A stretch of DNA of 64,000 bases from Escherichia phage KIT01: sequence record AP019521.1, one strand, 5' to 3'. This document shows positions 1 through 64,000 of the stretch, in pieces. Numbering within the stretch: the first letter of the stretch is position 1; each line of letters starts with the position of its first letter. Made by a program: the position numbers and the translations under genes. The notes below the pieces were generated by a model. That model ran no database searches. It worked only from the letters and a program-made list of their open reading frames with translations, and was not told the DNA's origin.

Positions 1-2211
1 TTAAGCCGCTTCCACGGCTTTCATGAATTTAACAATTTGAGCTACAGAAGCCTCGGTAATGGATGTTCCACGACGATACATGTAGTCCGAAACTAAATGG
101 TAATCAGATTCAAACTGTACAGTCATTTTATCATTGTTGCTTGAAGCATTATTGGTTAACGTATTAAACGTATTGTTACAAATTCTCTTGGTGATATTCA
201 ATTTATCATCAGTGATATAACCATGGAAATTCGTGTAACGGAATATATCATAGAAATTACTCAGACGAGTATATGCTTCAGTCACAGGCTTATCACTGAA
301 ATACTTAGTCATGAAATTAAGCTGAGGGAACTTGGCAATGATTTCAAGGTAATACCGAGCACGGGTATTACTACCAATGTATTCATCAACATCTACCGCG
401 TCTAGGGCTTCGGCATAGGCTTCTAATGTAGTTTCCATCAAGCATTCACACTGGCCTAACTTTTTAATCTTTTTGGCAATCTGAGGGCGAATGATATGGA
501 ATTCGGTGGCACCAATCAAATTAGCCATACGACACATGGTAGTGGTGTTGATGTCAAAGATACCATAAGCTTCATCCATTCCCATGATATCAGAACGGCT
601 GCCAAACAGAACATAACCTGTAATTTCTTCTGCTTCAGCTGCGGTCAAATACATGGTCTCAGTTTGCCAGCGCCCGTCTTTAATGAACCAACGATAAGCA
701 CTTGGTGTTTTAGGACGAGGTTCTGACGAACGAACCGTAACCGGAATCCATGGCTTAACAATTTTATTCAGTTCAGAGACTTTATAAAAATGAATTGTGT
801 CACCTTTAAAAAGTTCTTTAACATTTTCAAGCTGCTGCATTTGCAGCAAAGAATTAGGGTCGACAAAAATAAGGTCAGTTCCGTATTTAGGAATATTGTT
901 CTCTTTAACAATTTTCTTAGCCGAAGCACTGTTGTCCATTGCCAGGGCCCAAAGTCCTCGAACTAATGGCACACGACCTTTTTCATCATCATAAACAACA
1001 TGGATTTCTTTCTTATTAATGCCTAATAAATTACTAAGTCCTGCTACCGAAGAAGTATTACCACCTGACTTAATTCGTTTCAAACGTGGGTCTGAAACGA
1101 CTTCGTAAACCACACCTAAATTAATAAGGCCGTTTTGAAGTGTATAGCGCTGGTATAATTTCTCATATGTCAATTTTTCTGTAGTAAACAGGCTAGTTCC
1201 ACCTTTTTTGGTAAGATAGTCACGAGCACTGTAACCAAGGTTAGAAAGGTCACGATAAACATGGCGTGGATTATCAGATTCAACCCATTCCTGTGTATCG
1301 TTTTTAAAAACCACTGCATCCAGTGCTTCGATACGGGTTGCAATATTTTCCATCGTACGTTTATCAAGAGACAACACTTCACGAGAAGGAGCAATATCCA
1401 GTGAACCCATAGGGAACTTAATATAAACTACATCATGGCGAGTACGCATCCATGTGCCTTTATTATATGCAGAATCCAATGGATAAACAATACCACCGTA
1501 AACTGCATAAAGTCCTGAACGTTCGAAGTTGCCATAATTTGTAGTGGTTACAGGATAGTAATCGTCAAATTCAGGGAAATAATCAACTTCAACACCATCT
1601 ACATCACCAAGACCAATGAAAGGCCGCATGATATAACGAACTTCAGTTTCAAACTTACGGAAATCTTCTTCATCAACAGGAACTGTGATTTCGATACCTG
1701 TTTTATCACCTGGCTGCATAGGTTCTACGAAAGTAGGTTTAATCTGCGGGCCATCACCGTCCATATATGCTACATAACCGCGAACTTCGCCATTGTGCCA
1801 TGAGGTAATATTAAACGTTTCGGTATAACTGAATGGAGATTTTGAACCAAGGCCAAAGCCACCGATGAAATCGTTAGAAGCGGTTTTGGATGATGCGAAA
1901 TAAGAGTTATACAAACCTGTTTCGTTTTCATCACCACGAATTTGGAAATCACTCATACCCGGCCCGAAGTCACGGCATACGAAACGAGGGTCTAGTTTAC
2001 CAGGGACCTGTACTTTCCAACGTTCTTTATTACCATTCAGAATATGGGCATCAATCATGTTGGTAATTAGTTCACGTACTACAGCACGTACTTTATTACT
2101 ATAAAGGTCCGATGACAAAATTTTAAAGACCTTAGGCGATGCCTGGATAGTAAAGCCTGTGGACTTAGCACCATTACCAATGATTTGTTCTTTTTCGGTT
2201 TCGATAATCAT
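1..2211 (-). CDS. rIIA: rIIA protein (complete, stop at 1-3)
   Basis: 736-aa ORF; N-terminus MIIETEKEQIIGNGAKS...SPKVFKILSSDLY and C-terminal region near-collinear with T4 rIIA as recalled; first gene of the T4 map. Confidence 0.9.
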   Translation of the reverse strand: MIIETEKEQIIGNGAKSTGFTIQASPKVFKILSSDLYSNKVRAVVRELITNMIDAHILNGNKERWKVQVPGKLDPRFVCRDFGPGMSDFQIRGDENETGLYNSYFASSKTASNDFIGGFGLGSKSPFSYTETFNITSWHNGEVRGYVAYMDGDGPQIKPTFVEPMQPGDKTGIEITVPVDEEDFRKFETEVRYIMRPFIGLGDVDGVEVDYFPEFDDYYPVTTTNYGNFERSGLYAVYGGIVYPLDSAYNKGTWMRTRHDVVYIKFPMGSLDIAPSREVLSLDKRTMENIATRIEALDAVVFKNDTQEWVESDNPRHVYRDLSNLGYSARDYLTKKGGTSLFTTEKLTYEKLYQRYTLQNGLINLGVVYEVVSDPRLKRIKSGGNTSSVAGLSNLLGINKKEIHVVYDDEKGRVPLVRGLWALAMDNSASAKKIVKENNIPKYGTDLIFVDPNSLLQMQQLENVKELFKGDTIHFYKVSELNKIVKPWIPVTVRSSEPRPKTPSAYRWFIKDGRWQTETMYLTAAEAEEITGYVLFGSRSDIMGMDEAYGIFDINTTTMCRMANLIGATEFHIIRPQIAKKIKKLGQCECLMETTLEAYAEALDAVDVDEYIGSNTRARYYLEIIAKFPQLNFMTKYFSDKPVTEAYTRLSNFYDIFRYTNFHGYITDDKLNITKRICNNTFNTLTNNASSNNDKMTVQFESDYHLVSDYMYRRGTSITEASVAQIVKFMKAVEAA

Positions 2212-2218
2212 ATTTTTC

Positions 2219-2422
2219 TCAATTCAGGTTACGTTTAAAAAGGTCTGCCACTTCAAGGAGCTCGTCCTTAGTAGCGATGTCGTTAAGTATTTTATATCTG
2301 ATTTCTTTAAAGCGTTCTTTAAAATCCTCAGCCGCATTGATATCAAAAAATCGCTGGATTAACCGGAATTCTTTATGGACAGCTTTATCGAACAAATCAA
2401 TGTTGACTTTAAAGTTTGTCAT
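2219..2422 (-). CDS. hypothetical small protein (rIIA.1 position)
   Basis: 67-aa ORF directly upstream of rIIA on same strand. Confidence 0.45.
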   Translation of the reverse strand: MTNFKVNIDLFDKAVHKEFRLIQRFFDINAAEDFKERFKEIRYKILNDIATKDELLEVADLFKRNLN

Positions 2423-2732
2423 TTTTAACTACCTCATGTTGAACATATTCTCTGGTAGAACCTAGTTCAGCCAGAATTCTTCTCATAGAACCCATTGTAC
2501 TCTTGTGCTCCCGATGGCGATACATTATCTCTAAAACCTTTTCCTGGACAACAGGAGAGAGCGCCTGGTTATCTTTAATCTTTAAGGCAATAGATTTTAC
2601 AGCCTTAAGGTATTCAAGTCCCTTACCGCTTGTAGTCACTACTCCTTCGTCCTTACAGTTACGAATGGCCGTTTCCATAAAGGATAAAGCTAGGTTGCCA
2701 GTGTTCACTATACTGTTATCTTGCATAATCAT
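2409..2732 (-). CDS. hypothetical protein
   Basis: ORF track 2409..2765; start moved to ATG at 2732 preceded by GAGGTGA and lying downstream of the -10 of an early promoter. Confidence 0.45.
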   Translation of the reverse strand: MIMQDNSIVNTGNLALSFMETAIRNCKDEGVVTTSGKGLEYLKAVKSIALKIKDNQALSPVVQEKVLEIMYRHREHKSTMGSMRRILAELGSTREYVQHEVVKNDKL

Positions 2733-2751
2733 ATTCTCACCTCTAGATAAT

Positions 2752-2780
2752 CCTATCATAACCACAGGTCTTTGTAAACC
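2752..2780 (-). promoter_or_regulatory. early sigma70-type promoter (GTTTAC -35, TATGAT -10)
   Basis: plus-strand gtaaac at 2775-2780 = minus GTTTAC; drives 2409..2732. Confidence 0.45.
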
Positions 2781-2805
2781 CCGAAAAGGGCCCGAAGGCC
2801 CTTAA
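2780..2805 (-). terminator. intrinsic terminator, UUCG tetraloop hairpin
   Basis: minus strand GGGCC-UUCG-GGCCC followed by UUUU; directly after stop of 2806..3006. Confidence 0.5.
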
Positions 2806-3006
2806 TTAGTTGCTTGAATCGACCTTATAGACTTGTCCGCGGGTTTGGTAAACTTCGCCGTCCCATGTCTCGACTGTAATAGTCACGTATTCTGCAAACT
2901 GAGGTCTAGTATCAGTCCAGATATAACCGTATTCACCGGTGACGAGCGTAACCCAGTACTTTCTCATAAAGTCTCCTTTTGTATGGCACCAATTAGTACC
3001 ATACAT
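2806..3006 (-). CDS. hypothetical protein
   Basis: 66-aa ORF between gene 39 and terminator hairpin at 2786-2803. Confidence 0.4.
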   Translation of the reverse strand: MYGTNWCHTKGDFMRKYWVTLVTGEYGYIWTDTRPQFAEYVTITVETWDGEVYQTRGQVYKVDSSN

Positions 3007-3011
3007 ATTTA

Positions 3012-4829
3012 TTACGACATCCAGGCCTTACGGAGTTGTGGGTCATTACCAAGGAGCATTTCGAACTGTTCTTTCCAATCTTCAGGTAATTGAACCACAT
3101 CAAATTTAGGGTCTTGAATCATTCGGCGGTATTCAGCTTTCTCAAGAGAACCTAGTCCTTTGATGTATCGAATAGAATGTTTTGGTAGAGAGTCCTTAGC
3201 TTTGGTATAACTAGGCACATCATAAAACCATTCCTGTTCTTTACCAACCTGAGCAATAATTACCGGAGTTTTACAGAACCGTACTCGGCCTTGTTCGAAC
3301 AATTCAGGCCATTGACTAAAGAAGGCTAGCAATGACGGATAAATCGAACCAGTACCATCCACATCAGCATCAGTCATGATAGCTATATTACGATAGTTGG
3401 TTTTCTCTGCAGGTTCACCAATAACCAATCCAGTGATTGCACAGATATCAAATAGTTCCTTGTTCTTCATGATATCTGTTGCTGTCATTCCCCAGGTATT
3501 CATGACCTTACCACGTAATGGATAACCGCCTTGAAGGTCTTTATTACGGACTTCAATGAAAGGACCCATAGCGGAATCACCTTCGGTTAGGAACAGGGTT
3601 GTATCGGCATCTTTGCCGTATAAGTTAGCTTTAATATGCTTATGGACCTTGGCTTTAGAAGCTTTCTTAGCGGCTTTAGTTTCAGCTGCCTTTTCAGCTG
3701 CTAATTTACGTGCTAAAGCAGCTTCAACGATAGGCATAATCAACCCTTCGTCTTTAAGAATATACTGTGAGATTTTCTTTGCATCAATTTGAATATGGTT
3801 ACGAATTTCACCGAATGGTGACGTCAAACGTTCTTTAGTCTGGGAATCAAAACGCATATTACTCATATCGCGAATGAACATCAGCATAGTTAAGCATTCT
3901 TTAACTCGTGCCTTACTTACTTCAATGCCTTTATATTTCTTCTTGATGCCTGGCAAGAGATGTTCGCAGATATCATCAAACACACATTCAACATGATGAC
4001 CACCATTCTTAGTATGAATATTGTTCACATAAGTTAGGTGACGGAATCCATCTGGAGATGTAGTAAATGCCATTGAGACATTATCGGTTTCTTGGATTAC
4101 TACATCTTTACCAAATTGATTAGCATACTTTTTAAAGTTACCATCTACTTTTTTACCATTAAAAGTAAATTGAATATCAGGATAAATTACGGCTAGAGTT
4201 TTAAGACGATCTAGAGTAATATCCAGATAAATTTGCGACAGAGAGTTCTCTTCGAAATGGCTAAAGTCCGGAGTGAATATAACCGAAGTACCCTTACCTT
4301 TAGATTTCTTAGTAGACCAACCTTTGTTTTCCATTCCATTGGAACAGTTAACTGTAATTTCATTCTCGCCATCAGAGGTGATGCCTGTGAACAAAACAGA
4401 GAAGATATTAGTTAAACTACTACCGACACCATTCATGCCGCCTGTCTTACGCTCAGCGTCATCTCCAAAGTTACCACCAGCCTTTGGAATAGTCCATGCA
4501 GCTACAGGACCTGGAATCTGTTCACCATTTTGGTCGGTGACCATTGCTTGTGGAATACCACGACCATTATCAGAAACCGAAACCTGGTTATTCTTAATTT
4601 GAACATCAATTTTATTTGCGAATTTAAAATTGGTACGAATAGCTTCATCGACAGAGTTATCAATGATTTCGTCAATTAATTTAACCAGTCCAGGAACATA
4701 GTTCACCTGAGTAAAATTACCAAACAGGAATCGACCGTGAGCTTCATTAGCACTGGAGCCAATATACATCCCACTACGTTTTTTGATATGTTCAATGTCG
4801 GACAGTACTTTAATTTCATTCTTAATCAT
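3012..4829 (-). CDS. 39: DNA topoisomerase II large subunit (GyrB-like ATPase + Toprim), unsplit 39/60 form
   Basis: 605 aa; GHKL ATPase N-terminus (GMYIGS, IDNSVDE), Toprim LTEGDSA, PLRGK; length matches fused gp39 of T2-type phages rather than split T4 39+60. Confidence 0.9.
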   Translation of the reverse strand: MIKNEIKVLSDIEHIKKRSGMYIGSSANEAHGRFLFGNFTQVNYVPGLVKLIDEIIDNSVDEAIRTNFKFANKIDVQIKNNQVSVSDNGRGIPQAMVTDQNGEQIPGPVAAWTIPKAGGNFGDDAERKTGGMNGVGSSLTNIFSVLFTGITSDGENEITVNCSNGMENKGWSTKKSKGKGTSVIFTPDFSHFEENSLSQIYLDITLDRLKTLAVIYPDIQFTFNGKKVDGNFKKYANQFGKDVVIQETDNVSMAFTTSPDGFRHLTYVNNIHTKNGGHHVECVFDDICEHLLPGIKKKYKGIEVSKARVKECLTMLMFIRDMSNMRFDSQTKERLTSPFGEIRNHIQIDAKKISQYILKDEGLIMPIVEAALARKLAAEKAAETKAAKKASKAKVHKHIKANLYGKDADTTLFLTEGDSAMGPFIEVRNKDLQGGYPLRGKVMNTWGMTATDIMKNKELFDICAITGLVIGEPAEKTNYRNIAIMTDADVDGTGSIYPSLLAFFSQWPELFEQGRVRFCKTPVIIAQVGKEQEWFYDVPSYTKAKDSLPKHSIRYIKGLGSLEKAEYRRMIQDPKFDVVQLPEDWKEQFEMLLGNDPQLRKAWMS

Positions 4830-4847
4830 GTTATTTCCTCATGTAGT

Positions 4848-4880
4848 AGGAGAATATTATCCCATTTCACTTAAAGCATA
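4848..4880 (-). promoter_or_regulatory. candidate MotA-dependent middle promoter for gene 39
   Basis: minus strand reads tATGCTTTAAg (MotA box) - 12 nt - TAATAT, about 20 nt before the gene 39 SD. Confidence 0.45.
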
Positions 4881-4899
4881 AAAGGGCCGAAGCCCTTAA
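4876..4899 (-). terminator. terminator-like UUCG hairpin overlapping stop codon
   Basis: minus GGGC-UUCG-GCCC then UUUAUGCUUU. Confidence 0.4.
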
Positions 4900-5156
4900 T
4901 CAAATCGAATGGTCGACTTTTTAAAGAATAATCCAGAACAAACAGTTCCTTCAACCCTTTTACCTGTCGGACCCACCGCAATAAAGCCTGTACGTTGGAA
5001 ATCATCTTCAGAACAGCCAAATAGGTTGTATCCTGTAATTTGGATTTGTTCATAGCCATTTGCATCTAATACACGGGTAGCATTATCGGCATCAGTACAA
5101 CCTACCAACGAAACTGCTAGTACAAGAGCTGCAATAGAACGATTAACATATTTCAT
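4896..5156 (-). CDS. predicted lipoprotein
   Basis: N-terminal signal peptide with lipobox LVGC; 86 aa. Confidence 0.5.
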   Translation of the reverse strand: MKYVNRSIAALVLAVSLVGCTDADNATRVLDANGYEQIQITGYNLFGCSEDDFQRTGFIAVGPTGKRVEGTVCSGLFFKKSTIRFD

Positions 5157-5162
5157 AATTTC

Positions 5163-5339
5163 TCACTTAGTCAGTAGGTCGTAAAAACCGCCATTAACGT
5201 GTTTAGGAGCCGAGACTAACCGAACAGCCAGCCGTTGGCAATCAGGACAAACATCATTATCTCTTTCAGAGATTTTCTTGATTTTTTCGTATTCTTTTGC
5301 ACAGTCTTCAGATTGGCATTTGTAATCATAAAGTGGCAT
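5163..5339 (-). CDS. zinc-ribbon protein (FmdB-like)
   Basis: start set at MPLYDYKC after GGAG SD; CxxC...CPDC pattern. Confidence 0.5.
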   Translation of the reverse strand: MPLYDYKCQSEDCAKEYEKIKKISERDNDVCPDCQRLAVRLVSAPKHVNGGFYDLLTK

Positions 5340-5550
5340 TATAAGTCTCCTTCCAGAATTCAGTGCCTTCAGCAGTGATTTCACGGAACACTGCATAGAT
5401 AGGGTTTTTATCACCTTGATTTTCGTATACGTAAACCGACGATAAATGAGAAAACGTATCAGAATGTTCCTTTTGAACCACGATTAAATCAGGGTTGAAC
5501 AGGACATCTTCAAATTCTTCACGAGTCGAGTTCACAGTAACTTTAGCCAT
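5326..5550 (-). CDS. hypothetical protein
   Basis: 74-aa ORF, 14-nt overlap with downstream gene start. Confidence 0.4.
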   Translation of the reverse strand: MAKVTVNSTREEFEDVLFNPDLIVVQKEHSDTFSHLSSVYVYENQGDKNPIYAVFREITAEGTEFWKETYNATL

Positions 5551-5621
5551 TTTATTTTCCTCATTTGTTGATAGGGTAATAATATCACTACCCTACCATA
5601 TTGTATACTATTTTTTTAACT

Positions 5622-6191
5622 TTATGCACGATGAGCCGTAGCATATTCAACTATGAAGCTTTCAGGAACTACTTTAAAGCTACCAAGGAATACGATGTTA
5701 TACAGCTTAACACCTTCTTCAACCCATTGGTCTGTGATAAAACCACCCATGATAGTAGTTTTATTAGTTCCACCAAACGGCGGTTCATATTTAAATTCAA
5801 ATGGCTTAGGAGTAACAAAACGCACACCTTTACCTAATTTCCATTTGAAATCAACGCCAACATGAGATTGATCAATAGTTTCAACGTCTTGAGCTACTAC
5901 GCCACGGATATCATTGCTTTCACATACATACCCATCGTGGGATTCAACTTCTTCAACCACTGGGGTGTGAACCGGTTCAGGAACTACCGGACGCGCTTTA
6001 CCGACCTGAGGAATCAAAGTGACATAGCGTTCTTTAACGTATCCTACAAAAGAAGAAACGAAACCATTGGAACGAAATGCCTGGACTTTAACAAGACCAC
6101 GAGAGAAATTGAATCCAATAATAATACATTTTTTACCAGCAACTTTAGATTTAGAATCTTCGGAAACTGTTACGATATCACCGATTTTCAT
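5622..6191 (-). CDS. hypothetical protein, paralog A (shared C-terminal ITDQWVEEGV domain)
   Basis: 189 aa; C-terminal GGFITDQWVEEGVKLYNIVFLGSFKVVPESF resembles neighbour 6269..6823. Confidence 0.5.
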   Translation of the reverse strand: MKIGDIVTVSEDSKSKVAGKKCIIIGFNFSRGLVKVQAFRSNGFVSSFVGYVKERYVTLIPQVGKARPVVPEPVHTPVVEEVESHDGYVCESNDIRGVVAQDVETIDQSHVGVDFKWKLGKGVRFVTPKPFEFKYEPPFGGTNKTTIMGGFITDQWVEEGVKLYNIVFLGSFKVVPESFIVEYATAHRA

Positions 6192-6230
6192 AATATTACC
6201 TTTTGTTTAGGAATTAGGTTTATTCTCCAT

Positions 6231-6266
6231 GAGAGCCATTATAACATGGCTCTCGATAAAGTAAAC
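6231..6266 (-). promoter_or_regulatory. early promoter cassette with 9-bp inverted repeat flanking -10
   Basis: gtaaac 6261-6266, -10 TATAAT; gagagccat / atggctctc arms at 6231-6239 and 6246-6254. Confidence 0.5.
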
Positions 6267-6268
6267 TA

Positions 6269-6823
6269 TTAATTCAATACATTAACCACTGCACTACGAG
6301 GTACTACACTAAAATCACCTGCATGGACAACGTTCAGAAGCTCAACACCATCTTCAACCCACTGGTCTGTTACCCAACCACAGATAGGATTATCGAAAGG
6401 ACGACGGATAGACACAGCAGCACACAGAAGGTCGGTAGGGTCTTGTTCTTCAACTTCTTGGAACAGGATTAACTCTGCTTCATAAACCAGGTTTTTCTCT
6501 ATTTTGTTATTATCTAACCGGCGACCGTGGATGACGTAAGATTCGGCAAACCAGTCACTTTTGGCAAATTCTTCAACAATAAATTCGCCTTCGCCAAAAA
6601 CATCAGTCAGGGTTTTATGGCCGGAAATCAAGGCCTTAGTTTTAATTTCAGGTTCAACCAGTTTGTAGGTTTTGCCGATTTCGATAGTCTGAGTAGTCAT
6701 AGTAGGTTCCTTAATTTCCAGTGGTTTAACAGGGCATACATAAGTGCTTAAAACATCAAAATCAAAATCAATCAGCTTAGCTGCAGGATTTGGAGTGTAT
6801 TTAGGGTTGTAATTAAATTTCAT
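6269..6823 (-). CDS. hypothetical protein, paralog B
   Basis: 184 aa; C-terminal CGWVTDQWVEDGVELLNVVHAGDFSVVPRSA parallels 5622..6191. Confidence 0.5.
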   Translation of the reverse strand: MKFNYNPKYTPNPAAKLIDFDFDVLSTYVCPVKPLEIKEPTMTTQTIEIGKTYKLVEPEIKTKALISGHKTLTDVFGEGEFIVEEFAKSDWFAESYVIHGRRLDNNKIEKNLVYEAELILFQEVEEQDPTDLLCAAVSIRRPFDNPICGWVTDQWVEDGVELLNVVHAGDFSVVPRSAVVNVLN

Positions 6824-7329
6824 ATTGTTCTCAATTCAATAAAATCTACGAGTTCGGCATGGGATTTGCGGAACATTACTTGGCGGCCACCGATGACAAC
6901 CTCATCTTCCGGTATTTCGTAAACAGCAAGATAGAATCCTTTAGAAGATAATTCAGCACGCTCTTCACGAGTGAACCAACGCATCATATCATACTCGCTG
7001 GCAAAAGCAAAATGGTAGAGGTTAACAAACCAACCTGGAATATAATCATCACAGCCTTCATAATCAGGCTGGTCCCACTTAGTTCTAATGCTTTTATTAG
7101 AATTTTCCACCAACAACTTGTCTTGACCTGGTAGTGGAATATTTTTATTATTGGTATGATGGTGTCTAAAATTAGGTCTGTCGAAACCTACTTCCAATAA
7201 CCAACCTTCACTCCATTCGTCAAATGAGCCTCTATACGGGGTTAATTGGCGGCATTGATGACGAGTGATTGCGATAACATCGCTGTTGTCTAGGATACTG
7301 AACGATGACTCCACTCGATAAATTTTCAT
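6820..7329 (-). CDS. hypothetical protein
   Basis: 169-aa ORF, GAGGAG SD, ATGA overlap with downstream gene. Confidence 0.45.
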   Translation of the reverse strand: MKIYRVESSFSILDNSDVIAITRHQCRQLTPYRGSFDEWSEGWLLEVGFDRPNFRHHHTNNKNIPLPGQDKLLVENSNKSIRTKWDQPDYEGCDDYIPGWFVNLYHFAFASEYDMMRWFTREERAELSSKGFYLAVYEIPEDEVVIGGRQVMFRKSHAELVDFIELRTI

Positions 7330-7333
7330 TTTG

Positions 7334-7385
7334 TTCTCCTCATGTTGATAGGGTAGATAATATCATGTCATGAGGAGAAGTAAAC
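7334..7385 (-). promoter_or_regulatory. early promoter/stem-loop cassette (PeSL-like)
   Basis: gtaaac 7380-7385, 17-nt spacer, -10 at 7357-7362; 11-bp perfect inverted repeat 7334-7344 / 7369-7379 pairing the SD with the promoter spacer. Confidence 0.6.
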
Positions 7386-7389
7386 ACTT

Positions 7390-8064
7390 TTATCGATTTT
7401 TTACACTTAACGGGTCAGGATTCTCAGGGACATCTTCCAGACCTAAGGCATATCGTTGGGCATATTTAAGCATCAAGATATCCTTAGCACAGTCATGGAT
7501 GGAGTCATGGGCAACAAAGCCGTTCAATGTTCCATTAGGCAGAGGACACATGCTCAATCCGCGAGTCAATGAATAGGCTTCAATAGCCGTACGGATATCA
7601 CGTTGGTTCCAGAATTTAACCGGTTCTAATTTGCTGGTATCGATTTCATTCTCAGGAACACCTTCAGAACGATAAGCATCGCGAATAAGGTCGACTAAGA
7701 TAGGAAAGTCGAATGACATTCCACGACACCACATCTGTGATTTCCATTGGTCCACTTCGTTTTTACGGCAGTATTCCAGGAAATTACCGAGACCGATAGA
7801 AGTGCTCACATCCATTTCGGATGGAGCCAGGTTTTTACGTGCTTCAGGCCCTTGCTCTTTCCACCACTGCAATGTGCTTTTAGAAAACAGTCGTCTATCA
7901 CGTTGAGAAGCGAGGTCAAATTTAATACGAAGGCCTCGTTGAGTAAGCTCTTCAAACGATTCTACTACCTCTGGATTAGGGTCATAAGCAATTACTGCAA
8001 GGTCGATAACCGCCGCATTTTGGGTTGTGGCAAAGGTTTCGAAGTCAATAATTATATCTTTCAT
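7390..8064 (-). CDS. dexA: exonuclease A (DEDDh 3'-5' exonuclease)
   Basis: 224 aa; IIDFETF...AVIDLAVIA..DPNPEVVE...CRGMSFDFPILVDLIRD...FVAHDSIHDCAKDILM matches T4 DexA as recalled. Confidence 0.85.
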   Translation of the reverse strand: MKDIIIDFETFATTQNAAVIDLAVIAYDPNPEVVESFEELTQRGLRIKFDLASQRDRRLFSKSTLQWWKEQGPEARKNLAPSEMDVSTSIGLGNFLEYCRKNEVDQWKSQMWCRGMSFDFPILVDLIRDAYRSEGVPENEIDTSKLEPVKFWNQRDIRTAIEAYSLTRGLSMCPLPNGTLNGFVAHDSIHDCAKDILMLKYAQRYALGLEDVPENPDPLSVKNR

Positions 8065-8300
8065 TTAACATACCTCATAAGGTCTCGGATTTGGCCAACG
8101 GTGTAGTCTTCAATATAAACCGAAGAGATATTGTCGTCCATCAGTTTTTGTACTGCAATAAAATCGTATTCAATCTCTTTAAGTGAGTGCAAGACCTTAT
8201 GAGCCTTGCCACGAATATTTGTATCGTCTGGGTTGACCTTAATAATATATTCTGTTTCAAATTTCAGCTTATAAAATTGGTCTTTAGTTACTTTAATCAT
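8061..8300 (-). CDS. hypothetical protein
   Basis: start set at MIKVTK after GAGGAAAA SD, 8 nt past dda stop. Confidence 0.4.
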   Translation of the reverse strand: MIKVTKDQFYKLKFETEYIIKVNPDDTNIRGKAHKVLHSLKEIEYDFIAVQKLMDDNISSVYIEDYTVGQIRDLMRYVK

Positions 8301-8307
8301 ATTTTCC

Positions 8308-9639
8308 TCAAACGTAATAGGCATCATTACGAGCACGAGTAATACTAACATAAGCCAGCTGTGAAGCTAAATTCGCATCAGCCATGTGCATACATGGAGT
8401 ATAGATGAAACTGTTCTGGACTGTGAGGCCCTGCGATTTATGAACAGTGCTCACAGGAAGAGCTCGAACCTTAGTAAACATTCTCTTAGCTTTCCAGAAA
8501 TCAGCCCACTTAGGTTTCTTACCTGTTCCACGCATAGCTTTGTATTCAGTAGCAACCTTAGCCAAGAAATAATGGAACTTCTCTACTGAAGCCTCATCGA
8601 TGACCTTTAAATGCTCTACATAGTACTCGTCGTCTTCATCGACGGATTCTACTTGCAGGTCCCAGTAATTAATCATTTGTCGAGTGCCTACATCCTTGGC
8701 AGACAAGAACAATGAGGTGTGGTTCACATCCAGAATACGAACCATTTGGCCATTGTTAAAAATGGTTTCAGAGAATTTCTTACCGTCATATTCAAGCTCC
8801 TTAATAAAAGGCTCTTGCATCACTAGGATTTCGCCCTTGATATAAGGTGCATCGGTTTCATAAAGCTTTTTACGAATAATGCTATTCAGCTTTTCAACTG
8901 ATTTATTTGTATAAGCAAACATCCTATTCTCGAACAGGGCATCTGCGTCTTTTACAATGGAAAAATAATTCATCATAAAATCTTTTAAAGCCGTTTGAGA
9001 TTTAAAACCGTGGACACCATGGTCTTCGAATATACAATCTCTAAACCATCCACCATTACGGATTTCGGTGGCAACCTCAATGATAGGAGCATTACTACGC
9101 ATTACTTCAGTCAAATGCAATTGCTTAATTTTTGGGTGTGTAAAGAACGGAGACAACTGCGGACTACCATCACTTCCAGGTTCCACTGGCTGTAGCTGAG
9201 CTCTGTCGCCAATCCCTAATACAGTACACCATGGCGGCACGGAAGATTCAATAATCTTAAACAGCTTACCGTCAATCATCGAGCCTTCATCAACAACTAG
9301 CACATTACATTTACTCAAATCAGGAGCTTCGCGTTGTTCAAAGATGTCCTGGTCTTCGTATGTAGTAGGGTTAATCTTTAGAATTCTGTGGATTGTTGAT
9401 GCTTCTTGACCTGCGAGTTTCGACAACACCTTTTTGGCCGCATGAGTAGGTGCAGTCAAAATAACTCCGAGTTCACCATTCTTGACTAAATGGTCAAGGA
9501 TAAATTTGGTAAGGGTTGTTTTACCTGTACCAGCAGGACCGTTCAATGTAATCCATTCGCCCTTACGCCGTTTAATAGCTTCAATGATTTCTTTAAAGGC
9601 CGTCCTCTGGCCGATGTTCAAGTCTTCAAATGTAATCAT
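8308..9639 (-). CDS. dda: Dda DNA helicase (SF1)
   Basis: 443 aa; Walker A GPAGTGKTT, N-terminus MITFEDLNIGQ...close to T4 Dda. Confidence 0.9.
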   Translation of the reverse strand: MITFEDLNIGQRTAFKEIIEAIKRRKGEWITLNGPAGTGKTTLTKFILDHLVKNGELGVILTAPTHAAKKVLSKLAGQEASTIHRILKINPTTYEDQDIFEQREAPDLSKCNVLVVDEGSMIDGKLFKIIESSVPPWCTVLGIGDRAQLQPVEPGSDGSPQLSPFFTHPKIKQLHLTEVMRSNAPIIEVATEIRNGGWFRDCIFEDHGVHGFKSQTALKDFMMNYFSIVKDADALFENRMFAYTNKSVEKLNSIIRKKLYETDAPYIKGEILVMQEPFIKELEYDGKKFSETIFNNGQMVRILDVNHTSLFLSAKDVGTRQMINYWDLQVESVDEDDEYYVEHLKVIDEASVEKFHYFLAKVATEYKAMRGTGKKPKWADFWKAKRMFTKVRALPVSTVHKSQGLTVQNSFIYTPCMHMADANLASQLAYVSITRARNDAYYV

Positions 9640-9935
9640 GCCAATTTTACTCGCTTAACATATAAAGTGTCTAAAACTAATTTAAGTTCTCGGGCTCGTT
9701 CTTCGGTAGGATATACTGTTTTAGTTTCCCACTTATCAAACCACCATTTTCTAGGTGTGCACACTCTTTCAATGCGTCCCTTACTTAAATATCGTTTTGT
9801 AGTGTATGAATACCCTGCGCATTCGAAATCAGCAGCGGCTTTTGTGGAATATAAGGTCACCTTTCCGTCATATTCCAATGGAATTTCATACCCATCTTTG
9901 TCTTTGTGAACTAATACGTATGCATAATACATCAC
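9636..9935 (-). CDS. hypothetical protein
   Basis: 99-aa ORF immediately after upstream stop. Confidence 0.4.
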   Translation of the reverse strand: MMYYAYVLVHKDKDGYEIPLEYDGKVTLYSTKAAADFECAGYSYTTKRYLSKGRIERVCTPRKWWFDKWETKTVYPTEERARELKLVLDTLYVKRVKLA

Positions 9936-9936
9936 G

Positions 9937-10683
9937 TTAACCTCTAATCAATGAAAAAATTGAAGCATTCAGCGGAAGACCTTTTTTCAACTTCATTTTA
10001 TCAATAAAAGAAAGGTGTTCTAAACGCTCCAGACCTTGAATAATTTTATCATACATGTCGTAACGCGTTTCTGCTTCAGACAATTTAAACTTGACACGCC
10101 AATCAGGTCCACCAATTAAAGATTTAAGACCCTTTTCCATAGTACCGATTGAAGCATTAGAACCGTGGATACGGGCCTTAACCGCGATGACAGAAGGGGT
10201 CTTATCAGTAGCTCCTGATTTAATAAGGTCCTTAAGACGTTTTTCACGCTTTTTAAGACCTCTTTGGGTATCTTTAATATTTTTAACGATTTTACGAATT
10301 TTATAATAATTATCTGGGGTAACTTTAAAACTATTAGGCATTTTAGAACTACCTGAAATACGGACCGCTAAACGGGTCTGGGCTCGTTTCAATTCATCTA
10401 GAGACAAATCGGCCCGTAAGCTGTTATACTTGATTTTAACTGGGATTACATTACCCTCAATATAACCGATATCGTTGTTAAAACGTTCAAATGAAATCTT
10501 ATCACTAACTGAATTCTCATCAAAGCGCTCGCCTGAATAAGCACACACTTTTTGTTCGAGAAGTCTACGAACATACTTACTAGACAGATTGAAGTCCTTA
10601 CCGCGTTTATAAGCAGAAGCTTTGGTGTGTTTGCGGCGGTTGTAAACCTTTAACTCAAATTCAGTAGTCATGATATTTCTCAT
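9937..10683 (-). CDS. hypothetical protein in the srd position (Srd-like is position-based only)
   Basis: 248 aa basic protein between dda and modA-like genes; no motif recognised with confidence. Confidence 0.35.
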   Translation of the reverse strand: MRNIMTTEFELKVYNRRKHTKASAYKRGKDFNLSSKYVRRLLEQKVCAYSGERFDENSVSDKISFERFNNDIGYIEGNVIPVKIKYNSLRADLSLDELKRAQTRLAVRISGSSKMPNSFKVTPDNYYKIRKIVKNIKDTQRGLKKREKRLKDLIKSGATDKTPSVIAVKARIHGSNASIGTMEKGLKSLIGGPDWRVKFKLSEAETRYDMYDKIIQGLERLEHLSFIDKMKLKKGLPLNASIFSLIRG

Positions 10684-10697
10684 CTTACGGACGATTA

Positions 10698-10738
10698 GTT
10701 GATATGTCTATAGTATCAAGTTACTCGATAAAGTAAAC
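10698..10738 (-). promoter_or_regulatory. early promoter cassette
   Basis: gttgatatgtctatagtatca core; gtaaac 10733-10738; 17-nt spacer. Confidence 0.55.
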
Positions 10739-10807
10739 ACTTTTTTGCTTTAAATTTTCGACGGTATAATGAATCAAGGACTTTGCCTTTCAATTAAACT
10801 GGGTGGT

Positions 10808-11422
10808 TCAGTAAGAAAGAACGGAAAGATTCCAAATGGTGTAATTATTCCATTTAGGATTTCTCTCAATAGAGTCTACGCGCAGCGTAGTTCCCGCAGG
10901 GAACATCATCTCATCTTCATCATTGATTAATTGTAAGTTTGCTATACGGGTAGATTCAGGAAATGCGCCTGGGAACTCTTCAGGGGGCGCAGCACATAAC
11001 ATTTTAAAGATTTCTTCCTGATAATTGTACACAAATGGTGCATCATTAATACAAAAGATATTAAATGTTCCATAGAAGTTATAAGATGCAAAATTCCTTG
11101 CCACGTTGAAGTCTTTAGAGAAGCTCATCACGCGGTCGAATTCAATTACCGCACCTACACACATTGTGGATTCTAGATACTTCATAGTCTTTTTAGATAT
11201 GCCGCGATAGAGCTTATCAGGCACTACAGAAGTCAGGTTCTTACGGATGATTTTGTTCAGAGTTTCCTGGATACAATCTGGTTTATTTTCCATGCACTGC
11301 CAGAGGGTACTCTGTTCTAAATCAGAATACACCTCATCAATTTCTATCTGAGTATTCTCACGGAAATCATCGCATTTGACATTGTTGATAAATTCTGCTA
11401 ATTTATGGCTCGGATATAACAT
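10808..11422 (-). CDS. ADP-ribosyltransferase, ModA/ModB-like
   Basis: 204 aa; R-S-E triad candidates (LYRGI, SFSKDFNVARNFA, acidic QEEIF) and T4 mod locus position. Confidence 0.6.
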   Translation of the reverse strand: MLYPSHKLAEFINNVKCDDFRENTQIEIDEVYSDLEQSTLWQCMENKPDCIQETLNKIIRKNLTSVVPDKLYRGISKKTMKYLESTMCVGAVIEFDRVMSFSKDFNVARNFASYNFYGTFNIFCINDAPFVYNYQEEIFKMLCAAPPEEFPGAFPESTRIANLQLINDEDEMMFPAGTTLRVDSIERNPKWNNYTIWNLSVLSY

Positions 11423-11445
11423 ATTATTCTCCTCAGTTGATAGAA

Positions 11446-11477
11446 AGATAGTACCACAAGCTTCCTTGCCTGTAAAC
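11446..11477 (-). promoter_or_regulatory. early promoter cassette
   Basis: gtaaac 11472-11477 with gttgatag...atagta core upstream of modA-like gene. Confidence 0.5.
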
Positions 11478-12046
11478 TAAAAATTCAACATTTTTAAATG
11501 AATTGTTTTGTACTCGATGTCATACGGGTCTCTTTTGATGGTTTCGATTGCAACAATCTCAAATCGTGATAGGCTGGAGACCATGAACTCACATTCAGTT
11601 TCGACCATATCATAGAGGTCAATACGAGTTTCATCAATTTCAAGTTCATCTACATTCCCAGCAAGAACAAGGTCGATAGCATGATTGTAGTAGTCGAAAA
11701 TGAACGGTGCATTCCTGAGACTTAAAATGGTTTTGGTTCCGTATTCCCATGACCCTGCGAACTGACGAGCCTGAGAGTATTGTGTACTAAAAGAAGTAAC
11801 TCGACCAGGAGACCATTGACACCCTACTGAAAGGAGCTCTAATTGCTCAAGTTCTCTGGTGGTAATCCCACGATACAACTCTACCGGAACCGCTGAAGTA
11901 ACATGCTTACGAACCAGTTTGTCGAGGTCGTAATGGAAGTTAGGGTCCTTTTTAGCATCCAGACATTTTTCTAAAAGATTCTGTTCATGTTTTGAGAATT
12001 TGGAATTGATTCGGTCTTGGTAAAGACATTTTTGTTCGATGTTCAT
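11477..12046 (-). CDS. ADP-ribosyltransferase, ModA/ModB-like paralog
   Basis: 189 aa; LYRGIT, SFSTQYSQARQFA; tandem with 10808..11422. Confidence 0.6.
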   Translation of the reverse strand: MNIEQKCLYQDRINSKFSKHEQNLLEKCLDAKKDPNFHYDLDKLVRKHVTSAVPVELYRGITTRELEQLELLSVGCQWSPGRVTSFSTQYSQARQFAGSWEYGTKTILSLRNAPFIFDYYNHAIDLVLAGNVDELEIDETRIDLYDMVETECEFMVSSLSRFEIVAIETIKRDPYDIEYKTIHLKMLNF

Positions 12047-12061
12047 ATGACCTCCAGTGAT

Positions 12062-12099
12062 TTAGAGGTCATTATAACATGAAGGGAGGAGGTGTAAAC
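12062..12099 (-). promoter_or_regulatory. early promoter
   Basis: gtaaac 12094-12099, 17-nt spacer, TATAAT (plus attata 12071-12076) upstream of modB-like gene. Confidence 0.55.
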
Positions 12100-12353
12100 T
12101 ACTTAAACACACCAAGTGGGACGCCAAACACTGCAATGTCAGCAGCCATGCCTAATGAGGATTGGGTATATGAAGTATAAGAGCTTTTTGATTCATAAGA
12201 GCTTTTTATTTCCGGCTCTCTGGCCGTAATCTTAGGGGCTTTCGCCTGAATATTTTTTTGCTCGATTTCCTTACGAGCCTGTTTACGGTCGATATCCAAC
12301 GCCGATGTAGGTATATTAATCAGCCAATTCATTATTTTACCCAAGGAGCCCAA
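12099..12353 (-). CDS. hypothetical protein with Ser/Tyr-rich segment
   Basis: 84-aa ORF; SSYESKSSYTSYTQSS low-complexity. Confidence 0.4.
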   Translation of the reverse strand: MGSLGKIMNWLINIPTSALDIDRKQARKEIEQKNIQAKAPKITAREPEIKSSYESKSSYTSYTQSSLGMAADIAVFGVPLGVFK

Positions 12354-12520
12354 GGTGGAGGGTCTAAGTAATAAGAAGCAAGGTCACTAAGGACCTCTTT
12401 AGGCAACTTAAACCCATGCTTCTGTATAATCATATCAAGTTCGTTGACAAGGTCAACAGGCGGCTCCTGAGTTGTTTCAGGCTCAGGGTCCGGAATGACA
12501 AACATATCAAATAAGTCCAT
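12332..12520 (-). CDS. hypothetical protein
   Basis: 62-aa acidic ORF. Confidence 0.4.
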   Translation of the reverse strand: MDLFDMFVIPDPEPETTQEPPVDLVNELDMIIQKHGFKLPKEVLSDLASYYLDPPPWAPWVK

Positions 12521-13011
12521 TAGTAGCCACCGATAGGGCCGTAACCGTACATACGAGCTCGTAACTTAGCATCACGAATAGCTTCTTCGGTCGGGGTAAA
12601 ACGCAATCCAATATCAAAGTGTTTCCAAATCTGACATTCTATTTCTATCAGGTCTTCGACGGCAGAAATCAGATAAGTACGACCTTTAAGACGTTCGTTG
12701 GACATTCTATCGGTATCTTTATAGAAAATGTCCATTGTTCCTTCAGCATACGAGTCAGCCGGATAACGATAGCCTTTGATATGTAAGGCTTGAGCCACAC
12801 TAAAAGGACAACCCTCAGCAACATCAACGTTTTGATTATGGCGTACTTTCATCATAACATTTTCTGGAAGCTTAGTATCTTTTAAGCGCGTTTCTAACTG
12901 GGTGATAGAATTCATACCGTTGTCGACAAGGATAAGACTTACCGTAGCATCATAAGGACGCGTTTGACCGGCAGAATCCCGTACATGGAATTCGAGTTCA
13001 TAGACTTTCAT
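12520..13011 (-). CDS. hypothetical protein
   Basis: 163-aa ORF. Confidence 0.45.
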
Positions 13012-13165
13012 TATGTTTTCCTCTTCTTAGTTTACCTACTAAAGGACCATCCGGAATTTTATTTTCTTGGATGTATTTCTCGTTTTCTTCCATCATTTTA
13101 CTACCAATTTCAAGAAGCAAATCCAGTGCCTCTTTAGCATGTTTTTCAGCCTCTTCAGTAGTCAT
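12998..13165 (-). CDS. small hypothetical protein (55 aa, below ORF-track cutoff)
   Basis: ATGA start/stop overlap with upstream gene at 13162-13165 and stop overlapping next start; read manually. Confidence 0.3.
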
Positions 13166-13362
13166 GATTTATCCCCATAGATGTCACGCATAATTCTAAG
13201 AGCTTCGCGTTCTAATTTCTTTTCGCGTTCTTCACGGATACCTTTAAGAATCCATTCTTCGGACTCGCGTTTCATTTCTGCATTGGCTTGGTCTAACCAC
13301 CCATCGTCAAGATAATCGCCAGGACGGTCTAGCCAATCTTTAAGCCATGATAAAGGTTTCAT
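13162..13362 (-). CDS. hypothetical protein
   Basis: 66-aa ORF. Confidence 0.4.
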
Positions 13363-13685
13363 TAATCACACGAGCCGGACGATGAGTCACAGCTTCCCGA
13401 GTCATAAGATGAATAAGAAGAATCACCAGTCCATGAACTAACAGCAGCCGCAACCATAATAGGAGTGGTATCAATATGGCTTGTGCGACGAGCTTCTAGA
13501 TGTTCTTTAAACTTTTTAGAATTCAAAGGAAGGGTGCCCAGGCCTACATTATCTGCTTTTTCAGGTTGACGGATAACTTCTTCCATCATACCATCGCCTA
13601 CATAAACATATTCCTTCGGGCCTGAGATAGGAACCACCCCTTCGCCGGGTTTGGTCTTGAAAAAATTCTTAAGCCAACGAATCAT
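13362..13685 (-). CDS. hypothetical protein with Ser/Cys/Tyr-rich C-terminal tail
   Basis: 107 aa; tail SSYSSYDSGSCDSSSGSCD. Confidence 0.4.
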   Translation of the reverse strand: MIRWLKNFFKTKPGEGVVPISGPKEYVYVGDGMMEEVIRQPEKADNVGLGTLPLNSKKFKEHLEARRTSHIDTTPIMVAAAVSSWTGDSSYSSYDSGSCDSSSGSCD

Positions 13686-13891
13686 AGGAAACCTCGTTTA
13701 AATTCAACTTTATCGATATCATCAGTCTCGTGACGGATTTCGGCATTAAATTCGATAGAACCGTCTTCATGCATCATAAATGAATGGACGATAACTTCGG
13801 TATACCAAGGAGTATAAAAGTACTTTTTCAATACATGGTTAGCGATAATTTCATCCAAAGTTTTATTAGGTTTAATCCAACGATTTAACAT
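13682..13891 (-). CDS. hypothetical protein
   Basis: start set at MLNRWIK after GAGGAG SD. Confidence 0.4.
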   Translation of the reverse strand: MLNRWIKPNKTLDEIIANHVLKKYFYTPWYTEVIVHSFMMHEDGSIEFNAEIRHETDDIDKVEFKRGFL

Positions 13892-13954
13892 AGTGTTCTC
13901 CTCTATAAGGTAAGACCATCTTAACACAACCTTCCTAGAAAGTAAACCCTTAAA

Positions 13955-13982
13955 ACGAAAAAAGGAACCCGAAGGTTCCTTA
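13955..13982 (-). terminator. intrinsic terminator after soc
   Basis: minus GGAACC-UUCG-GGUUCC followed by UUUUUU. Confidence 0.6.
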
Positions 13983-13985
13983 TAA

Positions 13986-14219
13986 TTAAACTACTGGGGT
14001 CGGCGTGAACATTGCTGCGTTCTTAGTTCGCCAATCGGCTGCATCAGTTACTACAGTAGTGTAGGCTGCAACGGCCGAAGGAAAAGTCTGATAGTGTGCA
14101 TTTGCAATACGATGCTCGTTTGAATAGATTTCAAACGGGACTGACACTTCAACACCTTTAACTTCTTTACCTTCACCTGCTGGATGCGTAAAGGTTTTGA
14201 TATTAACGAAACCACCCAT
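13986..14219 (-). CDS. soc: small outer capsid protein Soc
   Basis: 77 aa; GFVNIKTF...AHYQTFPS...AAY matches T4 Soc; late promoter TATAAATA upstream and terminator hairpin downstream. Confidence 0.85.
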   Translation of the reverse strand: MGGFVNIKTFTHPAGEGKEVKGVEVSVPFEIYSNEHRIANAHYQTFPSAVAAYTTVVTDAADWRTKNAAMFTPTPVV

Positions 14220-14248
14220 AATTAACTCCTTTGTTGTTTAATTACAGG

Positions 14249-14260
14249 TGTATTTATAAC
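14249..14260 (-). promoter_or_regulatory. late promoter TATAAATA for soc
   Basis: plus tatttata at 14251-14258 = minus TATAAATA about 30 nt upstream of soc ATG and AAGGAG SD. Confidence 0.55.
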
Positions 14261-14782
14261 TTAATATCCTCGGTCTTGACGAGCAAAGTTCTCGGCATTT
14301 TTCAGATAATACAACTTAAAGATTTCTTCAGCAGTCAGACCAAGGCCTTGGAACATATTCAGAACAAAGTGCAGAATATCAATCATCTCGAATTTAATCT
14401 CGAGCTGGTCTTCAGGAGACAAATCGTTAATCAGGGTTTCACGACGTTCAGCATGTTGAGCTTTCCAAGGCTTCCATACTGCAGATGCATCTTTTTCACC
14501 ATTGCTCATACCGCCAAGAGAAGTCAGAAGTTCACGGAATTCGTCATCAATATAATCTTTCTGATTACGCAGCCAATCAACAACTTCACCTGCAGTGGCC
14601 AAATCATCAGGATGACGGTTATATTCAGGTTTATCTTTAGCCAAACGGACCTGTAATGATTTCTGCATATCAAGCATAACCTGCAGAGGGTCTTTATCTT
14701 CGTGAATCAGAGCATTAAAATAAGCTTCCTCAGCTTTATCAACACCTGCAATCAGTTGAGAACATTCATTAAAATGAGCCAT
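14261..14782 (-). CDS. 56: dCTP/dCDP pyrophosphatase (MazG-like)
   Basis: start at MAHFNEC as in T4 gp56; DPLQVMLDMQ, EIFKLYYLKN..ENFARQDRGY C-terminus matches T4. Confidence 0.85.
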   Translation of the reverse strand: MAHFNECSQLIAGVDKAEEAYFNALIHEDKDPLQVMLDMQKSLQVRLAKDKPEYNRHPDDLATAGEVVDWLRNQKDYIDDEFRELLTSLGGMSNGEKDASAVWKPWKAQHAERRETLINDLSPEDQLEIKFEMIDILHFVLNMFQGLGLTAEEIFKLYYLKNAENFARQDRGY

Positions 14783-14872
14783 TATATTTTTCCTTTTCAA
14801 TTCATTAGTAAGTTAGATAATTATAAACTGTCAGATTAAAGCGAATAAATAATAATTTAACAGGAGGATAAC

Positions 14873-15073
14873 ATGGGCAGTATTTTTTACCAAATCTGGA
14901 AATTGGCCGAAAAGAAAGACAAGAAAATGATGTTAGGTTTTCTTGCGCTAGACGTATTCCTTTGGAATCTTCTAGTAGTCCCTGTAGCCGCTAGCCAAGG
15001 GATAATTTTACCAGCGGTTACAATGGAACACGTGTTAAGCATAATTGGATTCTTTAGCGGAATTCCTGCCTAA
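14873..15073 (+). CDS. small hydrophobic protein (opposite strand)
   Basis: 66 aa; AGGAGG SD 5 nt before ATG; hydrophobic segments; convergent with gene 61. Confidence 0.4.
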   Translation: MGSIFYQIWKLAEKKDKKMMLGFLALDVFLWNLLVVPVAASQGIILPAVTMEHVLSIIGFFSGIPA

Positions 15074-16098
15074 ATTTTGGAATATTTCGAAAGTCTCATT
15101 TTAGCCATTAGACCTTGGGCTATATTAGCTTTCATATATGCCAGTACATCATTTATATCAGCTTTATCTTTCATAATCATATCATTTATATCTTTAGAAG
15201 GCCATGGAGCCTTGTCCCAGAATAGAACCCTTTCGCCGGCATCAACTAATCGTTGCATACGCTTAATTGTGTCAGGATGGCGGGGTTCATTGTCCATTAC
15301 CCAGGCGCGAGTTTCTTTACACGGAACCATAGCCAAGTCCAATGACCCACCGGTAATTGCTATTGCATTAGGTACGAATAATGAATCAATAGGACCCTCC
15401 ATTACCCATACCAACTGACGTTCGTCGACTGCATCCATTCCATATATTTTTGTAGCTTGGTCATGAGCTTTTATTGTAATATATTTTTGTGGAGCATCTT
15501 TACGTAAGGCTCGACCCTGGAAACTTTCTATTTGTTTATCCTTATTGAAAATAGGAATAACCAAACGTGGTTCAGGCATTTCTTTAGAATAGGTGCCCGG
15601 ATTCACAGAGTTAACTAATGCTGGCCATTCTTTAGTAAACCACAGCCGATTCCATTTATTTTCAGGAATGCAACGTAACGTCACATATTTGATAATAGGG
15701 TGGTCCTTTGGCATTCTATCTAATCGTTCACAGAAATTAAGCTTTTCGATGACGGGCATCTTAGCTTTAATTTTTTCAGATATCTCCACCTTAGGTGCAG
15801 CTTGTCTCCCGAACGATTGCTCTTTATGTTTCTCAAGAATATATTCGCGATATAAATCAGGCTCATATTCGTATAGATACTTCTTAATTCCTGCTGAATA
15901 ATCACAGTTAAAACAGTGCAGCATTACAGAGCCGTCATTAGCCGGATAGGCCCAAAAACGCGCTTTGTTCTCATCTTTTAGGGAGTCGCCACATACACGG
16001 CAACGACAGTTTAATTTAAAATCACTACCAGTTACTTGTCTGAATTTAGGTTGGTAATTCAAGGCACGTACAGCAAATTCTCTATCGACATATGACAT
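15070..16098 (-). CDS. 61: DNA primase
   Basis: 342 aa; zinc ribbon CRCRVCGD..HCFNCDY, Toprim region, C-terminus GLMAKMRLSKYSKI matches T4 gp61. Confidence 0.9.
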   Translation of the reverse strand: MSYVDREFAVRALNYQPKFRQVTGSDFKLNCRCRVCGDSLKDENKARFWAYPANDGSVMLHCFNCDYSAGIKKYLYEYEPDLYREYILEKHKEQSFGRQAAPKVEISEKIKAKMPVIEKLNFCERLDRMPKDHPIIKYVTLRCIPENKWNRLWFTKEWPALVNSVNPGTYSKEMPEPRLVIPIFNKDKQIESFQGRALRKDAPQKYITIKAHDQATKIYGMDAVDERQLVWVMEGPIDSLFVPNAIAITGGSLDLAMVPCKETRAWVMDNEPRHPDTIKRMQRLVDAGERVLFWDKAPWPSKDINDMIMKDKADINDVLAYMKANIAQGLMAKMRLSKYSKI

Positions 16099-16314
16099 TA
16101 TTTTTCCTTGGGCTCTAAATTAATAGAGCCATTATATCATTCGTTTTCGGATTTTTCTTTACGCTTTTTAGATGGGATTTGTTCAGGCCCTTTGTTGACG
16201 ACTGCGCCTGAGGTAGTTCCGGAGGCAATATCAGTAGGATTTCCACCTGCATCGCCTGCGACCATATCTTCGTTCATAACTTCTTTAAAAGATTTCATAG
16301 GCTCCTGGCCTTAT

Positions 16315-16506
16315 TTATATTACGAAAATAGCTTTATCACCATTTGCATCAGTGACTTCGTACGTATCTTCGTGATAAAGTGGAATAATCCAAGTCACAC
16401 CATCACTAGCAATAATATGGATAGCTTCTTGGTCTTTTGATACGATTTCATATTCTTCGAATAATTCGAATACAGAAATCTTAGAGCCCGTACACATTGC
16501 AGTCAT
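16315..16506 (-). CDS. hypothetical protein
   Basis: 63-aa ORF. Confidence 0.4.
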   Translation of the reverse strand: MTAMCTGSKISVFELFEEYEIVSKDQEAIHIIASDGVTWIIPLYHEDTYEVTDANGDKAIFVI

Positions 16507-16702
16507 ATTGTTCCCTTCTTTTAATCAGTTGGCGGTGAGCCTTTTTAAGTTTACGAATCTGACGTTTAGTCGGCCGTGCAACATAAGCTTGAGTAGTTAC
16601 TCGTCCAAAAACGCCGTACTTTGGTGAAGGAGAATCGATAAAGACTTCCCACTGACAAGAGTAACTATACACAGCTTTAGAGAATTGAGTTAAGACAAAC
16701 AT
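16481..16702 (-). CDS. hypothetical protein
   Basis: 73-aa basic ORF. Confidence 0.4.
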   Translation of the reverse strand: MFVLTQFSKAVYSYSCQWEVFIDSPSPKYGVFGRVTTQAYVARPTKRQIRKLKKAHRQLIKRREQYDCNVYGL

Positions 16703-16703
16703 A

Positions 16704-17147
16704 TTAACCTCGATTCATAAAGGCATTAAAAATCTGGTCGTCAATTGAATGAACCGGAGCTTCCAGAATTTTCAACAGACTGTTTTTGATATACTTGCTA
16801 GGGATATCCATATTAACGCGGTCGTTCAATTCGTTGTCCGGGTGGATATCTTTAAATTCGAATCCTTCAAATTCAACCTTGTCCGGAAACCCGTCAGCGA
16901 AAAAATAAACCAATTGGTGCATTGCATTGAGCGAAAATAATTTAGACTTAACAGCAATAAGTTCTTGCCAATGGTTTAATTCTCTGTTAAGAAGTTTATG
17001 AGCGAATACAATTCTATCGTCGCTATCAACAAGAAAATAACCTAGGTATTGGTGGTCGTCGCTCCAAAACATCCTGTAGGCTTGTGCGTTTGGATTTTTA
17101 CAACGAAGCTTTTTAATAACCAAAGTTCTGTTAATCATTTTACTCAC
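16704..17147 (-). CDS. hypothetical protein
   Basis: 147-aa ORF. Confidence 0.45.
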   Translation of the reverse strand: MSKMINRTLVIKKLRCKNPNAQAYRMFWSDDHQYLGYFLVDSDDRIVFAHKLLNRELNHWQELIAVKSKLFSLNAMHQLVYFFADGFPDKVEFEGFEFKDIHPDNELNDRVNMDIPSKYIKNSLLKILEAPVHSIDDQIFNAFMNRG

Positions 17148-17433
17148 CTGTCACCTCTTTAACGATATTTTTGTTATCGAAATTGGCATCACAATACAAA
17201 ACATAGTTATATTGCATAACACCACCTGAAGCTAATTGGTCTGACACTTCTTTAGCCATATCAGGGCGGTCACGTTTAGTGATGTTCATGATATCAGCAT
17301 AAATCTGATGTTCGACTGATTCTTGGTCTGCAGTCATAGACCATTCACAAAGGTCTTTATCCAATCCGGCAGTTACCGGAGCTGTGCCACATGATGCTAC
17401 TGTAAGGATTGCTGCGATTAATAACTTTTTCAT
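17140..17433 (-). CDS. secreted/periplasmic protein, spackle-like by size and position
   Basis: 97 aa; signal peptide MKKLLIAAILTVASC; T4 sp is also a 97-aa periplasmic protein near gene 61 (memory-based). Confidence 0.45.
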   Translation of the reverse strand: MKKLLIAAILTVASCGTAPVTAGLDKDLCEWSMTADQESVEHQIYADIMNITKRDRPDMAKEVSDQLASGGVMQYNYVLYCDANFDNKNIVKEVTGE

Positions 17434-17444
17434 AATGTTCTCCT

Positions 17445-17491
17445 CGGTAGTTGATAGGGGTAATATACTACATTACCCCTTTGATGTAAAC
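17445..17491 (-). promoter_or_regulatory. early promoter cassette
   Basis: gtaaac 17486-17491; gttgatagg core; ggggtaat / attacccc inverted repeat around -10. Confidence 0.5.
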
Positions 17492-17493
17492 TG

Positions 17494-17697
17494 TTATTTT
17501 TCGTTAGAACGATAATCACACTCAAAAACTTTATTGTCATCAACAAAGGCTTTCACCAGCGCATTATTCACTTCTGCATACTGCACTGTAACCCATTCAA
17601 TCATATTTTGGTCACTAACATCTAGAACGGTTTCTTTGGTAAACATATTACCATTTTCAAACCAACCAATAAACACTACTTTCTCTAATTTAGGCAT
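17494..17697 (-). CDS. hypothetical protein, tandem paralog 1
   Basis: 67 aa; KLEKVVFIGWF...VKAFVDDNKVFECD similar to neighbour. Confidence 0.45.
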   Translation of the reverse strand: MPKLEKVVFIGWFENGNMFTKETVLDVSDQNMIEWVTVQYAEVNNALVKAFVDDNKVFECDYRSNEK

Positions 17698-17892
17698 TTA
17701 GATTTCCTTAATACGTGCATCATGTTCATAAACTTCTACGTCATCAACATAGGCCTTGACTAGAATGCCATTGATTTCAGCGAATTGAGTGGCCACCCAC
17801 ACAATATCATTTTCAGGTACTGAAGCTTCTTTGGTAGTGGTATCATCATTATTAAAACAGCATACAAATTCTACCTTAACCAATTTGGACAT
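17698..17892 (-). CDS. hypothetical protein, tandem paralog 2
   Basis: 64 aa; KLVKVEFVCCF...VKAYVDDVEVYEHD. Confidence 0.45.
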   Translation of the reverse strand: MSKLVKVEFVCCFNNDDTTTKEASVPENDIVWVATQFAEINGILVKAYVDDVEVYEHDARIKEI

Positions 17893-18222
17893 TTAGATTT
17901 CCTCACAGAAGGCCCATTCAGCATGATAAACCGTAGCGCCTTTAGTATCATTTAAACAAACCACGTCTACCGGAGCAATTACACGATAAAGACGAGGTTC
18001 TCCTCCCACTGAACGGGCTGCACGTCCAGCATAAATCTTAGCCAAACCGATATCTTCAGTAAAGAACACACGATTCAGGTTTTTCTTACGACCAGTTTCA
18101 GACAGAACTCCTGTCTCCTCAGGAGGACAAAGCATATTACCGATATTAGCAACACTACAACTTCCGTGGTAATACACTTTATATTCTGCTTTACAATCGA
18201 TGGTTTTCATTTTGTTCTCCAA
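17893..18222 (-). CDS. hypothetical protein
   Basis: 109-aa ORF behind early promoter cassette. Confidence 0.45.
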   Translation of the reverse strand: MENKMKTIDCKAEYKVYYHGSCSVANIGNMLCPPEETGVLSETGRKKNLNRVFFTEDIGLAKIYAGRAARSVGGEPRLYRVIAPVDVVCLNDTKGATVYHAEWAFCEEI

Positions 18223-18263
18223 GTTGATAAGTCTATAGTATCATGCCTATAGGGGATGTAAAC
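18223..18263 (-). promoter_or_regulatory. early promoter cassette
   Basis: gttgataagtctatagtatca core; gtaaac 18258-18263; 17-nt spacer. Confidence 0.55.
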
Positions 18264-18271
18264 CCTTAAAA

Positions 18272-18297
18272 TCAAAAAAGGAGCCGAAGCTCCTTAA
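18272..18297 (-). terminator. intrinsic terminator after gene 41
   Basis: minus GGAGC-UUCG-GCUCC followed by UUUUUU; overlaps stop codon. Confidence 0.6.
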
Positions 18298-19733
18298 AAT
18301 TTGATAGATGCTGCTAAATCGTCCAAATCACTTCTATTAACACGCGTCTGTCGATTGACCTCGGCTTGGCGATTCATCTCACCTGTAGCCTCACGAACGG
18401 TGTTCACTGGGCCAGGGTTGGAATCGTCTTCAACTTCATACCAACGTTGATTTCCTTTCTTAACGCCAATCTTAAATTTGTTGTAGTAGCTCTTATCGCC
18501 ATAACGAGATTTAAGCTGCTTAACCATCTGCATACCCATCTGAGCAAACTCTTCTGTCTCGACCACACCTAACATGAAGTCTGCAGTATGCGCAATACCA
18601 AAGGATTCAGCAATATCAGCCATATCGATTTCTGCCGCAACGTTCGCGCCACGAGTAGTCTGGGCTGCCGTCCACAACAATAATTTCTTCTCTACTGCCA
18701 GTCCACGTAGTTCTTCGGCAACCATCTTAATCAATCCGTAACTGTTTTCAGAGAAAACTTTAGTACGAGACGATGCACAGATGGCCAAGTAGTCGACGAT
18801 AACAACCTGTGGGACAAAGTTTTGTTTGAGCTTGTATTCGTTTAATAATGCTCGAAACGTATCGGCATTAGCACCACCGGTAGGATACTGTTTAATCTTT
18901 AAACGACCTAAGGTAGCAGTTGAACGCCATTTATCCATCTTAGCTTTATATTCAGGCCACGAGACATGACCATCATCGATATCATCCAGTGACACGTCCA
19001 GAAGGTTGGCATCGATACGCTTAGCACATACTTCCTCTGCCATCTCCATGGAAATATAAAGAACATCGTATCCGGATTGAAGGTAATCAGCAGCCAATGA
19101 ACACAGTCCAAGAGACTTACCTACGTTTGTTCCTGCTAACAATACGTTTTCAGTACCAAACTCGGCACCGCCCTTGGTAATCTTATTCAGAATATTAAGA
19201 CGGAATGGAACCTTACGTGCTTTATCGGAATAACTTTTGAATCGTTCTTCATAGTCATCCATCCAGTCATGACCTAATTCAGAATCGAAACAAATCGATA
19301 ATGCATCACGCATGATATCTGGAATAGCACCAATACCTGGAAGTTTTCTATTTTGTTGCTCAACCGGAAGGTCGGCATTAGTTTGGATTTCAATGATTTT
19401 TGAAGTTGCATTATACATCGCTGCTTTCTGAACGTATTTCTCCGTCTCTTTAACCAACCATTCTTGGTCTTCAGGTCCGGCATTCAGTGAACTTAAAAGC
19501 TCTTTAGCGCCTTGGTGTTCAACTTCTGAAAGCGTACTGTTATCTAATGCAATGCTTAATGCGTTCTTAGAAGGCACTGCATTATATTCATTGACGTGTT
19601 TTTTAATTTCTTTGAAAAGGGTCTTTGCAGGACCCTGGTCAAAATATGAATCATTCATATAAGGCCAGACCTTAGTGAAATAATCACTATTGCCTAGCAG
19701 TTGAGCCAAAATAGTTTCTACCACTTCCACCAC
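18294..19733 (-). CDS. 41: replicative DNA helicase (DnaB-like)
   Basis: 479 aa; Walker A GTNVGKSLG, near-collinear with T4 gp41. Confidence 0.9.
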   Translation of the reverse strand: MVEVVETILAQLLGNSDYFTKVWPYMNDSYFDQGPAKTLFKEIKKHVNEYNAVPSKNALSIALDNSTLSEVEHQGAKELLSSLNAGPEDQEWLVKETEKYVQKAAMYNATSKIIEIQTNADLPVEQQNRKLPGIGAIPDIMRDALSICFDSELGHDWMDDYEERFKSYSDKARKVPFRLNILNKITKGGAEFGTENVLLAGTNVGKSLGLCSLAADYLQSGYDVLYISMEMAEEVCAKRIDANLLDVSLDDIDDGHVSWPEYKAKMDKWRSTATLGRLKIKQYPTGGANADTFRALLNEYKLKQNFVPQVVIVDYLAICASSRTKVFSENSYGLIKMVAEELRGLAVEKKLLLWTAAQTTRGANVAAEIDMADIAESFGIAHTADFMLGVVETEEFAQMGMQMVKQLKSRYGDKSYYNKFKIGVKKGNQRWYEVEDDSNPGPVNTVREATGEMNRQAEVNRQTRVNRSDLDDLAASIKF

Positions 19734-20047
19734 CTCTTAGATTTAATTTTATCCAGTTCTTCTTGTATTTGCATTGTAACACATTTTTCTACATGAAGCG
19801 CTAGCTCTTCTTTTCGGTCTTCGGAAGGTGTTCCGAAATCAACCGACACTTTTCCATCTTTCTCAATAACAATATTCATCACATAAACGATGTGAGCAGT
19901 GCCATCGGGTAAAGTAAGCATAATTTCCTGCTTAACAGAACCCATTGACTTACGGATTATATCTAATGATTTCTCATAATAACGAGGGTCACTAGGACCC
20001 TCTTCGGTATCTTTAACAAAATTATCTAAATCAGATAAATCAGTCAT
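19718..20047 (-). CDS. hypothetical protein at gene 40 position
   Basis: 109 aa between 41 and uvsX; assignment by synteny only. Confidence 0.4.
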   Translation of the reverse strand: MTDLSDLDNFVKDTEEGPSDPRYYEKSLDIIRKSMGSVKQEIMLTLPDGTAHIVYVMNIVIEKDGKVSVDFGTPSEDRKEELALHVEKCVTMQIQEELDKIKSKRWWKW

Positions 20048-21212
20048 CTAAATCCATCTCTTCTAAATCGTTTTCGATATCAGCGGCGCTTTGGGTATTT
20101 CCACCTAATTTAACAGCAACGTTCTTAGAGACACGAGAGTTAATAAGGTCGTTCACTGCATCGTCAACTTCTTTAATAGAATTAATTGCACCGAGCTTAT
20201 ACTTATTCTCGATTGCTTCACGGAACGGAGCATGTTTAAACAGCGGTCCCCAGAACTCAACACAATCGGTAGCTTTAGCACGCCATGCTTTTTCTTCTTG
20301 AACCATTTCACCTGTGGTTTCGTCAAGGAATGCACGATTATACCAGCCAGCTTTAGGTTTCACGACAAAGCCAATATCAGTAGCCATTTCAAGCAATCCG
20401 CTGAATGGGTCGATACCACCTTCGAAGTTAACAGTGATAGGGAACGTTGATTTCTCTTTAACCGTACGAGATTTCTCAGCCTTCAGTGTGAAGTCATAAC
20501 CAGTGAGCTCAGTACCATCTTTAACCTGACGTTTAGAGATAAAGAACACGGTAGAAGCAGAGTACAGAATACCAGTACCACCACCCATAATCTCTTTAGG
20601 ATACATTCCACCAATTTCCATAGCCGTGTGGTTAATTGCTACACAAGGGATATCTTTGATGGTCAGATAAGGTGTTACGATACGGAACAGAGATTTCAGT
20701 GACTTAGCACGAGTCATATCACCTACAACTTTCTCGTTCAAAGCATCTTCGGTTTCTTTCTTAGAAGCAGTGTTACCGATGGAGTCGATAAAGATAATAA
20801 CCTTTTCGCCACGAGTAATTTCTTCTAACTGGTTGGTCATATCAACTTTAAGCTGTTCGACTGACTGGATTGGGGTATGAACCACACGTTCCAAATCAAC
20901 ACCCATCGAACGGAAATAAGATTCTGAAGCACCAAACTCAGAGTCATAGAACAAACAAATTGCGTCTGGATATTTCTTCATATATGCCGCAACCATGGTA
21001 AGTCCAAACAACGTTTTAAAGTGTTTAGATGGAGCAGCAAAGATTGTCAAACCTGATTGTAAGCCTGCATTCAACGCACCACCTAATGCAATATTCAGCA
21101 TAGGGATACGAGTAGGAACTTCGTCACGACCATTAAACAATTTAGATTTGGTCAGGTCGGCAGTCATTTTAGAAGTAGAAGCTTTAATCAAACGGGATTT
21201 TAAATCAGACAT
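20040..21212 (-). CDS. uvsX: UvsX recombinase (RecA-like)
   Basis: 390 aa; MSDLKSRLIKASTSK...FYDSEFG... very close to T4 UvsX. Confidence 0.95.
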   Translation of the reverse strand: MSDLKSRLIKASTSKMTADLTKSKLFNGRDEVPTRIPMLNIALGGALNAGLQSGLTIFAAPSKHFKTLFGLTMVAAYMKKYPDAICLFYDSEFGASESYFRSMGVDLERVVHTPIQSVEQLKVDMTNQLEEITRGEKVIIFIDSIGNTASKKETEDALNEKVVGDMTRAKSLKSLFRIVTPYLTIKDIPCVAINHTAMEIGGMYPKEIMGGGTGILYSASTVFFISKRQVKDGTELTGYDFTLKAEKSRTVKEKSTFPITVNFEGGIDPFSGLLEMATDIGFVVKPKAGWYNRAFLDETTGEMVQEEKAWRAKATDCVEFWGPLFKHAPFREAIENKYKLGAINSIKEVDDAVNDLINSRVSKNVAVKLGGNTQSAADIENDLEEMDLDD

Positions 21213-21289
21213 TATATTTTTCCATAGGCATCATTATATTTTACTCACGTTTTAAGATAGGGTAATTATATCACTTCATATTTACAGCG

Positions 21290-22183
21290 TTAAAGGACCA
21301 CGTCCTCATAACTTGGCATTTCGTGCTCAGAATGGATATGGGCACCGAAATAAATGAATTCAGCTAGACCAGGATGGAATACTAAACCAGGATTCTCATG
21401 ATAAATGATATGAGGTCTTGATTTCAGAATCTGATAATATTCAACCTTACTCGGTTTGAATTTAATAATCTCTACATCAGGACGATAGTCTTCACGCTTA
21501 AATGAATCATTCGGATCGGTGATATAAAGGCGAGAACCTCCAGCCGCAGCTTGGTCTACAACTCTTTCGAATTGATAGCATTTATCAGAGATACGGAATG
21601 GATGGAAAATACCATCAATTTTAATAGGCGCTAGACCTTCAGAGTAACGCTCAATTACTGCCGGATTAATTACCTTTTGGTCTACAAAAATCTTATCAGA
21701 GGACGCACCTCGTGACACCAGGACGTCTTTCTGGCATTGATTCAAGACTGTAGTATAAATCGAACGTTCAACTGAAGACACGTCGATATCAATGAACTCA
21801 TCGATGTAATAACGAGGAACTTCAGGGTCCATTGTAATGTTAAAGTTGAATTGTACAGTATGAGCACCATCATAACCTGTGATATCGGTTACCAATCCTG
21901 AGCAGTCATAGTATTCGATTAACGAATCAACAACGAACTCATTTTCAGACCAAAAATGTTTACGAGTTTCATAAGCATTTTCTTTATACCAAAGCGGTAC
22001 AAAATTCAGTTCAGGAAACAATTCAATACATTCTTTGATATCGCTCGAATTTCTAGGATAAGCCAGATAATCACCTGGGCAAGCACGGTTTAAATGGAGT
22101 TGAAAATTACCGTCCTTAAGGACGGCATATTCACCTGTTTCGTAACTACGCATACTGAAAATAGGAACGATAAACAAACTCAT
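21290..22183 (-). CDS. unrecognised protein at the beta-glucosyltransferase locus (candidate hmC-modifying transferase)
   Basis: 297 aa; lies between uvsX and gene 42 where T4 has beta-gt; no similarity to T4 beta-gt detected by eye. Confidence 0.55.
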   Translation of the reverse strand: MSLFIVPIFSMRSYETGEYAVLKDGNFQLHLNRACPGDYLAYPRNSSDIKECIELFPELNFVPLWYKENAYETRKHFWSENEFVVDSLIEYYDCSGLVTDITGYDGAHTVQFNFNITMDPEVPRYYIDEFIDIDVSSVERSIYTTVLNQCQKDVLVSRGASSDKIFVDQKVINPAVIERYSEGLAPIKIDGIFHPFRISDKCYQFERVVDQAAAGGSRLYITDPNDSFKREDYRPDVEIIKFKPSKVEYYQILKSRPHIIYHENPGLVFHPGLAEFIYFGAHIHSEHEMPSYEDVVL

Positions 22184-22878
22184 TTCAGGAATCCTCGAAC
22201 GTAGTCAAAATCACGTTCAAATACATGTGCACTAACCATAGTATGGGAATACGTACCCAGACCAACACCACACTGTTCAGCAATAAAGGCCATCAGTTTA
22301 CCCTGCAGATAGAAATCCAGCTGCATAACGATAGCACAGTTCTGTGAACGCATATGGGTATGTGCATAAAGACGTCCATCACGAATATAATATGTTACCG
22401 AATCGGTGCACGGATATTCTAAGGATTCGTCAGAATCAAGGAGGGCTTGGTCTTGTTCTTGGAGAATTTGGAACACAACTCGTCTCGAGTTAGGCTTTTC
22501 TTTAAGCTCTTTAAGTAAGGCTGGGAGTTGGGCCACAATTCGAGGTCCATAGAAAGTGTTGAAGTTTGCAGGCAATACGTCACTTTTCGGCTTATCAATG
22601 AACTTAGCAACATTAGGGTATTCCTTAAATGCTTCGGCGGCATCAGTACCGCCGGAAATCATAAACTTCCAGAAAGATTCGGCATAATCATAGTTGATAC
22701 GATTAATACGAGGGTCGGTGAATTTATAGGTGCTTGCATCCAGTACTTCTACCGAAGCAGAACCAATTTCATAACAACGGCCGATACGAGAATCAACTGC
22801 AAACTGTGGAGCTTCCAGGATTTCTTCGTTCATTTGCTTAAACGCGTTTTCAAAACTAACAGCGGTAATGTGTTTCAT
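22180..22878 (-). CDS. 42: dCMP hydroxymethylase (thymidylate synthase fold)
   Basis: 232 aa; PCTDSVTYYIRDGRL...MRSQN...QLDFY aligns with T4 gp42 CTNTVQYLIRD...MRSND...RNDY; synteny. Confidence 0.8.
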   Translation of the reverse strand: MKHITAVSFENAFKQMNEEILEAPQFAVDSRIGRCYEIGSASVEVLDASTYKFTDPRINRINYDYAESFWKFMISGGTDAAEAFKEYPNVAKFIDKPKSDVLPANFNTFYGPRIVAQLPALLKELKEKPNSRRVVFQILQEQDQALLDSDESLEYPCTDSVTYYIRDGRLYAHTHMRSQNCAIVMQLDFYLQGKLMAFIAEQCGVGLGTYSHTMVSAHVFERDFDYVRGFLK

Positions 22879-23411
22879 TTATTCACCTTATTTTCAATAT
22901 ATTCATTCAGACGTTTTAATTCTACCATATCGACGTTAAGCAAGTTATTATGCCCGTCATGGTTTAAAACTTTAAAAACATTTTTAAAACAGTCTTCATA
23001 TTTTTGGATAGTTAAGTTGAATTCATCTTTAGTCAGTTTAATGAGGTCATCTTCAAAGTCTTTATCCAACGGATTACGGGTTAAAATAATCTCAATGATA
23101 TTGAATTCTTTTTTGAAATCAATCCAATCTGCTAGTTCTACATAAGGGTCCATTTCACCACGAAGGAATCCCGAGTAAACAATATTACTAGGATACCCAC
23201 GGTCTAAGATGTAGACAAAATTAGGGTCTAAAAACTTATACAACGTCTCGACTAAAGCCTTGTCATTATCAGTCCCTAATGAAATGCATTTGCCATTAAT
23301 CTTTTTAGGGAAATCAATAAGACGATATTTCTTATCAGATAAAAGTGATTCAATTAAAGTAGACTTCCCGGAATTATCCGGGCCGTCGATAACAATGATT
23401 TTTGGTTTCAC
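22875..23411 (-). CDS. P-loop nucleoside/nucleotide kinase-like protein
   Basis: 178 aa; Walker A IIVIDGPDNSGKSTL at N-terminus; small kinase fold typical of dNK/TMK-like enzymes. Confidence 0.6.
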   Translation of the reverse strand: MKPKIIVIDGPDNSGKSTLIESLLSDKKYRLIDFPKKINGKCISLGTDNDKALVETLYKFLDPNFVYILDRGYPSNIVYSGFLRGEMDPYVELADWIDFKKEFNIIEIILTRNPLDKDFEDDLIKLTKDEFNLTIQKYEDCFKNVFKVLNHDGHNNLLNVDMVELKRLNEYIENKVNK

Positions 23412-23782
23412 GGATGATATGCCTTATAGGTTTCAAGAGTTCCTTCACGAACCATTTCTTTAAAGTGGTCAGGACGGATTGCTCGGTCATCGATGATAAA
23501 AGTATAACTCGGCTTATGTGTAAGCAGATTATGATATTTCAATCCGATCTTTTCAAGGTTCTTAACCAATGCAGGAACTACTTCAACCAAGATTCGACCA
23601 GGGCCGCATGAAGTCATGCCACGGGCAGTGAACAAGGTAATCTCATGACCTTCGTCATAAAGCTTATTAATCATGGACACCATTTCGGTGTCCGGTTTAA
23701 AGTTTTCGTAATCACGGTCATCTTGCCAGTGAGTAATGGTATTATCGATATCAAAACACAGATGCATTAAATTTTCTTCCAT
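23408..23782 (-). CDS. HAD-superfamily phosphatase-like protein
   Basis: 124 aa; motif I FDIDNTI (DxDxT), later TAR and IIDD motifs; alternative start at 23767. Confidence 0.55.
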   Translation of the reverse strand: MEENLMHLCFDIDNTITHWQDDRDYENFKPDTEMVSMINKLYDEGHEITLFTARGMTSCGPGRILVEVVPALVKNLEKIGLKYHNLLTHKPSYTFIIDDRAIRPDHFKEMVREGTLETYKAYHP

Positions 23783-25440
23783 TGTTTGTGGAGTTCAGTA
23801 GAACCTGTAGGTTTATATTTTACACCAGTTTCCTGGTCAAGCAAAACCCACTTATCAGGGCAACGAGTGATAATTTGAGCCGTAATAGGGTCACGAACTT
23901 CATCGACAAATTCACCTGTAATAAGCTTACGCTTACGAGGATGCCGCTTCAGCAGCACACTCAGTTGGTATAGACCGTTGTAATAAGCACCCAGAGCTTT
24001 CAGAGGATTATTCTTAAAGTAACCTGCCAGTGCCATCCAAATAACGGCAATCCAGAGCTTGTGCTTAAATGTACACATCGGAATATCATCTAAAGGCATA
24101 ACCTTTTCAATATCAACGAATACACGAGTTCCGTTACGAGTTAATCCACCCCATAGAGGGTCAGAGTTAAATTTGTCATAGCCATCGATAGAATAAAGCA
24201 CCTTAGCTTCGTCATAAATCGCAGGGCCTTTAGAACTATTACCAAAATAACCACGTGGGTCGATGATTTTAATATCACCTTCGTCCGACAGCATAATATT
24301 ACTGTAGTGCGGGTCACCATGAATAAGTTGGTATGGTTCTTTATGTTCAGACAGAATTTCTAGTGCATGACGGAGAAGTTTTTCAGGGTCGCCTACCTTG
24401 AAGTCGTTAACATGGGTAATGCCCTGTGGAGCAAAGCCTTCAATCAATCCAGCAATAGAAGCATTACGAATAAGGACCTTGTCCAATACTTCTTTCTTAA
24501 CATCAGAATACCATTGCTCATCGGATGGGTTATCGATAGTTCCGCCGAATGAACGCAATGCACTAATGACCTTATAAACCATGAGGACTTTGGTTTCTTT
24601 AGACATAAACCGGTAGGCATCTGCCATGGTACGACCAAAGATACGTTCCATTTTAATGAATTCGCCTGGAGCAAAGTCTACAATGCTAGGAACGAATTCA
24701 GAATCAATAGAATTATACCAATTGATTTCTTTAGATTGGATTTCTTTACCTAATTCGTTGGTAGGTACTTTAATAGCCAGATTCTCAGTGAATTCTAATT
24801 TATTAAATTCACGGTTAATTTCAGAATCTTCATGGGCCTTAGCCAGTTTCAATTTGTCACCGACATCAACCACAAAGTCCAGCTTACGTTCAGTCAAATG
24901 GACCATCGAATCCAGGTTGTCTGCAAGGTCTTCGCCATAATTAGAACGGTCGAAACCTGTCCAATTAGCCACCTGATACAAACCAACCACACCACCGCCA
25001 GTACCAATTTCACGCAAGTACGGTTCTTCAAATGTAAAACGACAGTCGGTCCCATAGGTATAACAGTAGTCGTTATCCCACTCAACTTTATGACCTTCAG
25101 GAATAATATCACACCAGTTAAACAAGACATTATGCCCGATGATATCTTCGGCAATGCAATCGATAGCATGAGCTGAACCATTGGCCACATCTACGTTACG
25201 GATAGTGAATTTAGGCTTATCACTGGTAATCATGTTAATGGATTTAATATAGCCTTTAACGAGGTCGTTAAATTTGCTGTGAATAACCAGAATAATTTCA
25301 TCTGATTGGTTACTATACAAATCATACAAATGTTTTAATACGGTATGTTGTTTGTAGTTAACCAATACCTTCGGGATTTCGTTAGTAATTGGATACAACC
25401 GTGAGCCAAGACCCGCGCCTAAAATAACAACCTTTTTCAT
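23767..25440 (-). CDS. bifunctional sugar-1-phosphate nucleotidyltransferase / APH-choline-kinase-like sugar kinase
   Basis: start set at MKKVV after GAGGAA SD; N-terminus VVILGAGLGSRLYPIT..IPKVLV = RmlA/GlmU signature; C-terminal HGDPHYSNIML...IIDPRGYFG = Brenner kinase motif. Confidence 0.7.
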   Translation of the reverse strand: MKKVVILGAGLGSRLYPITNEIPKVLVNYKQHTVLKHLYDLYSNQSDEIILVIHSKFNDLVKGYIKSINMITSDKPKFTIRNVDVANGSAHAIDCIAEDIIGHNVLFNWCDIIPEGHKVEWDNDYCYTYGTDCRFTFEEPYLREIGTGGGVVGLYQVANWTGFDRSNYGEDLADNLDSMVHLTERKLDFVVDVGDKLKLAKAHEDSEINREFNKLEFTENLAIKVPTNELGKEIQSKEINWYNSIDSEFVPSIVDFAPGEFIKMERIFGRTMADAYRFMSKETKVLMVYKVISALRSFGGTIDNPSDEQWYSDVKKEVLDKVLIRNASIAGLIEGFAPQGITHVNDFKVGDPEKLLRHALEILSEHKEPYQLIHGDPHYSNIMLSDEGDIKIIDPRGYFGNSSKGPAIYDEAKVLYSIDGYDKFNSDPLWGGLTRNGTRVFVDIEKVMPLDDIPMCTFKHKLWIAVIWMALAGYFKNNPLKALGAYYNGLYQLSVLLKRHPRKRKLITGEFVDEVRDPITAQIITRCPDKWVLLDQETGVKYKPTGSTELHKQWKKI

Positions 25441-25500
25441 TATCTGTTCCTCAAGTGAATGTAGGTACATTATACACTATTTTTAATAAATTGGTATTGC

Positions 25501-26001
25501 TTAAATCTTATCTTTACCGATTTCAATACACTGTTCTATTGCCGCCGGTACTTTGGTCTTGAGCTTATCGATTTGTTTCTTATAATCACGAGCTTTACCG
25601 AAGCTCTCGGTTTCGAGCATTTCGTAATAACGAGCCTCATGGATAGAAATCTGTAGATTGATATGGTTTACACACATCGCATACAGTTTCTGCTTTTTGT
25701 ACAAATCATCTTGGCGCTTCATTTCTGCCTGGTGTTTGGCTAGTACCGCTTCACGCTTGGACTCTTGTTCACGTTGGAATTCGATTTCCCTTTGAGCATA
25801 TTTTGCACAGTTATTACCGCATTGATTATTAGCTCGGGTATACACAAGTCCAGAACCAGCACGGAATTTCATTTCGCCATCGAATTGTTTCTGTTCAGCT
25901 GCGATACGAGCTTTACCAACTTCATCGGTCGAAACTGCATCACCATATTGGACCGCGCAACCTGATAGGAGCATACTCATTGCGATAATTAACTTTTTCA
26001 T
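25501..26001 (-). CDS. predicted lipoprotein
   Basis: 166 aa; signal peptide with lipobox LSGC; charged coiled region. Confidence 0.5.
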   Translation of the reverse strand: MKKLIIAMSMLLSGCAVQYGDAVSTDEVGKARIAAEQKQFDGEMKFRAGSGLVYTRANNQCGNNCAKYAQREIEFQREQESKREAVLAKHQAEMKRQDDLYKKQKLYAMCVNHINLQISIHEARYYEMLETESFGKARDYKKQIDKLKTKVPAAIEQCIEIGKDKI

Positions 26002-26008
26002 AATATCC

Positions 26009-26146
26009 TCAATTAAAACAGTTATACTTAATTTGTGCTATAAGAATAATCCATCCAATGATGAGTGTCGGAATCATTGGCGGAATTGCCACTGCCCAAT
26101 AAATGGTAAAGGCAGTCATTATAAGAAATAAAATAATTATTTTCAT
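26009..26146 (-). CDS. small hydrophobic protein (45 aa)
   Basis: read manually: MKIIILFLIMTAFTIYWAV...; ATGA overlap with stop of upstream gene. Confidence 0.3.
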   Translation of the reverse strand: MKIIILFLIMTAFTIYWAVAIPPMIPTLIIGWIILIAQIKYNCFN

Positions 26147-26379
26147 TGTTTAACAATAATGATTTGTGCGTTTGATTTACGTTCAGCGACGATAGCCCAG
26201 ATTAAAGCCACTACCCAACCAATCATCGTCCAGCCTAACAGAAGATTAAGGAAGAAAATTCCGACATTACTACGAGTGCCTCGCAGAAGAGCCAGAATCC
26301 ATGGTAAAAAGTAACCGATGAACATAATAGCCAGAGAACCAAATCCTAAAACACCAGCACTAACGATTAAAGCTTCCAT
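26143..26379 (-). CDS. imm: superinfection immunity protein Imm-like membrane protein
   Basis: 78 aa, two hydrophobic helices, LLGWTMIGWVVALIWA motif; position between 42 and 43. Confidence 0.55.
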   Translation of the reverse strand: MEALIVSAGVLGFGSLAIMFIGYFLPWILALLRGTRSNVGIFFLNLLLGWTMIGWVVALIWAIVAERKSNAQIIIVKQ

Positions 26380-26394
26380 TGTAATTTCCTCATG

Positions 26395-26439
26395 TAGTTG
26401 ATAGGAAGGATACTACCACGTTCCATGTGGTATGTAAAC
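26395..26439 (-). promoter_or_regulatory. early promoter cassette upstream of imm
   Basis: gtaaac 26434-26439; gttgatagg core. Confidence 0.5.
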
Positions 26440-26441
26440 AC

Positions 26442-29153
26442 TTAAAAGTCGAACATATCAAATAATGTTGCTTTTTTCTCGTAGTCGATTTTAGCAGATT
26501 CAGTAAAACCAGTCAGAGGTTTGATAAAGGTCTTTTGGAACAGTACGTTGTAGTCCATCCAACGGAGGACCTGGTCACGAATCTGAACCGGAAGTTCAAT
26601 ACCCGACGGCCATGCCATACAAGCTTCACCAAACGGGTTGCCTTCTTTAAGCGGCAGCACATATACCTTTTCACCATCAACGATACGAGGCATAGTCAAA
26701 TCACCTGCAGAAGCACGCATGTAAGCTAAGCAACCTTTGATGTGGTATGGACATTTAGAGCCAGGGAATCCACCTTCATTATATTTCTCGATGTTGTTAG
26801 CACTGGATACTGCTGCAATGCTTACATAGTTGAGTTCGTTAAATTCCTTATTAAACTGTTTGAAATATTCTTGCAAAGATGCCTCGCCTTCCTGAAGCAT
26901 ACGACGGATACATTCCTTCAGAGCTTTCTGAACTGCTTTAGGTGTACTTGATTTCTGAGTTTCAAGACCCATGATTTTCAAGTGTGGTTCGGCATAACGA
27001 GTACCTTCCATGTCCCAAACGTTAAGTGCATAACGTTTCTTGCCTGTCCAGAATCCACCAAGACCTTTAGAACCAAGTGGAGGACCAGCGATAGCTTCTC
27101 GGTCCATGAACATCAAGTGCTGTTTGTTGTTCATATACTCGCACATCTCACGGAAGCCTGCATCAATAGCAGGTTCCATACGTTCACGTGCAAATTTATC
27201 TAAGAAGTCGACCCAGTGGTTAGTATCACGGAATTTATCTTCGCCTACTTTATTGATGATTGCATCCGCCTTAACATAAATGGAGTCAGTATCACCATAG
27301 AGCACGAACTTCTGATTTTCAGTCTTACACACGCTATTCAGATATTCGTTAACCTTACGTTCAATCCATTGGAGGGCCATTTGACCAAACAGTGTGATTG
27401 CAGTTGCGTTCCTGAGGTCATAGTAACGGAACCATACGTTACCAAGTGCACCATAAAGGGAGTTGATAAGCAACTTACGGTTAATCTGAGCAGTGTTACC
27501 TGCAACTTCAGTGAGCTCGGCTTTCTTCAACATTTCTCTTAAAGAAGGCGCTGACAGTGCTTTAATCTGGGCTTTGATTTCGTCAGAGAAGTCAAAACGA
27601 TAATCGATATCCAGTGGACTATCAACTGAGAGATTAGGATTTTCCAATGCTTCTTTAATTAACTCACCATTACGTTGAGCTGCAAGCATGTAACCTTTAT
27701 GTTCTTTACGCTGCAAGAATACCTTGGTGATTTCTGTCGGAATCACACCTTCACGGTCTTTATAATACATCATGCCGTTAGGAGAGCAACTGTAGACGTC
27801 GCTAGGACGCGGAGCTGTTCCGGCAATATATTCATGTATCGGTGCGTTAGCGAATGTCCCTGCGATGGTCTCTGGGCTTATATTCACTTGTCGAATGATA
27901 CTCGGGTACAGAGATGTAAGGTCGAAACTCATTACATATTTGTAAGCGTTAGGAATCGGTTCCTTAACGAAAGCACCAGGATAAGGTTGGACCACGTGTG
28001 AACGAGCTTGTGGAATTACCTTGCCTTGTTCTTTAAGACTATTAAAGATAATAGCGTCCCAAGTCTTAATTGGACTGAACACCGACTGAATCTGCATCTT
28101 GGCATAATAACCCATGTCCAAACTCAGAAGAATGAACTGGCGTTTCATATCAATCTGCACTACACGATATACGTCGATAATGTTATAGGAAATATATCGT
28201 TGGTGGTTCGTCTCACGTAACTTAGAGATCGGACCATCATATTTCAACTTACCTACTTTCAATTCATATTCAGAAACATAATCCAGAGAATAAGAAGGCT
28301 GGTTGGTGAAGCTGAATTTTTTATAAAGGTCGATATAATCTAGAACAGAGATACCGAACAAAGTAATGATTTCACGAGCACCGTACATGTTCTCGATAAC
28401 TTTAACACGAGTTTTACGATGCGGGCTTAATCGCTTAGCAGTGTTCTCACCGAACAGATTTTTCAGACGGTTATAAACGTACGGCACGTCAAACGACTCA
28501 ACGTTCCATCCAGTCAAAATCACAGGGGTTTTCTGTTGCCAGAAATTCAAGTACTCAAGCATCATTTCTTCTTCGGAATTAAACGGAAGATAAACGATTT
28601 TGTCAATGATTTCCTGTGGAACTTCGTCACCACCTTCTTCTTGGAGTTTCTCAGCGATTTTAATCGACCACTCTTCAACAGTACCATAAGGCGAAACTAA
28701 AAGGTCGAATACATAGAATTTATCGTCAATCGAGTCGTAGTGGGTAATGGCATCGATAGGATGTTTGGCCTGAGCTGGTTCAGGGAATCCATCAGGAGAT
28801 GTTACCTCGATGTCGAAGTTAGCAATACGAATCTTAGAAGAATCATATTTGATTTCTTTACGATAGGTATCAGACAAATAGGCTAATTTATAGTCGTCCA
28901 TACCCAGGGCTTCGAGACCCATATCGTCCATACGTTTCATCCATTGGGATGCATCACGCATAGAATCGAATTCTTTCTTAACACAACCCTTACCATAGAT
29001 ATCAATGTATTTTACGGCTTGCTCTGGATTAGCATGCATAAACATTGTAGGCTTGTATGGAACTTCACGACTACGTTCGTTACCATTTTTATCGATGTAA
29101 CGTTCGAGAATATTATCACCGATTTGTTCGACTGTCAAATAGAATTCTTGCAT
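26442..29153 (-). CDS. 43: DNA polymerase (family B)
   Basis: start set at MQEFYLTVEQIG matching T4 MKEFYISIETVG; exonuclease motifs, YGDTDS, C-terminal clamp-binding tail. Confidence 0.95.
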   Translation of the reverse strand: MQEFYLTVEQIGDNILERYIDKNGNERSREVPYKPTMFMHANPEQAVKYIDIYGKGCVKKEFDSMRDASQWMKRMDDMGLEALGMDDYKLAYLSDTYRKEIKYDSSKIRIANFDIEVTSPDGFPEPAQAKHPIDAITHYDSIDDKFYVFDLLVSPYGTVEEWSIKIAEKLQEEGGDEVPQEIIDKIVYLPFNSEEEMMLEYLNFWQQKTPVILTGWNVESFDVPYVYNRLKNLFGENTAKRLSPHRKTRVKVIENMYGAREIITLFGISVLDYIDLYKKFSFTNQPSYSLDYVSEYELKVGKLKYDGPISKLRETNHQRYISYNIIDVYRVVQIDMKRQFILLSLDMGYYAKMQIQSVFSPIKTWDAIIFNSLKEQGKVIPQARSHVVQPYPGAFVKEPIPNAYKYVMSFDLTSLYPSIIRQVNISPETIAGTFANAPIHEYIAGTAPRPSDVYSCSPNGMMYYKDREGVIPTEITKVFLQRKEHKGYMLAAQRNGELIKEALENPNLSVDSPLDIDYRFDFSDEIKAQIKALSAPSLREMLKKAELTEVAGNTAQINRKLLINSLYGALGNVWFRYYDLRNATAITLFGQMALQWIERKVNEYLNSVCKTENQKFVLYGDTDSIYVKADAIINKVGEDKFRDTNHWVDFLDKFARERMEPAIDAGFREMCEYMNNKQHLMFMDREAIAGPPLGSKGLGGFWTGKKRYALNVWDMEGTRYAEPHLKIMGLETQKSSTPKAVQKALKECIRRMLQEGEASLQEYFKQFNKEFNELNYVSIAAVSSANNIEKYNEGGFPGSKCPYHIKGCLAYMRASAGDLTMPRIVDGEKVYVLPLKEGNPFGEACMAWPSGIELPVQIRDQVLRWMDYNVLFQKTFIKPLTGFTESAKIDYEKKATLFDMFDF

Positions 29154-29208
29154 TTCATTTCCTTTATAGACGAGTGATTGTCTTTTGTTTGTTGATGAAT
29201 CATTATAC

Positions 29209-29233
29209 TCCAAAAGGGACCGAAGTCCCTTTG
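29209..29233 (-). terminator. UUCG hairpin between regA-downstream ORF and gene 43
   Basis: minus GGGAC-UUCG-GUCCC followed by UUUU; may also act as gene 43 leader structure. Confidence 0.45.
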
Positions 29234-29234
29234 C

Positions 29235-29450
29235 TTAAATTTCTATTGTAAAACGTTTAATGGATGGATTGCCATATTCGTCTTTAGTTCTAATCATAGC
29301 CTGGAAGACTTTCTGACCTGGATGTAGCAACTTATGGAGTTCCTTTTGAAATTCTATTTGGAGCTCTTCGGAAAGGTCAAAAACAGTTTGAGTTGGGGAA
29401 AGTCCGTATACCTCTTTAAGACGTTCACACGTTTCAATTTCAAGAATCAT
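29235..29450 (-). CDS. small hypothetical protein
   Basis: start MILEIE 1 nt after regA stop; terminator hairpin just downstream. Confidence 0.35.
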   Translation of the reverse strand: MILEIETCERLKEVYGLSPTQTVFDLSEELQIEFQKELHKLLHPGQKVFQAMIRTKDEYGNPSIKRFTIEI

Positions 29451-29451
29451 A

Positions 29452-29814
29452 TTAATTACCAATGGTGTACTTAGACAACAGTTCCCAGTCATTTTTCTGC
29501 TTAAAGGAAATGACACGGAAATTATTAGTGATTTCGAACAGGTCAGAGTCGTCTACGATATCAATCAGTCCCCACTCCTTAAGAAGCTGGGCAATTGAAT
29601 CACGACGTTGGTAGTCTTCACCATCGATATCAACTTGGCGGCCATCCATACGTAACATCTCTTTAAAGTGGACGATATAGTATAGTCCTTGCTTTTGCAG
29701 AATGTGGCAGGATTGATATAGTTTCTTTTCTTTATTATTAGCGATACCCATACGAGTTAGGGTCTCTTTCACTTTCAAGAAGTCTTCAGGTTGTTTCAGA
29801 GTAATTTCAATCAT
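29452..29814 (-). CDS. regA: translational repressor RegA
   Basis: 120 aa; MIEITLKQPEDFLKVKETLTRMGIANNKEK...FRVISFKQK matches T4 RegA. Confidence 0.85.
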   Translation of the reverse strand: MIEITLKQPEDFLKVKETLTRMGIANNKEKKLYQSCHILQKQGLYYIVHFKEMLRMDGRQVDIDGEDYQRRDSIAQLLKEWGLIDIVDDSDLFEITNNFRVISFKQKNDWELLSKYTIGN

Positions 29815-29820
29815 TTTAAT

Positions 29821-30393
29821 TTACCATTCCAATGCTTTCTTTTTCAAGTCTTTTTGTTCTTTAACATTTTTAGTTACAGATTTCAGGAATTCGTCCGTAA
29901 CCAACCCTTTCATCTTCTTAAGCACAGCCGGAAGATGGCCTTTAATTTTATAAGTCTCGAGATAACGATAAGCGTCATCATTATTAATTGAATGGTATTT
30001 CATCAATAAACGAGTAATAAAAACTACACTAACTTCATCATCATGGGCCTTAGCCCATTTACCAAATCTCTTACCCTTAGGAACCGCGTGTAAAAGATAG
30101 TTAAAATGACTTTGGTCATCAAGTTTCAAACAGTTAACCATTGCAGCTTGCATAATGCAATCCACATGTTGGCTCAAACTATTATCAAGCCAAAATTGAT
30201 TGTAGTTTTCCGATTGAGCCAAGTTACGTTGGTTCTTACCATATGTGATATCGTTCATAATGGCGAACAATTCGTTTTCAGCCTTTTCTTTAAATGAATC
30301 AGCCAAGGCTTGAATAGCTGCATCGTTACGTTGTTTCCATGCAACTTCATGTTCGTTCAGTTCAACGTCATCATCAAAAAGACTTATAGCCAT
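29821..30393 (-). CDS. 62: clamp loader small subunit
   Basis: 190 aa; SFKEKAENE...GLVTDEFLK.VTKNVKEQK.LKK.ALEW matches T4 gp62. Confidence 0.85.
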   Translation of the reverse strand: MAISLFDDDVELNEHEVAWKQRNDAAIQALADSFKEKAENELFAIMNDITYGKNQRNLAQSENYNQFWLDNSLSQHVDCIMQAAMVNCLKLDDQSHFNYLLHAVPKGKRFGKWAKAHDDEVSVVFITRLLMKYHSINNDDAYRYLETYKIKGHLPAVLKKMKGLVTDEFLKSVTKNVKEQKDLKKKALEW

Positions 30394-31343
30394 TGGAGCT
30401 CCAGAGCAAGTTGGATGAACAGATAAGTCATGTGAATTTCTGGGTTAGCCGCAATACCGTGGTATTGGTTATTTTCACCGACAATTTCGTACATTCTAAC
30501 AATGCTTGGCCCAGGCAATTTACCATAGAGTTCGTTAGCCAGCGACATAATAAAGTTGGAATAATCGTTGACATGACGTGGAGCTAATGCACGGAGTTCT
30601 TTAAAGTTTTTATCTTTAAGTGCAGCCACTACTTCATCGATAGGCGAATTGGTATTCATTACAATACTCAAAATGCCTGTATCGATTTTACCACTGGATG
30701 AGTAACGGTCCAGTTGGTTAACTGTTTTACGGAAGTCAGGAAAGTTTTGCTTAACTAAGGCAGCAATAACTTTAAGGTCTTCGACTTCGATATTTTCGTT
30801 TTTACAGATTGCTACAGCACGATGAATCATTTCTTTCATCATGGATGTTTGGTCGGCTGGAGTGGCTTCACCAAATTTAATAACACGACAACGGGATTGA
30901 AGTGGACCGATAATACCATCAATATTGTTTGCTGTAATAATTACAGAACAGTTTGAGGAATAGGCTTCTAAGAACGAACGAAGGTGACGTTGAGCTTCAG
31001 CAACACCAGCACGGTCGAATTCGTCGATAACAATTACCTTACGTTTACCTTCAATAGATTTGGAAGATGCAAAACGAGTAAGTTCATTACGAACGAAATC
31101 AATACGGCAGTCGGAACCGTTAACAAACAGCATGTCTGAATTTGTATCAGCACACAATGCTTTAGCGACGGTAGTTTTGCCTGTGCCTGGTGAAGAAGAG
31201 ACTAGGATAATGTTAGGGATTAGGCCCTTATTAACAATGGCTTGGAGGGTTTCTTTATCATGCGCAGGCAGAATACACTCAGATAAAGTACCCGGACGAT
31301 ATTTCTGCTCGAACATGAATTCATTATTGTTTACTGTAAGCAT
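30384..31343 (-). CDS. 44: clamp loader ATPase subunit
   Basis: 319 aa; SPGTGKTTVAKALC, VIDEFDR, near-collinear with T4 gp44. Confidence 0.9.
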   Translation of the reverse strand: MLTVNNNEFMFEQKYRPGTLSECILPAHDKETLQAIVNKGLIPNIILVSSSPGTGKTTVAKALCADTNSDMLFVNGSDCRIDFVRNELTRFASSKSIEGKRKVIVIDEFDRAGVAEAQRHLRSFLEAYSSNCSVIITANNIDGIIGPLQSRCRVIKFGEATPADQTSMMKEMIHRAVAICKNENIEVEDLKVIAALVKQNFPDFRKTVNQLDRYSSSGKIDTGILSIVMNTNSPIDEVVAALKDKNFKELRALAPRHVNDYSNFIMSLANELYGKLPGPSIVRMYEIVGENNQYHGIAANPEIHMTYLFIQLALELQWL

Positions 31344-31404
31344 ATTAATTTCCTCAGGTTTGTTTTTACATTATACTCCAAGGGAGGAATCTCCTCCCTA
31401 TGCT

Positions 31405-32103
31405 TTAGAACGAGTGGCTTGAGCCTGCTTCCATAGCCAATACATAAGAAGCTTGTGAACCTTCAAACTTGGCTGCGAAACGAGCGTCCTGACCTTCACC
31501 ACGAGCCCATAACAATACATGGTAATCGGCAGGCATCATTTTCATATTAGTTTTGTTGATAATGAATTTGAATTCAGGGCCATCATGGTCTGCAACCACT
31601 AAGGAATACAATGGACGTGCCAGGTCCTTATCATCAACTTGTTTGTAACCGTTGATTACAATTTTACCATTGTCTACAGTAATAGCAAATGTATCAATAC
31701 TCAGTCCAGAGGACACACGCATCAACTGTTGGTAATCTTCGGCTTTAAGGTCAAAAATAACTTCAGCCACTGGGAACGGAATAGCTTTGCTTGGGAATGC
31801 AATTGTGCTTGGGTCGGCAATAGGCCACTTAATAGTTGAACGTTGGTCTTTAATAATTAGAGTGGTTTGGTCTTCACTTACCGAAACTTCAGCACTTTCA
31901 GATACCAATGACAGAATACTTAAGAAGCCGTTCAGGTCGTAGATTGCGGCTTCGATATCAAAGGTGTCATTTACAGTAGCTTCACCATAACTTGCACCAG
32001 TTACTGAACGAGTTAGAATAGTGTTACCAGGTTTAAGCATGATACCTGGGTTAATACTGGAGAAGTTTTTCAGAATGTTCAGAGTTTCTTTAGAGAATTT
32101 CAT
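31405..32103 (-). CDS. 45: sliding clamp
   Basis: 232 aa; collinear with T4 gp45 (LKNF..IN.GIML..., KFEG..A.YV.A.EA.S.H.F). Confidence 0.9.
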   Translation of the reverse strand: MKFSKETLNILKNFSSINPGIMLKPGNTILTRSVTGASYGEATVNDTFDIEAAIYDLNGFLSILSLVSESAEVSVSEDQTTLIIKDQRSTIKWPIADPSTIAFPSKAIPFPVAEVIFDLKAEDYQQLMRVSSGLSIDTFAITVDNGKIVINGYKQVDDKDLARPLYSLVVADHDGPEFKFIINKTNMKMMPADYHVLLWARGEGQDARFAAKFEGSQASYVLAMEAGSSHSF

Positions 32104-32131
32104 AATGTTTCCTTATCAAGTCAAAAATTAA

Positions 32132-32545
32132 TTAAGCAATAACGATCATTTGTTTACGAATGGATTCAGGCAGAGATTCAATATACTCTGGAATCTGGGA
32201 AGCAACAATAGCACCAGCTTCAAGCAGTTGTTCGTCAAAATCTACGCAATAATCATCTTCGAGACGTTCAGAACCATCACGGTCGATAACCAGTTTAGCA
32301 CCTGCGGCCAGTGAATCATTATAGTGGCGACGCATAATTTCTACCCACTTATCGGATACGTCGTTATCAATGATACCGTAGAGCATGAACTTAGTTTCTT
32401 GTGGAAGAGACTGCAGACGACGTGCAGAGTTGGTATCAATATTCAGTACCCATGATTTACGGATACGGTTTTGATTATGTGGGTTGGAATCAGTACGAAT
32501 GGTTTTAACTTGGATATCTTTAACAGTAATAGCGTTAGCAAACAT
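32132..32545 (-). CDS. RNA polymerase-binding protein RpbA-like (by position)
   Basis: start set at MFANAITV; MotA-box middle promoter immediately upstream; position between 45 and 46. Confidence 0.45.
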   Translation of the reverse strand: MFANAITVKDIQVKTIRTDSNPHNQNRIRKSWVLNIDTNSARRLQSLPQETKFMLYGIIDNDVSDKWVEIMRRHYNDSLAAGAKLVIDRDGSERLEDDYCVDFDEQLLEAGAIVASQIPEYIESLPESIRKQMIVIA

Positions 32546-32572
32546 AATATTTTCTCTCATTTGGTTGGTAGA

Positions 32573-32601
32573 TGTATTATAAATCAATATTTTAAAGCAC
32601 T
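32573..32601 (-). promoter_or_regulatory. candidate MotA-dependent middle promoter for rpbA-like gene
   Basis: minus strand GTGCTTTAAA - 11 nt - TATAAT. Confidence 0.45.
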
Positions 32602-32607
32602 TAACGT

Positions 32608-32802
32608 TTAATCAAAGTATTCATAAACGAACCAGGCAGGGTTCCTGTTCGACATGATTCTATCATACTCTGACTTAAAAGCATTTCGGAGATAATCTTC
32701 AGTAACAAGATGTTCGTCTCCAGAGAAGTTATTAACTAAAACATACCGCTTTAGTTCAGGAACGGCCAACAAATGCTGGCCTGTTATAAAATTGGAAGCC
32801 AT
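32608..32802 (-). CDS. hypothetical protein
   Basis: 64-aa ORF. Confidence 0.4.
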   Translation of the reverse strand: MASNFITGQHLLAVPELKRYVLVNNFSGDEHLVTEDYLRNAFKSEYDRIMSNRNPAWFVYEYFD

Positions 32803-32845
32803 ATAAATATCTTTATCAGTCGCTGTATCAAATAAGGATTTGATA

Positions 32846-33562
32846 ATGAATTATAAATCAATATACGAAAAGCTTATTCAACGAGCAGTTAATAGAAATT
32901 TAACTACCTATAAAGAACGTCATCACATTATACCACAATGCATGGGTGGGACGGATGACGCTTTAAACTTGGTAGACTTAACACCTGAAGAACATTACTT
33001 GGCTCATCAGTTGTTAGTTAAAATCCATCCAGATAACGCATCGTTAGTCTACGCAGCAAGAATGATGACAGTTAGCTCACCAAAAGCTGATAGGTCTAAA
33101 AATAAATTATTTGGATGGCTTCGTCGTAAGAATTCAGAAGCCCAAAAGGATAAAGAATTCTCTGAAGAAACCAGAAAGAAAATGTCAATTTCTGCTTTAA
33201 AAAAGCCTAGAGTTACCTGTCCACACTGCGGCAAAACTGGATTGGTAGGCAATATGAACAGATGGCATTTCGATAACTGCCCTAAAGGCCCTAATAAAGT
33301 GGACCGCTCTATATCTGAAGAGCAAAAATTAAAAATAAAGAAAGGCCTAGAAAACATGGTCTATAAAATTGTGGAATGTGAATTCTGCGGCCTTTCAGGA
33401 AAATCCTGTGTTATTGCCTCTCATAAAGTTTTTTGTAAGAAAAATCCTAACGGGCGCAAAAAAACAGAAAAGAAGGTAGAATGCCCTCATTGTGGTAAAC
33501 AAGGGAATTCCGGTAATATGAATCGTTGGCATTTCGATAACTGTAAAATGAAGCCTCAATAA
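32846..33562 (+). CDS. free-standing HNH homing endonuclease with repeated zinc-finger modules
   Basis: ATG at 32846 after AAGGA; HNH core HHIIPQCMGGTDDALNLVDLTPEEHYLAHQ; three CxxC..C modules, two near-identical (CPHCGK.G..GNMNRWHFDNC). Confidence 0.8.
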   Translation: MNYKSIYEKLIQRAVNRNLTTYKERHHIIPQCMGGTDDALNLVDLTPEEHYLAHQLLVKIHPDNASLVYAARMMTVSSPKADRSKNKLFGWLRRKNSEAQKDKEFSEETRKKMSISALKKPRVTCPHCGKTGLVGNMNRWHFDNCPKGPNKVDRSISEEQKLKIKKGLENMVYKIVECEFCGLSGKSCVIASHKVFCKKNPNGRKKTEKKVECPHCGKQGNSGNMNRWHFDNCKMKPQ

Positions 33563-33567
33563 GAGGC

Positions 33568-35262
33568 TTATTCCATAATTGTAAATCGACCAACCTTTTT
33601 CATTTGTAAATGCTGACCGTACGCTTGAGGGTCATGGTCCCTGTGGCTGATTATAAAAACATTACTGTCTTCAAGACTATTAAGAATACTTGCAATCGCC
33701 TTAACAGCCTCAGCGTCAACTGCTCCGTCAAAAACTTCATCCAACACTAATGTACTGATGTGGACTCCACTGACTTTTTCAGCAATATCACGCCATGTAA
33801 AAAGTAGTGCGATATCAATACGTGCTTTCTCACCCTGTGAAAATGAAGCATAACTAAAGTCTTCACGTCCACGTGATTTAATCGTCTCATTGAATTCTTC
33901 GTCTAGGGTAAAGACGTAGTCGGCTTCCATAATCTTCAAATAAGAATTTATCTGCTTATTAAAGATAGGAATGTATTTCTTAATAATGGAACCTTTAATA
34001 CCGGTATCCTTCAACATTTCTGTTAGAATTCCACGATGATATTTTTCCATTACCAATGTGGATTTGGTAGAGACGATTTTATCAAGTTCTGCTTGAAGCG
34101 CTGCAATCTCTTCGGCGTTACTTACGAACTCAGCAGCGGCCTGGTCAATTAATACTTTAACCTTTTTAGCTTTCTCTACGGCAGTAATGGCTTGTTGCTT
34201 ATGAGTAGCTATCTGGGATTTAATAGCCAGAGCTTTATTACGTTGTTCGGTTACTTGGTCCTTAATGAGCTTGAGTTCTTGATACTGCTCATTAATCTTA
34301 TCCAAAGATTTTTGAAGCTCAAAGTTCTTATCCTTAATTTTAGTAAGGATATTTCCGTGCTCTTCCAATCCTTGCATACACGTAGGACAGCTGCCGCCAG
34401 TTTCGTATAATTTCACGACCTTAGTAAAGGTTGCCATATCATTCTTGATTGCAAACCCTTTATTGCTCAGGTCACTCATGGAGTTGCTAGGGTCATCATC
34501 GACGATAACATTGAGTAATTCATCAGTTAGTTTTTCTATATTGCCCTTCGCAGTCCTGGCTTCTTTAACGAGCTCGTCATACATTACTTGTAGACGTGCT
34601 GCGTTCTCGCCAGATAATTTACGTTGACGTTCTTCGTTGTCATTATAAATTTTAATCTGTTGGGTAATAGAATCCTGTTTAACGTCGATTACTTGGATTT
34701 GGCTATTAGTCTCACGAATCAAAGATTTGTTCAACTTATCCATATCCGCTAATACAGAAACCTCTAAGAGGTCTTCGACGAGTTTTCTTCTTGCAGGAGT
34801 GGATAGGCCCATAAAAGGGGTATATCCAGCTGTCCCGAGTACGACAATCTGTTTGAAGCTTGTGTAGGACATTCCGATAAGCTGTTCAAATTCTGCTTGG
34901 AAGTCCTTACTGCTGGCAGATTCATCAAGACGTTCACCGCCACAAGAGATTTCAAAAACGTTGGGTTTTTGCCCACGTTTGATGTAGTATTCTTTGCCAT
35001 CATATTCCATCCACAGTTCGACCAAAAGGTCTTTCTTATTACTTGAGTTAATCAACTGCCCTTTCTTAACATCACGAAAAGGCTTACCAAACAGAGCAAA
35101 TGTAACAGCTTCAAGGAACGTAGATTTCCCAGCGCCATTTTTACCGGTGACTAAGGTCTTTTGGACCTTATCAAGTTGGATTGTAATAGGTTGCTGGCCT
35201 ACCGACATAATATTTTTATACGTTACTTTCTTTAACTTAAAAGTCTTCATCGTTATAAGCAT
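33568..35262 (-). CDS. 46: recombination endonuclease subunit (Rad50/SbcC-like)
   Basis: 564 aa; Walker A GKNGAGKST, coiled-coil middle with CPTC zinc hook, Walker B/D-loop at C-terminus. Confidence 0.9.
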   Translation of the reverse strand: MLITMKTFKLKKVTYKNIMSVGQQPITIQLDKVQKTLVTGKNGAGKSTFLEAVTFALFGKPFRDVKKGQLINSSNKKDLLVELWMEYDGKEYYIKRGQKPNVFEISCGGERLDESASSKDFQAEFEQLIGMSYTSFKQIVVLGTAGYTPFMGLSTPARRKLVEDLLEVSVLADMDKLNKSLIRETNSQIQVIDVKQDSITQQIKIYNDNEERQRKLSGENAARLQVMYDELVKEARTAKGNIEKLTDELLNVIVDDDPSNSMSDLSNKGFAIKNDMATFTKVVKLYETGGSCPTCMQGLEEHGNILTKIKDKNFELQKSLDKINEQYQELKLIKDQVTEQRNKALAIKSQIATHKQQAITAVEKAKKVKVLIDQAAAEFVSNAEEIAALQAELDKIVSTKSTLVMEKYHRGILTEMLKDTGIKGSIIKKYIPIFNKQINSYLKIMEADYVFTLDEEFNETIKSRGREDFSYASFSQGEKARIDIALLFTWRDIAEKVSGVHISTLVLDEVFDGAVDAEAVKAIASILNSLEDSNVFIISHRDHDPQAYGQHLQMKKVGRFTIME

Positions 35263-35500
35263 CCTTGATGCATGATTCAGCCATATGAATTAATGTTTCT
35301 GGAGTATCATCTACCATTACATTAAAGCTAAATTCCACAGCCCAATCGGTAGCAACATAAACTTTAATAAGCTCGTTGGTATCGCGAGTGCTCACGGCTT
35401 CAAACCAGAACTTAATTGTATTAGGTTGTCCGTCGTCATCAATAACGATACAGTCGTGTTCTAGTTCAAGGCCTGATTTTTTGAATTCATCTAAAGTCAT
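35237..35500 (-). CDS. hypothetical protein
   Basis: 87-aa acidic ORF between 46 and 47. Confidence 0.4.
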   Translation of the reverse strand: MTLDEFKKSGLELEHDCIVIDDDGQPNTIKFWFEAVSTRDTNELIKVYVATDWAVEFSFNVMVDDTPETLIHMAESCIKDAYNDEDF

Positions 35501-36519
35501 CGTGTAACCTCATTATAAAGTTGCGCGGCCATAGTCTTAAGGGCTTTAACATCATCTTCAGTGTGGCCGTCAGGAAGGGCATCGATATAATCATACATCA
35601 TATCCAAGAGGGACTTAACTTCATCTTCCTCTTCAGAATCATCGATATCAACACTGTTATCTACCTTAGACACAATACGTAAAGAATGGACAACCTTTTC
35701 AAGCTCTGATTCGAACTTAGTAAGTCCATCATCGATTTTATCGACTATAACACGAACTGCGATATTTGTAAAATCTTTGTAATCGATAGTCGCATTTGGA
35801 TAATGAATCTTACGGTGCCAACAGGTTTCATTGATGATGAAATCCATCTTATGAGTTTCTGTATCGAAAATCCAGAAGCCGCGAGGGTCATTCTCATCAC
35901 CTGCAGTTAGGGTCCAGGGCGTACCAATATACTTAACGTTTGCTGCATCAGAAATAGTGTGGAAGTGGCCTGACCAAACCTGCTTATATCTCTTAAGGAA
36001 ATCAGGTTCTAAACCATGGGATTTCATTCCTTTATAGAAATAGAAACCATTTAATTCCCAGTGACCTATACAGAAATCTGCCGTGGTATTTTTGATATGG
36101 TCCATGATATCAGTCGTGTTTTCTTCACACATCCATGGAATCAAATCAATTTCGGTGCCATCAAAATTAACAGTAGTAGGTTTCTCGTAAACAGTAAAAT
36201 TTTCATACTGAGTAAGAAGTTCAGAAACTGCATTAGGAGTTATGCTATTTTTAAACGTTGCATCATGGTTACCAATTATAACATGGACTTTAATACCTGC
36301 ATCGCTGATAATTTCCACCAGACCACGATTAAATTCCATACATTTATGGGTGATAGCCTTGCGTACATCGAACCAATCACCATATTGAATCCATGTATCA
36401 ATATTGTTTGCTTTAGAATATTCTACAGCCTGTTTAATACCGTTAAGCTGGATTTTCTGAATCCAAGGGTCATCGGCTTTTACTCCGATATGCAAATCAC
36501 CTATATTCAAAATTTTCAT
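35497..36519 (-). CDS. 47: recombination endonuclease subunit (Mre11/SbcD-like)
   Basis: 340 aa; phosphoesterase motifs GDLHIG, GNHD, GHWE matching T4 gp47. Confidence 0.9.
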   Translation of the reverse strand: MKILNIGDLHIGVKADDPWIQKIQLNGIKQAVEYSKANNIDTWIQYGDWFDVRKAITHKCMEFNRGLVEIISDAGIKVHVIIGNHDATFKNSITPNAVSELLTQYENFTVYEKPTTVNFDGTEIDLIPWMCEENTTDIMDHIKNTTADFCIGHWELNGFYFYKGMKSHGLEPDFLKRYKQVWSGHFHTISDAANVKYIGTPWTLTAGDENDPRGFWIFDTETHKMDFIINETCWHRKIHYPNATIDYKDFTNIAVRVIVDKIDDGLTKFESELEKVVHSLRIVSKVDNSVDIDDSEEEDEVKSLLDMMYDYIDALPDGHTEDDVKALKTMAAQLYNEVTR

Positions 36520-37370
36520 AATCTACCTTTATAATGTATTTCACTATTAAATTCTATCTCAGAAATCATAAAGCTTTTTATGCCGTCATTAGCCCAGATT
36601 TTCTTAGGTCTAGTAATTGTAACTGTAGGCTTAAAAATTTTATAAACCAAATTGTGATAATTACCATCCATAAAACCTTTAGCTAAAGCTATTTCTCTAA
36701 ATTTATACGGTGGCAAAAATCCAGTAGAAATCCAAAGCTCTTTTAATTCTTTTTGAATATCAGGGTCATATATCCCATCGGTCTTTTTCAAGTTTTTCTT
36801 ATGTTCATCGGTTAGAAAACTGCCAAGGACCCAAGATTCAGGTTGTTTTCCTTCTACAAATAATCCTTTATCAACGCCATTGTTATACCACTTCTTACCC
36901 TTATTATGACTAGATGCTTTATAATTAGGAGAACGACCTTCTACGTATCCTTCGGGGACTGTAGGTGCAAAGGTTTGTTCTAATGTAACAGGATTATAGG
37001 AATGAATATATCCTTTGGCATTATGAGAGCCATAAAGAGGGTGTTGCTCTTTAGGTAGCGAAAGCCCAAAGAATCCTTTAGGAGCGGCGACAGCCCTATT
37101 AAAGAATAGAGGATTTTGGGCTGCGTCAGTTCTTAACTGGTACATTCTTTCAGCTTCTAAAGCCTCTTCTCTTGTAGGGTGTTCGCTTACAATACACGAG
37201 TCGAATAATTCAGGATGCTCTAAAAGCTCATTTTTATATATTTCTTTATATGCTTTAGAAAGGACACTCCCGTGATACCCTTTCAAATGCTTCTCCAAAG
37301 TGGTAGACCCTATATAAAACGGTGGAAGCTTAGTCCCGGAATATATTGTCAGGTATGTGATGTATTTCAT
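36516..37370 (-). CDS. GIY-YIG homing endonuclease (Seg-like)
   Basis: 284 aa; N-terminal YITYLTIYSG...FYIGST, conserved R and E (EALEAER); sits where T4 has 47.1/alpha-gt. Confidence 0.7.
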   Translation of the reverse strand: MKYITYLTIYSGTKLPPFYIGSTTLEKHLKGYHGSVLSKAYKEIYKNELLEHPELFDSCIVSEHPTREEALEAERMYQLRTDAAQNPLFFNRAVAAPKGFFGLSLPKEQHPLYGSHNAKGYIHSYNPVTLEQTFAPTVPEGYVEGRSPNYKASSHNKGKKWYNNGVDKGLFVEGKQPESWVLGSFLTDEHKKNLKKTDGIYDPDIQKELKELWISTGFLPPYKFREIALAKGFMDGNYHNLVYKIFKPTVTITRPKKIWANDGIKSFMISEIEFNSEIHYKGRL

Positions 37371-37396
37371 AGATTTATTTTATCATCCATTCAGAA

Positions 37397-37422
37397 AGCA
37401 AAAAAGGAGCCTAAGCTCCTTT
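37397..37422 (-). terminator. intrinsic terminator
   Basis: minus GGAGC-UUAG-GCUCC followed by UUUUUU. Confidence 0.5.
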
Positions 37423-37642
37423 ACCAACTAATACACCATACAGAGGTTCATGAGAAGACCTGAACTTGATTTTCTTATAGGTAATAGTACCTTCGTTTTC
37501 TGCTTTAATACGAGCGGCTTCAAATTGAAGAATCATCTCGTTTTTGTCAGATTTAATCTTATCAAAATCCATCGAATTCGTCATTCATACGACCTCTTAA
37601 ACTTTTTCGTATTCGTCTTTCATTAGCCACCTGTCCACGTTA

Positions 37643-37843
37643 TCATCGTTGCCACCATTTCTTAAGTTGATGAGAATCTACCCAAACCTTGGCTACGGGC
37701 TCAATCTTAAAAATACCATCAGAATATTGGCCCATCATTTTGTATTCGGTTTCGGACTGCTTAATACAGATATTACCGTATGAGCGAAGTCTAAAGGCGG
37801 CTCCAATAAGAAGCCGTTTAAAGGGTTTATTTACTAGAGCCAT
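37643..37843 (-). CDS. hypothetical protein
   Basis: 66-aa ORF. Confidence 0.4.
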   Translation of the reverse strand: MALVNKPFKRLLIGAAFRLRSYGNICIKQSETEYKMMGQYSDGIFKIEPVAKVWVDSHQLKKWWQR

Positions 37844-38138
37844 TGACGATTTCCCAAATTTGTTTGCGGGTAGATTCCCACATCAATTGAACAAGTTCAT
37901 CAGTAACAGGTTGACGGTAAATACCACGTAATTTAATTAAAGCGTACTTATATGCTTCAAAGTTGTTTTCAAGTACAGCGCCTTGGGCATGGAGATTTAA
38001 ACGACGGATTTCACGAGCGTTCTTCTTAAGAATCTTAGCCGCTTGCGAATTAGCTTCTTTAATATTGTGCTCTTCTAAACGTTGCTGGGCTTCTTCAATT
38101 TGCTCATCAGTCAATTGAGAAATGACATGGCTTTGCAT
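37827..38138 (-). CDS. hypothetical protein
   Basis: 103-aa ORF. Confidence 0.4.
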   Translation of the reverse strand: MQSHVISQLTDEQIEEAQQRLEEHNIKEANSQAAKILKKNAREIRRLNLHAQGAVLENNFEAYKYALIKLRGIYRQPVTDELVQLMWESTRKQIWEIVNGSSK

Positions 38139-38139
38139 A

Positions 38140-38370
38140 TTAATCCTTTGGAGTCAATTCAATAGTGAAGTAGAAATTAGCGTTCTCAACATGATAACGA
38201 TAATCTACGTTATTGTCAGGAGAAGTGAATTCAATATTCCTGACGTTAAGTGGGTCAATATCAATAGGAAGGCCTTTAACATCCCGTAATATCAATTTAA
38301 TAAAATAAGGGAGTGCTTCGAAGTCTTCCATTCCATCTAAAAGTGGAGTGATATTAATCTGATGTTCCAT
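38140..38370 (-). CDS. hypothetical protein
   Basis: ORF overlapping 3' end of gene 55; start uncertain (ATG 38370 or GTG 38406). Confidence 0.35.
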
Positions 38371-38911
38371 ATAAAAAATCCAGTTCACCAACTTTAGGTT
38401 CGGCACTCTTATCAGACCCTGGTGCTTTAGTTAAAGAGGTTTCATACTGAGTCATTTTGTCGTAGATATCTTGGATAAAGGTTTCATCTGCAATACCTAC
38501 CATGTCGTCATCATTACTGTCATAGACATTATGGACGAAGTAGCTATATTTCTTTGCCATTTCTTTACGTTCTTTTTTGATACGCTGAACGAAGGCATTA
38601 AAACAAGCCATAGTGATATATGCATGTGGGTTGTCGTATTTTGTTTCGTCGAAGTTGTGAAGACCTTTAATCGAAGCTTCGATTCCATCAGCAATCATTT
38701 CTTGCTTCCAAGATTGGGTATATCCTGAGAAGTTGAAACGTTTACTTAGTCCTTCAGCAATGAGCATAATAGCCAAGCCAATAACGTCGTTCTGGCGAAC
38801 TATTTTATTAGGATCGGTATTTTCTCTGAGCTCTGTTTTCCATTGGGTGATAGCTTTCAGAAGCTCCTTATTATTTACATAGTTATTTTTAGTCAGTTTA
38901 ATTTCGGTCAT
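38354..38911 (-). CDS. 55: late transcription sigma factor
   Basis: 185 aa; [16 protein letters not shown]...[58 protein letters not shown] essentially identical to T4 gp55. Confidence 0.92.
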
Positions 38912-38977
38912 TGTTACCTCGGATAACTCAAATCATAGGTCTATTATATCATGGTATTTGAAGACCCTTTTAAAGCA

Positions 38978-39241
38978 TCAACGGAGTAAGCAATAAGCCT
39001 GAAATACTGTTTCAAGGATTTGTGTGAACTCGGAATAAGAAATTGTATCAGTACATCCATGTTCAGACATATATCCACAAAATTCTTTAAAAAGACCTGG
39101 ATATTCACGATGGTTGTATTTGGAAATATGAGACTTCCATACTAAAGAAGTCTCACCACAAACAAACTCAACATCCATACGGTTATCTATTAAGAAAAAT
39201 CCGAGACCTTCGTAGGCGAGGGTGGTGGATATGGGTTTCAT
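38978..39241 (-). CDS. hypothetical protein
   Basis: 87-aa ORF. Confidence 0.4.
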   Translation of the reverse strand: MKPISTTLAYEGLGFFLIDNRMDVEFVCGETSLVWKSHISKYNHREYPGLFKEFCGYMSEHGCTDTISYSEFTQILETVFQAYCLLR

Positions 39242-39504
39242 TGTAGGAATCGGGCTCCTTCCAAGGCATCATCTAGGTTATCGAACTCGTCGACATAATC
39301 AACACCGCCAACTTCGTCCTTCGCATAAAGCCAATACTGTTTAAATTCATATTCAATAATAAAGTGGTCGCCTTCAATTTGAAGAGCCCCATCACCATTA
39401 AATTGAACTGCATAACCTGTAAAGCGGACATCATTCAAGAGTTCTTCTTTCATAGCAATCATTTCCAAGTTTTTATCGTAATTAGAGAGTTTTATTTTAA
39501 TCAT
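39238..39504 (-). CDS. hypothetical protein
   Basis: 88-aa acidic ORF. Confidence 0.4.
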   Translation of the reverse strand: MIKIKLSNYDKNLEMIAMKEELLNDVRFTGYAVQFNGDGALQIEGDHFIIEYEFKQYWLYAKDEVGGVDYVDEFDNLDDALEGARFLQ

Positions 39505-39830
39505 TTCGCTGCCTTAACAATTTTCAGGTCAACGAATTTTTTCTTACGTTGGTTTTTCATACGACGGATAGTTTTATCCGTGATTTCACCAGGGGCCCAA
39601 GCTTTAGATTCAACACCAAATGCAGCGACATCGAATTCATCAAGGATATATTGAACCAGGATTTCACGAATACCGTTCTTACCAATTTTCTGGTCTTTAG
39701 AGTGCATGATTGGTAATAGTTCAGCAACCCATTGGTCAAGAACCTGAGGAGTTACAAAACCGGTTTTCATCAGTTCGTTTACTTTATCGAAAGCGAAAGA
39801 GTTCAGTACGTTTTTAATAGCTTGTGACAT
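39501..39830 (-). CDS. hypothetical protein
   Basis: start set at MSQAIKNV after GAGGAAA SD, downstream of early promoter cassette. Confidence 0.4.
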   Translation of the reverse strand: MSQAIKNVLNSFAFDKVNELMKTGFVTPQVLDQWVAELLPIMHSKDQKIGKNGIREILVQYILDEFDVAAFGVESKAWAPGEITDKTIRRMKNQRKKKFVDLKIVKAAK

Positions 39831-39864
39831 AATAATTTCCTCAGTTTTAAAGTTATAATCCGTA

Positions 39865-39899
39865 GGACCATTATACTCTGGTCCCAAGAGTTTGTAAAC
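39865..39899 (-). promoter_or_regulatory. early promoter cassette
   Basis: gtaaac 39894-39899; -10 TATAAT flanked by ggacca/tggtcc inverted repeat. Confidence 0.5.
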
Positions 39900-40099
39900 T
39901 ATTTTTGTGCTTTGGCGCCTTTCCAACCTTCATACATCATTCCGGCGGAAATTAACAAAGCACCCGAGCAACTTGAATACTTGTGATTCCAAAACCAGTT
40001 TAGAAAAACTTCGTCATCAATACCTTGAGCTATCATATTTTCAAAGAACTGACGACGAGCTTCAGCAATTCGCTGTGATAATTTAGATTCAGGATTCAT
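39899..40099 (-). CDS. hypothetical protein
   Basis: 66-aa ORF. Confidence 0.4.
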   Translation of the reverse strand: MNPESKLSQRIAEARRQFFENMIAQGIDDEVFLNWFWNHKYSSCSGALLISAGMMYEGWKGAKAQK

Positions 40100-40231
40100 T
40101 TAAATTTTCCAATTGCCATTTTCATCAATGAATTTAACCCAGTCATTTACTGACCACTTGGTTGTATCGCCTTTTGGACTAACATTTAAAGTGTATAGTC
40201 CTTGCTTAAAAAGCATTCGTTTGATATTCAT
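40100..40231 (-). CDS. small hypothetical protein (43 aa)
   Basis: start MNIKRML after GAGGAAAAT SD. Confidence 0.3.
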   Translation of the reverse strand: MNIKRMLFKQGLYTLNVSPKGDTTKWSVNDWVKFIDENGNWKI

Positions 40232-40238
40232 ATTTTCC

Positions 40239-40532
40239 TCAGCTGTAACGATAACACTCGTTTGATTTACGTTTTGCAACTTGATGAGAAGTATTGTAAT
40301 CAGGTTCATCGTCGTTGTAAACATCTTTTTTCAGCTTTCTCACTTCTTTACGAAGTTGGCGATTCATTTCATTCTTAACTTCAGAGTCAACGCCTCTCAT
40401 ACGTTTCCACTTGTCGGAACGGAAGATATTTTCTTCAACCAAATCCTGACTTACGCCGACCGGTGCTTTACGACGTCCGGAATAATAAAAATCTTTTACA
40501 GACAATTCTTTACGACGAATAGTTTTACCCAT
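40239..40532 (-). CDS. hypothetical basic protein
   Basis: 97 aa, Lys/Arg-rich. Confidence 0.4.
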   Translation of the reverse strand: MGKTIRRKELSVKDFYYSGRRKAPVGVSQDLVEENIFRSDKWKRMRGVDSEVKNEMNRQLRKEVRKLKKDVYNDDEPDYNTSHQVAKRKSNECYRYS

Positions 40533-40534
40533 AG

Positions 40535-40789
40535 TTACCTCAGCAGTTTGTATCCAATAAGATTTTTAATGTATTGGACATCTTTGACATCCAAATCTAA
40601 CTTAATATCTTTCAGGCGTTCAGCCAGAGTAAGAAATGTTACACGTTTCCAATTCTTAACAGGGCAGCAATAAGTTTTCGGGCCGTTAGCGATTTCAATA
40701 TTTTTATCAGTGATGGTGAGAAAAATCAGGCGCTCATCATCCAGATTAAGTGTGACGATATTTTTCATTGAATGTAATTTCAGGCTCAT
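40535..40789 (-). CDS. hypothetical protein
   Basis: 84-aa ORF. Confidence 0.4.
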   Translation of the reverse strand: MSLKLHSMKNIVTLNLDDERLIFLTITDKNIEIANGPKTYCCPVKNWKRVTFLTLAERLKDIKLDLDVKDVQYIKNLIGYKLLR

Positions 40790-40968
40790 AATTTGATTTC
40801 CTTAGCTATTGAACAAAACACGCTACGGTCACATACCATCATTGGAATATTTCTATGGTCTAGTACACGATACCATACGTCTGAATCGCTAGCAGCAATT
40901 ACACGAACCGCACGCCCATTTACCAAATAATACTGGTCGGCTTTAATTTCTTTATCTTGGATAGTCAT
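40786..40968 (-). CDS. hypothetical protein
   Basis: 60-aa ORF behind early promoter cassette. Confidence 0.4.
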   Translation of the reverse strand: MTIQDKEIKADQYYLVNGRAVRVIAASDSDVWYRVLDHRNIPMMVCDRSVFCSIAKEIKL

Positions 40969-40971
40969 AAT

Positions 40972-41026
40972 GTTCTCCTCATGTGTTGGTAGGATAGACT
41001 ATAACACGTGAGGAGAGGAAGTAAAC
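40972..41026 (-). promoter_or_regulatory. early promoter/stem-loop cassette
   Basis: gtaaac 41021-41026; arms cctcatgtgtt / aacacgtgagg (1 mismatch) pair SD with spacer. Confidence 0.55.
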
Positions 41027-41027
41027 A

Positions 41028-41345
41028 CTAATCTTCAATTAAATCTCGGTCATAACCAAGTTCAATCAAAAGTGATTTGAAGGTAGGAATATTTTCTATT
41101 TTCTTATTATCGACAAATATGACAGGATAGCGTATCGCTAAGCTCTTGAAGCCGGCACGTTTGGCCAATGATACTATAAGAGGCTTGTCATATACTGCGC
41201 CTGACGGCGTCTGGTTAATCACGGGATAGAAAGTATGTGGGATAGAAAGGGAATTTAGGAGCGATAGAACTGCAATGCACCCTGGACAGCGCATGACTGT
41301 CTCAGGGATGCCGTAGATTTCGATTTTAGTTAACTTTTGGTCCAC
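41028..41345 (-). CDS. glutaredoxin/thioredoxin-like protein (NrdH-like)
   Basis: 105 aa; CPGC active-site-like motif near N-terminus. Confidence 0.5.
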   Translation of the reverse strand: MDQKLTKIEIYGIPETVMRCPGCIAVLSLLNSLSIPHTFYPVINQTPSGAVYDKPLIVSLAKRAGFKSLAIRYPVIFVDNKKIENIPTFKSLLIELGYDRDLIED

Positions 41346-41622
41346 AGGAAATAACTCCTTGGTAGTCCCATGTTTTTAGAACTTCGTCTTCATTAGTTCC
41401 GTATGGGACGTAAACCTGTACAAGAAAACCTGTGTCATCGAAAGAGAAATAAACTGTCGGTTTGATTCCGTGAATCTCTGATAGAGCATAGATGTCTTTA
41501 AGGTCTTCTTCCTTACCGACAAAGAATTCCGGGTTCAGGTCACAGTCATGGAAGTACCAATCATCACCGAACTTGTCCCATGCGGTCCAATTCAAAGCTA
41601 CATATTCTTCAAAACGTTTCAT
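41326..41622 (-). CDS. hypothetical protein
   Basis: 98-aa ORF. Confidence 0.4.
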   Translation of the reverse strand: MKRFEEYVALNWTAWDKFGDDWYFHDCDLNPEFFVGKEEDLKDIYALSEIHGIKPTVYFSFDDTGFLVQVYVPYGTNEDEVLKTWDYQGVISCGPKVN

Positions 41623-41846
41623 TCTTTCACCTTCATCATTTTAGAAATAACACTATGAACAGACTGGATTCGTTTTTCGAACTCAGACGCTTCAAGACCT
41701 TTTTCAGTACTCAGGGCGCCAATAATCACAAACAGCAATCCAAATGGGATGACCAGGATTAAAAGGCACACGATAAACAGGACAAATGTAATATTGGCCA
41801 GGATATCAGAAACAGCATTACGAAATTTGTTCATTAAAGAACCCAC
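41619..41846 (-). CDS. small membrane protein
   Basis: 75 aa with central hydrophobic helix pair. Confidence 0.4.
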   Translation of the reverse strand: MGSLMNKFRNAVSDILANITFVLFIVCLLILVIPFGLLFVIIGALSTEKGLEASEFEKRIQSVHSVISKMMKVKE

Positions 41847-41955
41847 ATGTTAGTTACAACAAATAACCATTGAGCAGGATACTCAACACCCATAATACGT
41901 ACCACATCGTTCAGAGATTCGGCTAAAGCATAAAATGTGTAGCCATAAAAATTAA

Positions 41956-42429
41956 TCATTTAAGCGATTTCCTCAGTTGTTTTTTGAATGAATCCACCAT
42001 TTGTTTCTTAGTGGCAGATTCATTATAAGTCATTCCATGTGAAAGCATTTCAGCAATCATTTCTTCCTTACCCAACCTGCTGAACTCTTTGGTTTTATCA
42101 GGAACGAAATTAGGATGAATATTGTTTTCAGTATAATCAGCTTTCAGATAGACCAGCAAATTCTCTAACCATTCGAGGTAGTCAACGTTTTGACCTTTAA
42201 GACCAGAACGGTTGAACTTATGCTTCATTTGTCCTTCTGCAGCATTGCACAGGTTACATAGTAAACCACGAACCTTACCGGCTTTTGGCCCGTTCAATTC
42301 ATGGTCGTGGTCAAGGTGGTTACTTTGAACATCAGGGTTTAATTCACGTTTACAAATCAAACACTTACCACATTGTACATCATAAAGTTTTTGTTTTTCT
42401 TCTTTGTATAATTTGCCGGTCAACAACAT
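41956..42429 (-). CDS. 49: endonuclease VII (Holliday junction resolvase)
   Basis: 157 aa; MLLTGKLYKEEKQK.YD.Q.GKCLIC.RELNPDVQ.NHLDHDHELNGPKAGKVRGLLCNLCNAAEGQMKHKFNRSGLKGQ nearly identical to T4 gp49. Confidence 0.92.
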   Translation of the reverse strand: MLLTGKLYKEEKQKLYDVQCGKCLICKRELNPDVQSNHLDHDHELNGPKAGKVRGLLCNLCNAAEGQMKHKFNRSGLKGQNVDYLEWLENLLVYLKADYTENNIHPNFVPDKTKEFSRLGKEEMIAEMLSHGMTYNESATKKQMVDSFKKQLRKSLK

Positions 42430-42464
42430 AATAAACCCTTACCATTATTAGATAAGGGTATTTA

Positions 42465-42650
42465 TTATTTTTCAAATGTACTATAAAACGAGCGATGCAA
42501 CCGTTTAAATTGACGAATCATCTTTTTAGTAGGACGGGTGTATAATCCTACACAAGTGGCCATAAACTGGTCAGTTGGACTTCCTTTGATAAGAAGTTTC
42601 CAGACCTTGTCACCGTTTAACTTTTCGGTATAGACTAATACAGTTTTCAT
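42465..42650 (-). CDS. hypothetical protein
   Basis: 61-aa ORF. Confidence 0.4.
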   Translation of the reverse strand: MKTVLVYTEKLNGDKVWKLLIKGSPTDQFMATCVGLYTRPTKKMIRQFKRLHRSFYSTFEK

Positions 42651-42949
42651 GCGACCTCAAATTCATTATCATCGTTAGTCCAAAAACACCAGAATGCAGA
42701 TTTGGTGCCTTCATACATTTCTTTGGTGTATTCATATACCTTACCATTGAACTCAATAGCAGTCACACCAATGATTTCAGGATTACCCCAGGGAGAAATC
42801 TCCACCTTCAAGATTTTAACTTCAGCACCTTCACAGAGCTTACCGGATTCAAAGCCGCGATTGCCGTTTAATTCAGGCCAGTCAACATAATGGTCAACGG
42901 TTTCTTCAGTAATACGAACAGTTTTACCTTCAAATTCAAATAAATTCAT
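42647..42949 (-). CDS. hypothetical protein
   Basis: 100-aa ORF. Confidence 0.4.
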   Translation of the reverse strand: MNLFEFEGKTVRITEETVDHYVDWPELNGNRGFESGKLCEGAEVKILKVEISPWGNPEIIGVTAIEFNGKVYEYTKEMYEGTKSAFWCFWTNDDNEFEVA

Positions 42950-43238
42950 CAGAATACCTCATCAGAAAAGCGAAGTTGAGCTTCAAGCCAATGGATATAG
43001 TCAGCGGCAGCTTTAATCAAATCGGATTCTAGGTCAGGTAAAGAACCTGAATCCGACAACTCGTAAAGCGAATGTTCAATCAGACGGCCCTTATGACGGC
43101 CAACTTCAATTTTGGTACTCATATCCAAACTCCATATCGATTAAATCATTGTTTGAAGGTTCATTATACTCTATTTCGGAATCATTGTAAACCGGTTCCT
43201 CTGGCTCGGTAGTTTCCCACCGAGCGACATACCATGGC

Positions 43239-43547
43239 TTAACGGTCACACCACCAACTCGATACTTCAAAATCGGGTTCGCCGTGTTCCCAGTACCAAG
43301 GGCCGACTGGGTGCCAATCACCGTGTTCATCTTCTTCAAATTCTTCGGATTCAAGCCCAACGTATTGCCATTGAACTTCATAAGCGGTGCCACCTATTAC
43401 AACGGTGTTCTCGCCATATGGGTGAGCTACAGCAAAGTCTATACCTTCTGCTTTAGCCAGCCAAACCATATATTCATATAGTTTATATTCCAGGTCATCT
43501 TCGGTACCATCACCTAGAAAAATGGTTTGTTCGTTTAATTCAATCAT
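43239..43547 (-). CDS. hypothetical acidic protein
   Basis: 102-aa ORF; preferred over overlapping 43106..43393. Confidence 0.4.
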   Translation of the reverse strand: MIELNEQTIFLGDGTEDDLEYKLYEYMVWLAKAEGIDFAVAHPYGENTVVIGGTAYEVQWQYVGLESEEFEEDEHGDWHPVGPWYWEHGEPDFEVSSWWCDR

Positions 43548-43732
43548 AACTCCACCATAAATTCAAATAGCTGGTCACGTACACAGGTATCAGTCCAACC
43601 CCATTCGTTGGCTTCTTCTTTTAACCAATCAGGGAGACTTGCCAATACGGTTTCTTTACTAGGGGCAGGAGTATAAAACTCACTTGCAAAATCTCTTGCG
43701 CAGGTTTCATAAGCCGTATCAAATTCAGTCAT
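43544..43732 (-). CDS. hypothetical protein
   Basis: 62-aa ORF. Confidence 0.4.
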   Translation of the reverse strand: MTEFDTAYETCARDFASEFYTPAPSKETVLASLPDWLKEEANEWGWTDTCVRDQLFEFMVEL

Positions 43733-43892
43733 TTAAAGTTCCAGAATGAAGCACCAACCAGAAATAAAGGCCAACAAATCATAGACGTCAGCCACCAACA
43801 AAAGTCACCTATACCAGAATCATCTAATTTAGCTAGGGTCTTAGCATAACCAATACCGATGATAAGATACAAAATACCCAACAATAATTCAA

Positions 43893-44156
43893 TCATTTGA
43901 AGTATGCTCGCAGTTGGTCAAAGCCGCCAATATGACTTCCATCCGGAGCAAATACTTGAGGCATAGTCAAACCCACCTGAGATTCACGTCCAAGGGCAGC
44001 CAGGAGTTCGGCAATCTTCTCATCATCAAATACACCTTTTTCCGGCATCACGTTAATGAATTCGTAAGGTTGTTTCTTAACATCAAGCAGACGTTTGGCA
44101 TTATCACAGAAAACACAACGGTGAATATTTGAATCATAACCATAAACTTTAAACAT
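43893..44156 (-). CDS. nrdC: thioredoxin/glutaredoxin NrdC
   Basis: 87 aa; MFKVYGYDSNIH.CV.CDNAKRLL.VKKQP.EFIN.MPEKGVFDDEKIAELL nearly identical to T4 NrdC. Confidence 0.92.
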   Translation of the reverse strand: MFKVYGYDSNIHRCVFCDNAKRLLDVKKQPYEFINVMPEKGVFDDEKIAELLAALGRESQVGLTMPQVFAPDGSHIGGFDQLRAYFK

Positions 44157-44157
44157 T

Positions 44158-44394
44158 TTAAATTCCTAATATTTGTTTGAATGCTTCAGAACGGTCGAGT
44201 TCTGTTCCATATTTTTCCATGTGCTCATATTTTAAATTATACACATCAGATAGTATATTATTATACGAACGAGTTAAAGCAGATTTTAAAACTGAATAAC
44301 TGTCTGGGAATTTACCATGCTCTTTATAATAAGCTAGGGTAAGTTCGCGGACTGCCTTATCGGCAGCCTCTACATATTCTTTACGCTTTGCCAT
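44158..44394 (-). CDS. hypothetical protein
   Basis: start MAKRK overlapping upstream stop by 14 nt. Confidence 0.4.
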
Positions 44395-44689
44395 TTTCGT
44401 CTCGCTCAAATCGGTGTTTGCAATGGCGGCATTTGTAACGAAGATTACTAGTCTGCCAATGGACCAATTGGACCTGTTCTGTACCGCACTCAGGACAGTT
44501 AGGAACATTCTTAGAAGATTGTTCTCGTCGTGCGACCATAGCCATTACGGCATCCCAATTAACAGGGCTATAATCATCACAGCCATGAATCTTACCAACC
44601 AATTCAGCTTCAACATCCTCGGCTTTAATAAATTTCAATAAACCGGTATTAGATGCCGAAGCAATATCTTCAGCTAAACGTTGTTTCAT
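44381..44689 (-). CDS. zinc-ribbon protein
   Basis: 102 aa; CPECG...CRHCKH. Confidence 0.4.
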
Positions 44690-45696
44690 TTCAGCAGCTC
44701 CAGAGCCTGTTCAAGACGGTCTAAACGATTGGTAGACTCTTCCCAAAGTTTCTTGGCAGCAGTATATTGCCCGGTCAGTTTTTTGTTGATAGCAAGGGCA
44801 TCTTTATACGCTTTTTCTAAGGCAACGACTTCTGGTAACTTGGATTTAGTAATTGGTGTAGGGGCCATGATAGGGCTGTTCAAGTCGTTAATCAAGTCTT
44901 CTAATGTAGCAGGCTCTTTATCAGTGTTCACAATTTCCTCACATTTTTCTTGGTAAATTTCAGCATCAGTTTTTGGAACGGTATATTTGATTTCACGGAC
45001 TGTTACTAAAACTTCATATCCTTTCCAGCCTAAGTGGTGTTTAACTTCTTGGGTCTCATATTTCTCTACGGTATCCATCAGAGCTAAAGCTTGTTCGATA
45101 GTATTCAAGGTATCGTAAGCAATATCTTGATACTTTACAACTTCCGCATCATCTTTAGGTTTCCTATTAGGTGACCAAATAACAGAAATAATAGCTTTTC
45201 CTTTATAACTATTTGTTTTAATCATGCAATTAGCCAGCGGGTGAATAGTACGACAATCACCGGAAACTATAGTTTTAGAGGCCGCTTTGAGAATTAATGC
45301 AGAGTTAGCCTTGAATTCGCTAACCCAACGTTGCGGAAATAAACTACTAGGGTCCATACCTTTAATTTTGACATAATCTTTTATGGTATCACCAAACCAT
45401 TTGTAGCTAACAACATGGCTAGAACCCGGATATTTCTCTTTACCGAACTCAGAAAGGATGTCCTTATTGACCAGACGCGAAAGAAGTCGAGAACCTTTAA
45501 ATGTATCTACGATATCAGAAATAAACAAACGGCCTGCGATCTTTTCGATTTCAGCTTTGAAACAGCGCGATAATGCATCATCAATTTGGTCGACCCATTT
45601 ATTGATATTAGAAACTATTACCACATATGGGGTTAATGGAGGGGTGTTGGCAGTGATATACGTAGTAAAGGCATTGATGTATTCAGTACGAGTCAT
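44686..45696 (-). CDS. hypothetical protein with C-terminal coiled coil
   Basis: 336 aa; tail ...[14 protein letters not shown]. Confidence 0.45.
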   Translation of the reverse strand: MTRTEYINAFTTYITANTPPLTPYVVIVSNINKWVDQIDDALSRCFKAEIEKIAGRLFISDIVDTFKGSRLLSRLVNKDILSEFGKEKYPGSSHVVSYKWFGDTIKDYVKIKGMDPSSLFPQRWVSEFKANSALILKAASKTIVSGDCRTIHPLANCMIKTNSYKGKAIISVIWSPNRKPKDDAEVVKYQDIAYDTLNTIEQALALMDTVEKYETQEVKHHLGWKGYEVLVTVREIKYTVPKTDAEIYQEKCEEIVNTDKEPATLEDLINDLNSPIMAPTPITKSKLPEVVALEKAYKDALAINKKLTGQYTAAKKLWEESTNRLDRLEQALELLK

Positions 45697-45704
45697 GATA
45701 TTCT

Positions 45705-45752
45705 CCTCAAGTTGATAGAAAGATTATACTCCATCCATCCTTGGATGTAAAC
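45705..45752 (-). promoter_or_regulatory. early promoter cassette
   Basis: gtaaac 45747-45752; TATAAT; gttgataga core. Confidence 0.5.
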
Positions 45753-45753
45753 A

Positions 45754-46659
45754 TTATTTTAGAGCTAATACTGCCGCGCGGAGCTTGTCACGCTGGAGTT
45801 CCATGTTCTTGATGCGAATCAATACGTCTTGGATACTCTTTTTCTCATCTTCGATTTGACCGTTTAAACGGTGGATTGATTCCTGGAGGTGGTCCTCATG
45901 ATACTTCTCGATAGGTTTCATCGTAGGGTTAGTAACAACCAAAGAATTATCAGGTTTAATTTTCCAATGATACGGTTCGGAATTGAATGGGCTTGGTACA
46001 GCCGTGGTTTTGAATTTGTCATAGGCTGCATACTGGCCTACGCTATCACATGATACGGCAGAGGTAGAGATAGATATACGACGTTCCATTTGTGCGTCCT
46101 TTTGTTGGGATTGATAAGGGGCATAAGACAAAAGATATTCACTAGTTAGTTTAACGTTGATATACACTGCATCAGCCCGTCCAGAACAATCAGCGTATTC
46201 ATCGGTTGTAACTTTATATGATTCTACAGCCTTAATACGGGTCATTGCTTCCCTGAATAAGGTTTCAAATGCTTCACGAAGAGCCTTATTACCTTTTGAG
46301 GTAGGACGGAAACGAACTTGAATGCCGTCATTCAGAATATTAATGACTAGGTTACGAGCCGTAAAATTAATATTTTTGATATTGACAGGAACCGTAGAAA
46401 TACGTCCTGCGGTAGCCAAGAGGTCTTTGATATTAGCTCGCAATGTTGCACCGAACAGGTGGGCCGGGCAACGGCAATAATCGTTCAAAGAACCAATATA
46501 AGTTCCTTTACGGCCTACACCATAAGTATAATTACCATTACAAATATGGCCAAAGTCTGCCAGCCGATCGATAGCGATACGACGAGTCGTGTCATGGTCA
46601 TAGATGGAATATTCTTTACGTGTTTTAATGTTCATATCAGAGTCCAAATAATTTTTCAT
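45754..46659 (-). CDS. hypothetical protein with C-terminal coiled coil
   Basis: 301 aa; tail ...MELQRDKLRAAVLALK. Confidence 0.45.
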   Translation of the reverse strand: MKNYLDSDMNIKTRKEYSIYDHDTTRRIAIDRLADFGHICNGNYTYGVGRKGTYIGSLNDYCRCPAHLFGATLRANIKDLLATAGRISTVPVNIKNINFTARNLVINILNDGIQVRFRPTSKGNKALREAFETLFREAMTRIKAVESYKVTTDEYADCSGRADAVYINVKLTSEYLLSYAPYQSQQKDAQMERRISISTSAVSCDSVGQYAAYDKFKTTAVPSPFNSEPYHWKIKPDNSLVVTNPTMKPIEKYHEDHLQESIHRLNGQIEDEKKSIQDVLIRIKNMELQRDKLRAAVLALK

Positions 46660-46852
46660 AGAATTTAGCGATAGGCCACAGAATTAGCATACATAACCAA
46701 GCAAAGCAAAATACTGGCCATACAAATGTAATGAATACTGCATCATAGCTTGATTCAATTTTAACCGGGTTCCATGCGCCTGTTTTATGCGCAATCAAAG
46801 CAGTAATAAATCCTATCACAAGATATCCAAGAATAAAACTAATAATTTCCAT
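46637..46852 (-). CDS. small membrane protein
   Basis: 71 aa, two hydrophobic helices. Confidence 0.4.
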   Translation of the reverse strand: MEIISFILGYLVIGFITALIAHKTGAWNPVKIESSYDAVFITFVWPVFCFAWLCMLILWPIAKFYEKLFGL

Positions 46853-46854
46853 GA

Positions 46855-47697
46855 TTAATCCTTAAGAAGATTTAGGATATCGATATATTTTTGTCGTTCA
46901 GCCTTAGCTTTAGCGTTCAGACTAGAGAGTCGGAAAATCTCATCATCTTGTTGCTGAATTGTAACATTCAAGCAAGTAAGCAAATTGCTAAAATACTCGA
47001 TTTGAGATTGATGCTTCTCATTGCTGCGCACTGGTACAGGTTCCGGTTTAGGAGCTTCTGGGTGCTCTTCAGCCAGGTCTTTAATTTTATAAAGTTTAAT
47101 ACGCTGACCCGCGCCAGTTTCGGCATCACCAAAACTAAGAACACCGTGCTGTTCTAATTCAGACAAGGCCAGTCGGAGATGGAACTTCCAGTTGTCGTAT
47201 TGACAACCACTGTAATGGGAAATGGTATACTCATTTTCATTTCTGGGGTGGTTAACAATACTAAAGATAATCCAATCACCTGAACCATTGGTCTTAAAGG
47301 TCATTTGTTTATCAAGACCTTTTGCAAGGCGAGCGCCAAGAGCCAGTAGACGTCGTTGGTTGGCATGAAGGTCTTGAACAACTTCGTCAAATGACATCGC
47401 CGGGATTAAACGACCATAAAGGTCGTAGCCTTTGTTATAATTTTTAAGAATAATTTTGGCATTAGCACGAGACAACATACCTGTTTTACGAAGAGTTTTC
47501 ATGACCCGGTCTTCTAAGGTAAAAGACCCTTTGGTCTTGTCAAAGATTTTAGTGAAGTCATCTTTAACAGTACAAACATTGAACTTGTCCCACATCATAT
47601 ATAGAACCTTTTCAACCACTTCTTTAGTACTCGGAATACGACCAAATTTAATAACTTTTTTAACTTCAGAACGAATTTGATTAATTGCCTGTGACAT
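46855..47697 (-). CDS. hypothetical protein with C-terminal coiled coil
   Basis: 280 aa; tail ...AKAKAERQKYIDILNLLKD. Confidence 0.45.
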   Translation of the reverse strand: MSQAINQIRSEVKKVIKFGRIPSTKEVVEKVLYMMWDKFNVCTVKDDFTKIFDKTKGSFTLEDRVMKTLRKTGMLSRANAKIILKNYNKGYDLYGRLIPAMSFDEVVQDLHANQRRLLALGARLAKGLDKQMTFKTNGSGDWIIFSIVNHPRNENEYTISHYSGCQYDNWKFHLRLALSELEQHGVLSFGDAETGAGQRIKLYKIKDLAEEHPEAPKPEPVPVRSNEKHQSQIEYFSNLLTCLNVTIQQQDDEIFRLSSLNAKAKAERQKYIDILNLLKD

Positions 47698-47763
47698 AAT
47701 AATAATTTCCTCAGTAAGTAATTAAGAACCTAGAACCATTATACCATCCTTGGTATAAAGCGT

Positions 47764-48288
47764 TTATGCGAGAACCGTCTTTAAACGCTCTTCAAATTTC
47801 TGAAGCAGAGCTTGGCGTTCAGCTCGTTGTGATTTGTACTGCTCGATACGACCTGAAGTGAGGGCGTACTGTTCGTTTACTGATTCCCGCATGAATTCAG
47901 GAATCTCTTTACAAGCTTTGATTTCGTCAAACTTATCAATAACAGCTTGTTGTTCAGCAATCAGATTATCGAAATAAGCGATATCAGATTTAACGTTTGC
48001 CAGGTCGGATTCGGTAGGCATTAAACGTTTGTTACGTTCAGCTTGATAAGCCTGATTGGTTTCACGACTCCAGTGAAGAGTACGTTTTTTGTTAGTGTTT
48101 TTATAGAGCTCTACAATACCAACTGAATCGATGACTGCAATCCAGTTCCAACGGCTTTTGTAAATCTCTCCTCCGGATACGGTAATCTCATTACCACAAG
48201 CAACATCGTTAAAGAACTTGCTTTGTTTTTCAGATTTGAAATTACCGTTGTTGAAATTAATCAGTGAAAAAATATCTTTAGCGTTCAT
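47764..48288 (-). CDS. hypothetical protein with C-terminal coiled coil
   Basis: 174 aa; tail ...RAERQALLQKFEERLKTVLA. Confidence 0.45.
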   Translation of the reverse strand: MNAKDIFSLINFNNGNFKSEKQSKFFNDVACGNEITVSGGEIYKSRWNWIAVIDSVGIVELYKNTNKKRTLHWSRETNQAYQAERNKRLMPTESDLANVKSDIAYFDNLIAEQQAVIDKFDEIKACKEIPEFMRESVNEQYALTSGRIEQYKSQRAERQALLQKFEERLKTVLA

Positions 48289-48294
48289 GATAAC

Positions 48295-48343
48295 CTCCAG
48301 TAGTTGATAGGTCTATAGTATCATTTCTACTGGAGATGTAAAC
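48295..48343 (-). promoter_or_regulatory. early promoter/stem-loop cassette
   Basis: gttgataggtctatagtatca core; gtaaac 48338-48343; 9-bp arms ctccagtag 48295-48303 / ctactggag 48327-48335. Confidence 0.6.
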
Positions 48344-48345
48344 AA

Positions 48346-48687
48346 CTAATAGAAACTTTTTTCACCTGATTGTCCACTAAACCATGCGGATTGGGTATTC
48401 TCTTTCCGTTGGTGTTCGATACGAATGCGATATTCATTCCTGATGGCGCAGAGTTCACCTCGGAAGTCGCCTACCAACTTTACCTGCTTATGGTCTAGAT
48501 TTATTAAGGCTTGGGTCTTCGCTGCCAAGAGCAGTCTCCTGTAGTCTCCTTCTTCACAATCAGTTTTATAAACTCTATTAGTATATCCGTCGACAACTTC
48601 TTTATCATAGTCCTCGACAGACTGTTTCATGGCTTTAGAAAAAGTCTGACCTGCGTTAAAAAGATTGTAAATAAATTGTTCAAACAT
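48346..48687 (-). CDS. hypothetical protein
   Basis: 113-aa ORF. Confidence 0.4.
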   Translation of the reverse strand: MFEQFIYNLFNAGQTFSKAMKQSVEDYDKEVVDGYTNRVYKTDCEEGDYRRLLLAAKTQALINLDHKQVKLVGDFRGELCAIRNEYRIRIEHQRKENTQSAWFSGQSGEKSFY

Positions 48688-48696
48688 AATTCACCT

Positions 48697-49678
48697 TTAT
48701 TTCAGAAGGGTAACTTCAGCGATTTCGCTCCAGTCATTTTTATCGGTGGCAATGAAGTCCGCCAGATAAAGAGCTGTACGTAATGATACGTTACGAAGAC
48801 GAGATACATTAGCCTTCATCCATGCTAAAGCTTGATAAGTCTCAGCATCAGTCAGACCTCGATTTTGCATCATATCAGTGGACAGGATAACGTCTTCAAC
48901 ACGAACCATAATCTCTTCGTTAGAGTGAACTCCGAGGTCTAAGTAAACTGAACGAGATACTAAAGCCTGGAGGTGTGGAGCAAGTTTAGTTCCACGCTCT
49001 AATTCACGGTCGATATCAACGTTGGTGATGAACACGATGGTGCCTTCGTATTCAAATTCTTTATCGATATTTTTATCATCGAGGTAAGAACTTGAAGTGC
49101 TCCAGCACACCTTACGTTTTTCACCTGTATCCAATGCCGCTTTTAACAGGTTCAGGATATCCATATCAGAGAATACATCAACATCATCAATAAGAAGAAC
49201 ACTATTAGGGCCGCGGTTATTCCAAAGCTGCTCGTAAAGACCGATTCCACTAATCTTTCCGTTGATTGATTTATATTCGATAGTTTCATTTTCGTGGGCA
49301 TTTTGTAATGCTTTATCCAAAGAATACGTTTTACCAATACCTGCGGCACCAGAGATGATAAGGGAACGAATTTTACCATCGATGATTCCGTTGGTCATCA
49401 TGTTCATTACTTTAAAACGTTTGTTAATGCGATGTTTCATTTCTTCAGCGGATTCAGTAACCATTGCAGGAGCTTCAGCACCTTCCATTTCAACGTCACA
49501 TTTGAACACCCATACACCACGTTCAACACCATCAATCTGTACGAATACCTTGCCATCACCGAGGTGAGCTTCGGATTCATGAATTTTGTTAGGGAACCAG
49601 GTTTTACCTGAACTCATGAACGTACCAGAGATTTCATTACCGCGATAGATGCCTTTGTTGATTTTGATAGTTAACATT
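48697..49678 (-). CDS. AAA+/P-loop ATPase
   Basis: start set at MLTIKINKG after GGAG SD and downstream of promoter -10; Walker A GAAGIGKTY, Walker B VLLIDDVD. Confidence 0.6.
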
Positions 49679-49699
49679 ATATTCTCCATTTCACTCAGT

Positions 49700-49743
49700 A
49701 GATTTGATAGGTCCATAATAACATGCTCTACGAGAGTGTAAAC
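49700..49743 (-). promoter_or_regulatory. early promoter cassette upstream of AAA+ ATPase gene
   Basis: gtaaac 49738-49743, 17-nt spacer, TATTAT. Confidence 0.5.
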
Positions 49744-49760
49744 TCTTTTTTGCACTAAAC

Positions 49761-49784
49761 CCAAAAAGGCCCGAAGGCCTTTTA
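49761..49784 (-). terminator. intrinsic terminator after nucleotidyltransferase-fold gene
   Basis: minus GGCC-UUCG-GGCC followed by UUUUU. Confidence 0.5.
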
Positions 49785-50825
49785 TCATTTATAATACGAG
49801 TTGTGGTTGTCGAGGTATACCTCTTCAACGAACTTGTCCCAGAACTTCATGTCTACCTTCTCAGGCATACCGTTCTTAGCGGCCCAGATAGCATTAGTTT
49901 CGACTTCATCAACGATGGCTTCAAGTTCGGCCTGCACATCTTTAAAAGCATGAAGCCCTTGTTTGATTTCAAGGATAAACGGTGCCGTACGTAAAGGATA
50001 TTGGAGGTCACCTGTTTGATAGATTTCCTTCAACTGATAACCAGCACGATAAGCATGGCTCAGAGCTTTCCAGTCAATACCTTCGTTAGCTTCAGCCTTA
50101 CGAGCACGTTCACCATATTCCGCATCGAGCTTATTCAGAGATTGCTTGAGCTCGATTAATGACAGGGTGGTTTGGTATTTACGCCCGAGAACAGTATAGA
50201 ACGTTTGAGGGCCTGTTTTCTCATGGTTATGGAATACCCATTCACAGAATTCGTTTTCAGGGAGTCGATGTTTGATATCTTCTACCTTAGTACGACGTTG
50301 CTTAGTCGAACCATCTTCTTGATAATCGACCCACTGTTCAGGAATCTGGTTAACAATAGCCAGTACACCACGCAGAGCAGCCAGTCGAGAACCCTTAACA
50401 CCATATTTAGAAGCTTGCTTACGGACATACCCTAAATAGGCTTTCATGTTAGTTGTATAGAACCGAGAACGGTTATCTTGGATAAATTTCCATACATCAG
50501 GTAAATCAGATTTAACCACCAGTTCAGGTGGGGTGTGGAGCATATCCAGAGCAACGGTTTCGCCTTCAGCCGCTAGTTTAAAGAAATATTTCAGGCTGTA
50601 AAGCTCATGGTCAACATCATCTTTAGTGTTTTTGGAAGCAGTGTTATTCGTATTCAGGTTGGTATGGTTCATAGCCGTACCTAACAGAATATCACGCGGA
50701 TGTGGAACAAAGATTTCTTTAAAATCGACATCAGATTCCGGAGTACTTGTTCCATAAAGGTGGCTACCGAAGTAGCCTTTCATAACTGTTCTCATTCTTT
50801 GTTCTCGAAGTGGATTACAGGACAC
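49785..50825 (-). CDS. Pol-beta-superfamily nucleotidyltransferase-fold protein
   Basis: 346 aa; N-terminal YFGSHLYGTSTPESDVDF = G[SG]x9-13 D-x-D NTase signature. Confidence 0.5.
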   Translation of the reverse strand: MSCNPLREQRMRTVMKGYFGSHLYGTSTPESDVDFKEIFVPHPRDILLGTAMNHTNLNTNNTASKNTKDDVDHELYSLKYFFKLAAEGETVALDMLHTPPELVVKSDLPDVWKFIQDNRSRFYTTNMKAYLGYVRKQASKYGVKGSRLAALRGVLAIVNQIPEQWVDYQEDGSTKQRRTKVEDIKHRLPENEFCEWVFHNHEKTGPQTFYTVLGRKYQTTLSLIELKQSLNKLDAEYGERARKAEANEGIDWKALSHAYRAGYQLKEIYQTGDLQYPLRTAPFILEIKQGLHAFKDVQAELEAIVDEVETNAIWAAKNGMPEKVDMKFWDKFVEEVYLDNHNSYYK

Positions 50826-51244
50826 ATCTTAGATTTACGAGCTTTAATGTATTGAATAACGATATTTTCTTTAGTTTCTCGGCCTTCACGCTCAGCTTGA
50901 ATACGTTGCCATTCCTTTTCTTCTCTACGGGCATCATACCATGCGTGTAAATTCATCGCACCGAATGCCAAACCAATGGATAGCGCAATAATAAGAGCTA
51001 TTGCAACCAACCCTAAAACAAACCCAAGGCTCAACAGAACAGGAGTACTTAATACAAAGAAATGCTCTAATACGCCAGCGCCCGCGACAGTTAATCCAAA
51101 AAGCGTACTACCTGCAACAACAGCACAAGCAAAACAAGCCCAAATCATTTTCCAGAAATAAGCGCACAGAGAGTGTGGTCGAGAATGACGGTCGTAAAAA
51201 CGGTCATGTAGTTTAACGTGCCAAGAGTTCGCATTGATAATCAT
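50792..51244 (-). CDS. membrane protein
   Basis: 150 aa; three or more hydrophobic helices. Confidence 0.45.
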   Translation of the reverse strand: MIINANSWHVKLHDRFYDRHSRPHSLCAYFWKMIWACFACAVVAGSTLFGLTVAGAGVLEHFFVLSTPVLLSLGFVLGLVAIALIIALSIGLAFGAMNLHAWYDARREEKEWQRIQAEREGRETKENIVIQYIKARKSKMCPVIHFENKE

Positions 51245-51254
51245 AATATTTTCC

Positions 51255-51815
51255 TTAAGAGTTCATAGTTGGGATAACAGAGTTCAGATAAGAGACTAAA
51301 ACTTTTAGCTCGTCTTTAGTAAATACCACTTCATTTTCACCGTCGTGTCTTTGGGTCAAGGATAGTAAATCACGGCCCTGATATTGATACACGGTTAATT
51401 CGGTATCATAATCCAGTTCTTCTTCATCACCTTCAAATGTTTCACTAGAACGAATCACCGCATCTTGACCTGGGACTTTCCATTCAACTTCCGGATGGCA
51501 TTCTTCCTGGAACAGTTTAAAAATACATTTAAAGAAATTAGCAGAATCACTAATGCTTAGGCATTCTTTGTCAGTTTCGATATTAAACCCAACTTCATGT
51601 TTATAAATTTTGGCCCATACATCGCTGTTAATATCAATCGAGGCACTATGGCGTCCATCAAGATAATCCTGTTTGTCCAAAACCTTTAAATCGTAAAGTG
51701 GTTTGATATCTTGGATAGTCAGTACGATTTTATCGTCTTCTTGTGAAAGCACAATTGCATTATCAACTACTTCAGCGGTCAGTTCGCCAAACAATTCAGT
51801 TGTTTCAATAATCAT
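51255..51815 (-). CDS. hypothetical acidic protein
   Basis: 186-aa ORF. Confidence 0.45.
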   Translation of the reverse strand: MIIETTELFGELTAEVVDNAIVLSQEDDKIVLTIQDIKPLYDLKVLDKQDYLDGRHSASIDINSDVWAKIYKHEVGFNIETDKECLSISDSANFFKCIFKLFQEECHPEVEWKVPGQDAVIRSSETFEGDEEELDYDTELTVYQYQGRDLLSLTQRHDGENEVVFTKDELKVLVSYLNSVIPTMNS

Positions 51816-51825
51816 TTTCTGTTCC

Positions 51826-52098
51826 TCAACGGTTATGTTTTAAAATACTATAAAGCTCTTCAACTTGGCTTGCGTTCAGACAAATCATATCATTTTCTTG
51901 TTGGAGCGTAATTCCACCTTTTTCTTCCCAATCTTTAACAAAGACATCATCGTCAGATTCTTCAACATCTGCCAAAAGGACAATAATACCATCTTCAGAA
52001 TTACCACTCGGATCATATAACATTACAGTTTCCTCGCTAACCGTGAAAAGAATAAACCAATTAAAACAGGCCCTACAACCATTGTTAACCAAGCCCAA
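51826..52098 (-). CDS. hypothetical protein
   Basis: 90-aa ORF. Confidence 0.4.
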   Translation of the reverse strand: MGLVNNGCRACFNWFILFTVSEETVMLYDPSGNSEDGIIVLLADVEESDDDVFVKDWEEKGGITLQQENDMICLNASQVEELYSILKHNR

Positions 52099-52143
52099 GG
52101 TTCAAGATAGTAAATCATCTTCAGGCTCCTGTGCCATCAGCCA

Positions 52144-52326
52144 TTATGCTTTCAACTCATTAAGATACTCAACCAAGGCCGCTTTAGAGTTAGCCAAATC
52201 TCGTTTACACTGCTCTATTCCGGAATATGAATAACCTTCGCAATATTCAACAGCCAGGTCATTGGATGCGTTTTCAATGTGCCGGGCGAGTTTGATAATT
52301 TTCTCAATCTGTTCAGTAGTTAACAT
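52144..52326 (-). CDS. hypothetical protein
   Basis: 60-aa ORF. Confidence 0.4.
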   Translation of the reverse strand: MLTTEQIEKIIKLARHIENASNDLAVEYCEGYSYSGIEQCKRDLANSKAALVEYLNELKA

Positions 52327-52330
52327 AATA

Positions 52331-52567
52331 TCACCAGTATTTGTTGATAGTAGAAATTAATTCTTGGGCTTGGGTAGTCTTCAGTTTACATCCACAACCC
52401 TTTAATGTGTCTTTAAGGAGCCACGGTTCCTTGAGCTCGTCCTTTTCTAGACGAATTCTGTATCCTCGATAATCGGCGAAGATACTTCGGTCGTCGAATA
52501 TCTTAATCTCAAGGATACGGCCATTGATTTCGTATTCTAATGAAACCGTAGTACTCGTAAGTTTCAT
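52331..52567 (-). CDS. hypothetical protein
   Basis: 78-aa ORF behind early promoter cassette. Confidence 0.4.
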   Translation of the reverse strand: MKLTSTTVSLEYEINGRILEIKIFDDRSIFADYRGYRIRLEKDELKEPWLLKDTLKGCGCKLKTTQAQELISTINKYW

Positions 52568-52576
52568 ATTGTTCTC

Positions 52577-52624
52577 CTCATTAGTTGATAGGTCTATAGT
52601 ATCATGTTCCTAGAGGATGTAAAC
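52577..52624 (-). promoter_or_regulatory. early promoter cassette
   Basis: gttgataggtctatagtatca core identical to 48303-48323; gtaaac 52619-52624. Confidence 0.6.
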
Positions 52625-52631
52625 ACCTAAA

Positions 52632-52662
52632 CGAAAAAAGGTCCCACCGAAGTGAGACCTTT
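52632..52662 (-). terminator. intrinsic terminator
   Basis: minus GGUCUCAC-UUCG-GUGGGACC followed by UUUUUU. Confidence 0.55.
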
Positions 52663-52664
52663 GA

Positions 52665-53048
52665 TTATTCTAACGTTAGCAAATACTTAGTCTGGTAAAA
52701 GACACCAGTGATATCGTCCAAAGTCGACTGGATGGCCTTAGGAAGGGTATCATAGATTTTATCAGATGCTTTAAGAAGCTCGTCAAGAAAATCTACCGGG
52801 TCCTTAGGCAAGTCTGAAGCAGACGGTAATGATGCTTTATATTCTTTGCCACTGAATCCAAGATATTGCTCACTAAATTGGTCCAGAGGTCCTTGAACTT
52901 CTACATAATAGAAGTCATACGCTTTGTGTCTTGCATAGCTTTTGGTTTCTAAATGGGCTGACTTAAAATAGGCTAAAGAAACCAGTAGCCAACCAATATA
53001 AGAATCCACTTCAGACCCTCGACCGGGTACGAAATCATTGAACTTCAT
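52665..53048 (-). CDS. hypothetical protein
   Basis: 127-aa ORF followed by terminator hairpin. Confidence 0.45.
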   Translation of the reverse strand: MKFNDFVPGRGSEVDSYIGWLLVSLAYFKSAHLETKSYARHKAYDFYYVEVQGPLDQFSEQYLGFSGKEYKASLPSASDLPKDPVDFLDELLKASDKIYDTLPKAIQSTLDDITGVFYQTKYLLTLE

Positions 53049-53328
53049 CTTCCACCTTCATTAGTTTTACATAACGCTCTCCGATGGCACGACCTTCAAT
53101 TGAGCATGTTTCTACAGTCTGACAACTTGAAATCTTCCAGGAAGCCGTAACATAAGCCCAATAGTCTTCGGAGGCCTTTACGCTAGGTCTACTCATTTGC
53201 GCATAAACAGGCATCGCACTACTAGCAAATGCATCCATCAATTTACCATTGGTATCATTTGCTAGTGAAACTGTAGGGCTTAAACATCCCGCCATAAGGA
53301 TACAAGCCGCTGTACGGAAAATATCCAT
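53035..53328 (-). CDS. rI: lysis inhibition regulator RI-like
   Basis: 97 aa, N-terminal signal-anchor, C-terminal SC..ETCSIEGRAIGERYVKLMKVEDE pattern resembles T4 RI; adjacent to tk as in T4. Confidence 0.55.
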   Translation of the reverse strand: MDIFRTAACILMAGCLSPTVSLANDTNGKLMDAFASSAMPVYAQMSRPSVKASEDYWAYVTASWKISSCQTVETCSIEGRAIGERYVKLMKVEDEVQ

Positions 53329-53352
53329 ACAAAAGTCCTTTGTTGTTTTATA

Positions 53353-53700
53353 CTATTTGCCTTTCGGCCTTAACCGATAGCGATTACCAAAAGCTAAAGC
53401 TCTACGGTTAGTATTATTATTTATAGCTTTTTTAAGCTTACGACAATAAGAATAGAACACGTCGTTAAAATTATGCTCAACCCAATTCCTCTGTATAGGC
53501 GAGGTAATGGAAAGCATATAATGCGCTTTAATTAAATCCATCCCATTTTTATTAGGACATTCTTTATTATTAGCATTATATGTCGCTGCTACAACCTCTA
53601 TCTCTCTTTTGTAAGCCACATCATCCATGATAGGCGAAAGAACAATATAAGAAATGGCCACAGCGAACGCTAGAATTAAAATCTTTGAATTTAGGTCCAT
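53353..53700 (-). CDS. hypothetical membrane-anchored protein
   Basis: 115 aa with N-terminal hydrophobic segment. Confidence 0.4.
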   Translation of the reverse strand: MDLNSKILILAFAVAISYIVLSPIMDDVAYKREIEVVAATYNANNKECPNKNGMDLIKAHYMLSITSPIQRNWVEHNFNDVFYSYCRKLKKAINNNTNRRALAFGNRYRLRPKGK

Positions 53701-53707
53701 AGTACCC

Positions 53708-54280
53708 TCAACTCGTTATTTCTATCCAGTGCTTCCTGCACAATGACACGTAAGAATCGTTGCCACCTATAGAAACTTGGGCGCCGTCCTTAATTGCGAT
53801 ACCATCCTGGACCCTAGCAGTCATAGTAGCTTTACGGCCACAATGGCACACACCTTTGTACTCAACGAGTTTATCTGCTGTAGCGAGTAATTCAGCAGAG
53901 CCAGGAAACAGTTTACCCTGAAAATCAGTTCTTAGCCCGTAGCACATAACCGGGACATTATAATTGTCTACTATCTTTGCCAGTTGTTTTATCTGTGCAG
54001 GTTCTAAGAACTGTGCTTCATCCACAAATACACAGTGGATATCTTTTTGAGATTCAGCCCAACGATAGAACTCGTATAGGTCCATATCCGGAGTCACGGC
54101 ATTAGCCTCTTGACTAATCCCTATACGAGACGAAATGGTATGGCTTGATTCTCTATTGTCTATCGCAGGCTTTAAAAGGAGTACGCCCATACCGCGTTCT
54201 TTGTAGTTATGAGCGGCCGTTAGCAATGAAGCAGTTTTCCCGGAATTCATTGCCGCATAGTGAAAATAAAGTTGAGCCAT
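53708..54280 (-). CDS. tk: thymidine kinase
   Basis: 190 aa; YAAMNSGKTASLL, CHCGRKA zinc motif, collinear with T4 Tk. Confidence 0.9.
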   Translation of the reverse strand: MAQLYFHYAAMNSGKTASLLTAAHNYKERGMGVLLLKPAIDNRESSHTISSRIGISQEANAVTPDMDLYEFYRWAESQKDIHCVFVDEAQFLEPAQIKQLAKIVDNYNVPVMCYGLRTDFQGKLFPGSAELLATADKLVEYKGVCHCGRKATMTARVQDGIAIKDGAQVSIGGNDSYVSLCRKHWIEITS

Positions 54281-54289
54281 ATTACCTTC

Positions 54290-54496
54290 TTAAAGACTAT
54301 TTACATAAGCAATTAATTCGTTTTCTTTCTCATCAAATCGATTAGCAAATTCTTCCAAATGGTCGGCATCTATCGGGCCATATTCATCATAAAAGGCATT
54401 TGCTTCCGTATGCTCATCCAAAAGCTCATGGATAAGCTCAAACAATTTATCTTTCTGTTCTTTACTCAGACTCATAACCATTGTACCTTTAAGCAA
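54290..54496 (-). CDS. hypothetical protein
   Basis: 68-aa acidic ORF. Confidence 0.4.
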   Translation of the reverse strand: MLKGTMVMSLSKEQKDKLFELIHELLDEHTEANAFYDEYGPIDADHLEEFANRFDEKENELIAYVNSL

Positions 54497-54684
54497 TATT
54501 CTTCTACGTGCTGTTTACGTTTATTTTTATCTATAAAAGTATATTCAACATATTCGCCAATATACCATTTATCGGTGTTGTGTTGACTTTTTATAGGACA
54601 TTTAGTTACTCGAGTTTCGGTCCAGCGTCGAATAATTTCCGCTTTGTTTTTAGGGTCAAACGGATGTGGGTAATGGGCTTTCAT
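54472..54684 (-). CDS. hypothetical protein
   Basis: 70-aa ORF. Confidence 0.4.
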   Translation of the reverse strand: MKAHYPHPFDPKNKAEIIRRWTETRVTKCPIKSQHNTDKWYIGEYVEYTFIDKNKRKQHVEEYCLKVQWL

Positions 54685-55123
54685 AATCTACCACCACTAA
54701 ATTAATATCAGGAGTAAACAAATTAATCAATTGGTAAACCTTGTCCCAATCACCACCAGCAATACCACAACCAATGCGAGGGATATAAATTCTTGGTTTA
54801 AACAAAAGACCTTTTGCTTGTTGATTTAATTCTATCATACAGTTTACTAAAGCGCCGTAATCAAGATTAGGGCCTGGTTCGTATTGGGTATATAAATTAT
54901 AGCAAATTTGGCCATTATTACCTGTAGCTTGAGTAAACGTGCCAAGTTTTGCCAAATTACCTAAATAAGTAGTTTTATCGATAGCGAGAATAGGCGGATA
55001 AGCCTTAGCCAATTGCCCAGCTACACCTGAACCCATCGTGTGGAAACAGTTACACCCGTGTGCAACATTATTACCTTGAAGAAACAGGGCGACGATATCG
55101 CCCTTAATATAATCAATAATCAT
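54656..55123 (-). CDS. macrodomain (ADP-ribose binding/processing) protein
   Basis: 155 aa; N-terminal GDIVALFL..NNVAHGCNCFHTMGSGVAGQLA resembles macro domain GDIT..DAIVNAAN...GGGV signature. Confidence 0.5.
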   Translation of the reverse strand: MIIDYIKGDIVALFLQGNNVAHGCNCFHTMGSGVAGQLAKAYPPILAIDKTTYLGNLAKLGTFTQATGNNGQICYNLYTQYEPGPNLDYGALVNCMIELNQQAKGLLFKPRIYIPRIGCGIAGGDWDKVYQLINLFTPDINLVVVDYESPLPTSV

Positions 55124-55476
55124 TTAGAGTTTAATCCTCGATTGTATGAGTCAACGAGTCTGTCTACCATAGACGCGCACATTTCTTTGTACTTTTTATC
55201 AGATGGAATACATTCAGTAACGTTTAGACGTTGCTCGTATCTTTTAGAAAGGGTTTTCTCTTTCATTCGGCGATGCTCTACGTCGTTCTGGCCATCTTTA
55301 AAAGCAGCTGTGATTTTTGAACTGAATTCGATAATGCATTCAGTATTACTCGGATGACAATAATCTTTTGCTGTACGGGTAGCATACTCGACAATTGAAT
55401 TATTACTATCATCAACTTGTGACGCTAATACTCCCGGAGCAATCAACATAAGCGCTATAGTCATCTGCTTAATCAT
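55120..55476 (-). CDS. secreted protein
   Basis: 118 aa with signal peptide. Confidence 0.4.
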   Translation of the reverse strand: MIKQMTIALMLIAPGVLASQVDDSNNSIVEYATRTAKDYCHPSNTECIIEFSSKITAAFKDGQNDVEHRRMKEKTLSKRYEQRLNVTECIPSDKKYKEMCASMVDRLVDSYNRGLNSK

Positions 55477-56016
55477 TTAATACACCGCCTCAAACATCTT
55501 TTTAGATTTTAGGTAATTGGCCTTTTCTAGAACTTCAGAAGCATATTTACTGCCTGCTTTGACGTTCCAGCCTGCATTATAAGAAGCAATCGCTTTTCTC
55601 AGGTCACCTTTGTGAACATCAATCCAATAAGACAGTTCAATGTAGGCCCAAGAGGCACTGTTCTGTCGTTTTTGGACCATACGAATTATTTCTTTGTCTG
55701 ACATCTTCCAACCTACCTGTTGAACACGACTTCTTAACGTAGGCAAGTAATTTTGGAACATGCCATAAGCATGGTGCTTATCTTTATTTAAACCCTGATT
55801 AATTCCGGCGGATGATTCCTGCCATAGTAATCCGGCCATAATATATCCTAATCCTTTTTGATTAGGGTTTTCTTTGAACTTTCCCGACTTTTGGTATTGT
55901 TCACCGAAAGCATACGCATAATGTAAATTATCGAGTTGTTCATTACTGAAAGTAGGCTCTACGCTATAGGCAGACATACTAACTGTCAATAGTAAAGTGG
56001 CTAATACTTTTTTCAT
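55477..56016 (-). CDS. secreted lytic transglycosylase-like protein
   Basis: 179 aa; signal peptide; E-S (WQESS), GMFQ and SYNAG motifs typical of SLT domain. Confidence 0.5.
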   Translation of the reverse strand: MKKVLATLLLTVSMSAYSVEPTFSNEQLDNLHYAYAFGEQYQKSGKFKENPNQKGLGYIMAGLLWQESSAGINQGLNKDKHHAYGMFQNYLPTLRSRVQQVGWKMSDKEIIRMVQKRQNSASWAYIELSYWIDVHKGDLRKAIASYNAGWNVKAGSKYASEVLEKANYLKSKKMFEAVY

Positions 56017-56028
56017 GAGACCTCATTA

Positions 56029-56487
56029 TTAAAGATAGATTACTTTCGTGCTGGTTTTACCTTCTAAACGTTTAGAGTTAACAAATGCCATACGACATTT
56101 AAGGGAATATCCTTTATCAGGATGTTTACGGTCTACGGTCATACCCAACCATAAGGTTTTATCGGTAATTTCGAGACGCAACGGGCGATACACTTTACCA
56201 GGGACAATTTCGGATTCAACATCAGGCAGAGGTTCCTGGATTAAGAATTCATGAATTTCTTTAACATGGATATGGAGTTGCTTGAATAAAGCAAAAACGT
56301 ATTTTTCGTCGATTTCACGTTGGATAGCACGGTCCAACAAGTGATTAGAGTACTTAATAAAGAAGGCTGGGACTCCGCTCTTAATGGCGGCTTTTTTGAT
56401 GGACGCATTCAGTTCACGGAATTCGGTTTCGAACTGACGACGTAATTTGTTGCGGCGGATGAATACTTCTGAATTAATTTCTGACAT
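56029..56487 (-). CDS. regB: endoribonuclease RegB
   Basis: 152 aa; EVFIRRNKLRR.FE.EFR..N, HLLDRAIQREIDE.YVF, RLEITD..LWLG matches T4 RegB. Confidence 0.9.
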   Translation of the reverse strand: MSEINSEVFIRRNKLRRQFETEFRELNASIKKAAIKSGVPAFFIKYSNHLLDRAIQREIDEKYVFALFKQLHIHVKEIHEFLIQEPLPDVESEIVPGKVYRPLRLEITDKTLWLGMTVDRKHPDKGYSLKCRMAFVNSKRLEGKTSTKVIYL

Positions 56488-56493
56488 TTTGTA

Positions 56494-56544
56494 ATCTCCT
56501 GTAGATGATAGGTCTATAGTACCACGTCTACAGGAGATGTAAAC
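56494..56544 (-). promoter_or_regulatory. early promoter/stem-loop cassette upstream of regB
   Basis: gtaaac 56539-56544; 12-bp perfect inverted repeat 56494-56505 / 56527-56538 containing the regB SD. Confidence 0.6.
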
Positions 56545-56550
56545 TGCTTT

Positions 56551-56832
56551 TTAGTATTTCTCTTCAGGTCGGAAAACACCGCGACAAGCCCACATAGAAG
56601 CTTCTTTCAAACGGTCTTTGGCCTTAGACAGACAATCAGATGCAAAGAGTACCGGGTCCAACTCTTCTTCTGGGGTGGAAGAGCTGTTGGCTAGTCGATT
56701 ATATTCTTCGATAATCTCGTCTTCAAGCGCTTTAAAGATTAAACCCAATCGAACTTCAGCGTCTTTGATAGCATTCACTTTACTGATTTTATCGTCGGTA
56801 TGTGGTTTATAACCCTTGATATCTTCAATCAT
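56551..56832 (-). CDS. hypothetical protein
   Basis: 93-aa ORF. Confidence 0.4.
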   Translation of the reverse strand: MIEDIKGYKPHTDDKISKVNAIKDAEVRLGLIFKALEDEIIEEYNRLANSSSTPEEELDPVLFASDCLSKAKDRLKEASMWACRGVFRPEEKY

Positions 56833-57047
56833 TTCACTTCCTCATCAGATGCAATATCATATTCAACTAAATGAAGCCCATCATATCCACCACGAACAGA
56901 GATATATGTGTTTGGATAAACGGTTTCTTTACCATTCCATTGACCACTGTCCCAGCATTCCAGAAAGTCTTGTTCACCTTGGCCATGGAACCAATCAACA
57001 AACACCTTCAAAGCCTCATCAGAACCTTCAATAGTCAATTTAGACAT
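56829..57047 (-). CDS. hypothetical protein
   Basis: 72-aa ORF. Confidence 0.4.
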   Translation of the reverse strand: MSKLTIEGSDEALKVFVDWFHGQGEQDFLECWDSGQWNGKETVYPNTYISVRGGYDGLHLVEYDIASDEEVK

Positions 57048-57384
57048 ATTTTTTCCAGTCAGAAATCATATGAATCTCTTGGTCATAAGTCAAGAGACTG
57101 CGAGTAATAATACCCTTACAAGGCCCTGAGATGAACTCGAGGGTGAAGTAAGGAACCTGTTTCATTAATCGGATGCTTGGGGCATGGCATCTAAAACGAG
57201 AGCCCTTAAAGGGTCCTGTCATGAACACGTATTCTAGTGGATAGAAATAAGCATATTCGAAATTTTTAGTAAGGTCCTCTCTTCGAACCTTACGTGAGAA
57301 ATAACAGAACTCAAAAAGTTCTTCATCAGTCATCATTGCATTCCTATCACAAAGAACAGAGGCAAAGGCTTGTCGCCTTGGCAC
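57040..57384 (-). CDS. hypothetical protein
   Basis: 114-aa ORF. Confidence 0.4.
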   Translation of the reverse strand: MPRRQAFASVLCDRNAMMTDEELFEFCYFSRKVRREDLTKNFEYAYFYPLEYVFMTGPFKGSRFRCHAPSIRLMKQVPYFTLEFISGPCKGIITRSLLTYDQEIHMISDWKKYV

Positions 57385-57860
57385 ATAAATTTATTAATCA
57401 TTATCTGGTAAGCTTCGTAGAACTTATCCATCGCTGGAAGGCGCATCGGCTCTTCGATAATAATCAATAATCTAGTAACAGATAGTCCACGATACTTATG
57501 GAAATTGTCTTCATCAAGGAAACTGCGCACAGTATCATAGACAACAAAACCGGGACCTTCGACTTGGAGATGTGGGTGTGCCTTAGAAACCTGTTTTATT
57601 ATATTACAAATTTCTCGCGAGCGATGCGAACTACTTGACATAACAATCACATCATTACCTTTGGAAACCCAATCGGCTGCGAACTGAGCAAGGGCACTTG
57701 TTTTACCTGTTTGTCGACCACCATCAAGACGAAGAGTACCAAACTCTTGCATTCTTGAAGCAGGTTCATACCAGGTATATTGGTCTGAGTCTAAACGTTC
57801 AATGGCGCGTTCAGCGAAGGCGTGCATTAAGGTTAGATAAATAGGGGTTAAAAATTTCAT
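57333..57860 (-). CDS. P-loop NTPase-like protein
   Basis: 175 aa; GGRQTGKTSA Walker A-like, IIIEEP Walker B-like. Confidence 0.45.
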   Translation of the reverse strand: MKFLTPIYLTLMHAFAERAIERLDSDQYTWYEPASRMQEFGTLRLDGGRQTGKTSALAQFAADWVSKGNDVIVMSSSSHRSREICNIIKQVSKAHPHLQVEGPGFVVYDTVRSFLDEDNFHKYRGLSVTRLLIIIEEPMRLPAMDKFYEAYQIMINKFMCQGDKPLPLFFVIGMQ

Positions 57861-58021
57861 AGGTGTCTCTTAGTTGGTGGGGCCGTTCCTTGGCACATAA
57901 TTCATCCATGTATCCGTATGTAAACCCTTTACCGCACTTGGGCTCGACCTTATTACAGGTAGGGAAAGGTCCATCACTCAGAGGACGCGACGTTCATGAG
58001 GAGAGGGCCGGCTTGCCTTTA

Positions 58022-58321
58022 TTAGAAAGAACCAGAACCTTTAATTGTGTTCTGACGACCTTTATTTTCCAATTCGGAGTGGTCGATTTCATATGCTTGT
58101 GCTACGCCAAAGGCCTTTTTAACTTTAGCTAAAGAACCTTTAGATGTAACAATATTAAAAGTATTACCTTTGGTAAAATCAACCAAATCCACTTGTACAC
58201 CCTGCTTGCCGAGGCTTGCTACAATAGCATCAACATATTGTTGGTCTAAAGTACCTTGGACGCCAATTTGAAATGCTTTAGGAGCTTTGGCTTCTGTAAT
58301 AAATTCTTGATAAGTTTTCAT
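58022..58321 (-). CDS. internal protein (IP-like) with capsid targeting sequence
   Basis: N-terminus MKTYQEFITEA = T4 IP capsid-targeting leader MKTYQEFIAE. Confidence 0.7.
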   Translation of the reverse strand: MKTYQEFITEAKAPKAFQIGVQGTLDQQYVDAIVASLGKQGVQVDLVDFTKGNTFNIVTSKGSLAKVKKAFGVAQAYEIDHSELENKGRQNTIKGSGSF

Positions 58322-58329
58322 ATTAAGCC

Positions 58330-58689
58330 TTAAAGATGGTCTAGTGCTGGGTTATGAGGTTTTTCTGCTTTAGTAGTGTTTTTATGCCAATCTGATTTAG
58401 AAACACGGATGGCATCAGCGCCATAAGAACTCTTAAGGAGACCTTTTTTATTGTACACGCTTATTGAAGTAAGAGAATCACCATTCCATGTAGCATGAAT
58501 GAAGTTAGATTTAGATTTAAGTTCTTTAGCCAAGCTCTGGTTAGTGGCCATGGAAGCAAAGTCTTTACCTGTAACTTTAAAAACTTCAGATGGGTTCAGC
58601 CCTTCTTTAGCCTTAGCCAATTGTTCAGGAGACATAGCTTCGTTAATGCGCTGAGTAGATTCAGTAATAAATTGTTGGTAAGTTTTCAT
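58330..58689 (-). CDS. internal protein (IP-like) with capsid targeting sequence
   Basis: N-terminus MKTYQQFITES. Confidence 0.7.
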   Translation of the reverse strand: MKTYQQFITESTQRINEAMSPEQLAKAKEGLNPSEVFKVTGKDFASMATNQSLAKELKSKSNFIHATWNGDSLTSISVYNKKGLLKSSYGADAIRVSKSDWHKNTTKAEKPHNPALDHL

Positions 58690-58731
58690 ATTATTCCTTA
58701 AGTTGATAGAAGTATTCTATCACGGATTTAA

Positions 58732-59148
58732 TTAAGCGTAAATAGCCTTGCCGTAATGTTTGTACCAGGTAGGACGCTGTGCAATTTTTTCGTCCAAACG
58801 GGCTTGTGAAATGGCGATAGAAGCTTCGTGTGGAGTATAATCACCACGGAATTCCTGAGGAATATCACTAATGTCCTGGACCGTAGTATCCTTGATATTA
58901 AAACCACGTTTTAAACATTCCGCTATAAGCTCGATTTGACGTTTACGTAAAAACTCAAGCTTATCATAAAAGAAAGTAACATGGCCTGTACCAAGGATAA
59001 AAGTAGAGCTAATTTTAAAATCACGAACACGTTTACCATTAGCAACATGCTTACGAACTGCACCGAAAACACGTGGCAATTCACGATATTCAGCCATTAA
59101 GTGTTGGTCAGCCAATTCAGATACTAAGGTAAGGTTGATACGAGTCAT
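58732..59148 (-). CDS. denV: endonuclease V (pyrimidine dimer DNA glycosylase)
   Basis: start set at [34 protein letters not shown], essentially identical to T4 endo V; 138 aa. Confidence 0.92.
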
Positions 59149-59208
59149 TTTAGTGTTCTCCATGTTTGTATGAGAACACTATATCACAGCTATTGTAAAA
59201 GTAAACTG

Positions 59209-59511
59209 TTATTTAGCTTTAATTGCTTTAGCTGCTTCGGTAGCCGCTTGCTGAAGGTCATCCATAGACATACCGAACTTAGAAGCAAAGTTATCAATTT
59301 TCTTTTCGACAGAATTCAAAGGCTTGGCCTGTTTACCTTCATTAGCGCCCGGGAGAGCGAGAATACGCTCTTTGTCAATATAAAGGCTTACAAGTTTCTT
59401 ACGGTCTTTATCCGACAAATCATGAAATGAATGGGCCTTTTTATTTACAGCGGCTTCTAATTTACCTGCGGTTACGCGGGCTTCAGTGATAAATTCTTGA
59501 TAGGTTTTCAT
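59209..59511 (-). CDS. internal protein (IP-like) with capsid targeting sequence
   Basis: N-terminus MKTYQEFITEA. Confidence 0.7.
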   Translation of the reverse strand: MKTYQEFITEARVTAGKLEAAVNKKAHSFHDLSDKDRKKLVSLYIDKERILALPGANEGKQAKPLNSVEKKIDNFASKFGMSMDDLQQAATEAAKAIKAK

Positions 59512-59559
59512 ATGTTTCCTTAAAGGTAAATATTTTAATTGGTATGTTCAAGTAACTGT

Positions 59560-59592
59560 AGATATACTATCACAATTCTAGGAGATGTAAAC
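59560..59592 (-). promoter_or_regulatory. early promoter upstream of IP-like gene
   Basis: gtaaac 59587-59592, 17-nt spacer, TAGTAT. Confidence 0.5.
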
Positions 59593-59991
59593 TTATTTGT
59601 AGGTTTTCATCCAATTCTTGAACAAAGCCGCGACGTCTTTCTCTTTAACGTTCAGTTTAACGTCCAACATTTTACCACCCGCTGCTCTCGTTTGGCGAAT
59701 CTTAGCAGTACCGGTTTCACCATTCCACTCAACATAATACTGTCCAGTGTTCATTGCAATACCATCACCATAGTCTTCATTTTTAGAAGTGGTGAATGCC
59801 AGCTTCATAGTCTTAGATACACGAGCCTGCATGCCTGTCTGAAGGGCATTACGAACTCGAATAACCTGAGGAGTGGCCTGGGTCAGGTTCTCATTCAGTT
59901 CTTCAGTGAACTCTTCGGATTCGAACATCGCCAAAAGTTCTTTAGATGCAGGAATTACATTCTCTGCGATAAATTCATTATAAGTTTTCAT
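59593..59991 (-). CDS. internal protein (IP-like) with capsid targeting sequence
   Basis: N-terminus [11 protein letters not shown]. Confidence 0.7.
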
Positions 59992-60472
59992 ATGCTTTCC
60001 AAGTACCTGTTTTAAATGTAGAAATCACGCGCTTAGCACGATTAGGAGTTTGTTTATACCAACGGGATTGAGCCAGGTTAACTGCCGCATCGTTCCAACG
60101 TTTCTGTCGGAGCATACGTAAAGAGTTAGTGAACCCTGCTACACCTGCTTCACCCATTTGGAAGACCATGTTAATTAAAGCACAACGACGAACTTCGTCC
60201 AATACATCGTAAACAGGTTTCAATTTAGGATTACGCAGAATAGCTCTACGAGCATTTTCAACCGATCGGTTAAAGAGTTGTTCAGCTTCAGCCATAGTAA
60301 TACGTCCATTGCAAACTCGACCCATAAGCTTATCAAGTTCAGCCCGAGCAACATCTTTAGAAGGATTCTTAGTAATCAATTGGCCAATACCAATAGTCCA
60401 ATAACCTTCGGTGTCTTTATAAAGATTTAAATCAAGACCTTCGTCTTGACGTAACATATCAAAAATATCCAT
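59978..60472 (-). CDS. e: lysozyme (endolysin)
   Basis: 164 aa; collinear with T4 lysozyme ([23 protein letters not shown], catalytic E11/D20/T26 context, [25 protein letters not shown]). Confidence 0.95.
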
Positions 60473-60505
60473 AATACCTCCTGAGTATAGGAGGTATTTA
60501 TATCA
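60470..60505 (-). promoter_or_regulatory. late promoter TATAAATA plus SD-sequestering hairpin for lysozyme gene e
   Basis: minus strand reads TATAAATACCTCCTATACTCAGGAGGTATTATG: arms ACCTCC / GGAGGT pair across the SD. Confidence 0.6.
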
Positions 60506-60952
60506 AAAGAGCGAATCTAAAACCTTAAACATCGACGGGCCCATGACATATTCCCATTGCGGACGTTTAATCAAAGCAAAAGCATCGAATTCAGGAATCG
60601 TGCGACCATCAGGGAACGTATGGTAAGCTGTACATTTGCAATCCTTGAACTGCTCGTGTTCCACAGGCACCGTATATAAGAACAGGTGTAGATTCTTATT
60701 GCTTGAATATTTGAACTCACCTAGGTCTTTCAGGAACGCAGGATCGTATGCTGTGAATCCAATCTCTTCTTCGGTTTCACGCATTGCCGCTTGAATAGGC
60801 TCTTCGCCTGGTTCGACATGACCTTTAGGAATGTCCCATTTATGACGCATATTCTCTGGATTACGAGAGCCTGTTACACGACCCATAACTAGTTCTTTAT
60901 CAACGGTCATGAACAAAATACCTGCCGATAATTCCTTAGCTTTCTTACTCAT
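60503..60952 (-). CDS. nudE: Nudix hydrolase
   Basis: 149 aa; Nudix box GHVEPGEEPIQAAMRETEEEIG. Confidence 0.8.
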   Translation of the reverse strand: MSKKAKELSAGILFMTVDKELVMGRVTGSRNPENMRHKWDIPKGHVEPGEEPIQAAMRETEEEIGFTAYDPAFLKDLGEFKYSSNKNLHLFLYTVPVEHEQFKDCKCTAYHTFPDGRTIPEFDAFALIKRPQWEYVMGPSMFKVLDSLF

Positions 60953-60972
60953 CGTCTCGTTCCCATGATTGT

Positions 60973-61182
60973 TTAAAAAATATCTCGTATAATAATTTCA
61001 ACACATGTTTCTGTTGACGGACTTTCACTATCAGATATTTGGACCATATAATCAGAAATAGGTCGGAACATATCCAAGTCGCTTTCTAAATCTTCTTTGA
61101 TTTTCTCTTCTGATGTTCCGGTATCATAGGAATACAGGTAAGAATCACATGACTCAGATTTAATATAAATTGCAATACTCAT
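60973..61182 (-). CDS. hypothetical protein
   Basis: 69-aa acidic ORF. Confidence 0.4.
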   Translation of the reverse strand: MSIAIYIKSESCDSYLYSYDTGTSEEKIKEDLESDLDMFRPISDYMVQISDSESPSTETCVEIIIRDIF

Positions 61183-61766
61183 TTACGGCATTCCTTAATA
61201 AAAGAGTTTAATGTATTTTTCTTGGTGATATCATCATATACCTTTTTAACTTTAGAAATACGAAAAGGTACTTCAATAACGGAGGTCCATAAAAATGATG
61301 CGATAAGACCTAAGATAGCAGCAGACATCGCTGAAGCGAATACACAAATAGGCAGGTCATTATCTGTTGTCAGGAAAAACCCTAGGAGTAGGAAAAATAA
61401 TATACCCATCCAAACATAGAATCTAGAACTCACCAATTTGTCGTATTCATCACTCCAGGCACGGAAGCCGTATTTTTTGCTATAACAAATCAATGGGTCT
61501 GGAGTCTGTTCTTTATGTGGTTCTGGTTGCCAGCCGTTTACGATATAGCCCATTTTATATTCCTCAATTAAAAGCCGTTTCATTTCGGCAGTACAACCTG
61601 ACCAATCTATTGTACTGGCTGAAATTCCTTCATCACCGTCATCGATATTTCGCCAGGACTTTTTAATAATCATAGTCTCACCACTTGGGATAATAATTCC
61701 GGCATTTTCCGACCGACGGATGAAGTTTGCATCAATACCCATACACCCAGGTTCATAAAGGGCCAT
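61179..61766 (-). CDS. membrane protein
   Basis: 195 aa; two C-terminal hydrophobic helices. Confidence 0.45.
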   Translation of the reverse strand: MALYEPGCMGIDANFIRRSENAGIIIPSGETMIIKKSWRNIDDGDEGISASTIDWSGCTAEMKRLLIEEYKMGYIVNGWQPEPHKEQTPDPLICYSKKYGFRAWSDEYDKLVSSRFYVWMGILFFLLLGFFLTTDNDLPICVFASAMSAAILGLIASFLWTSVIEVPFRISKVKKVYDDITKKNTLNSFIKECRK

Positions 61767-62455
61767 TACCAGCCCTCCATAGGGAATTCCAGATATACTT
61801 GAGCATTAACACGGATTTCATTAGTAATCTTTTTAACACGGTCTGTATTACGAGACACACGACCAAACCAGCGCCAACCGTTACTTACTGCACGAGAACC
61901 TGTATGCCATGTCTGCCAATCAAACTGGAGCAACGTGCGGTCAGGAGCATCCCACTTGGTTAATTCATTGGACTCAATTTTTTCCAGAACTTCTTTATGC
62001 CACTGGCGATAGATAAGTTCGCCTTCAGGAATCTGACTGAACTGTGCAGTTCCGGTTGCAAAATGAGTAGGACACACATCAGCGTTAACAAGACCAAGAA
62101 TATGTTCAGAATGGTATCGAGGATTATCATAATCAGGTTGCCCTGCGGTAATAAAGTGTTGACCAACCGGAATATCCGGACGTGGTACATCATCATGGTG
62201 GAAGCCTGGAATTGCAGGGTACCAGCCAGGCATTAACATGTGTACACGGGAATCAAATACAATATCAGGGCCACATTGCCAATCTTCAGGCAGGTTTTCA
62301 ATAAAGCTACGAGTAATAGGACCACCGTGTTTATGAGCAAAATAAGCATCGCAATTAAAGAACATAGGCTCATTTTTAATCATACCATTACTGATATCTT
62401 GAGCAAAATTACCTACTATAGAAGCTTTAGAATTAAAAGTTTTCGGACCGTTCAT
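61766..62455 (-). CDS. hypothetical protein (possible metal-dependent enzyme; His-rich motifs)
   Basis: 229 aa; GFHHDDVP ... YHSEH ... FGRVSR could be an HxD..H..RxS 2OG-Fe(II) oxygenase-like arrangement but this is speculative. Confidence 0.4.
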   Translation of the reverse strand: MNGPKTFNSKASIVGNFAQDISNGMIKNEPMFFNCDAYFAHKHGGPITRSFIENLPEDWQCGPDIVFDSRVHMLMPGWYPAIPGFHHDDVPRPDIPVGQHFITAGQPDYDNPRYHSEHILGLVNADVCPTHFATGTAQFSQIPEGELIYRQWHKEVLEKIESNELTKWDAPDRTLLQFDWQTWHTGSRAVSNGWRWFGRVSRNTDRVKKITNEIRVNAQVYLEFPMEGW

Positions 62456-62469
62456 AATATTTTCCTCAC

Positions 62470-62682
62470 TTACTTTTTGTTGAAAAAGTACATTTTACCT
62501 TTAGGAGATAAGGATACACGAAGTGCGTTACCAATACCAACTGAACATTTAACCAGGTCAGCAGATTTCAATTCACCAAATGCTTGACGAAGGTCACCAT
62601 CACGAGTGTTAACCATCAGGCATTTAGCACCAGCTGCACGAACTTCGTTTAACATGTTGATTGCTTGGTTAGAAAGTTTCAT
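62470..62682 (-). CDS. hypothetical protein
   Basis: start set at MKLSNQ after GGAGAA, downstream of promoter cassette. Confidence 0.4.
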   Translation of the reverse strand: MKLSNQAINMLNEVRAAGAKCLMVNTRDGDLRQAFGELKSADLVKCSVGIGNALRVSLSPKGKMYFFNKK

Positions 62683-62704
62683 TTTATTCTCCATTTCACT
62701 CTGT

Positions 62705-62750
62705 TGTTTTGATAGGTCTATAGTATCACACCTATAGACCTTGTACACTG
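62705..62750 (-). promoter_or_regulatory. early promoter cassette, variant -35
   Basis: ttgataggtctatagtatca core; -35 reads GTGTAC rather than GTTTAC. Confidence 0.4.
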
Positions 62751-62760
62751 TTTTGTGCAA

Positions 62761-63720
62761 TTATTTTTCGAAAGGACGAATTAAATGATGGTTATCTTGG
62801 AAACGCTTGATGTAGTCGTTTTCACCTAAAGTCTTGTACATATTAACCACAGCTTGGTAGTTTTCCCAGGCGTACTCACGGAACCAACCTGAAGTGATTG
62901 AGGTACACACTTTCTCAAGGGCCATATAGAAACTTAATGATGGTGAAATATTGAAGTCATTAGGAACCTGTGAACGTTCTAGGGCAAGGACACAAGTTTC
63001 TTCATACACGCCAGCCAATTTAATAGCTTCAGGCAAAGCCTCGAACTTCTCACGAGAGGTCATGACTTCAGAACCTTCCTTCATATAAAAGGTATATGCA
63101 GGGCGCCCTGCCAATGCTACTGCTTCATGAATAGAGTCATGGTCCAGCGTATAAATGGTATCATTAAAGAATGATGATTTGTTTACGTCCAATTTAGGGT
63201 GGGAATAGCTCAACGTTTCTTTTTGACGCTGCAGCATAATTTCCTGGAGTTCTTCGTTCAGGGTGATACCTTTATTACGAAGGTATTTGATGTGGGACAT
63301 AGTTTTCAGGAAGAACGGAGTATTCTTCAGGAAACGATGAGAGGTTTTGATAGCCAGACAGATATCAGGCGTAGCCCAATAGAAACCTGTAAGACGGTCC
63401 TTTTTAATATGATTTTCGGCATATTTCAAAAGACGATAACTTGAGGTGAAATCTTCGTCTTGAAGCTCACCGGTGATTTCGCGTACATTAGTCAGAGCAC
63501 GAACGATATAAGCTTCAAAATAGGTTTCTTTACCATTATGCATACATTTGAAAGCCTGGACATCAGGATTGTCAACGTGTACATGGGCACCGAACATCCG
63601 AGCTTTAAAGTGATTCCATGAGCCTTGGTCGGCAATGAAATCCCAATCAGAATTTTCGATTTGCTTACTTTCAATCAGGCCAGCGTGGTGCAGTGCACGA
63701 GAACCAATAACTAACATCAT
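62761..63720 (-). CDS. hypothetical protein
   Basis: start MMLVIGSR after GAGGAAAA SD; 320 aa. Confidence 0.45.
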   Translation of the reverse strand: MMLVIGSRALHHAGLIESKQIENSDWDFIADQGSWNHFKARMFGAHVHVDNPDVQAFKCMHNGKETYFEAYIVRALTNVREITGELQDEDFTSSYRLLKYAENHIKKDRLTGFYWATPDICLAIKTSHRFLKNTPFFLKTMSHIKYLRNKGITLNEELQEIMLQRQKETLSYSHPKLDVNKSSFFNDTIYTLDHDSIHEAVALAGRPAYTFYMKEGSEVMTSREKFEALPEAIKLAGVYEETCVLALERSQVPNDFNISPSLSFYMALEKVCTSITSGWFREYAWENYQAVVNMYKTLGENDYIKRFQDNHHLIRPFEK

Positions 63721-63739
63721 AATATTTTCCTCATTAAAC

Positions 63740-63979
63740 TTAAATTTCAGCAACGTAATCGTTATGCAATTCCCACATATCATCAGAATTATTCTTAATG
63801 ATAGGAATTATCTCATTAGAGATTTCTTCTGCATAAGGGTCATTGATACAGTGAGCATCTTCAAAACGAACACCGTAATCAGACTTCTTATAGGCAAAGC
63901 CATAAATCTTTTTAAACTTGGCACGGGTAATGCGTACCGGTTCATTAGACTTATCAGACAACGGAGAGTAATACCACAT
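63740..63979 (-). CDS. hypothetical protein
   Basis: 79-aa ORF with GAGGAG SD. Confidence 0.4.
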   Translation of the reverse strand: MWYYSPLSDKSNEPVRITRAKFKKIYGFAYKKSDYGVRFEDAHCINDPYAEEISNEIIPIIKNNSDDMWELHNDYVAEI

Positions 63980-64000
63980 ATGTTCTCCTCATGTTTGTGT

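What the first reader, a model, noticed from the sequence alone, without database searches (positions are those of the whole stretch)
5622..6823. Adjacent paralogs sharing a C-terminal (I/V)TDQWVE(E/D)GV domain
ORFs 5622..6191 and 6269..6823 have different N-terminal halves but a clearly related C-terminal roughly 45-residue module (GGFITDQWVEEGVKLYNIVFLGSFKVVPESF versus CGWVTDQWVEDGVELLNVVHAGDFSVVPRSA), indicating duplication with domain swapping in the motB/cef-equivalent region.
Basis: seen in the sequence. Interest (0 to 1): 0.4.

Follow-up and report, generated by a model that had tools for sequence, protein, structure and literature searches.

The report
MotB and MotB.1 share C-terminal domain
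Two neighbouring early genes of this T4-like coliphage, motB and motB.1, really do share a conserved C-terminal domain behind different N-terminal domains, but this relationship was published for phage T4 in 2021, so the finding is correct and ordinary.

Summary
ORF 5622..6191(-) is MotB (Pfam PF17613, 120.9 bits) and ORF 6269..6823(-) is MotB.1 (phrog_2333, E 5e-85) of a Dhakavirus (about 93% nt identity to phage JS10; MotB 100% identical to phage KIT01). They share a C-terminal stretch: BLASTP 19/34 identical, E 6e-11; shuffle z = 16; family profile comparison 37 columns, 98% probability. AlphaFold models and intermediate family members indicate that the whole C-terminal beta domain is homologous (about 57 aa in MotB.1, 80 aa in MotB, which has a longer basic hairpin). 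The N-terminal domains differ: KOW/SH3-like in MotB, LSm-like in MotB.1. Among 1.84 billion representative proteins only about 28 carry the module. It is always C-terminal, sits behind at least three N-terminal architectures, and was found only in T4-like phages of Enterobacterales, 2-3 tandem genes per genome. New details: the shared module is the most conserved and an acidic part of both proteins, so it is unlikely to be MotB's DNA-binding surface. The T4 reference motB.1 (119 aa) has a 1-nt frameshift inside the module that 13 other close T4-type records listed lack. Low interest.

The parts
5622..6191 (-). motB coding sequence (189 aa): KOW/SH3-like N-terminal barrel, acidic disordered linker, C-terminal beta domain
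   Evidence: Pfam PF17613 E 6e-35, residues 2-187. phrog_1671 E 2e-54. 100% identical to MotB of Escherichia phage KIT01. Syntenic with JS10 motB.
6012..6191 (-). MotB N-terminal domain (aa 1-60), basic (net +6), five short strands
5865..6011 (-). MotB linker (aa 61-109), acidic (net -7), predicted disordered, variable or absent in other MotB proteins
   Evidence: pLDDT < 50 for residues 63-108. Gapped in T4-type MotB in alignment A2. Charge.
5754..5864 (-). MotB-specific first half of the C-terminal domain (aa 110-146): long basic beta-hairpin FKWKLGKGVRFVTPKPFEFK..., net +4
   Evidence: AF2 strands 122-134 and 142-158. MotB.1 has no counterpart except a short strand and the PF motif. Charge.
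5643..5753 (-). Shared module in MotB (aa 147-183): IMGGFITDQWVEEGVKLYNIVFLGSFKVVPESFIVEY
   Evidence: hhalign columns 147-183. BLASTP HSP. Most conserved segment of the family, mean pairwise identity 0.76 vs 0.52-0.53 for the N-terminal domain and the hairpin.
6269..6823 (-). motB.1 coding sequence (184 aa)
   Evidence: phrog_2333 E 5e-85 over residues 1-184. 181 homologues, all listed carrying a PF17613 hit. Syntenic with JS10 motB.1. The start codon overlaps the motB.2 stop (ATGA).
6449..6688 (-). MotB.1 LSm-like/SH3-like N-terminal barrel (aa 46-125)
6272..6442 (-). MotB.1 C-terminal domain (aa 128-184), acidic
   Evidence: AF2 strands 136-139, 147-157, 160-167, 170-175, 179-183. Family alignment places DPTDLLC.AV.I..PF opposite MotB FKW.LG.GV.F..P.EF through long-hairpin intermediates P0219, P0220 and P0222.
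6278..6391 (-). Shared module in MotB.1 (aa 145-182): NPICGWVTDQWVEDGVELLNVVHAGDFSVVPRSAVVNV
   Evidence: hhalign columns 145-182. Pfam motB hit 144-179, 35.8 bits. Mean pairwise identity 0.94 vs 0.75 for the LSm-like domain. Net charge -4.
6707..6766 (-). Short conserved linear motif in the disordered N-terminus of MotB.1 (aa 20-39, FDFDVLSTYVCPVKPLEIKE), also found between domains in other family members
   Evidence: An HMM built from 8 other proteins hits this segment at E 2e-7 (E 1.8e-5 in the six-frame window scan), and also hits P0213, P0215 and P0216, which were not used to build it. pLDDT < 50.
6238..6265 (-). Early-type promoter-like site for motB (TTTACT, 16 nt, TG-TATAAT) in the 77-nt motB.1-motB spacer
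   Evidence: Consensus scan, 10 of 12 matches with an extended -10 TG. Sequence read. Function is inferred only.
6820..7329 (-). motB.2 (169 aa). Not a module carrier. Upstream gene apparently co-transcribed with motB.1; a promoter-like site lies at 7357-7384
   Evidence: phrog_1106 E 1e-52. JS10 annotation. Promoter scan. No module hit in this ORF.

Best explanation
The two ORFs are motB and motB.1 of a Dhakavirus, a T4-type coliphage close to KIT01 and JS10. They are old tandem paralogues. Both end in the same small all-beta C-terminal domain (five strands with a 3-10 turn before the last strand). Its final 37 residues, with core T-D-Q-W-V/I-E-D/E-G-V-x-L-x-N-V/I-V-x-x-G-x-F/Y-x-V-x-P, are the most strongly conserved part of each protein. 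Each gene joins this domain to a different N-terminal small barrel: a basic KOW/SH3-like barrel in MotB and an LSm-like barrel in MotB.1. The family has evolved by duplication plus exchange of N-terminal cassettes and by lengthening or shortening of the first hairpin of the C-terminal domain. These points are shown here. The following is known from work on T4, not tested here: MotB is an early, non-specific DNA-binding, nucleoid-compacting protein that co-purifies with H-NS/StpA and doubles burst size; MotB.1 has no known function or deletion phenotype. The following is inferred. The shared module is net acidic in almost all members, and MotB.1 as a whole has pI 4.7. MotB's positive charge sits in its N-terminal domain (+6) and its MotB-specific hairpin (+4). 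The shared module is therefore more likely the conserved structural core and a common protein-contact or self-association surface than the DNA-binding surface. The variable N-terminal barrels probably supply the nucleic-acid specificity, DNA for MotB and possibly RNA for MotB.1. Confidence in identity, homology and modular evolution is about 0.95. Confidence in the functional inference about the module is about 0.3.
For: Identity of the genes. Significance and extent of the shared module. Equivalent strand order in both C-terminal domains (MotB 122-134/142-158/161-168/171-176/180-183; MotB.1 136-139/147-157/160-167/170-175/179-183). Intermediate forms linking the two C-terminal domain types. 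The module is always C-terminal and sits behind KOW-like, LSm-like, double LSm-like or other N-termini, with about 28 genuine hits among 31 in 1.84e9 representatives. Distribution: 780 phage records, 1685 places, 2-3 per genome, all T4-like phages of Enterobacterales; three tandem genes in Mosigvirus PhAPEC2. Age of the duplication: 61% nt identity and 44% at third codon positions. Ongoing cassette exchange: MotB aa 19-76 cannot be aligned between two Dhakaviruses. Module is the most conserved segment. Charge partition. Published background: PMC7827196, PMC12152347, PMC6070864.
Confidence: 0.8

Rival explanations
1. The shared C-terminal domain is the nucleic-acid-binding element (an OB-fold/cold-shock-like domain, as proposed for T4 MotB). 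Both MotB and MotB.1 would then bind DNA or RNA through it, and the N-terminal barrels would act as accessory protein-interaction domains.
For: HHpred-based assignment of MotB residues 69-149 to the cold-shock DNA-binding OB family, reported in PMC7827196. The module is the most conserved segment, as expected for a functional site. Small beta-barrels commonly bind nucleic acids (general knowledge).
Confidence: 0.25
2. The similarity reflects recent gene conversion or recombination between the two neighbouring genes, not retention from an old duplication.
For: Of the 19 identical residues, 14 use the identical codon. blastn detects a 32-nt stretch with 90.6% identity between the motB.1 module of the window and the motB modules of JS10 and WG01.
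Against: Over the 108 aligned nucleotides identity is only 61%, with 44% at third positions, and the longest exact run is 11 nt. MotB-type (VKLYN..F.G..KV.PES) and MotB.1-type (VELLNVVH.G.F.VVPRS) modules stay distinct and are each conserved across several genera.
Confidence: 0.08
3. The resemblance is a chance or compositional match between two unrelated small proteins.
For: The shared stretch is short (34-37 aa).
Against: BLASTP E 6e-11, shuffle z = 16, hhalign probability 98%, Pfam hit above the gathering score, and the same motif in about 28 representative proteins, always at the C-terminus.
Confidence: 0.01

Closest known systems
Bacteriophage T4 MotB (NP_049626, 162 aa; Pfam PF17613, phrog_1671)
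   Same: Same gene position between cef and motB.1. Same N-terminal KOW-like barrel and C-terminal domain. 49% identity to the window protein in alignment A1. Full-length Pfam match.
   Different: The window protein has an extra acidic, disordered linker of about 27 aa (VVPEPVHTPVVEEVESHDGYVCESNDIRGVVAQ) that T4 lacks, which lowers the overall pI to 7.7 against the reported 9.23 for T4 MotB. Its N-terminal cassette belongs to a different subtype from that of most other Dhakaviruses. DNA binding was not tested for this protein.
Bacteriophage T4 MotB.1 (P39415, 119 aa in the reference; 143 aa in resequenced T4; phrog_2333)
   Same: Same position upstream of motB, an LSm-like barrel followed by the MotB-like C-terminal module. 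56% identity over the last part of the barrel and the start of the module. The 143-aa T4 form ends ...GGWVTDQWIEDGVELLNVVHAGEYSVVPRSAVVAILN.
   Different: The window protein has 45 additional, predicted-disordered N-terminal residues that contain the short FDFDV..TY...KPLEIKE motif. The T4 reference annotation is truncated inside the module by a 1-nt insertion.
Published 'MotB / MotB.1 CTD family' of Tevenvirinae (Patterson-West et al. 2021, Viruses 13:84, categories 1-4)
   Same: The same relationship: a conserved C-terminal domain with different N-terminal domains, duplication suggested, and several copies per genome in some phages. The window pair is one more example, from a Dhakavirus.
   Different: Nothing essential. 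This analysis adds the limits of the shared stretch (37 aa), the charge partition, the hairpin-length continuum and a census among 1.84e9 representatives.
GoF / Frd.2 / MotB.1 LSm-like fold family (Kim et al. 2025, PMC12152347)
   Same: The MotB.1 N-terminal barrel is the published LSm-like member. The model here shows the five-strand barrel with one helix.
   Different: GoF and Frd.2 do not carry the MotB C-terminal module; the paper describes 'CTDs of various structures'. The phage in this window has lost goF altogether.
KOW/Tudor/SH3-like small beta-barrels (NusG/Spt5 KOW, PHF19 Tudor, KIN17 tandem SH3-like)
   Different: Sequence identity is 7-21%, there is no sequence-level relationship, and the matches cannot be assigned to a particular domain of the models.

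Membership tests
MotB (Pfam PF17613 / phrog_1671), for ORF 5622..6191 | Full-length profile match above the curated threshold | tested here: met
   PF17613 120.9 bits (gathering score 25), residues 2-187 on profile 4-160/162. phrog_1671 E 1.9e-54, residues 1-189.
MotB (Pfam PF17613 / phrog_1671), for ORF 5622..6191 | Two-domain build: N-terminal KOW-like barrel plus C-terminal beta domain | tested here: met
MotB (Pfam PF17613 / phrog_1671), for ORF 5622..6191 | Conserved genome position (cef - motB - motB.1 - motB.2 - dexA) with its own early promoter | tested here: met
   Synteny with JS10, WG01 and T4. Promoter-like site at 6238-6265; this is a consensus match only.
MotB (Pfam PF17613 / phrog_1671), for ORF 5622..6191 | Tight non-specific DNA binding, nucleoid compaction, co-purification with H-NS | not testable with these tools
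   Known only for T4 MotB (PMC6070864, PMC7827196).
MotB.1 (phrog_2333), for ORF 6269..6823 | Full-length profile match | tested here: met
   phrog_2333 E 4.7e-85, residues 1-184 on profile 1-210/210. 181 homologues.
MotB.1 (phrog_2333), for ORF 6269..6823 | LSm-like five-stranded N-terminal barrel | tested here: inconclusive
MotB.1 (phrog_2333), for ORF 6269..6823 | C-terminal MotB-like module | tested here: met
   PF17613 35.8 bits over residues 144-179. hhalign 98%.
OB-fold / cold-shock DNA-binding domain (published assignment of the MotB CTD) | Five-stranded barrel with a helix between strands 3 and 4, and structural similarity to OB domains | tested here: inconclusive

The most novel reading that the evidence does not exclude
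The invariant, acidic C-terminal half-barrel (TDQW.E.GV.L.N.V..G.F.V.P) may not be a nucleic-acid-binding element. It may instead be a shared docking or co-assembly domain. Through it, MotB (KOW-like, DNA), MotB.1 (LSm-like, possibly RNA) and the extra paralogues of other T4-like phages would bind one common host or phage partner, or form mixed oligomers, linking nucleoid compaction to RNA handling. As a corollary, published functional tests of T4 MotB.1 used the 119-aa reference form that lacks most of this domain, so they may have missed its activity.
Probability: 0.15. Interest if true: 0.4.

Novelty: already known. Interest (0 to 1): 0.15.

Why it matters
It matters little as a discovery. 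The MotB/MotB.1 C-terminal relationship and the duplication idea are in the literature, and this window adds one more Dhakavirus example. Three details could help people who work on these proteins. First, the shared part is only the last 37 residues plus a variable hairpin, and it is acidic, so MotB's DNA binding probably lies elsewhere in the protein. Second, the family is very small, restricted to T4-like phages of Enterobacterales, and combinatorial in its domains. Third, the reference T4 motB.1 ORF appears to be truncated by a single-base difference, which affects how the published MotB.1 experiments should be read.

Tried and rejected
- Sequence searches of both proteins and of a C-terminal-domain profile against PDB chains found nothing meaningful.
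- I asked whether the C-terminal domain is an internal duplicate of the MotB N-terminal barrel. hhalign gave probability 0.5%, so I rejected this. The LSm-like domain vs C-terminal domain 'hit' in the same call is an artefact, because my C-terminal slices included the end of the LSm-like domain.
- I asked whether the MotB linker (SHDGYVCESNDIRGVV) carries the same short motif as the MotB.1 N-terminus. The motif HMM gives no significant hit in MotB, so I rejected this.
- I asked whether the first 17 residues of MotB.1 are a relic of the extra N-terminal domain seen in the 248-250-aa variants (P0013). BLASTP gives only E 0.073, so this stays a weak suggestion.
- The BFVD search returned only the family itself and weak hits.
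- The Nucleic Acids Research 2021 paper on MotB compaction (PMC8450097) is not held in the library. What I say about compaction rests on the abstracts and citations in the held papers and on my own knowledge.
- A third copy of the module was sought in the window and none was found.

Full report
**What is at the coordinates.** The window is a T4-type phage genome segment with genes on the minus strand (gp39 topoisomerase, 39.1, 39.2, cef, motB, motB.1, motB.2, dexA, dda). Megablast of 4800-7400 finds 479 phage records. The best is Escherichia phage JS10 (Dhakavirus), at 93.3% identity over 100% of the query, where the two ORFs are annotated motB and motB.1. The MotB protein is 100% identical to that of Escherichia phage KIT01.
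- ORF 5622..6191 matches Pfam motB PF17613 over its full length (120.9 bits) and phrog_1671 (E 2e-54).
- ORF 6269..6823 matches phrog_2333 over its full length (E 5e-85). It also matches PF17613 over residues 144-179 only, at 35.8 bits, above the gathering score of 25.

**Is the similarity real?** Yes.
- BLASTP gives one ungapped HSP, MotB 148-181 vs MotB.1 147-180, 19/34 identical, E 6e-11.
- The Smith-Waterman score is 16 standard deviations above 2000 shuffles.
- hhalign between a 25-sequence MotB alignment and a 19-sequence MotB.1 alignment aligns 37 columns with 98% probability, E 2.3e-13.
- Nothing else in the proteins is alignable by sequence.
- A six-frame scan of the 64-kb window finds only these two copies.
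The sequence-level module is MotB 147-183 and MotB.1 145-182.

**How far the homology extends.** AlphaFold2 models were built from the family alignments.
- MotB: a confident N-terminal five-strand barrel (1-60), a disordered acidic linker (63-108, pLDDT < 50) and a confident C-terminal domain with strands 122-134, 142-158, 161-168, 171-176, a 3-10 turn, and 180-183.
- MotB.1: a disordered N-terminus (1-44), a barrel with one helix (46-123) and a C-terminal domain with strands 136-139, 147-157, 160-167, 170-175, a 3-10 turn, and 179-183. Only one of the five MotB.1 models was confident, so this model is weaker.

The two C-terminal domains have the same strand order. MotB has a much longer first hairpin. 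An alignment of the C-terminal 85 residues of the representative family members shows intermediates (P0219, P0220, P0222). These start like MotB.1 (DPTDLL..VRF) and carry a MotB-like long hairpin (P.EFEF...). They link MotB.1 'DLLCAAVSIRRPF' to MotB 'KLGKGVRFVTPKPF'. I conclude that the whole C-terminal domain is homologous: 57 aa in MotB.1 and about 80 aa in MotB.

**Distribution and architectures.**
- A profile of the module was searched against 1.84 billion cluster representatives. It gave 31 hits with E <= 0.001, about 28 of them genuine, and the module is always at or near the C-terminus.
- Domain HMMs built here sort the hits as follows:
  - KOW-like domain, basic hairpin, module (MotB proper).
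  - KOW-like domain, short motif, MotB.1-type C-terminal domain (P0209, P0214, P0218-P0220, P0222, P0224, P0226).
  - LSm-like domain, module (MotB.1 proper, including a 144-aa T4-like form, P0212).
  - Two barrels, module (P0211, P0213, 246-251 aa).
  - Fragments or fusions (P0207, P0188, and P0225, which joins the motB.2 start to the module end).
- tblastn of the MotB.1 C-terminal domain against 50,697 phage records finds 780 records and 1685 places, 2-3 per genome, all in Escherichia, Shigella, Klebsiella, Yersinia, Salmonella, Enterobacter or Citrobacter T4-like phages.
- More distant members belong to Klebsiella, Raoultella and Erwinia T4-like phages and to Yersinia phage MHG19.
- Mosigvirus PhAPEC2 has three module genes in tandem at the same locus.
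- Within Dhakavirus, MotB residues 19-76 of the window cannot be aligned at the DNA level with WG01, although the flanks are 88-93% identical. N-terminal cassette exchange is therefore recent as well as old.

**Age of the duplication.** The two modules are 61% identical in DNA, 44% at third codon positions, and the longest exact run is 11 nt. The MotB-type and MotB.1-type modules keep their own signatures across genera. The duplication is old. Limited conversion in the TDQWVE.GV core cannot be excluded, because 14 of 19 identical residues use the same codon and a 32-nt stretch at 90.6% identity is detected between paralogues.

**What it probably does.** T4 MotB is an early protein. It binds DNA tightly and non-specifically, co-purifies with H-NS/StpA, is toxic when expressed alone and doubles burst size (PMC6070864, PMC7827196). 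Its compaction of the nucleoid comes from a paper I could not read here. T4 MotB.1 has an LSm-like N-terminal fold, and its deletion had no phenotype (PMC12152347). Which MotB domain binds DNA has not been determined; PMC7827196 says either could. My analysis adds two observations.
- The shared module is the most conserved segment of both families: mean pairwise identity 0.76 vs 0.52-0.53 in MotB, and 0.94 vs 0.75 in MotB.1.
- The module is net acidic in 23 of the 26 aligned family members (+1 in two and 0 in one). In the window it is -2 in MotB and -4 in MotB.1, and MotB.1 has pI 4.7 overall. MotB's positive charge lies in the N-terminal barrel (+6) and in the MotB-specific hairpin (+4).

I therefore think the module is the conserved core of the C-terminal barrel and a common protein-contact or self-association surface. 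Nucleic-acid contacts would be supplied by the variable parts. This is inference, and I give it about 0.3. The rival view, that the C-terminal domain is the nucleic-acid-binding OB-like element, gets about 0.25.

**Expression context.**
- motB.2 and motB.1 overlap by ATGA and follow a promoter-like site at 7357-7384.
- motB has its own T4-early-type promoter-like site (TTTACT, 16 nt, TG-TATAAT) in the 77-nt spacer.
- These are consensus matches only.

**Comparison with what is known, and novelty.** Patterson-West et al. 2021 state that T4 MotB and MotB.1 share a conserved CTD with different NTDs. They suggest duplication, define four categories of CTD-bearing proteins, and note 40 phages with both genes. 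Some database annotations already name MotB.1 homologues 'transcription regulator MotB domain-containing protein'. The finding is correct and already known.

**Side observations.**
- In the T4 reference (NC_000866.4/AF158101) motB.1 is 119 aa and ends GGWVTDQWIGRWR*. The rest of the module (EDGVELLNVVHAGEYSVVPRSAVVAILN*) follows in another frame, because of one extra G (TGGATTGGAAGATGG vs TGGATTGAAGATGG).
- Thirteen other close T4-type records listed (resequenced T4 isolates, T4T, RB55, RB59) give a match one base shorter (517 vs 518 nt). The two records inspected, MT984581 and T4T, annotate a 432-nt, 143-aa motB.1, and the MT984581 copy translates to a complete module.
- The 2025 study used synthesised genes and reports a 13.8-kDa MotB.1, which is the truncated form.
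- The window phage has lost goF by a near-exact 370-bp deletion.

Noticed in passing
L002 (T4 NC_000866.4) 5190-5340, minus strand; compare window 6272-6391: The T4 reference motB.1 (119 aa, P39415) is truncated inside the shared module by one extra G (TGGATTGGAAGATGG vs TGGATTGAAGATGG). The rest of the module is intact in the next frame. Thirteen other close T4-type records listed (resequenced T4 isolates, T4T, RB55, RB59) match one base shorter; MT984581 and T4T annotate a 143-aa protein, and the MT984581 copy translates to the full module. Published MotB.1 expression experiments used synthesised genes and report 13.8 kDa, the truncated form.
   Followed up: yes
window 5326-5414 (junction at 5337-5339): This phage lacks goF. 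Similarity to JS10 jumps from L001 3040 to 3411 (370 bp, the goF gene), and the same gap is seen against WG01. cef now overlaps the start of 39.2 by 14 nt. The 83-aa GTG-started ORF 5163..5414 in the mechanical ORF list is probably over-extended; the likely 39.2 start is the ATG at 5339.
   Followed up: partly
window 5963-6135: The part of motB that encodes residues about 19-76 (N-terminal barrel and start of the linker) has no blastn match to Dhakavirus WG01, although the flanking DNA is 88-93% identical. MotB of JS98, E33 and WG01 is only about 60% identical to the window protein, against 86% for JS10 and 100% for KIT01. This is a recent N-terminal cassette replacement within one genus.
   Followed up: partly
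window 6707-6766 (MotB.1 aa 20-39): A short conserved motif, (I/V/F)D.D(V/I)..(M/T)Y...(K)P(L), lies in a predicted-disordered segment. In other family members the same motif sits between the KOW-like domain and the C-terminal domain, or at the N-terminus. An HMM built from 8 proteins recovers 4 proteins not used to build it, including the window MotB.1 (E 2e-7). It could be a short linear interaction motif.
   Followed up: partly
window 6231-6254 and 5569-5598, minus strand: Two stable hairpins each enclose the -10 hexamer of an early-promoter-like site just downstream of a stop codon. After motB.1: GAGAGCCAT-GUUAUA-AUGGCUCUC, -20.4 kcal/mol, z -5.9. After motB: -16.7 kcal/mol, z -4.3. Neither is followed by a U-run, so they are not classical terminators. 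They could be 3'-end stabilisers or processing sites of the upstream transcripts.
   Followed up: partly
P0013, P0079, P0085, P0211, P0213 (homologues, not in the window); P0225: Some MotB.1 homologues are 246-251 aa, with an additional N-terminal domain or a second LSm-like barrel. The first 17 residues of the window MotB.1 weakly resemble the start of these long forms (E 0.073), which hints at an internal deletion. P0225 (43 aa) is a fusion of the motB.2 start (MKIYRVESSFSILD) to the last 28 residues of the module, a deletion derivative.
   Followed up: partly
L005 (Mosigvirus PhAPEC2) 2680-4121: There are three consecutive module-bearing genes (MotB.1-like 164 aa, MotB-like 151 aa, MotB-like 139 aa), and motB.2 lies on the other side of the array, so the gene order differs from T4 and Dhakavirus.
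   Followed up: no

Follow-up and report, generated by a model that had tools for sequence, protein, structure and literature searches.

Stem-loops pairing early-promoter spacers with the SD in a JS98-type T4-like phage suggest a promoter-selective translational gate

In phage T4, the genes e, soc, 49 and I-TevI each have their SD covered by a hairpin that contains a promoter, and this promoter is always a late one (PMC3014915). A second described group, the PeSLs (promoter-early stem-loops) of T4-type early promoters, has been reported for RB49/phi1, PST/T4 and nt-1/KVP40 (Arbiol 2010, PMC2839356; Comeau 2014, PMC4122927), and JS98 is named in the PeSL papers among the phages with PeSL-like sequences (PMC2839356/PMC4122927). 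The initial annotation of the DNA analyzed here made no mention of this published class. Pairing between a promoter spacer and the SD is described in neither PeSL paper: PMC2839356 does not contain the word “translation”, and PMC4122927 mentions the SD as a cassette component only. In the literature that we searched, we likewise found no early promoter for which pairing of spacer and SD is described; an earlier mention is possible in the classical T4 literature, including the T4 genome review (Miller 2003) and the regB comparison (Piesiniene 2004). Here we describe four stem-loops in which the spacer of an early promoter is complementary to the SD downstream of it. They are a minority of the wider family of hairpins in T4-type early promoters that has been published as PeSLs.

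The DNA analyzed, referred to below as the window, is a stretch of 64,000 nucleotides from Escherichia phage KIT01 (AP019521.1). It belongs to a JS98/JS10-type T4-like phage of the genus Dhakavirus, Tevenvirinae, and the 3-kb stretch around the motB.2 site shares 93–95% identity with Escherichia phages of the JS98/JS10 group. Nearly all genes of the window lie on the minus strand, and 22 early-promoter cassettes with a common layout were curated, all of them on that strand. Each begins with an AT-rich stretch, followed by the -35 hexamer GTTTAC, a spacer of 17–18 nt that ends in TGn, and the -10 hexamer TAnnAT. About 7 nt after the -10 hexamer comes a conserved AUCAAC, then an SD of the GAGGAGA type and finally the AUG. 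At the four sites considered here the promoters read GTTTAC-17-TAnnAT with a TGn, which is the early sigma-70 type, and contain no late (gp55) box; among the hairpins of the window, late boxes resembling TATAAATA occur only at the e and 49 sites. Promoter and start-site annotation was looked for in the T4 records NC_000866 and AF158101, and none was present. The start sites of the cassettes therefore remain predicted, their positions being taken from the sigma-70 spacing. A scan of the whole window against Rfam 15 at the gathering score returned zero matches.

The four stems precede motB.2 (the cassette at 7385), regB (56544), an nrdC.8-like gene (48343) and a 60-aa ORF (41026). The initial annotation had reported inverted repeats at these cassettes, with the segment between -35 and -10 complementary to the downstream SD region. 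All four repeats exist, and three are perfect (11, 9 and 12 bp); in every case the 5' arm sits within the -35/-10 spacer, and the SD is contained in the 3' arm. The fourth does exist with one mismatch, but its second interval, placed at 41003-41013, is off by 3 nt: 40974-40984 pairs with 41006-41016, and 41003-41013 falls within the true 14-nt arm, 41003-41016. The motB.2 repeat (7334-7344/7369-7379) comprises 11 perfect base pairs and extends to 16 nt at 88%, and the regB repeat (56494-56505/56527-56538) has 12 perfect base pairs. The repeat of the nrdC.8-like gene can be counted as 9 perfect base pairs (48295-48303/48327-48335) or as 11 with one G.U pair (48293-48303/48327-48337), and that of the 60-aa ORF (40974-40987/41003-41016) spans 14 nt with a single C.A mismatch. 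The identity of the regB product is supported by a match to the phrog_1323 endoribonuclease (E = 4e-71).

The stems are built of A/U-rich pairs and enclose loops of 15–24 nt. The loop contains the -10 hexamer at all four sites. The start site is predicted to lie there too, 7–8 nt past the -10 hexamer and 5–7 nt before the 3' arm. Within the motB.2 3' arm, GGAGAACAAAA also matches the RegB/S1 consensus. An additional outer helix encloses the motB.2 stem, and it is kept in T4 with a U-A to A-U change. Related hairpins were seen at two further cassettes, and in that of the ADP-ribosylase an ACCUCC in the spacer offers the SD an alternative partner. The coordinates of all these features are collected in Table 1.

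Table 1. Features of the four spacer-to-SD stem-loops, the lysozyme hairpin and two related cassettes (positions in the window)
Feature	Sequence	Coordinates	Strand	Remarks
motB.2 -35 hexamer	GTTTAC	7380..7385	(-)	dexA stop codon (7390-7392) 4 nt upstream
motB.2 5' arm (anti-SD)	UUCUCCUCAUG	7369..7379	(-)	first 11 nt of the -35/-10 spacer
motB.2 -10 hexamer	TATTAT, preceded by TGa	7357..7362	(-)	in loop
motB.2 predicted start site	A (AUCAAC...)	~7349	(-)	inferred from sigma-70 spacing
motB.2 3' arm	CAUGAGGAGAA	7334..7344	(-)	holds SD; AUG at 7327-7329
motB.2 outer helix, first strand	UCGAUAAA	7389..7396	(-)	end of dexA including stop codon
motB.2 outer helix, partner	UUUAUCGA	7315..7322	(-)	inside motB.2 coding sequence, codons 3-6
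regB 5' arm	AUCUCCUGUAGA	56527..56538	(-)	spacer; -35 at 56539-56544, -10 at 56516-56521, predicted start ~56509
regB 3' arm	UCUACAGGAGAU	56494..56505	(-)	holds SD; AUG at 56485-56487
nrdC.8-like (174 aa) 5' arm	AUCUCCAGUAG	48327..48337	(-)	spacer; -35 at 48338-48343, -10 at 48315-48320, predicted start ~48308
nrdC.8-like 3' arm	CUACUGGAGGU	48293..48303	(-)	holds SD; AUG at 48286-48288
60-aa ORF 5' arm	UCUCCUCACGUGUU	41003..41016	(-)	spacer; -35 at 41021-41026, -10 at 40998-41003, predicted start ~40990
60-aa ORF 3' arm	AACACAUGAGGAGA	40974..40987	(-)	holds SD; AUG at 40966-40968
lysozyme (e) hairpin	AAUACCUCCU/AGGAGGUAUU	60473..60498	(-)	arms 60489-60498/60473-60482
ADP-ribosylase (modA/B-like) cassette, related		12039..12080	(-)	SD GGAGG paired by UGACCUCU just 3' of -10
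denV cassette, related	UAGUGUUCUC/GAGAACACUA	59151..59181	(-)	10-bp hairpin from the -10/start-site region to the SD

Folding of the read-through RNA and of the RNA predicted to start at the embedded promoter gave the outcome that the initial annotation had anticipated, with the SD buried in the former and open in the latter. At the four sites the read-through RNA has an MFE of -20.5 to -26.3 kcal/mol, corresponding to z scores of -2.5 to -6.8 against dinucleotide shuffles, and the whole SD is paired. The leaders that begin at the predicted start sites lack the 5' arm and fold at only 0 to -2.3 kcal/mol, and the probability that the SD is unpaired rises from 0.00 in the read-through RNA to 0.25–0.68 in the promoter-initiated RNA. 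The lysozyme gene had been cited as following the same logic with a late promoter. Its hairpin is indeed present in the window, with the late promoter TATAAATA at 60495-60502 overlapping the 5' arm, and this known T4 mechanism is an apt comparison. The e hairpin is weaker than the four stems, at -14.5 kcal/mol.

As a control for chance pairing, each spacer was compared with the SD regions of all other cassettes, which keeps base composition and shared motifs constant. Watson-Crick runs of at least 9 occurred in 3 of 22 cognate pairs and in 4 of 462 non-cognate pairs (permutation p about 7e-4), and none of 20,000 permutations reached the mean duplex energy of the cognate pairs (p < 5e-5; 22 cassettes). 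A buried SD (probability of being unpaired below 0.05) was found for 6 of the 22 cassette genes compared with 6 of 92 other genes in the window (p = 0.011), and lysozyme is one of the latter six.

We extended the comparison to other T4-like phages. The sample comprised 80 kb of T4 and 120 stretches that a pattern scan of IMG/VR drew from about two dozen T4-like genomes; together with the window these gave 289 cassettes, which fall into 134 clusters at 85% similarity. In addition, we took from IMG/VR the loci of proteins related to the four downstream gene products. Spacers of the 134 clusters carry anti-SD 4-mers about three times as often as expected (28 compared with 8.9 ± 2.6 in shuffles), and these 4-mers lie right after the -35 hexamer. 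Among the 28 cassettes that bear them, complementarity of at least 8 bp is present in 29% of cognate and 4.5% of non-cognate combinations, and the observed cognate value was reached in 0 of 20,000 permutations (p < 5e-5).

The arm sequences had been described as compensatory, varying between sites with complementarity kept. This description is borne out by changes on both sides in 6 of 12 stem pairs across 13 cassettes of shared geometry. The covariation score of these cassettes is 0.304, compared with 0.124 ± 0.029 after shuffling (0 of 500 shuffles reached it) and at most 0.068 for a slid partner. The useful signal comes from paralogous cassettes and distant orthologues; very close relatives supplied 1 compensatory, 5 G.U, 3 A.C and 10 other changes, too few for covariation. 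In close relatives, stem columns vary less than loop columns (6.3% versus 16.8%, p = 0.001), which points to purifying selection on the stems.

The arms themselves are kept in close relatives, and distant relatives keep the pairing with different arm sequences. In T4 and its group the motB.2 arms are UUCCUCGGUUAG/CUACUGAGGAUA. The regB arms are UUUUCCUCUUGACUG/CAGUUAAGAGGAGAA in T4, forming 15 bp that include two G.U pairs, and UUUCUCCUCUUUAUG/CAUAAAGAGGAGAAA in the L027 lineage, where 15 bp are perfect. T4 denV and nrdC.8 show the same spacer-to-SD architecture, and the four T4 sites (motB.2, regB, denV and nrdC.8) fold at -20 to -32 kcal/mol with z scores of -3.4 to -7.0. In one variant, L042, UGU replaces CAC in the 5' arm; the resulting U.G, G.U and U-A pairs can form in the sense RNA only. 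The arms of the T4 denV cassette equal those of the regB cassette in the window, and the T4 motB cassette matches the window cassette at 39899. Such sharing of arms in front of different genes in different phages would be compatible with cassette exchange.

We hypothesize that the four sites represent an early-promoter version of the translational gate of T4 e, soc, 49 and I-TevI, a reading that we regard, on balance, as probable. An anti-SD tract (a core of CUCC or CCUC plus 5–9 site-specific bases) lies at the head of each -35/-10 spacer and is complementary to the SD tract 20–25 nt downstream of the -10 hexamer. RNA arriving from an upstream promoter would carry both arms and fold into a hairpin of 11–14 bp and -20 to -26 kcal/mol with the -10 sequence in its loop. 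This would hide the SD, and in the case of motB.2 the AUG as well. RNA made from the cassette's own sigma-70 promoter would begin within the loop (AUCAAC...), lack the 5' arm and present a short open leader. Consequently, regB, motB.2, the nrdC.8-like gene and the 60-aa ORF would depend exclusively on their own early promoters for translation, which would limit it to the first minutes of infection.

What is known of T4 provides a setting for such a gate. Early promoters of T4 shut off 2–3 min after infection (PMC3014915), and these genes continue to be covered by RNA from middle promoters and by extended early transcripts (PMC2988021). Rho polarity operates on T4 delayed-early RNA (PMC2988021), and we infer that untranslated read-through RNA would be exposed to this polarity and to decay, in which case it would resemble the “attenuator” half of a PeSL. 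RegB requires single-stranded GGAG (PMC1702504; PMC3014915) and, as seen by primer extension in T4 in vivo, cuts the SDs of regB, motB.2 and nrdC.8 (PMC1702504); short, open transcripts of these genes therefore exist in T4. By the same token, the duplexed GGAG of the read-through RNA would be expected to resist RegB, and the exposed GGAG of the short transcript would be its target.

The most serious alternative is that the stems are generic PeSL stem-loops, in which some stable intergenic hairpin is selected, the SD is an incidental partner and the hiding of the SD is a side effect. The promoter elements fill the intergenic space, so that, on this account, the spacer alone is free and pairs with whatever G-rich element is nearby, the discriminator or the SD. 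The hairpin itself might act as an attenuator or pause site, as a stabilizer of the 3' end of the upstream cistron after cutting by RegB or RNase E, or as an insulator. Much in the wider family agrees with this. Nearly every cassette has a hairpin with its 5' arm in the spacer, and the embedded structure, a stem-loop within the cassette, is more stable than in a spacer-swapped null (-10.4 versus -7.7 kcal/mol, p = 1e-7); it reaches -15 kcal/mol or lower in 24% of cassettes versus 4% in the null. In all 57 of 57 strong helices, the 5' arm lies wholly upstream of the predicted start site, which counts in favor of the gate. By MFE class, however, the commonest hairpin avoids the SD: in 68 of the 134 clusters the partner of the spacer is either the discriminator, immediately 3' of the -10 hexamer, or that hexamer itself, and the SD stays free. 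The spacer pairs with the SD in 16 clusters, and the -10/start-site region does so in 18. The cassettes of the window show the same mix of geometries as the wider family.

Across the family, SD accessibility is no lower with cognate than with swapped spacers (0.31 versus 0.29, p = 0.37), and we therefore rejected the idea that early cassettes in general hide the SD; only a subset of them does so. An excess appears in the extreme tail, where the probability of an accessible SD falls below 0.01 in 15% of cognate and 9% of swapped cases (p = 0.04). The claim that read-through transcripts sequester the SD is thus upheld as a prediction for the four sites but not as a general rule, since the geometry is a minority one (4–6 of 22 cassettes in the window and about 15–25% of the 134 clusters). 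Orthologues of regB add to the case for a generic stem-loop. In three other lineages they have the geometry that flanks the -10 hexamer, with the SD free, and some cassettes combine the two geometries.

Termination at these stems is a further point on which the generic account can be judged. One stem-loop of RB49/phi1 behaved like a terminator in a lacZ assay (PMC2839356), but the published assay cannot tell termination from a translational block. In the window, a terminator scan made no terminator-like call at any of the four hairpins. The tails that follow the stems (CAAAAUG, UACAAAAUG, UAUCAUG and ACAUUAUG) contain no U-run, and the loops are long; we therefore rejected an intrinsic (Rho-independent) terminator, the canonical form of the role that a generic PeSL might have. 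Other observations sit poorly with an incidental partner. The anti-SD 4-mers are enriched in the spacers, as described above, and the positions of the 3' arm are bimodal, falling on the discriminator or on the SD and not spread between them. Moreover, a hairpin of -20 kcal/mol over an SD must affect translation whatever its selected role. We consider a generic stem-loop with incidental SD pairing less likely than the gate.

The gate presupposes read-through RNA. Co-oriented upstream ORFs end 1–6 nt before the -35 hexamer, and between the upstream stop codon and the -35 hexamer the terminator scan gave one weak match, at 41045-41060, before the cassette at 41026. With co-oriented ORFs upstream and no terminator at the four hairpins, read-through RNA is expected. 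Across the family, 25 of the 134 clusters follow a canonical terminator (a UUCG hairpin with a U-run), and their embedded structure is at the null level (-7.8 versus -11.0 kcal/mol, p = 0.014). Although this weakness behind true terminators is also what a generic PeSL would show, it suggests that the hairpins act on read-through RNA and not on promoter DNA. Mismatches inside the stems are G.U in 11 cases versus A.C in 3 (p = 0.057), and at helix edges in 23 versus 14; the bias is only suggestive of action at the level of the sense-strand RNA. A separate candidate, an operator for a dimeric protein around the -10 hexamer, was rejected on the ground that the arm sequences differ between cassettes.

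The closeness of the upstream stop codons could also indicate translational coupling, with the hairpin masking the SD until it is melted by a ribosome completing the upstream gene, and with downstream translation proportional to upstream translation. The motB.2 site fits this in part, as its outer helix includes the dexA stop codon and a terminating ribosome must open this outer tier. The main helix that pairs with the SD starts farther on, 9–13 nt past the upstream stop at the four sites, with a median of 11 across 41 cassettes (in 8 of the 41 the upstream frame was miscalled, giving negative distances, and those values were ignored). The unwinding point of a ribosome with a stop codon in the A site lies at roughly +11 to +13. 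From this geometry, a terminating ribosome should not open the stem. Coupling also has no need for a promoter inside the hairpin, and we consider it improbable as the function of the four sites.

Least probable is a DNA-level element, a cruciform or hairpin in DNA serving promoter function or PeSL recombination (mini-circles, modular shuffling) with RNA folding irrelevant. Cassettes may move, as the shared denV/regB and motB/39899 arms would suggest, and the PeSL papers document recombination between them (PMC2839356, PMC4122927). Recombination, however, calls for cassettes that resemble one another, and self-complementarity inside a single cassette would not serve it. From one cassette to the next the arms diverge yet stay complementary, and both the G.U bias and the dependence on the absence of an upstream terminator, unexpected for a DNA role, disfavor a DNA-level as well as an antisense role.

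Returning to the promoter-selective gate, several points count against it. The switching of geometry among regB orthologues may mean that the conserved need is for “a hairpin” and not for a hidden SD. Ribosomes loading co-transcriptionally could outrun the folding of a hairpin with a loop as long as about 25 nt. The minority geometry, the absence of family-wide SD occlusion and the marginal G.U bias (p = 0.057) weigh on the same side. The gate is thus partly supported: it would hold, as a prediction, for the four sites, and not as the general function of the stems. More tentatively, and with a probability that we would place somewhat short of even, we propose that T4-type phages, including T4 itself, use the spacer and discriminator of early promoters as 5' arms of RNA hairpins that form only in read-through RNA. 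At a subset of genes (regB, motB.2, nrdC.8, denV and others), translation would then depend on the promoter of origin and be confined to the immediate-early burst, the hairpin standing in for an intrinsic terminator.

If the gate works, the same DNA would serve as promoter spacer and as translational operator, and translation of a gene would be tied to one of several promoters. Early proteins that might do harm, the RegB nuclease among them, could in this compact manner be limited to the opening minutes of infection, even with later transcripts crossing the gene. The gate would also give a concrete, testable reason for the PeSL stem-loops. It bears on a question posed by a recent T4 omics study, namely why proteins and their transcripts follow different time courses (PMC9697503). 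The broader proposal would amount to a genome-wide layer of translational control that is specific for the transcript of origin; it could explain part of this mismatch in timing, and the “terminator” half of the PeSLs would be reinterpreted. Because the same architecture is present at T4 regB, motB.2, denV and nrdC.8, the finding is directly testable in the model phage. The design may also be a ready-made part for synthetic promoter-specific expression.

Compared with the published PeSLs, the cassettes of the window have the same compact intergenic build, with an AT-rich part, a strong sigma-70-like promoter, a stem-loop, an SD and an ATG. They also share with PeSLs the occurrence of many repeats in early, hyperplastic regions, and the arms shared between loci would be compatible with the cassette exchange described for PeSLs. 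The published stems are compact; they lie inside the spacer, overlap a promoter box, precede the -35 hexamer or come immediately ahead of the start site. They have been read as terminators or attenuators and as recombination sites, whereas the four stems described here are without a U-tract.

Two other kinds of hairpin invite comparison. Like the canonical terminators of T4-like phages (a GC-rich UUCG hairpin with a U-run), the four stems are RNA hairpins at gene boundaries that would handle read-through, and terminators and embedded hairpins appear to be functionally interchangeable, as cassettes with one lack the other; they differ in the long loops, A/U-rich pairs and CAAAAUG-type tails of the four stems, which carry no U-run. 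As in translational-coupling hairpins, sequence close to where the upstream gene ends pairs with the SD and masks it. In contrast to those hairpins, the main helix starts 9–13 nt past the stop codon and the hairpin encloses a promoter, and coupling is unnecessary to explain the design.

Among the closest known systems are the hairpins of T4 e, soc, 49 and I-TevI, of which the e and 49 examples are themselves present in the window. In these systems, as is predicted for the four sites, a hairpin buries the SD and/or the AUG in long transcripts, and a promoter placed in the 5' arm or the loop produces a translatable transcript without the 5' arm. The four sites differ in embedding a sigma-70 early promoter, GTTTAC-17-TAnnAT, instead of the gp55 late promoter TATAAATA, and in having the 5' arm in the -35/-10 spacer, with a long loop (about 25 nt) in which the -10 hexamer lies together with the predicted start site. 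The expected timing is reversed as well, with translation in the earliest minutes of infection instead of being delayed to late times, and the four sites would thus be an early-promoter counterpart to the textbook lysozyme case.

The hexamer AUCAAC is conserved at the predicted transcript start in most early cassettes of KIT01 and T4. Further into the motB.2 leader, the SD together with the following 7 nt, GGAGAACAAAA (7331-7341, minus strand), matches exactly the published RegB/S1 target consensus GGAGRAYARAA, and the SDs of the other three cassettes with an SD-complementary spacer (regB, nrdC.8-like and the 60-aa ORF) deviate from it at 1-3 positions. At motB.2, the end of dexA pairs with codons near the start of the motB.2 coding region to form an outer helix. 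This helix is retained in T4 with a U-A to A-U change, the 3' partner of which is a synonymous CGA-to-CGU substitution.

Sequence features in and around the early cassettes and at gene 49 (cassettes are named by their -35 coordinate)
Feature	Position	Strand	Details
AUCAAC	e.g. 7344-7349, 48303-48308		7-8 nt 3' of the -10 hexamer; initial transcribed sequence
Outer helix, 8 bp	7389-7396 with 7315-7322		dexA end (stop codon included) and motB.2 codons 3-6
-10-flanking inverted repeats	cassettes with -35 at 62748, 39899, 18263, 17491, 6266, 5608	-	spacer pairs with discriminator
UUCG-tetraloop intrinsic terminators	52637-52662, 13962-13981, 49764-49783, just upstream of 2779	-	each directly upstream of a cassette
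In-spacer hairpin of the 11477 cassette	11454-11475	-	ACAGGCAAGGAAGCUUGU, then T-rich tail; terminator scan match
Hairpin of the gene 49 orthologue (endonuclease VII, 157 aa)	42435-42459	-	gene start 42429; arms ACCCUUAUC...GGUAAGGGU

A second geometry is found in six window cassettes, where the inverted repeat flanks the -10 hexamer, lies entirely upstream of the predicted start site and leaves the SD unpaired. Such spacer-discriminator pairing is the dominant arrangement in T4-like phages, occurring in 68 of the 134 clusters obtained by grouping cassettes at 85% similarity.

Four cassettes in the window are directly preceded by an intrinsic terminator with a UUCG tetraloop. Across phages, strong embedded hairpins are missing from terminator-preceded cassettes (-7.8 versus -11.0 kcal/mol, p = 0.014). 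In the 11477 cassette, the hairpin within the spacer is rated terminator-like by the terminator scan. It may be a genuine terminator embedded in a promoter, of the type published for promoter-early stem-loop (PeSL) cassettes.

Near-identical cassettes precede different genes in the window and in T4. The arms of the window regB cassette (56494-56544) recur in the T4 denV cassette (T4 locus L050:15355-15413), and the T4 motB cassette (T4 locus L049:7141-7215) resembles the window 39899 cassette (39830-39899). This distribution is compatible with a PeSL-type exchange of cassettes.

At the minus-strand gene starting at 61766, the SD GGAGG and the AUG are predicted to be buried in a hairpin that involves the gene's own first codons (~61740-61790; predicted local fold, -22 kcal/mol), and an early cassette is absent from this interval. 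At the orthologue of gene 49, a hairpin covers the SD and AUG, and its 5' flank carries the late-promoter-like TAATAAATA, the same arrangement as that classically described for T4 gene 49.

Follow-up and report, generated by a model that had tools for sequence, protein, structure and literature searches.

A small plus-strand gene convergent with the DNA primase gene of T-even phages: strong purifying selection and a predicted late membrane protein product

The window analysed here, a stretch of 64,000 nucleotides from Escherichia phage KIT01 (AP019521.1), belongs to a Dhakavirus, a JS98-like relative of T4, and in roughly its first 32.8 kb the long ORFs all have minus-strand orientation. Between genes 56 and 61 of this block lies a reading frame of 66 codons on the plus strand, which raises the question of whether it is a gene at all and, if so, what its product does. 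The original prediction had described a plus-strand ORF of 66 aa with AGGAGG 5 nt before its ATG, a stop overlapping the primase stop and surroundings that are uniformly minus-strand, and had considered an origin-associated peptide, a membrane-targeting peptide or a remnant of a rearrangement. The description is confirmed by the sequence, with 4 nt common to both stops and the uniform orientation holding for the long ORFs. The features of the locus are the following.

14873..15073 (plus), coding sequence of the predicted small membrane protein (66 aa, stop included), ATG at 14873 and stop TAA at 15071-15073; a phrog_2024 member; from the ORF list, a full-length phrog_2024 match and purifying selection
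14862..14867 (plus), Shine-Dalgarno (SD) sequence AGGAGG, with a 5-nt spacer, ATAAC, to the ATG; read from the sequence
14261..14783 (minus), gene 56, dCTPase, the divergent neighbour, ATG at 14783; from Pfam dUTPase_2 and annotated orthologues
15070..16098 (minus), gene 61, DNA primase (342 aa), the convergent neighbour; from annotated orthologues and tblastn
15070..15073 (both strands), 4-nt overlap CTAA of the convergent stops, the TAA of the ORF at 15071-15073 and the TAG of the primase at 15072-15070

Coding status, conservation and annotation of the gene

The gp61 of the window is 61% identical to that of T4 (tblastn), and the geometry of the stop overlap with the primase is the same in T4, RB18, Mosigvirus, Moonvirus and Gelderlandvirus. 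The SD sequence alone is not significant, because AGGAGG-N5-ATG, found once in the 64 kb, is expected 0.37 times by chance and was present at least once in 31 of 100 shuffles. It is conservation, not the SD sequence, that raises the ORF above chance. Homologous loci were identified by tblastn and from annotated records, and the 25 fetched loci together with the window gave 30 homologous copies, in all of which the plus-strand reading frame, and no other frame, is open. JS10 differs from the window by 13.5 synonymous and 2.5 non-synonymous changes (Nei-Gojobori; omega about 0.04, Fisher p = 4.6e-9), and in the comparison with the Marfa-type Klebsiella phages pN is 0.14 with pS saturated at 0.80 (Nei-Gojobori; p = 1.6e-15). 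The variable sites among Dhakaviruses number 6, 2 and 19 at codon positions 1, 2 and 3, respectively. These comparisons show that the ORF is a genuine protein-coding gene under strong purifying selection.

Conservation in relatives had been named in the original prediction as a check, and the frame is clearly kept across genera. Strong purifying selection together with this synteny refutes the suggestion of a rearrangement remnant. A chance ORF, or a remnant in decay, would agree with the shortness of the frame, with an SD motif that is not statistically significant by itself and with the absence of the gene from the reference annotation of T4, JS98 and JS10, but frame, length, start, SD sequence and promoter are all kept across genera and the phrog_2024 match has E = 5e-28, which leaves this explanation with a negligible probability. 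A 51-aa ORF in antisense orientation (14887-15042, minus strand) was also considered as a gene and rejected, since that frame holds 1-4 stops in the type-A relatives and is not conserved.

The window protein aligns to phrog_2024, a family of 'unknown function', with its residues 1-64 on positions 1-64 of the 65 in the profile (E = 4.8e-28), and the proteins of the window, T4 and Mexia all match it with E = 1e-24 to 1e-31. No second member of the family was found elsewhere in the 64-kb window. Convergence of the ORF with the primase gene was seen in at least seven Tevenvirinae genera or groups (Tequatro-, Mosig-, Dhaka-, Kanagawa-, Moon- and Gelderlandvirus and Klebsiella phages), and the homologues and sequence types are listed here.

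Dhakavirus, WG01 ORF29
Tequatrovirus, RB18, annotated 'similar to RB69ORF029w; RB32ORF030w'
T4, 17738-17938 (plus), 66 codons, overlapping the gene 61 stop by 4 nt, inside the 310-bp 'gap' from dam to gene 61
Kanagawavirus, ZX14
Moonvirus, Merlin
Gelderlandvirus, STP4-a
Klebsiella phages, Mexia and Marfa-type
Mosigvirus, type A and type B in tandem
Type A, MGxxFYQIWKL..., includes the window
Type B, MxxKLxxLxxAIKG..., includes T4
Type C, MSE...K-rich, Mexia, Merlin and STP4-a

The identity between types A and B is only 15-29%. In the family alignment W31, N32, P37, G43, P47 and G63 are invariant in all three types and A39 is found in at least 90% of the sequences; the core W-N-x4-P-x-A-x3-G-x3-P in a protein of 57-82 aa fits the window protein and is the same in the distant members. 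The tandem order in Mosigviruses is B-A in three loci (L016-L018, 1295-1701) and A-B in ESCO47 (L025, 1501-1894), and the type-A copy of locus L018 reads ATG TGA, with a nonsense codon at position 2. Outside the subfamily, the gene was absent beside the primase gene in five non-Tevenvirinae Straboviridae (Aeromonas phage 31, Acinetobacter phage Abraxas, two Pseudotevenviruses and one Krischvirus), and in four of the five, 7-14 nt separate gene 61 from the start of gene 56 or of another gene on the same strand. Because of its absence in these five phages, the cassette seems to have been inserted in the ancestor of the Tevenvirinae.

The stretch where gene 56 meets the small ORF (14784-14872 in the window, and its equivalents in relatives) is a hot spot of insertions: T4 has dam there, Mexia an HNH endonuclease gene, VR5/IME08 mobE, and ZX14, Merlin and the loci L042 and L043 a 94-aa ORF.

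In T4 the gene is without annotation in AF158101.6, NC_000866.4 and the 1984 record X01416, an auto-annotated T4 mutant genome does carry it as an annotated gene, and the RefSeq records of JS98 and JS10 omit it. A protein identical to that of the window is already in GenBank as 'hypothetical protein' (e.g. AND75974.1), and the phages include MX01 and IME540. The names for the family in databases are 'hypothetical' or 'uncharacterized', save for a few automatic 'holin' labels and obvious mislabels. The gene family is already catalogued, uncharacterised and missing from the T4 reference annotation. For the window protein, searches of Pfam and NCBIfam (E <= 10), PADLOC and the PDB (by sequence profile) gave zero matches, and a profile search of 1.84 billion representative proteins returned only 19 clusters, all of 33-82 aa and none annotated. 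Foldseek against BFVD found family members only, a literature search on the gene and the names of its homologues found no paper on it, and the region is unmentioned in a DksA RNA-seq paper.

Several labels at this locus seem wrong or automatic. The stretch is 99.2% identical to Escherichia phage 04086 and Salmonella phage SHP1, where it is labelled 'thymidylate synthase'. In dhaeg and dhabil the matched stretch twice bears the name 'dCTP pyrophosphatase', which UniRef also gives to the small ORF of IME341. Further labels of the small ORF are 'DNA packaging ATPase' (SAKp28), 'Holin' (OE5505) and 'putative holin' (KP1079).

Predicted late transcription and the neighbouring middle promoter

The intergenic region upstream of the ORF holds candidate promoter elements on both strands, and motifs of the late type recur elsewhere in the window.

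14844..14851 (plus), putative T4-type late promoter -10 element AATAAATA, the A(-13) variant of TATAAATA; from sequence and conservation
14857 (plus), predicted late transcription start with a leader of about 16 nt, by the rule that TATAAATA occupies -13 to -6
14820..14844 (minus), middle-promoter-like element for gene 56 with putative activity, from by-eye alignment with T4 X01416 1470-1560; MotA-box-like TCGCTTTA at 14844 to 14837, a 12-nt spacer and TATAAT at 14825 to 14820
3012 (minus), 14257 (minus), 16318 (minus), 32803 (plus), 42465 (minus), 53424 (minus), 57837 (plus) and 60501 (minus), further copies of ATAAATA, most of them just upstream of an SD sequence and ATG

In T4 late promoters TATAAATA spans -13 to -6 (PMC1524935). 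According to Geiduschek and Kassavetis, 32 of 50 T4 late sites are perfect and A(-13), present in 9 of the 50, is the commonest variant (PMC2988020), and Nolan et al. described T(-13) as poorly conserved in relatives (PMC1524935). Among the 22 distinct upstream regions of the homologues, TAAATA is located 12-22 nt before the ATG in every one, where chance would give 3.3, and 19 contain ATAAATA (1.4 expected); GGAGG with a spacer of 4-6 nt is again found in all 22, the remaining intergenic sequence varying between genera. In the 64-kb window ATAAATA is depleted approximately three-fold (9 found vs. 26 +/- 5 expected), and its other copies stand directly before lysozyme e, soc, gene 49 (which also has AATAAATA), 61.1 and other ORFs. 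The T4 homologue has the element GATAAATA at 17709-17716, and the -13 base, G in the T4 copy and C in Mosigviruses, represents rarer variants, which counts against a late promoter. The second copies in the tandem pairs are without a promoter of their own and start a few bases past the stop of the first copy. Matches to sigma-70 promoters were at chance level (5 vs. 3.3 expected), and T4 late promoters do not need a -35 element. The motif and its conserved position strongly suggest that the gene is transcribed late from its own gp55-type promoter AATAAATA, with a start near 14857.

Two further occurrences of the perfect motif were noted in the window. A second opposite-strand ORF (32802-33562, plus; 238 aa from the ATG at 32846) follows a perfect TATAAATA at 32802-32809; its only Pfam hits, to zinc ribbons, stay below threshold, and it could be a gene of mobile-endonuclease type. 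Another TATAAATA at 53424 (minus) lies 89 nt before a 97-aa ORF whose product starts MDIFRTAACILMAGCLSPTV... and is lipoprotein-signal-like.

Between the convergent genes we found no intrinsic terminator and no terminator-like hairpin, only trivial inverted repeats, so a late transcript must run antisense into the primase gene. This could mean that the functional product is a late antisense RNA that crosses the 3' part of the primase gene and opposes early read-through towards gene 56, so that both genes are shut off late, with the peptide being secondary. Such a role would fit the convergent arrangement with overlapping stops, the lack of a terminator in most genera and the observation that some sites of T4 give transcripts from each strand, at different times (PMC2988020). 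However, the amino-acid sequence is strongly constrained and the synonymous sites are saturated, a pattern that an RNA-only role would not give, and the distant members of the family are in co-directional operons without a primase gene. In addition, a stable GC-rich tetraloop hairpin separates the ORF from the primase gene in Mexia-type Klebsiella phages, indicating that antisense read-through is not a conserved requirement. We therefore consider the RNA explanation quite improbable.

The original prediction had also pointed to the proximity of oriA. On the minus strand, 14844 to 14820 is homologous to P(M)16.53 of T4, which makes the gene 56 transcript and the oriA primer (X01416 annotation). 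In the window the late element (plus) and this middle promoter (minus) are back-to-back with 1 nt in common, so the proximity is true for this phage, but the adjacency is not conserved: dam (780 bp) in T4, the HNH endonuclease gene in Mexia and mobE in VR5/IME08 come between the ORF and the P(M)16.53-type promoter. What the ORF is always linked to is the 3' end of the primase gene. An origin-associated element, with the ORF or its promoter being part of an oriA-type origin beside gene 56, would agree with the late element abutting the MotA box in this phage. Given the intervening genes in the relatives, the constant linkage with the primase end and a protein that is a hydrophobic membrane peptide without nucleic-acid-binding features, we find this explanation highly improbable. 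An origin-associated function is thus not supported; nothing was found that ties the protein to replication, and its function is probably not in DNA replication. In RB18, the late element is inside the spacer of the middle promoter.

Predicted membrane topology and the distant members of the family

The protein has one strong transmembrane (TM) segment, with a Kyte-Doolittle 19-residue mean of 2.05 at residues 20-38, flanked by five K/R on the N-terminal side and none on the C-terminal side, and it is hydrophobic to the last residue. The same pattern of hydropathy and charge is found in six divergent members. AF2 with the family alignment predicted, at moderate confidence (pLDDT 73), helices at residues 2-11, 14-41 and 51-62.

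14930..14995 (plus), predicted TM helix, codons 20-41, with W31-N32 and P37 invariant and A39 nearly so; from hydropathy and the AF2 helix 14-41
about 14999-15013 (plus), invariant G43 and P47 just past the helix; from the family alignment

The positive-inside rule places the N-terminus, with its basic flank, in the cytoplasm, and an N-in/C-out topology is predicted. The modelled C-terminal helix is short and cannot span the membrane. This second hydrophobic helix could instead re-enter the membrane, so the predicted topology is tentative. In the predicted topology the conserved W-N...P...G...P residues map to the outer half of the helix and the periplasmic loop. A conserved Asn within a TM helix typically mediates association between helices. 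The suggestion of a membrane-targeting or hydrophobic peptide in the original prediction is supported by the TM segment, the charge asymmetry and the AF2 helices.

A cleavable Sec signal peptide (P-x-A-x-(A/S) motif) was also considered. An A-x-A-like motif is present in some members (AAS in the window, AIA in T4) and is off-register elsewhere (AAF in P0077, SPW in P0083). As the register is not conserved and the hydrophobic stretch of about 21 residues is anchor-like, cleavage appears unlikely and was rejected.

None of the most distant phrog_2024 members (P0078 and P0081-P0085, with P0085 re-confirmed at E = 1.3e-9) is beside a primase gene. They follow an endonuclease VII gene, often with overlapping start and stop, and the module continues with proteins of about 180 and 105 aa, with a protein of about 95 aa having an N-terminal TM segment and a coiled coil nearby. 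The contigs carry the T4-type genes EndoVII, Cef and SegE, and MotA in DCP80. In four of the six non-syntenic contexts a T4 e-type lysozyme gene is 0.9-3.3 kb from the member, once in the same operon.

L033/L034, 0.9 kb, the same operon, headed by the member and ended by the lysozyme gene
DCP80, a cultured E. coli phage, 1.3 kb
L039, 1.5 kb
L040, 3.3 kb
PQ671644.1 (L044) 6792-6962, unannotated 57-aa member of DCP80, overlapping the endonuclease VII gene at its end, with the endolysin gene 1.3 kb downstream

In L037 and L038 there is no lysozyme gene within the flank examined. The member is the only protein of the DCP80 module to pass the TM threshold. In the window, lysozyme e is near 60.5 kb and not adjacent to the ORF, and in Tevenvirinae the distance from the gene to e is about 45 kb. 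The neighbourhood of the distant members points weakly to a lysis or envelope role. CTAAATA, a late-promoter variant described for Aeh1 (PMC1524935), is just upstream of the member in two distant contigs, and the distant members either carry CTAAATA or are coupled to late operons, which supports late expression as a probable family-wide trait.

The DCP80 record is classed as Gaprivervirus, and its module also holds a 1252-aa ORF. On a 2.2-kb metagenomic contig (L041, 129-1383) a 59-aa distant member is directly followed by a gene for a 352-aa product with a RelA_SpoT domain.

These observations raise the possibility of a small holin, pinholin or viroporin, in which TM helices oligomerise via the conserved Asn and depolarise or permeabilise the inner membrane late in infection, triggering or timing lysis. 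The likeness to small holins and pinholins such as phage 21 S68 (class II) is in size, in predicted late timing and in polar residues in the membrane helix, here the invariant Asn. Some databases label members 'holin', and an endolysin gene neighbours some distant members: the L033/L034 member heads an operon ending in the e-type lysozyme gene, and that of DCP80 is the only TM protein near the endolysin gene. Nevertheless, the labels are automatic, the window protein has its charges at the N-terminus instead of a charged hydrophilic C-terminal tail, it has one full-length TM segment and not two or three, no Pfam holin family is matched even at E <= 10, fold matches in BFVD are family members only, and L037 and L038 are without a nearby lysozyme gene. 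T4-type phages also depend on holin T, and t mutants do not lyse, so that the window protein is not needed as a holin in a phage having T. It is unlikely that the product is a holin itself.

Possible role of the gene and comparison with known systems

It is very likely that the gene encodes a late membrane protein. As a whole, we consider it probable that this is a conserved late accessory gene with an inner-membrane product. The gene would be a self-contained, oppositely oriented accessory cassette between the early genes 61 and 56, in all likelihood transcribed late as described above and translated efficiently from AGGAGG. The 7-kDa product would then insert in the inner membrane by one TM helix with the basic N-terminus in the cytoplasm, and approximately 25 C-terminal residues, including the short hydrophobic helix, would be at the periplasmic face; the pattern of hydropathy and charge common to six divergent members supports the membrane location. 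The clustering of W31-N32, P37, G43 and P47 in the outer half of the helix and the loop suggests that the protein may act through contacts between helices, whether by self-association or by binding another membrane protein. Its most likely role might be in modulating a late envelope event, for example lysis timing or membrane integrity, and the antisense run into the primase gene is regarded as a by-product.

A lysis or envelope role, taken separately, is somewhat doubtful: no homology to characterised proteins was found, and such a role relies on topology, timing and weak neighbourhood data. T4 moreover possesses a full set of known lysis proteins in T, RI, RIII and the spanins, which counts against it, as does the distance of about 45 kb to lysozyme e. 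Slightly less doubtful, although still tentative, is the broader reading that this is an overlooked, subfamily-wide late T-even gene whose 7-kDa membrane product is a new player in late envelope events. Under that reading the protein would, for example, modulate holin T triggering or lysis inhibition, or keep the membrane intact until lysis, and the existence of two ancient paralogue types would be explained by different partners to which they adapted.

Few viruses are as well annotated as T4, and yet its reference record is without this gene, which strong selection maintains in about a thousand sequenced relatives. The present analysis adds to the catalogued family the proof of selection, the conserved putative late promoter and SD sequence, a predicted topology, a phyletic boundary and a second genomic context. 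If tuning of lysis or membrane integrity is true, the classic T4 lysis and lysis-inhibition system would gain an extra component, which would be genetically easy to test. The practical value is modest and consists of an annotation correction for T4, JS98 and JS10.

The window gene is a member of the family phrog_2024 (RB69ORF029w/RB32ORF030w/RB55_p033/VR5_029), whose proteins are alike in having 60-70 aa, in being encoded convergently with gene 61 and in the W-N...P...G...P residues. The T-even envelope proteins RI antiholin, Imm and Sp (spackle) resemble the window protein in being short accessory proteins at the inner membrane or periplasm, although no similarity to its sequence was detected. 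Imm and Sp belong to the early genes and are encoded on the early strand, whereas the window gene is predicted to be late. Like morons, the window gene stands alone with a putative promoter of its own between two conserved genes, and these, 61 and 56, are directly adjacent in Krischvirus and Pseudotevenvirus. Unlike morons, the window gene is ancient and fixed throughout the subfamily, in most genera lacks its own terminator, and is found in a lytic and not a temperate phage. The T4 late genes soc, e and 49 are similar to the window gene in that, within an early block, a strong SD sequence and ATG follow a TATAAATA-type element at a distance of 12-31 nt. They are, however, encoded on the early (minus) strand, where early read-through reaches them as well, whereas the window gene is on the opposite strand to the early genes and would thus be expressed only from its own promoter. 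In contrast to soc, e and 49, its transcription is expected to collide head-on with that of the primase gene, and the gene appears to illustrate cleanly how a late cassette on the opposite strand is bound to run into primase transcription.
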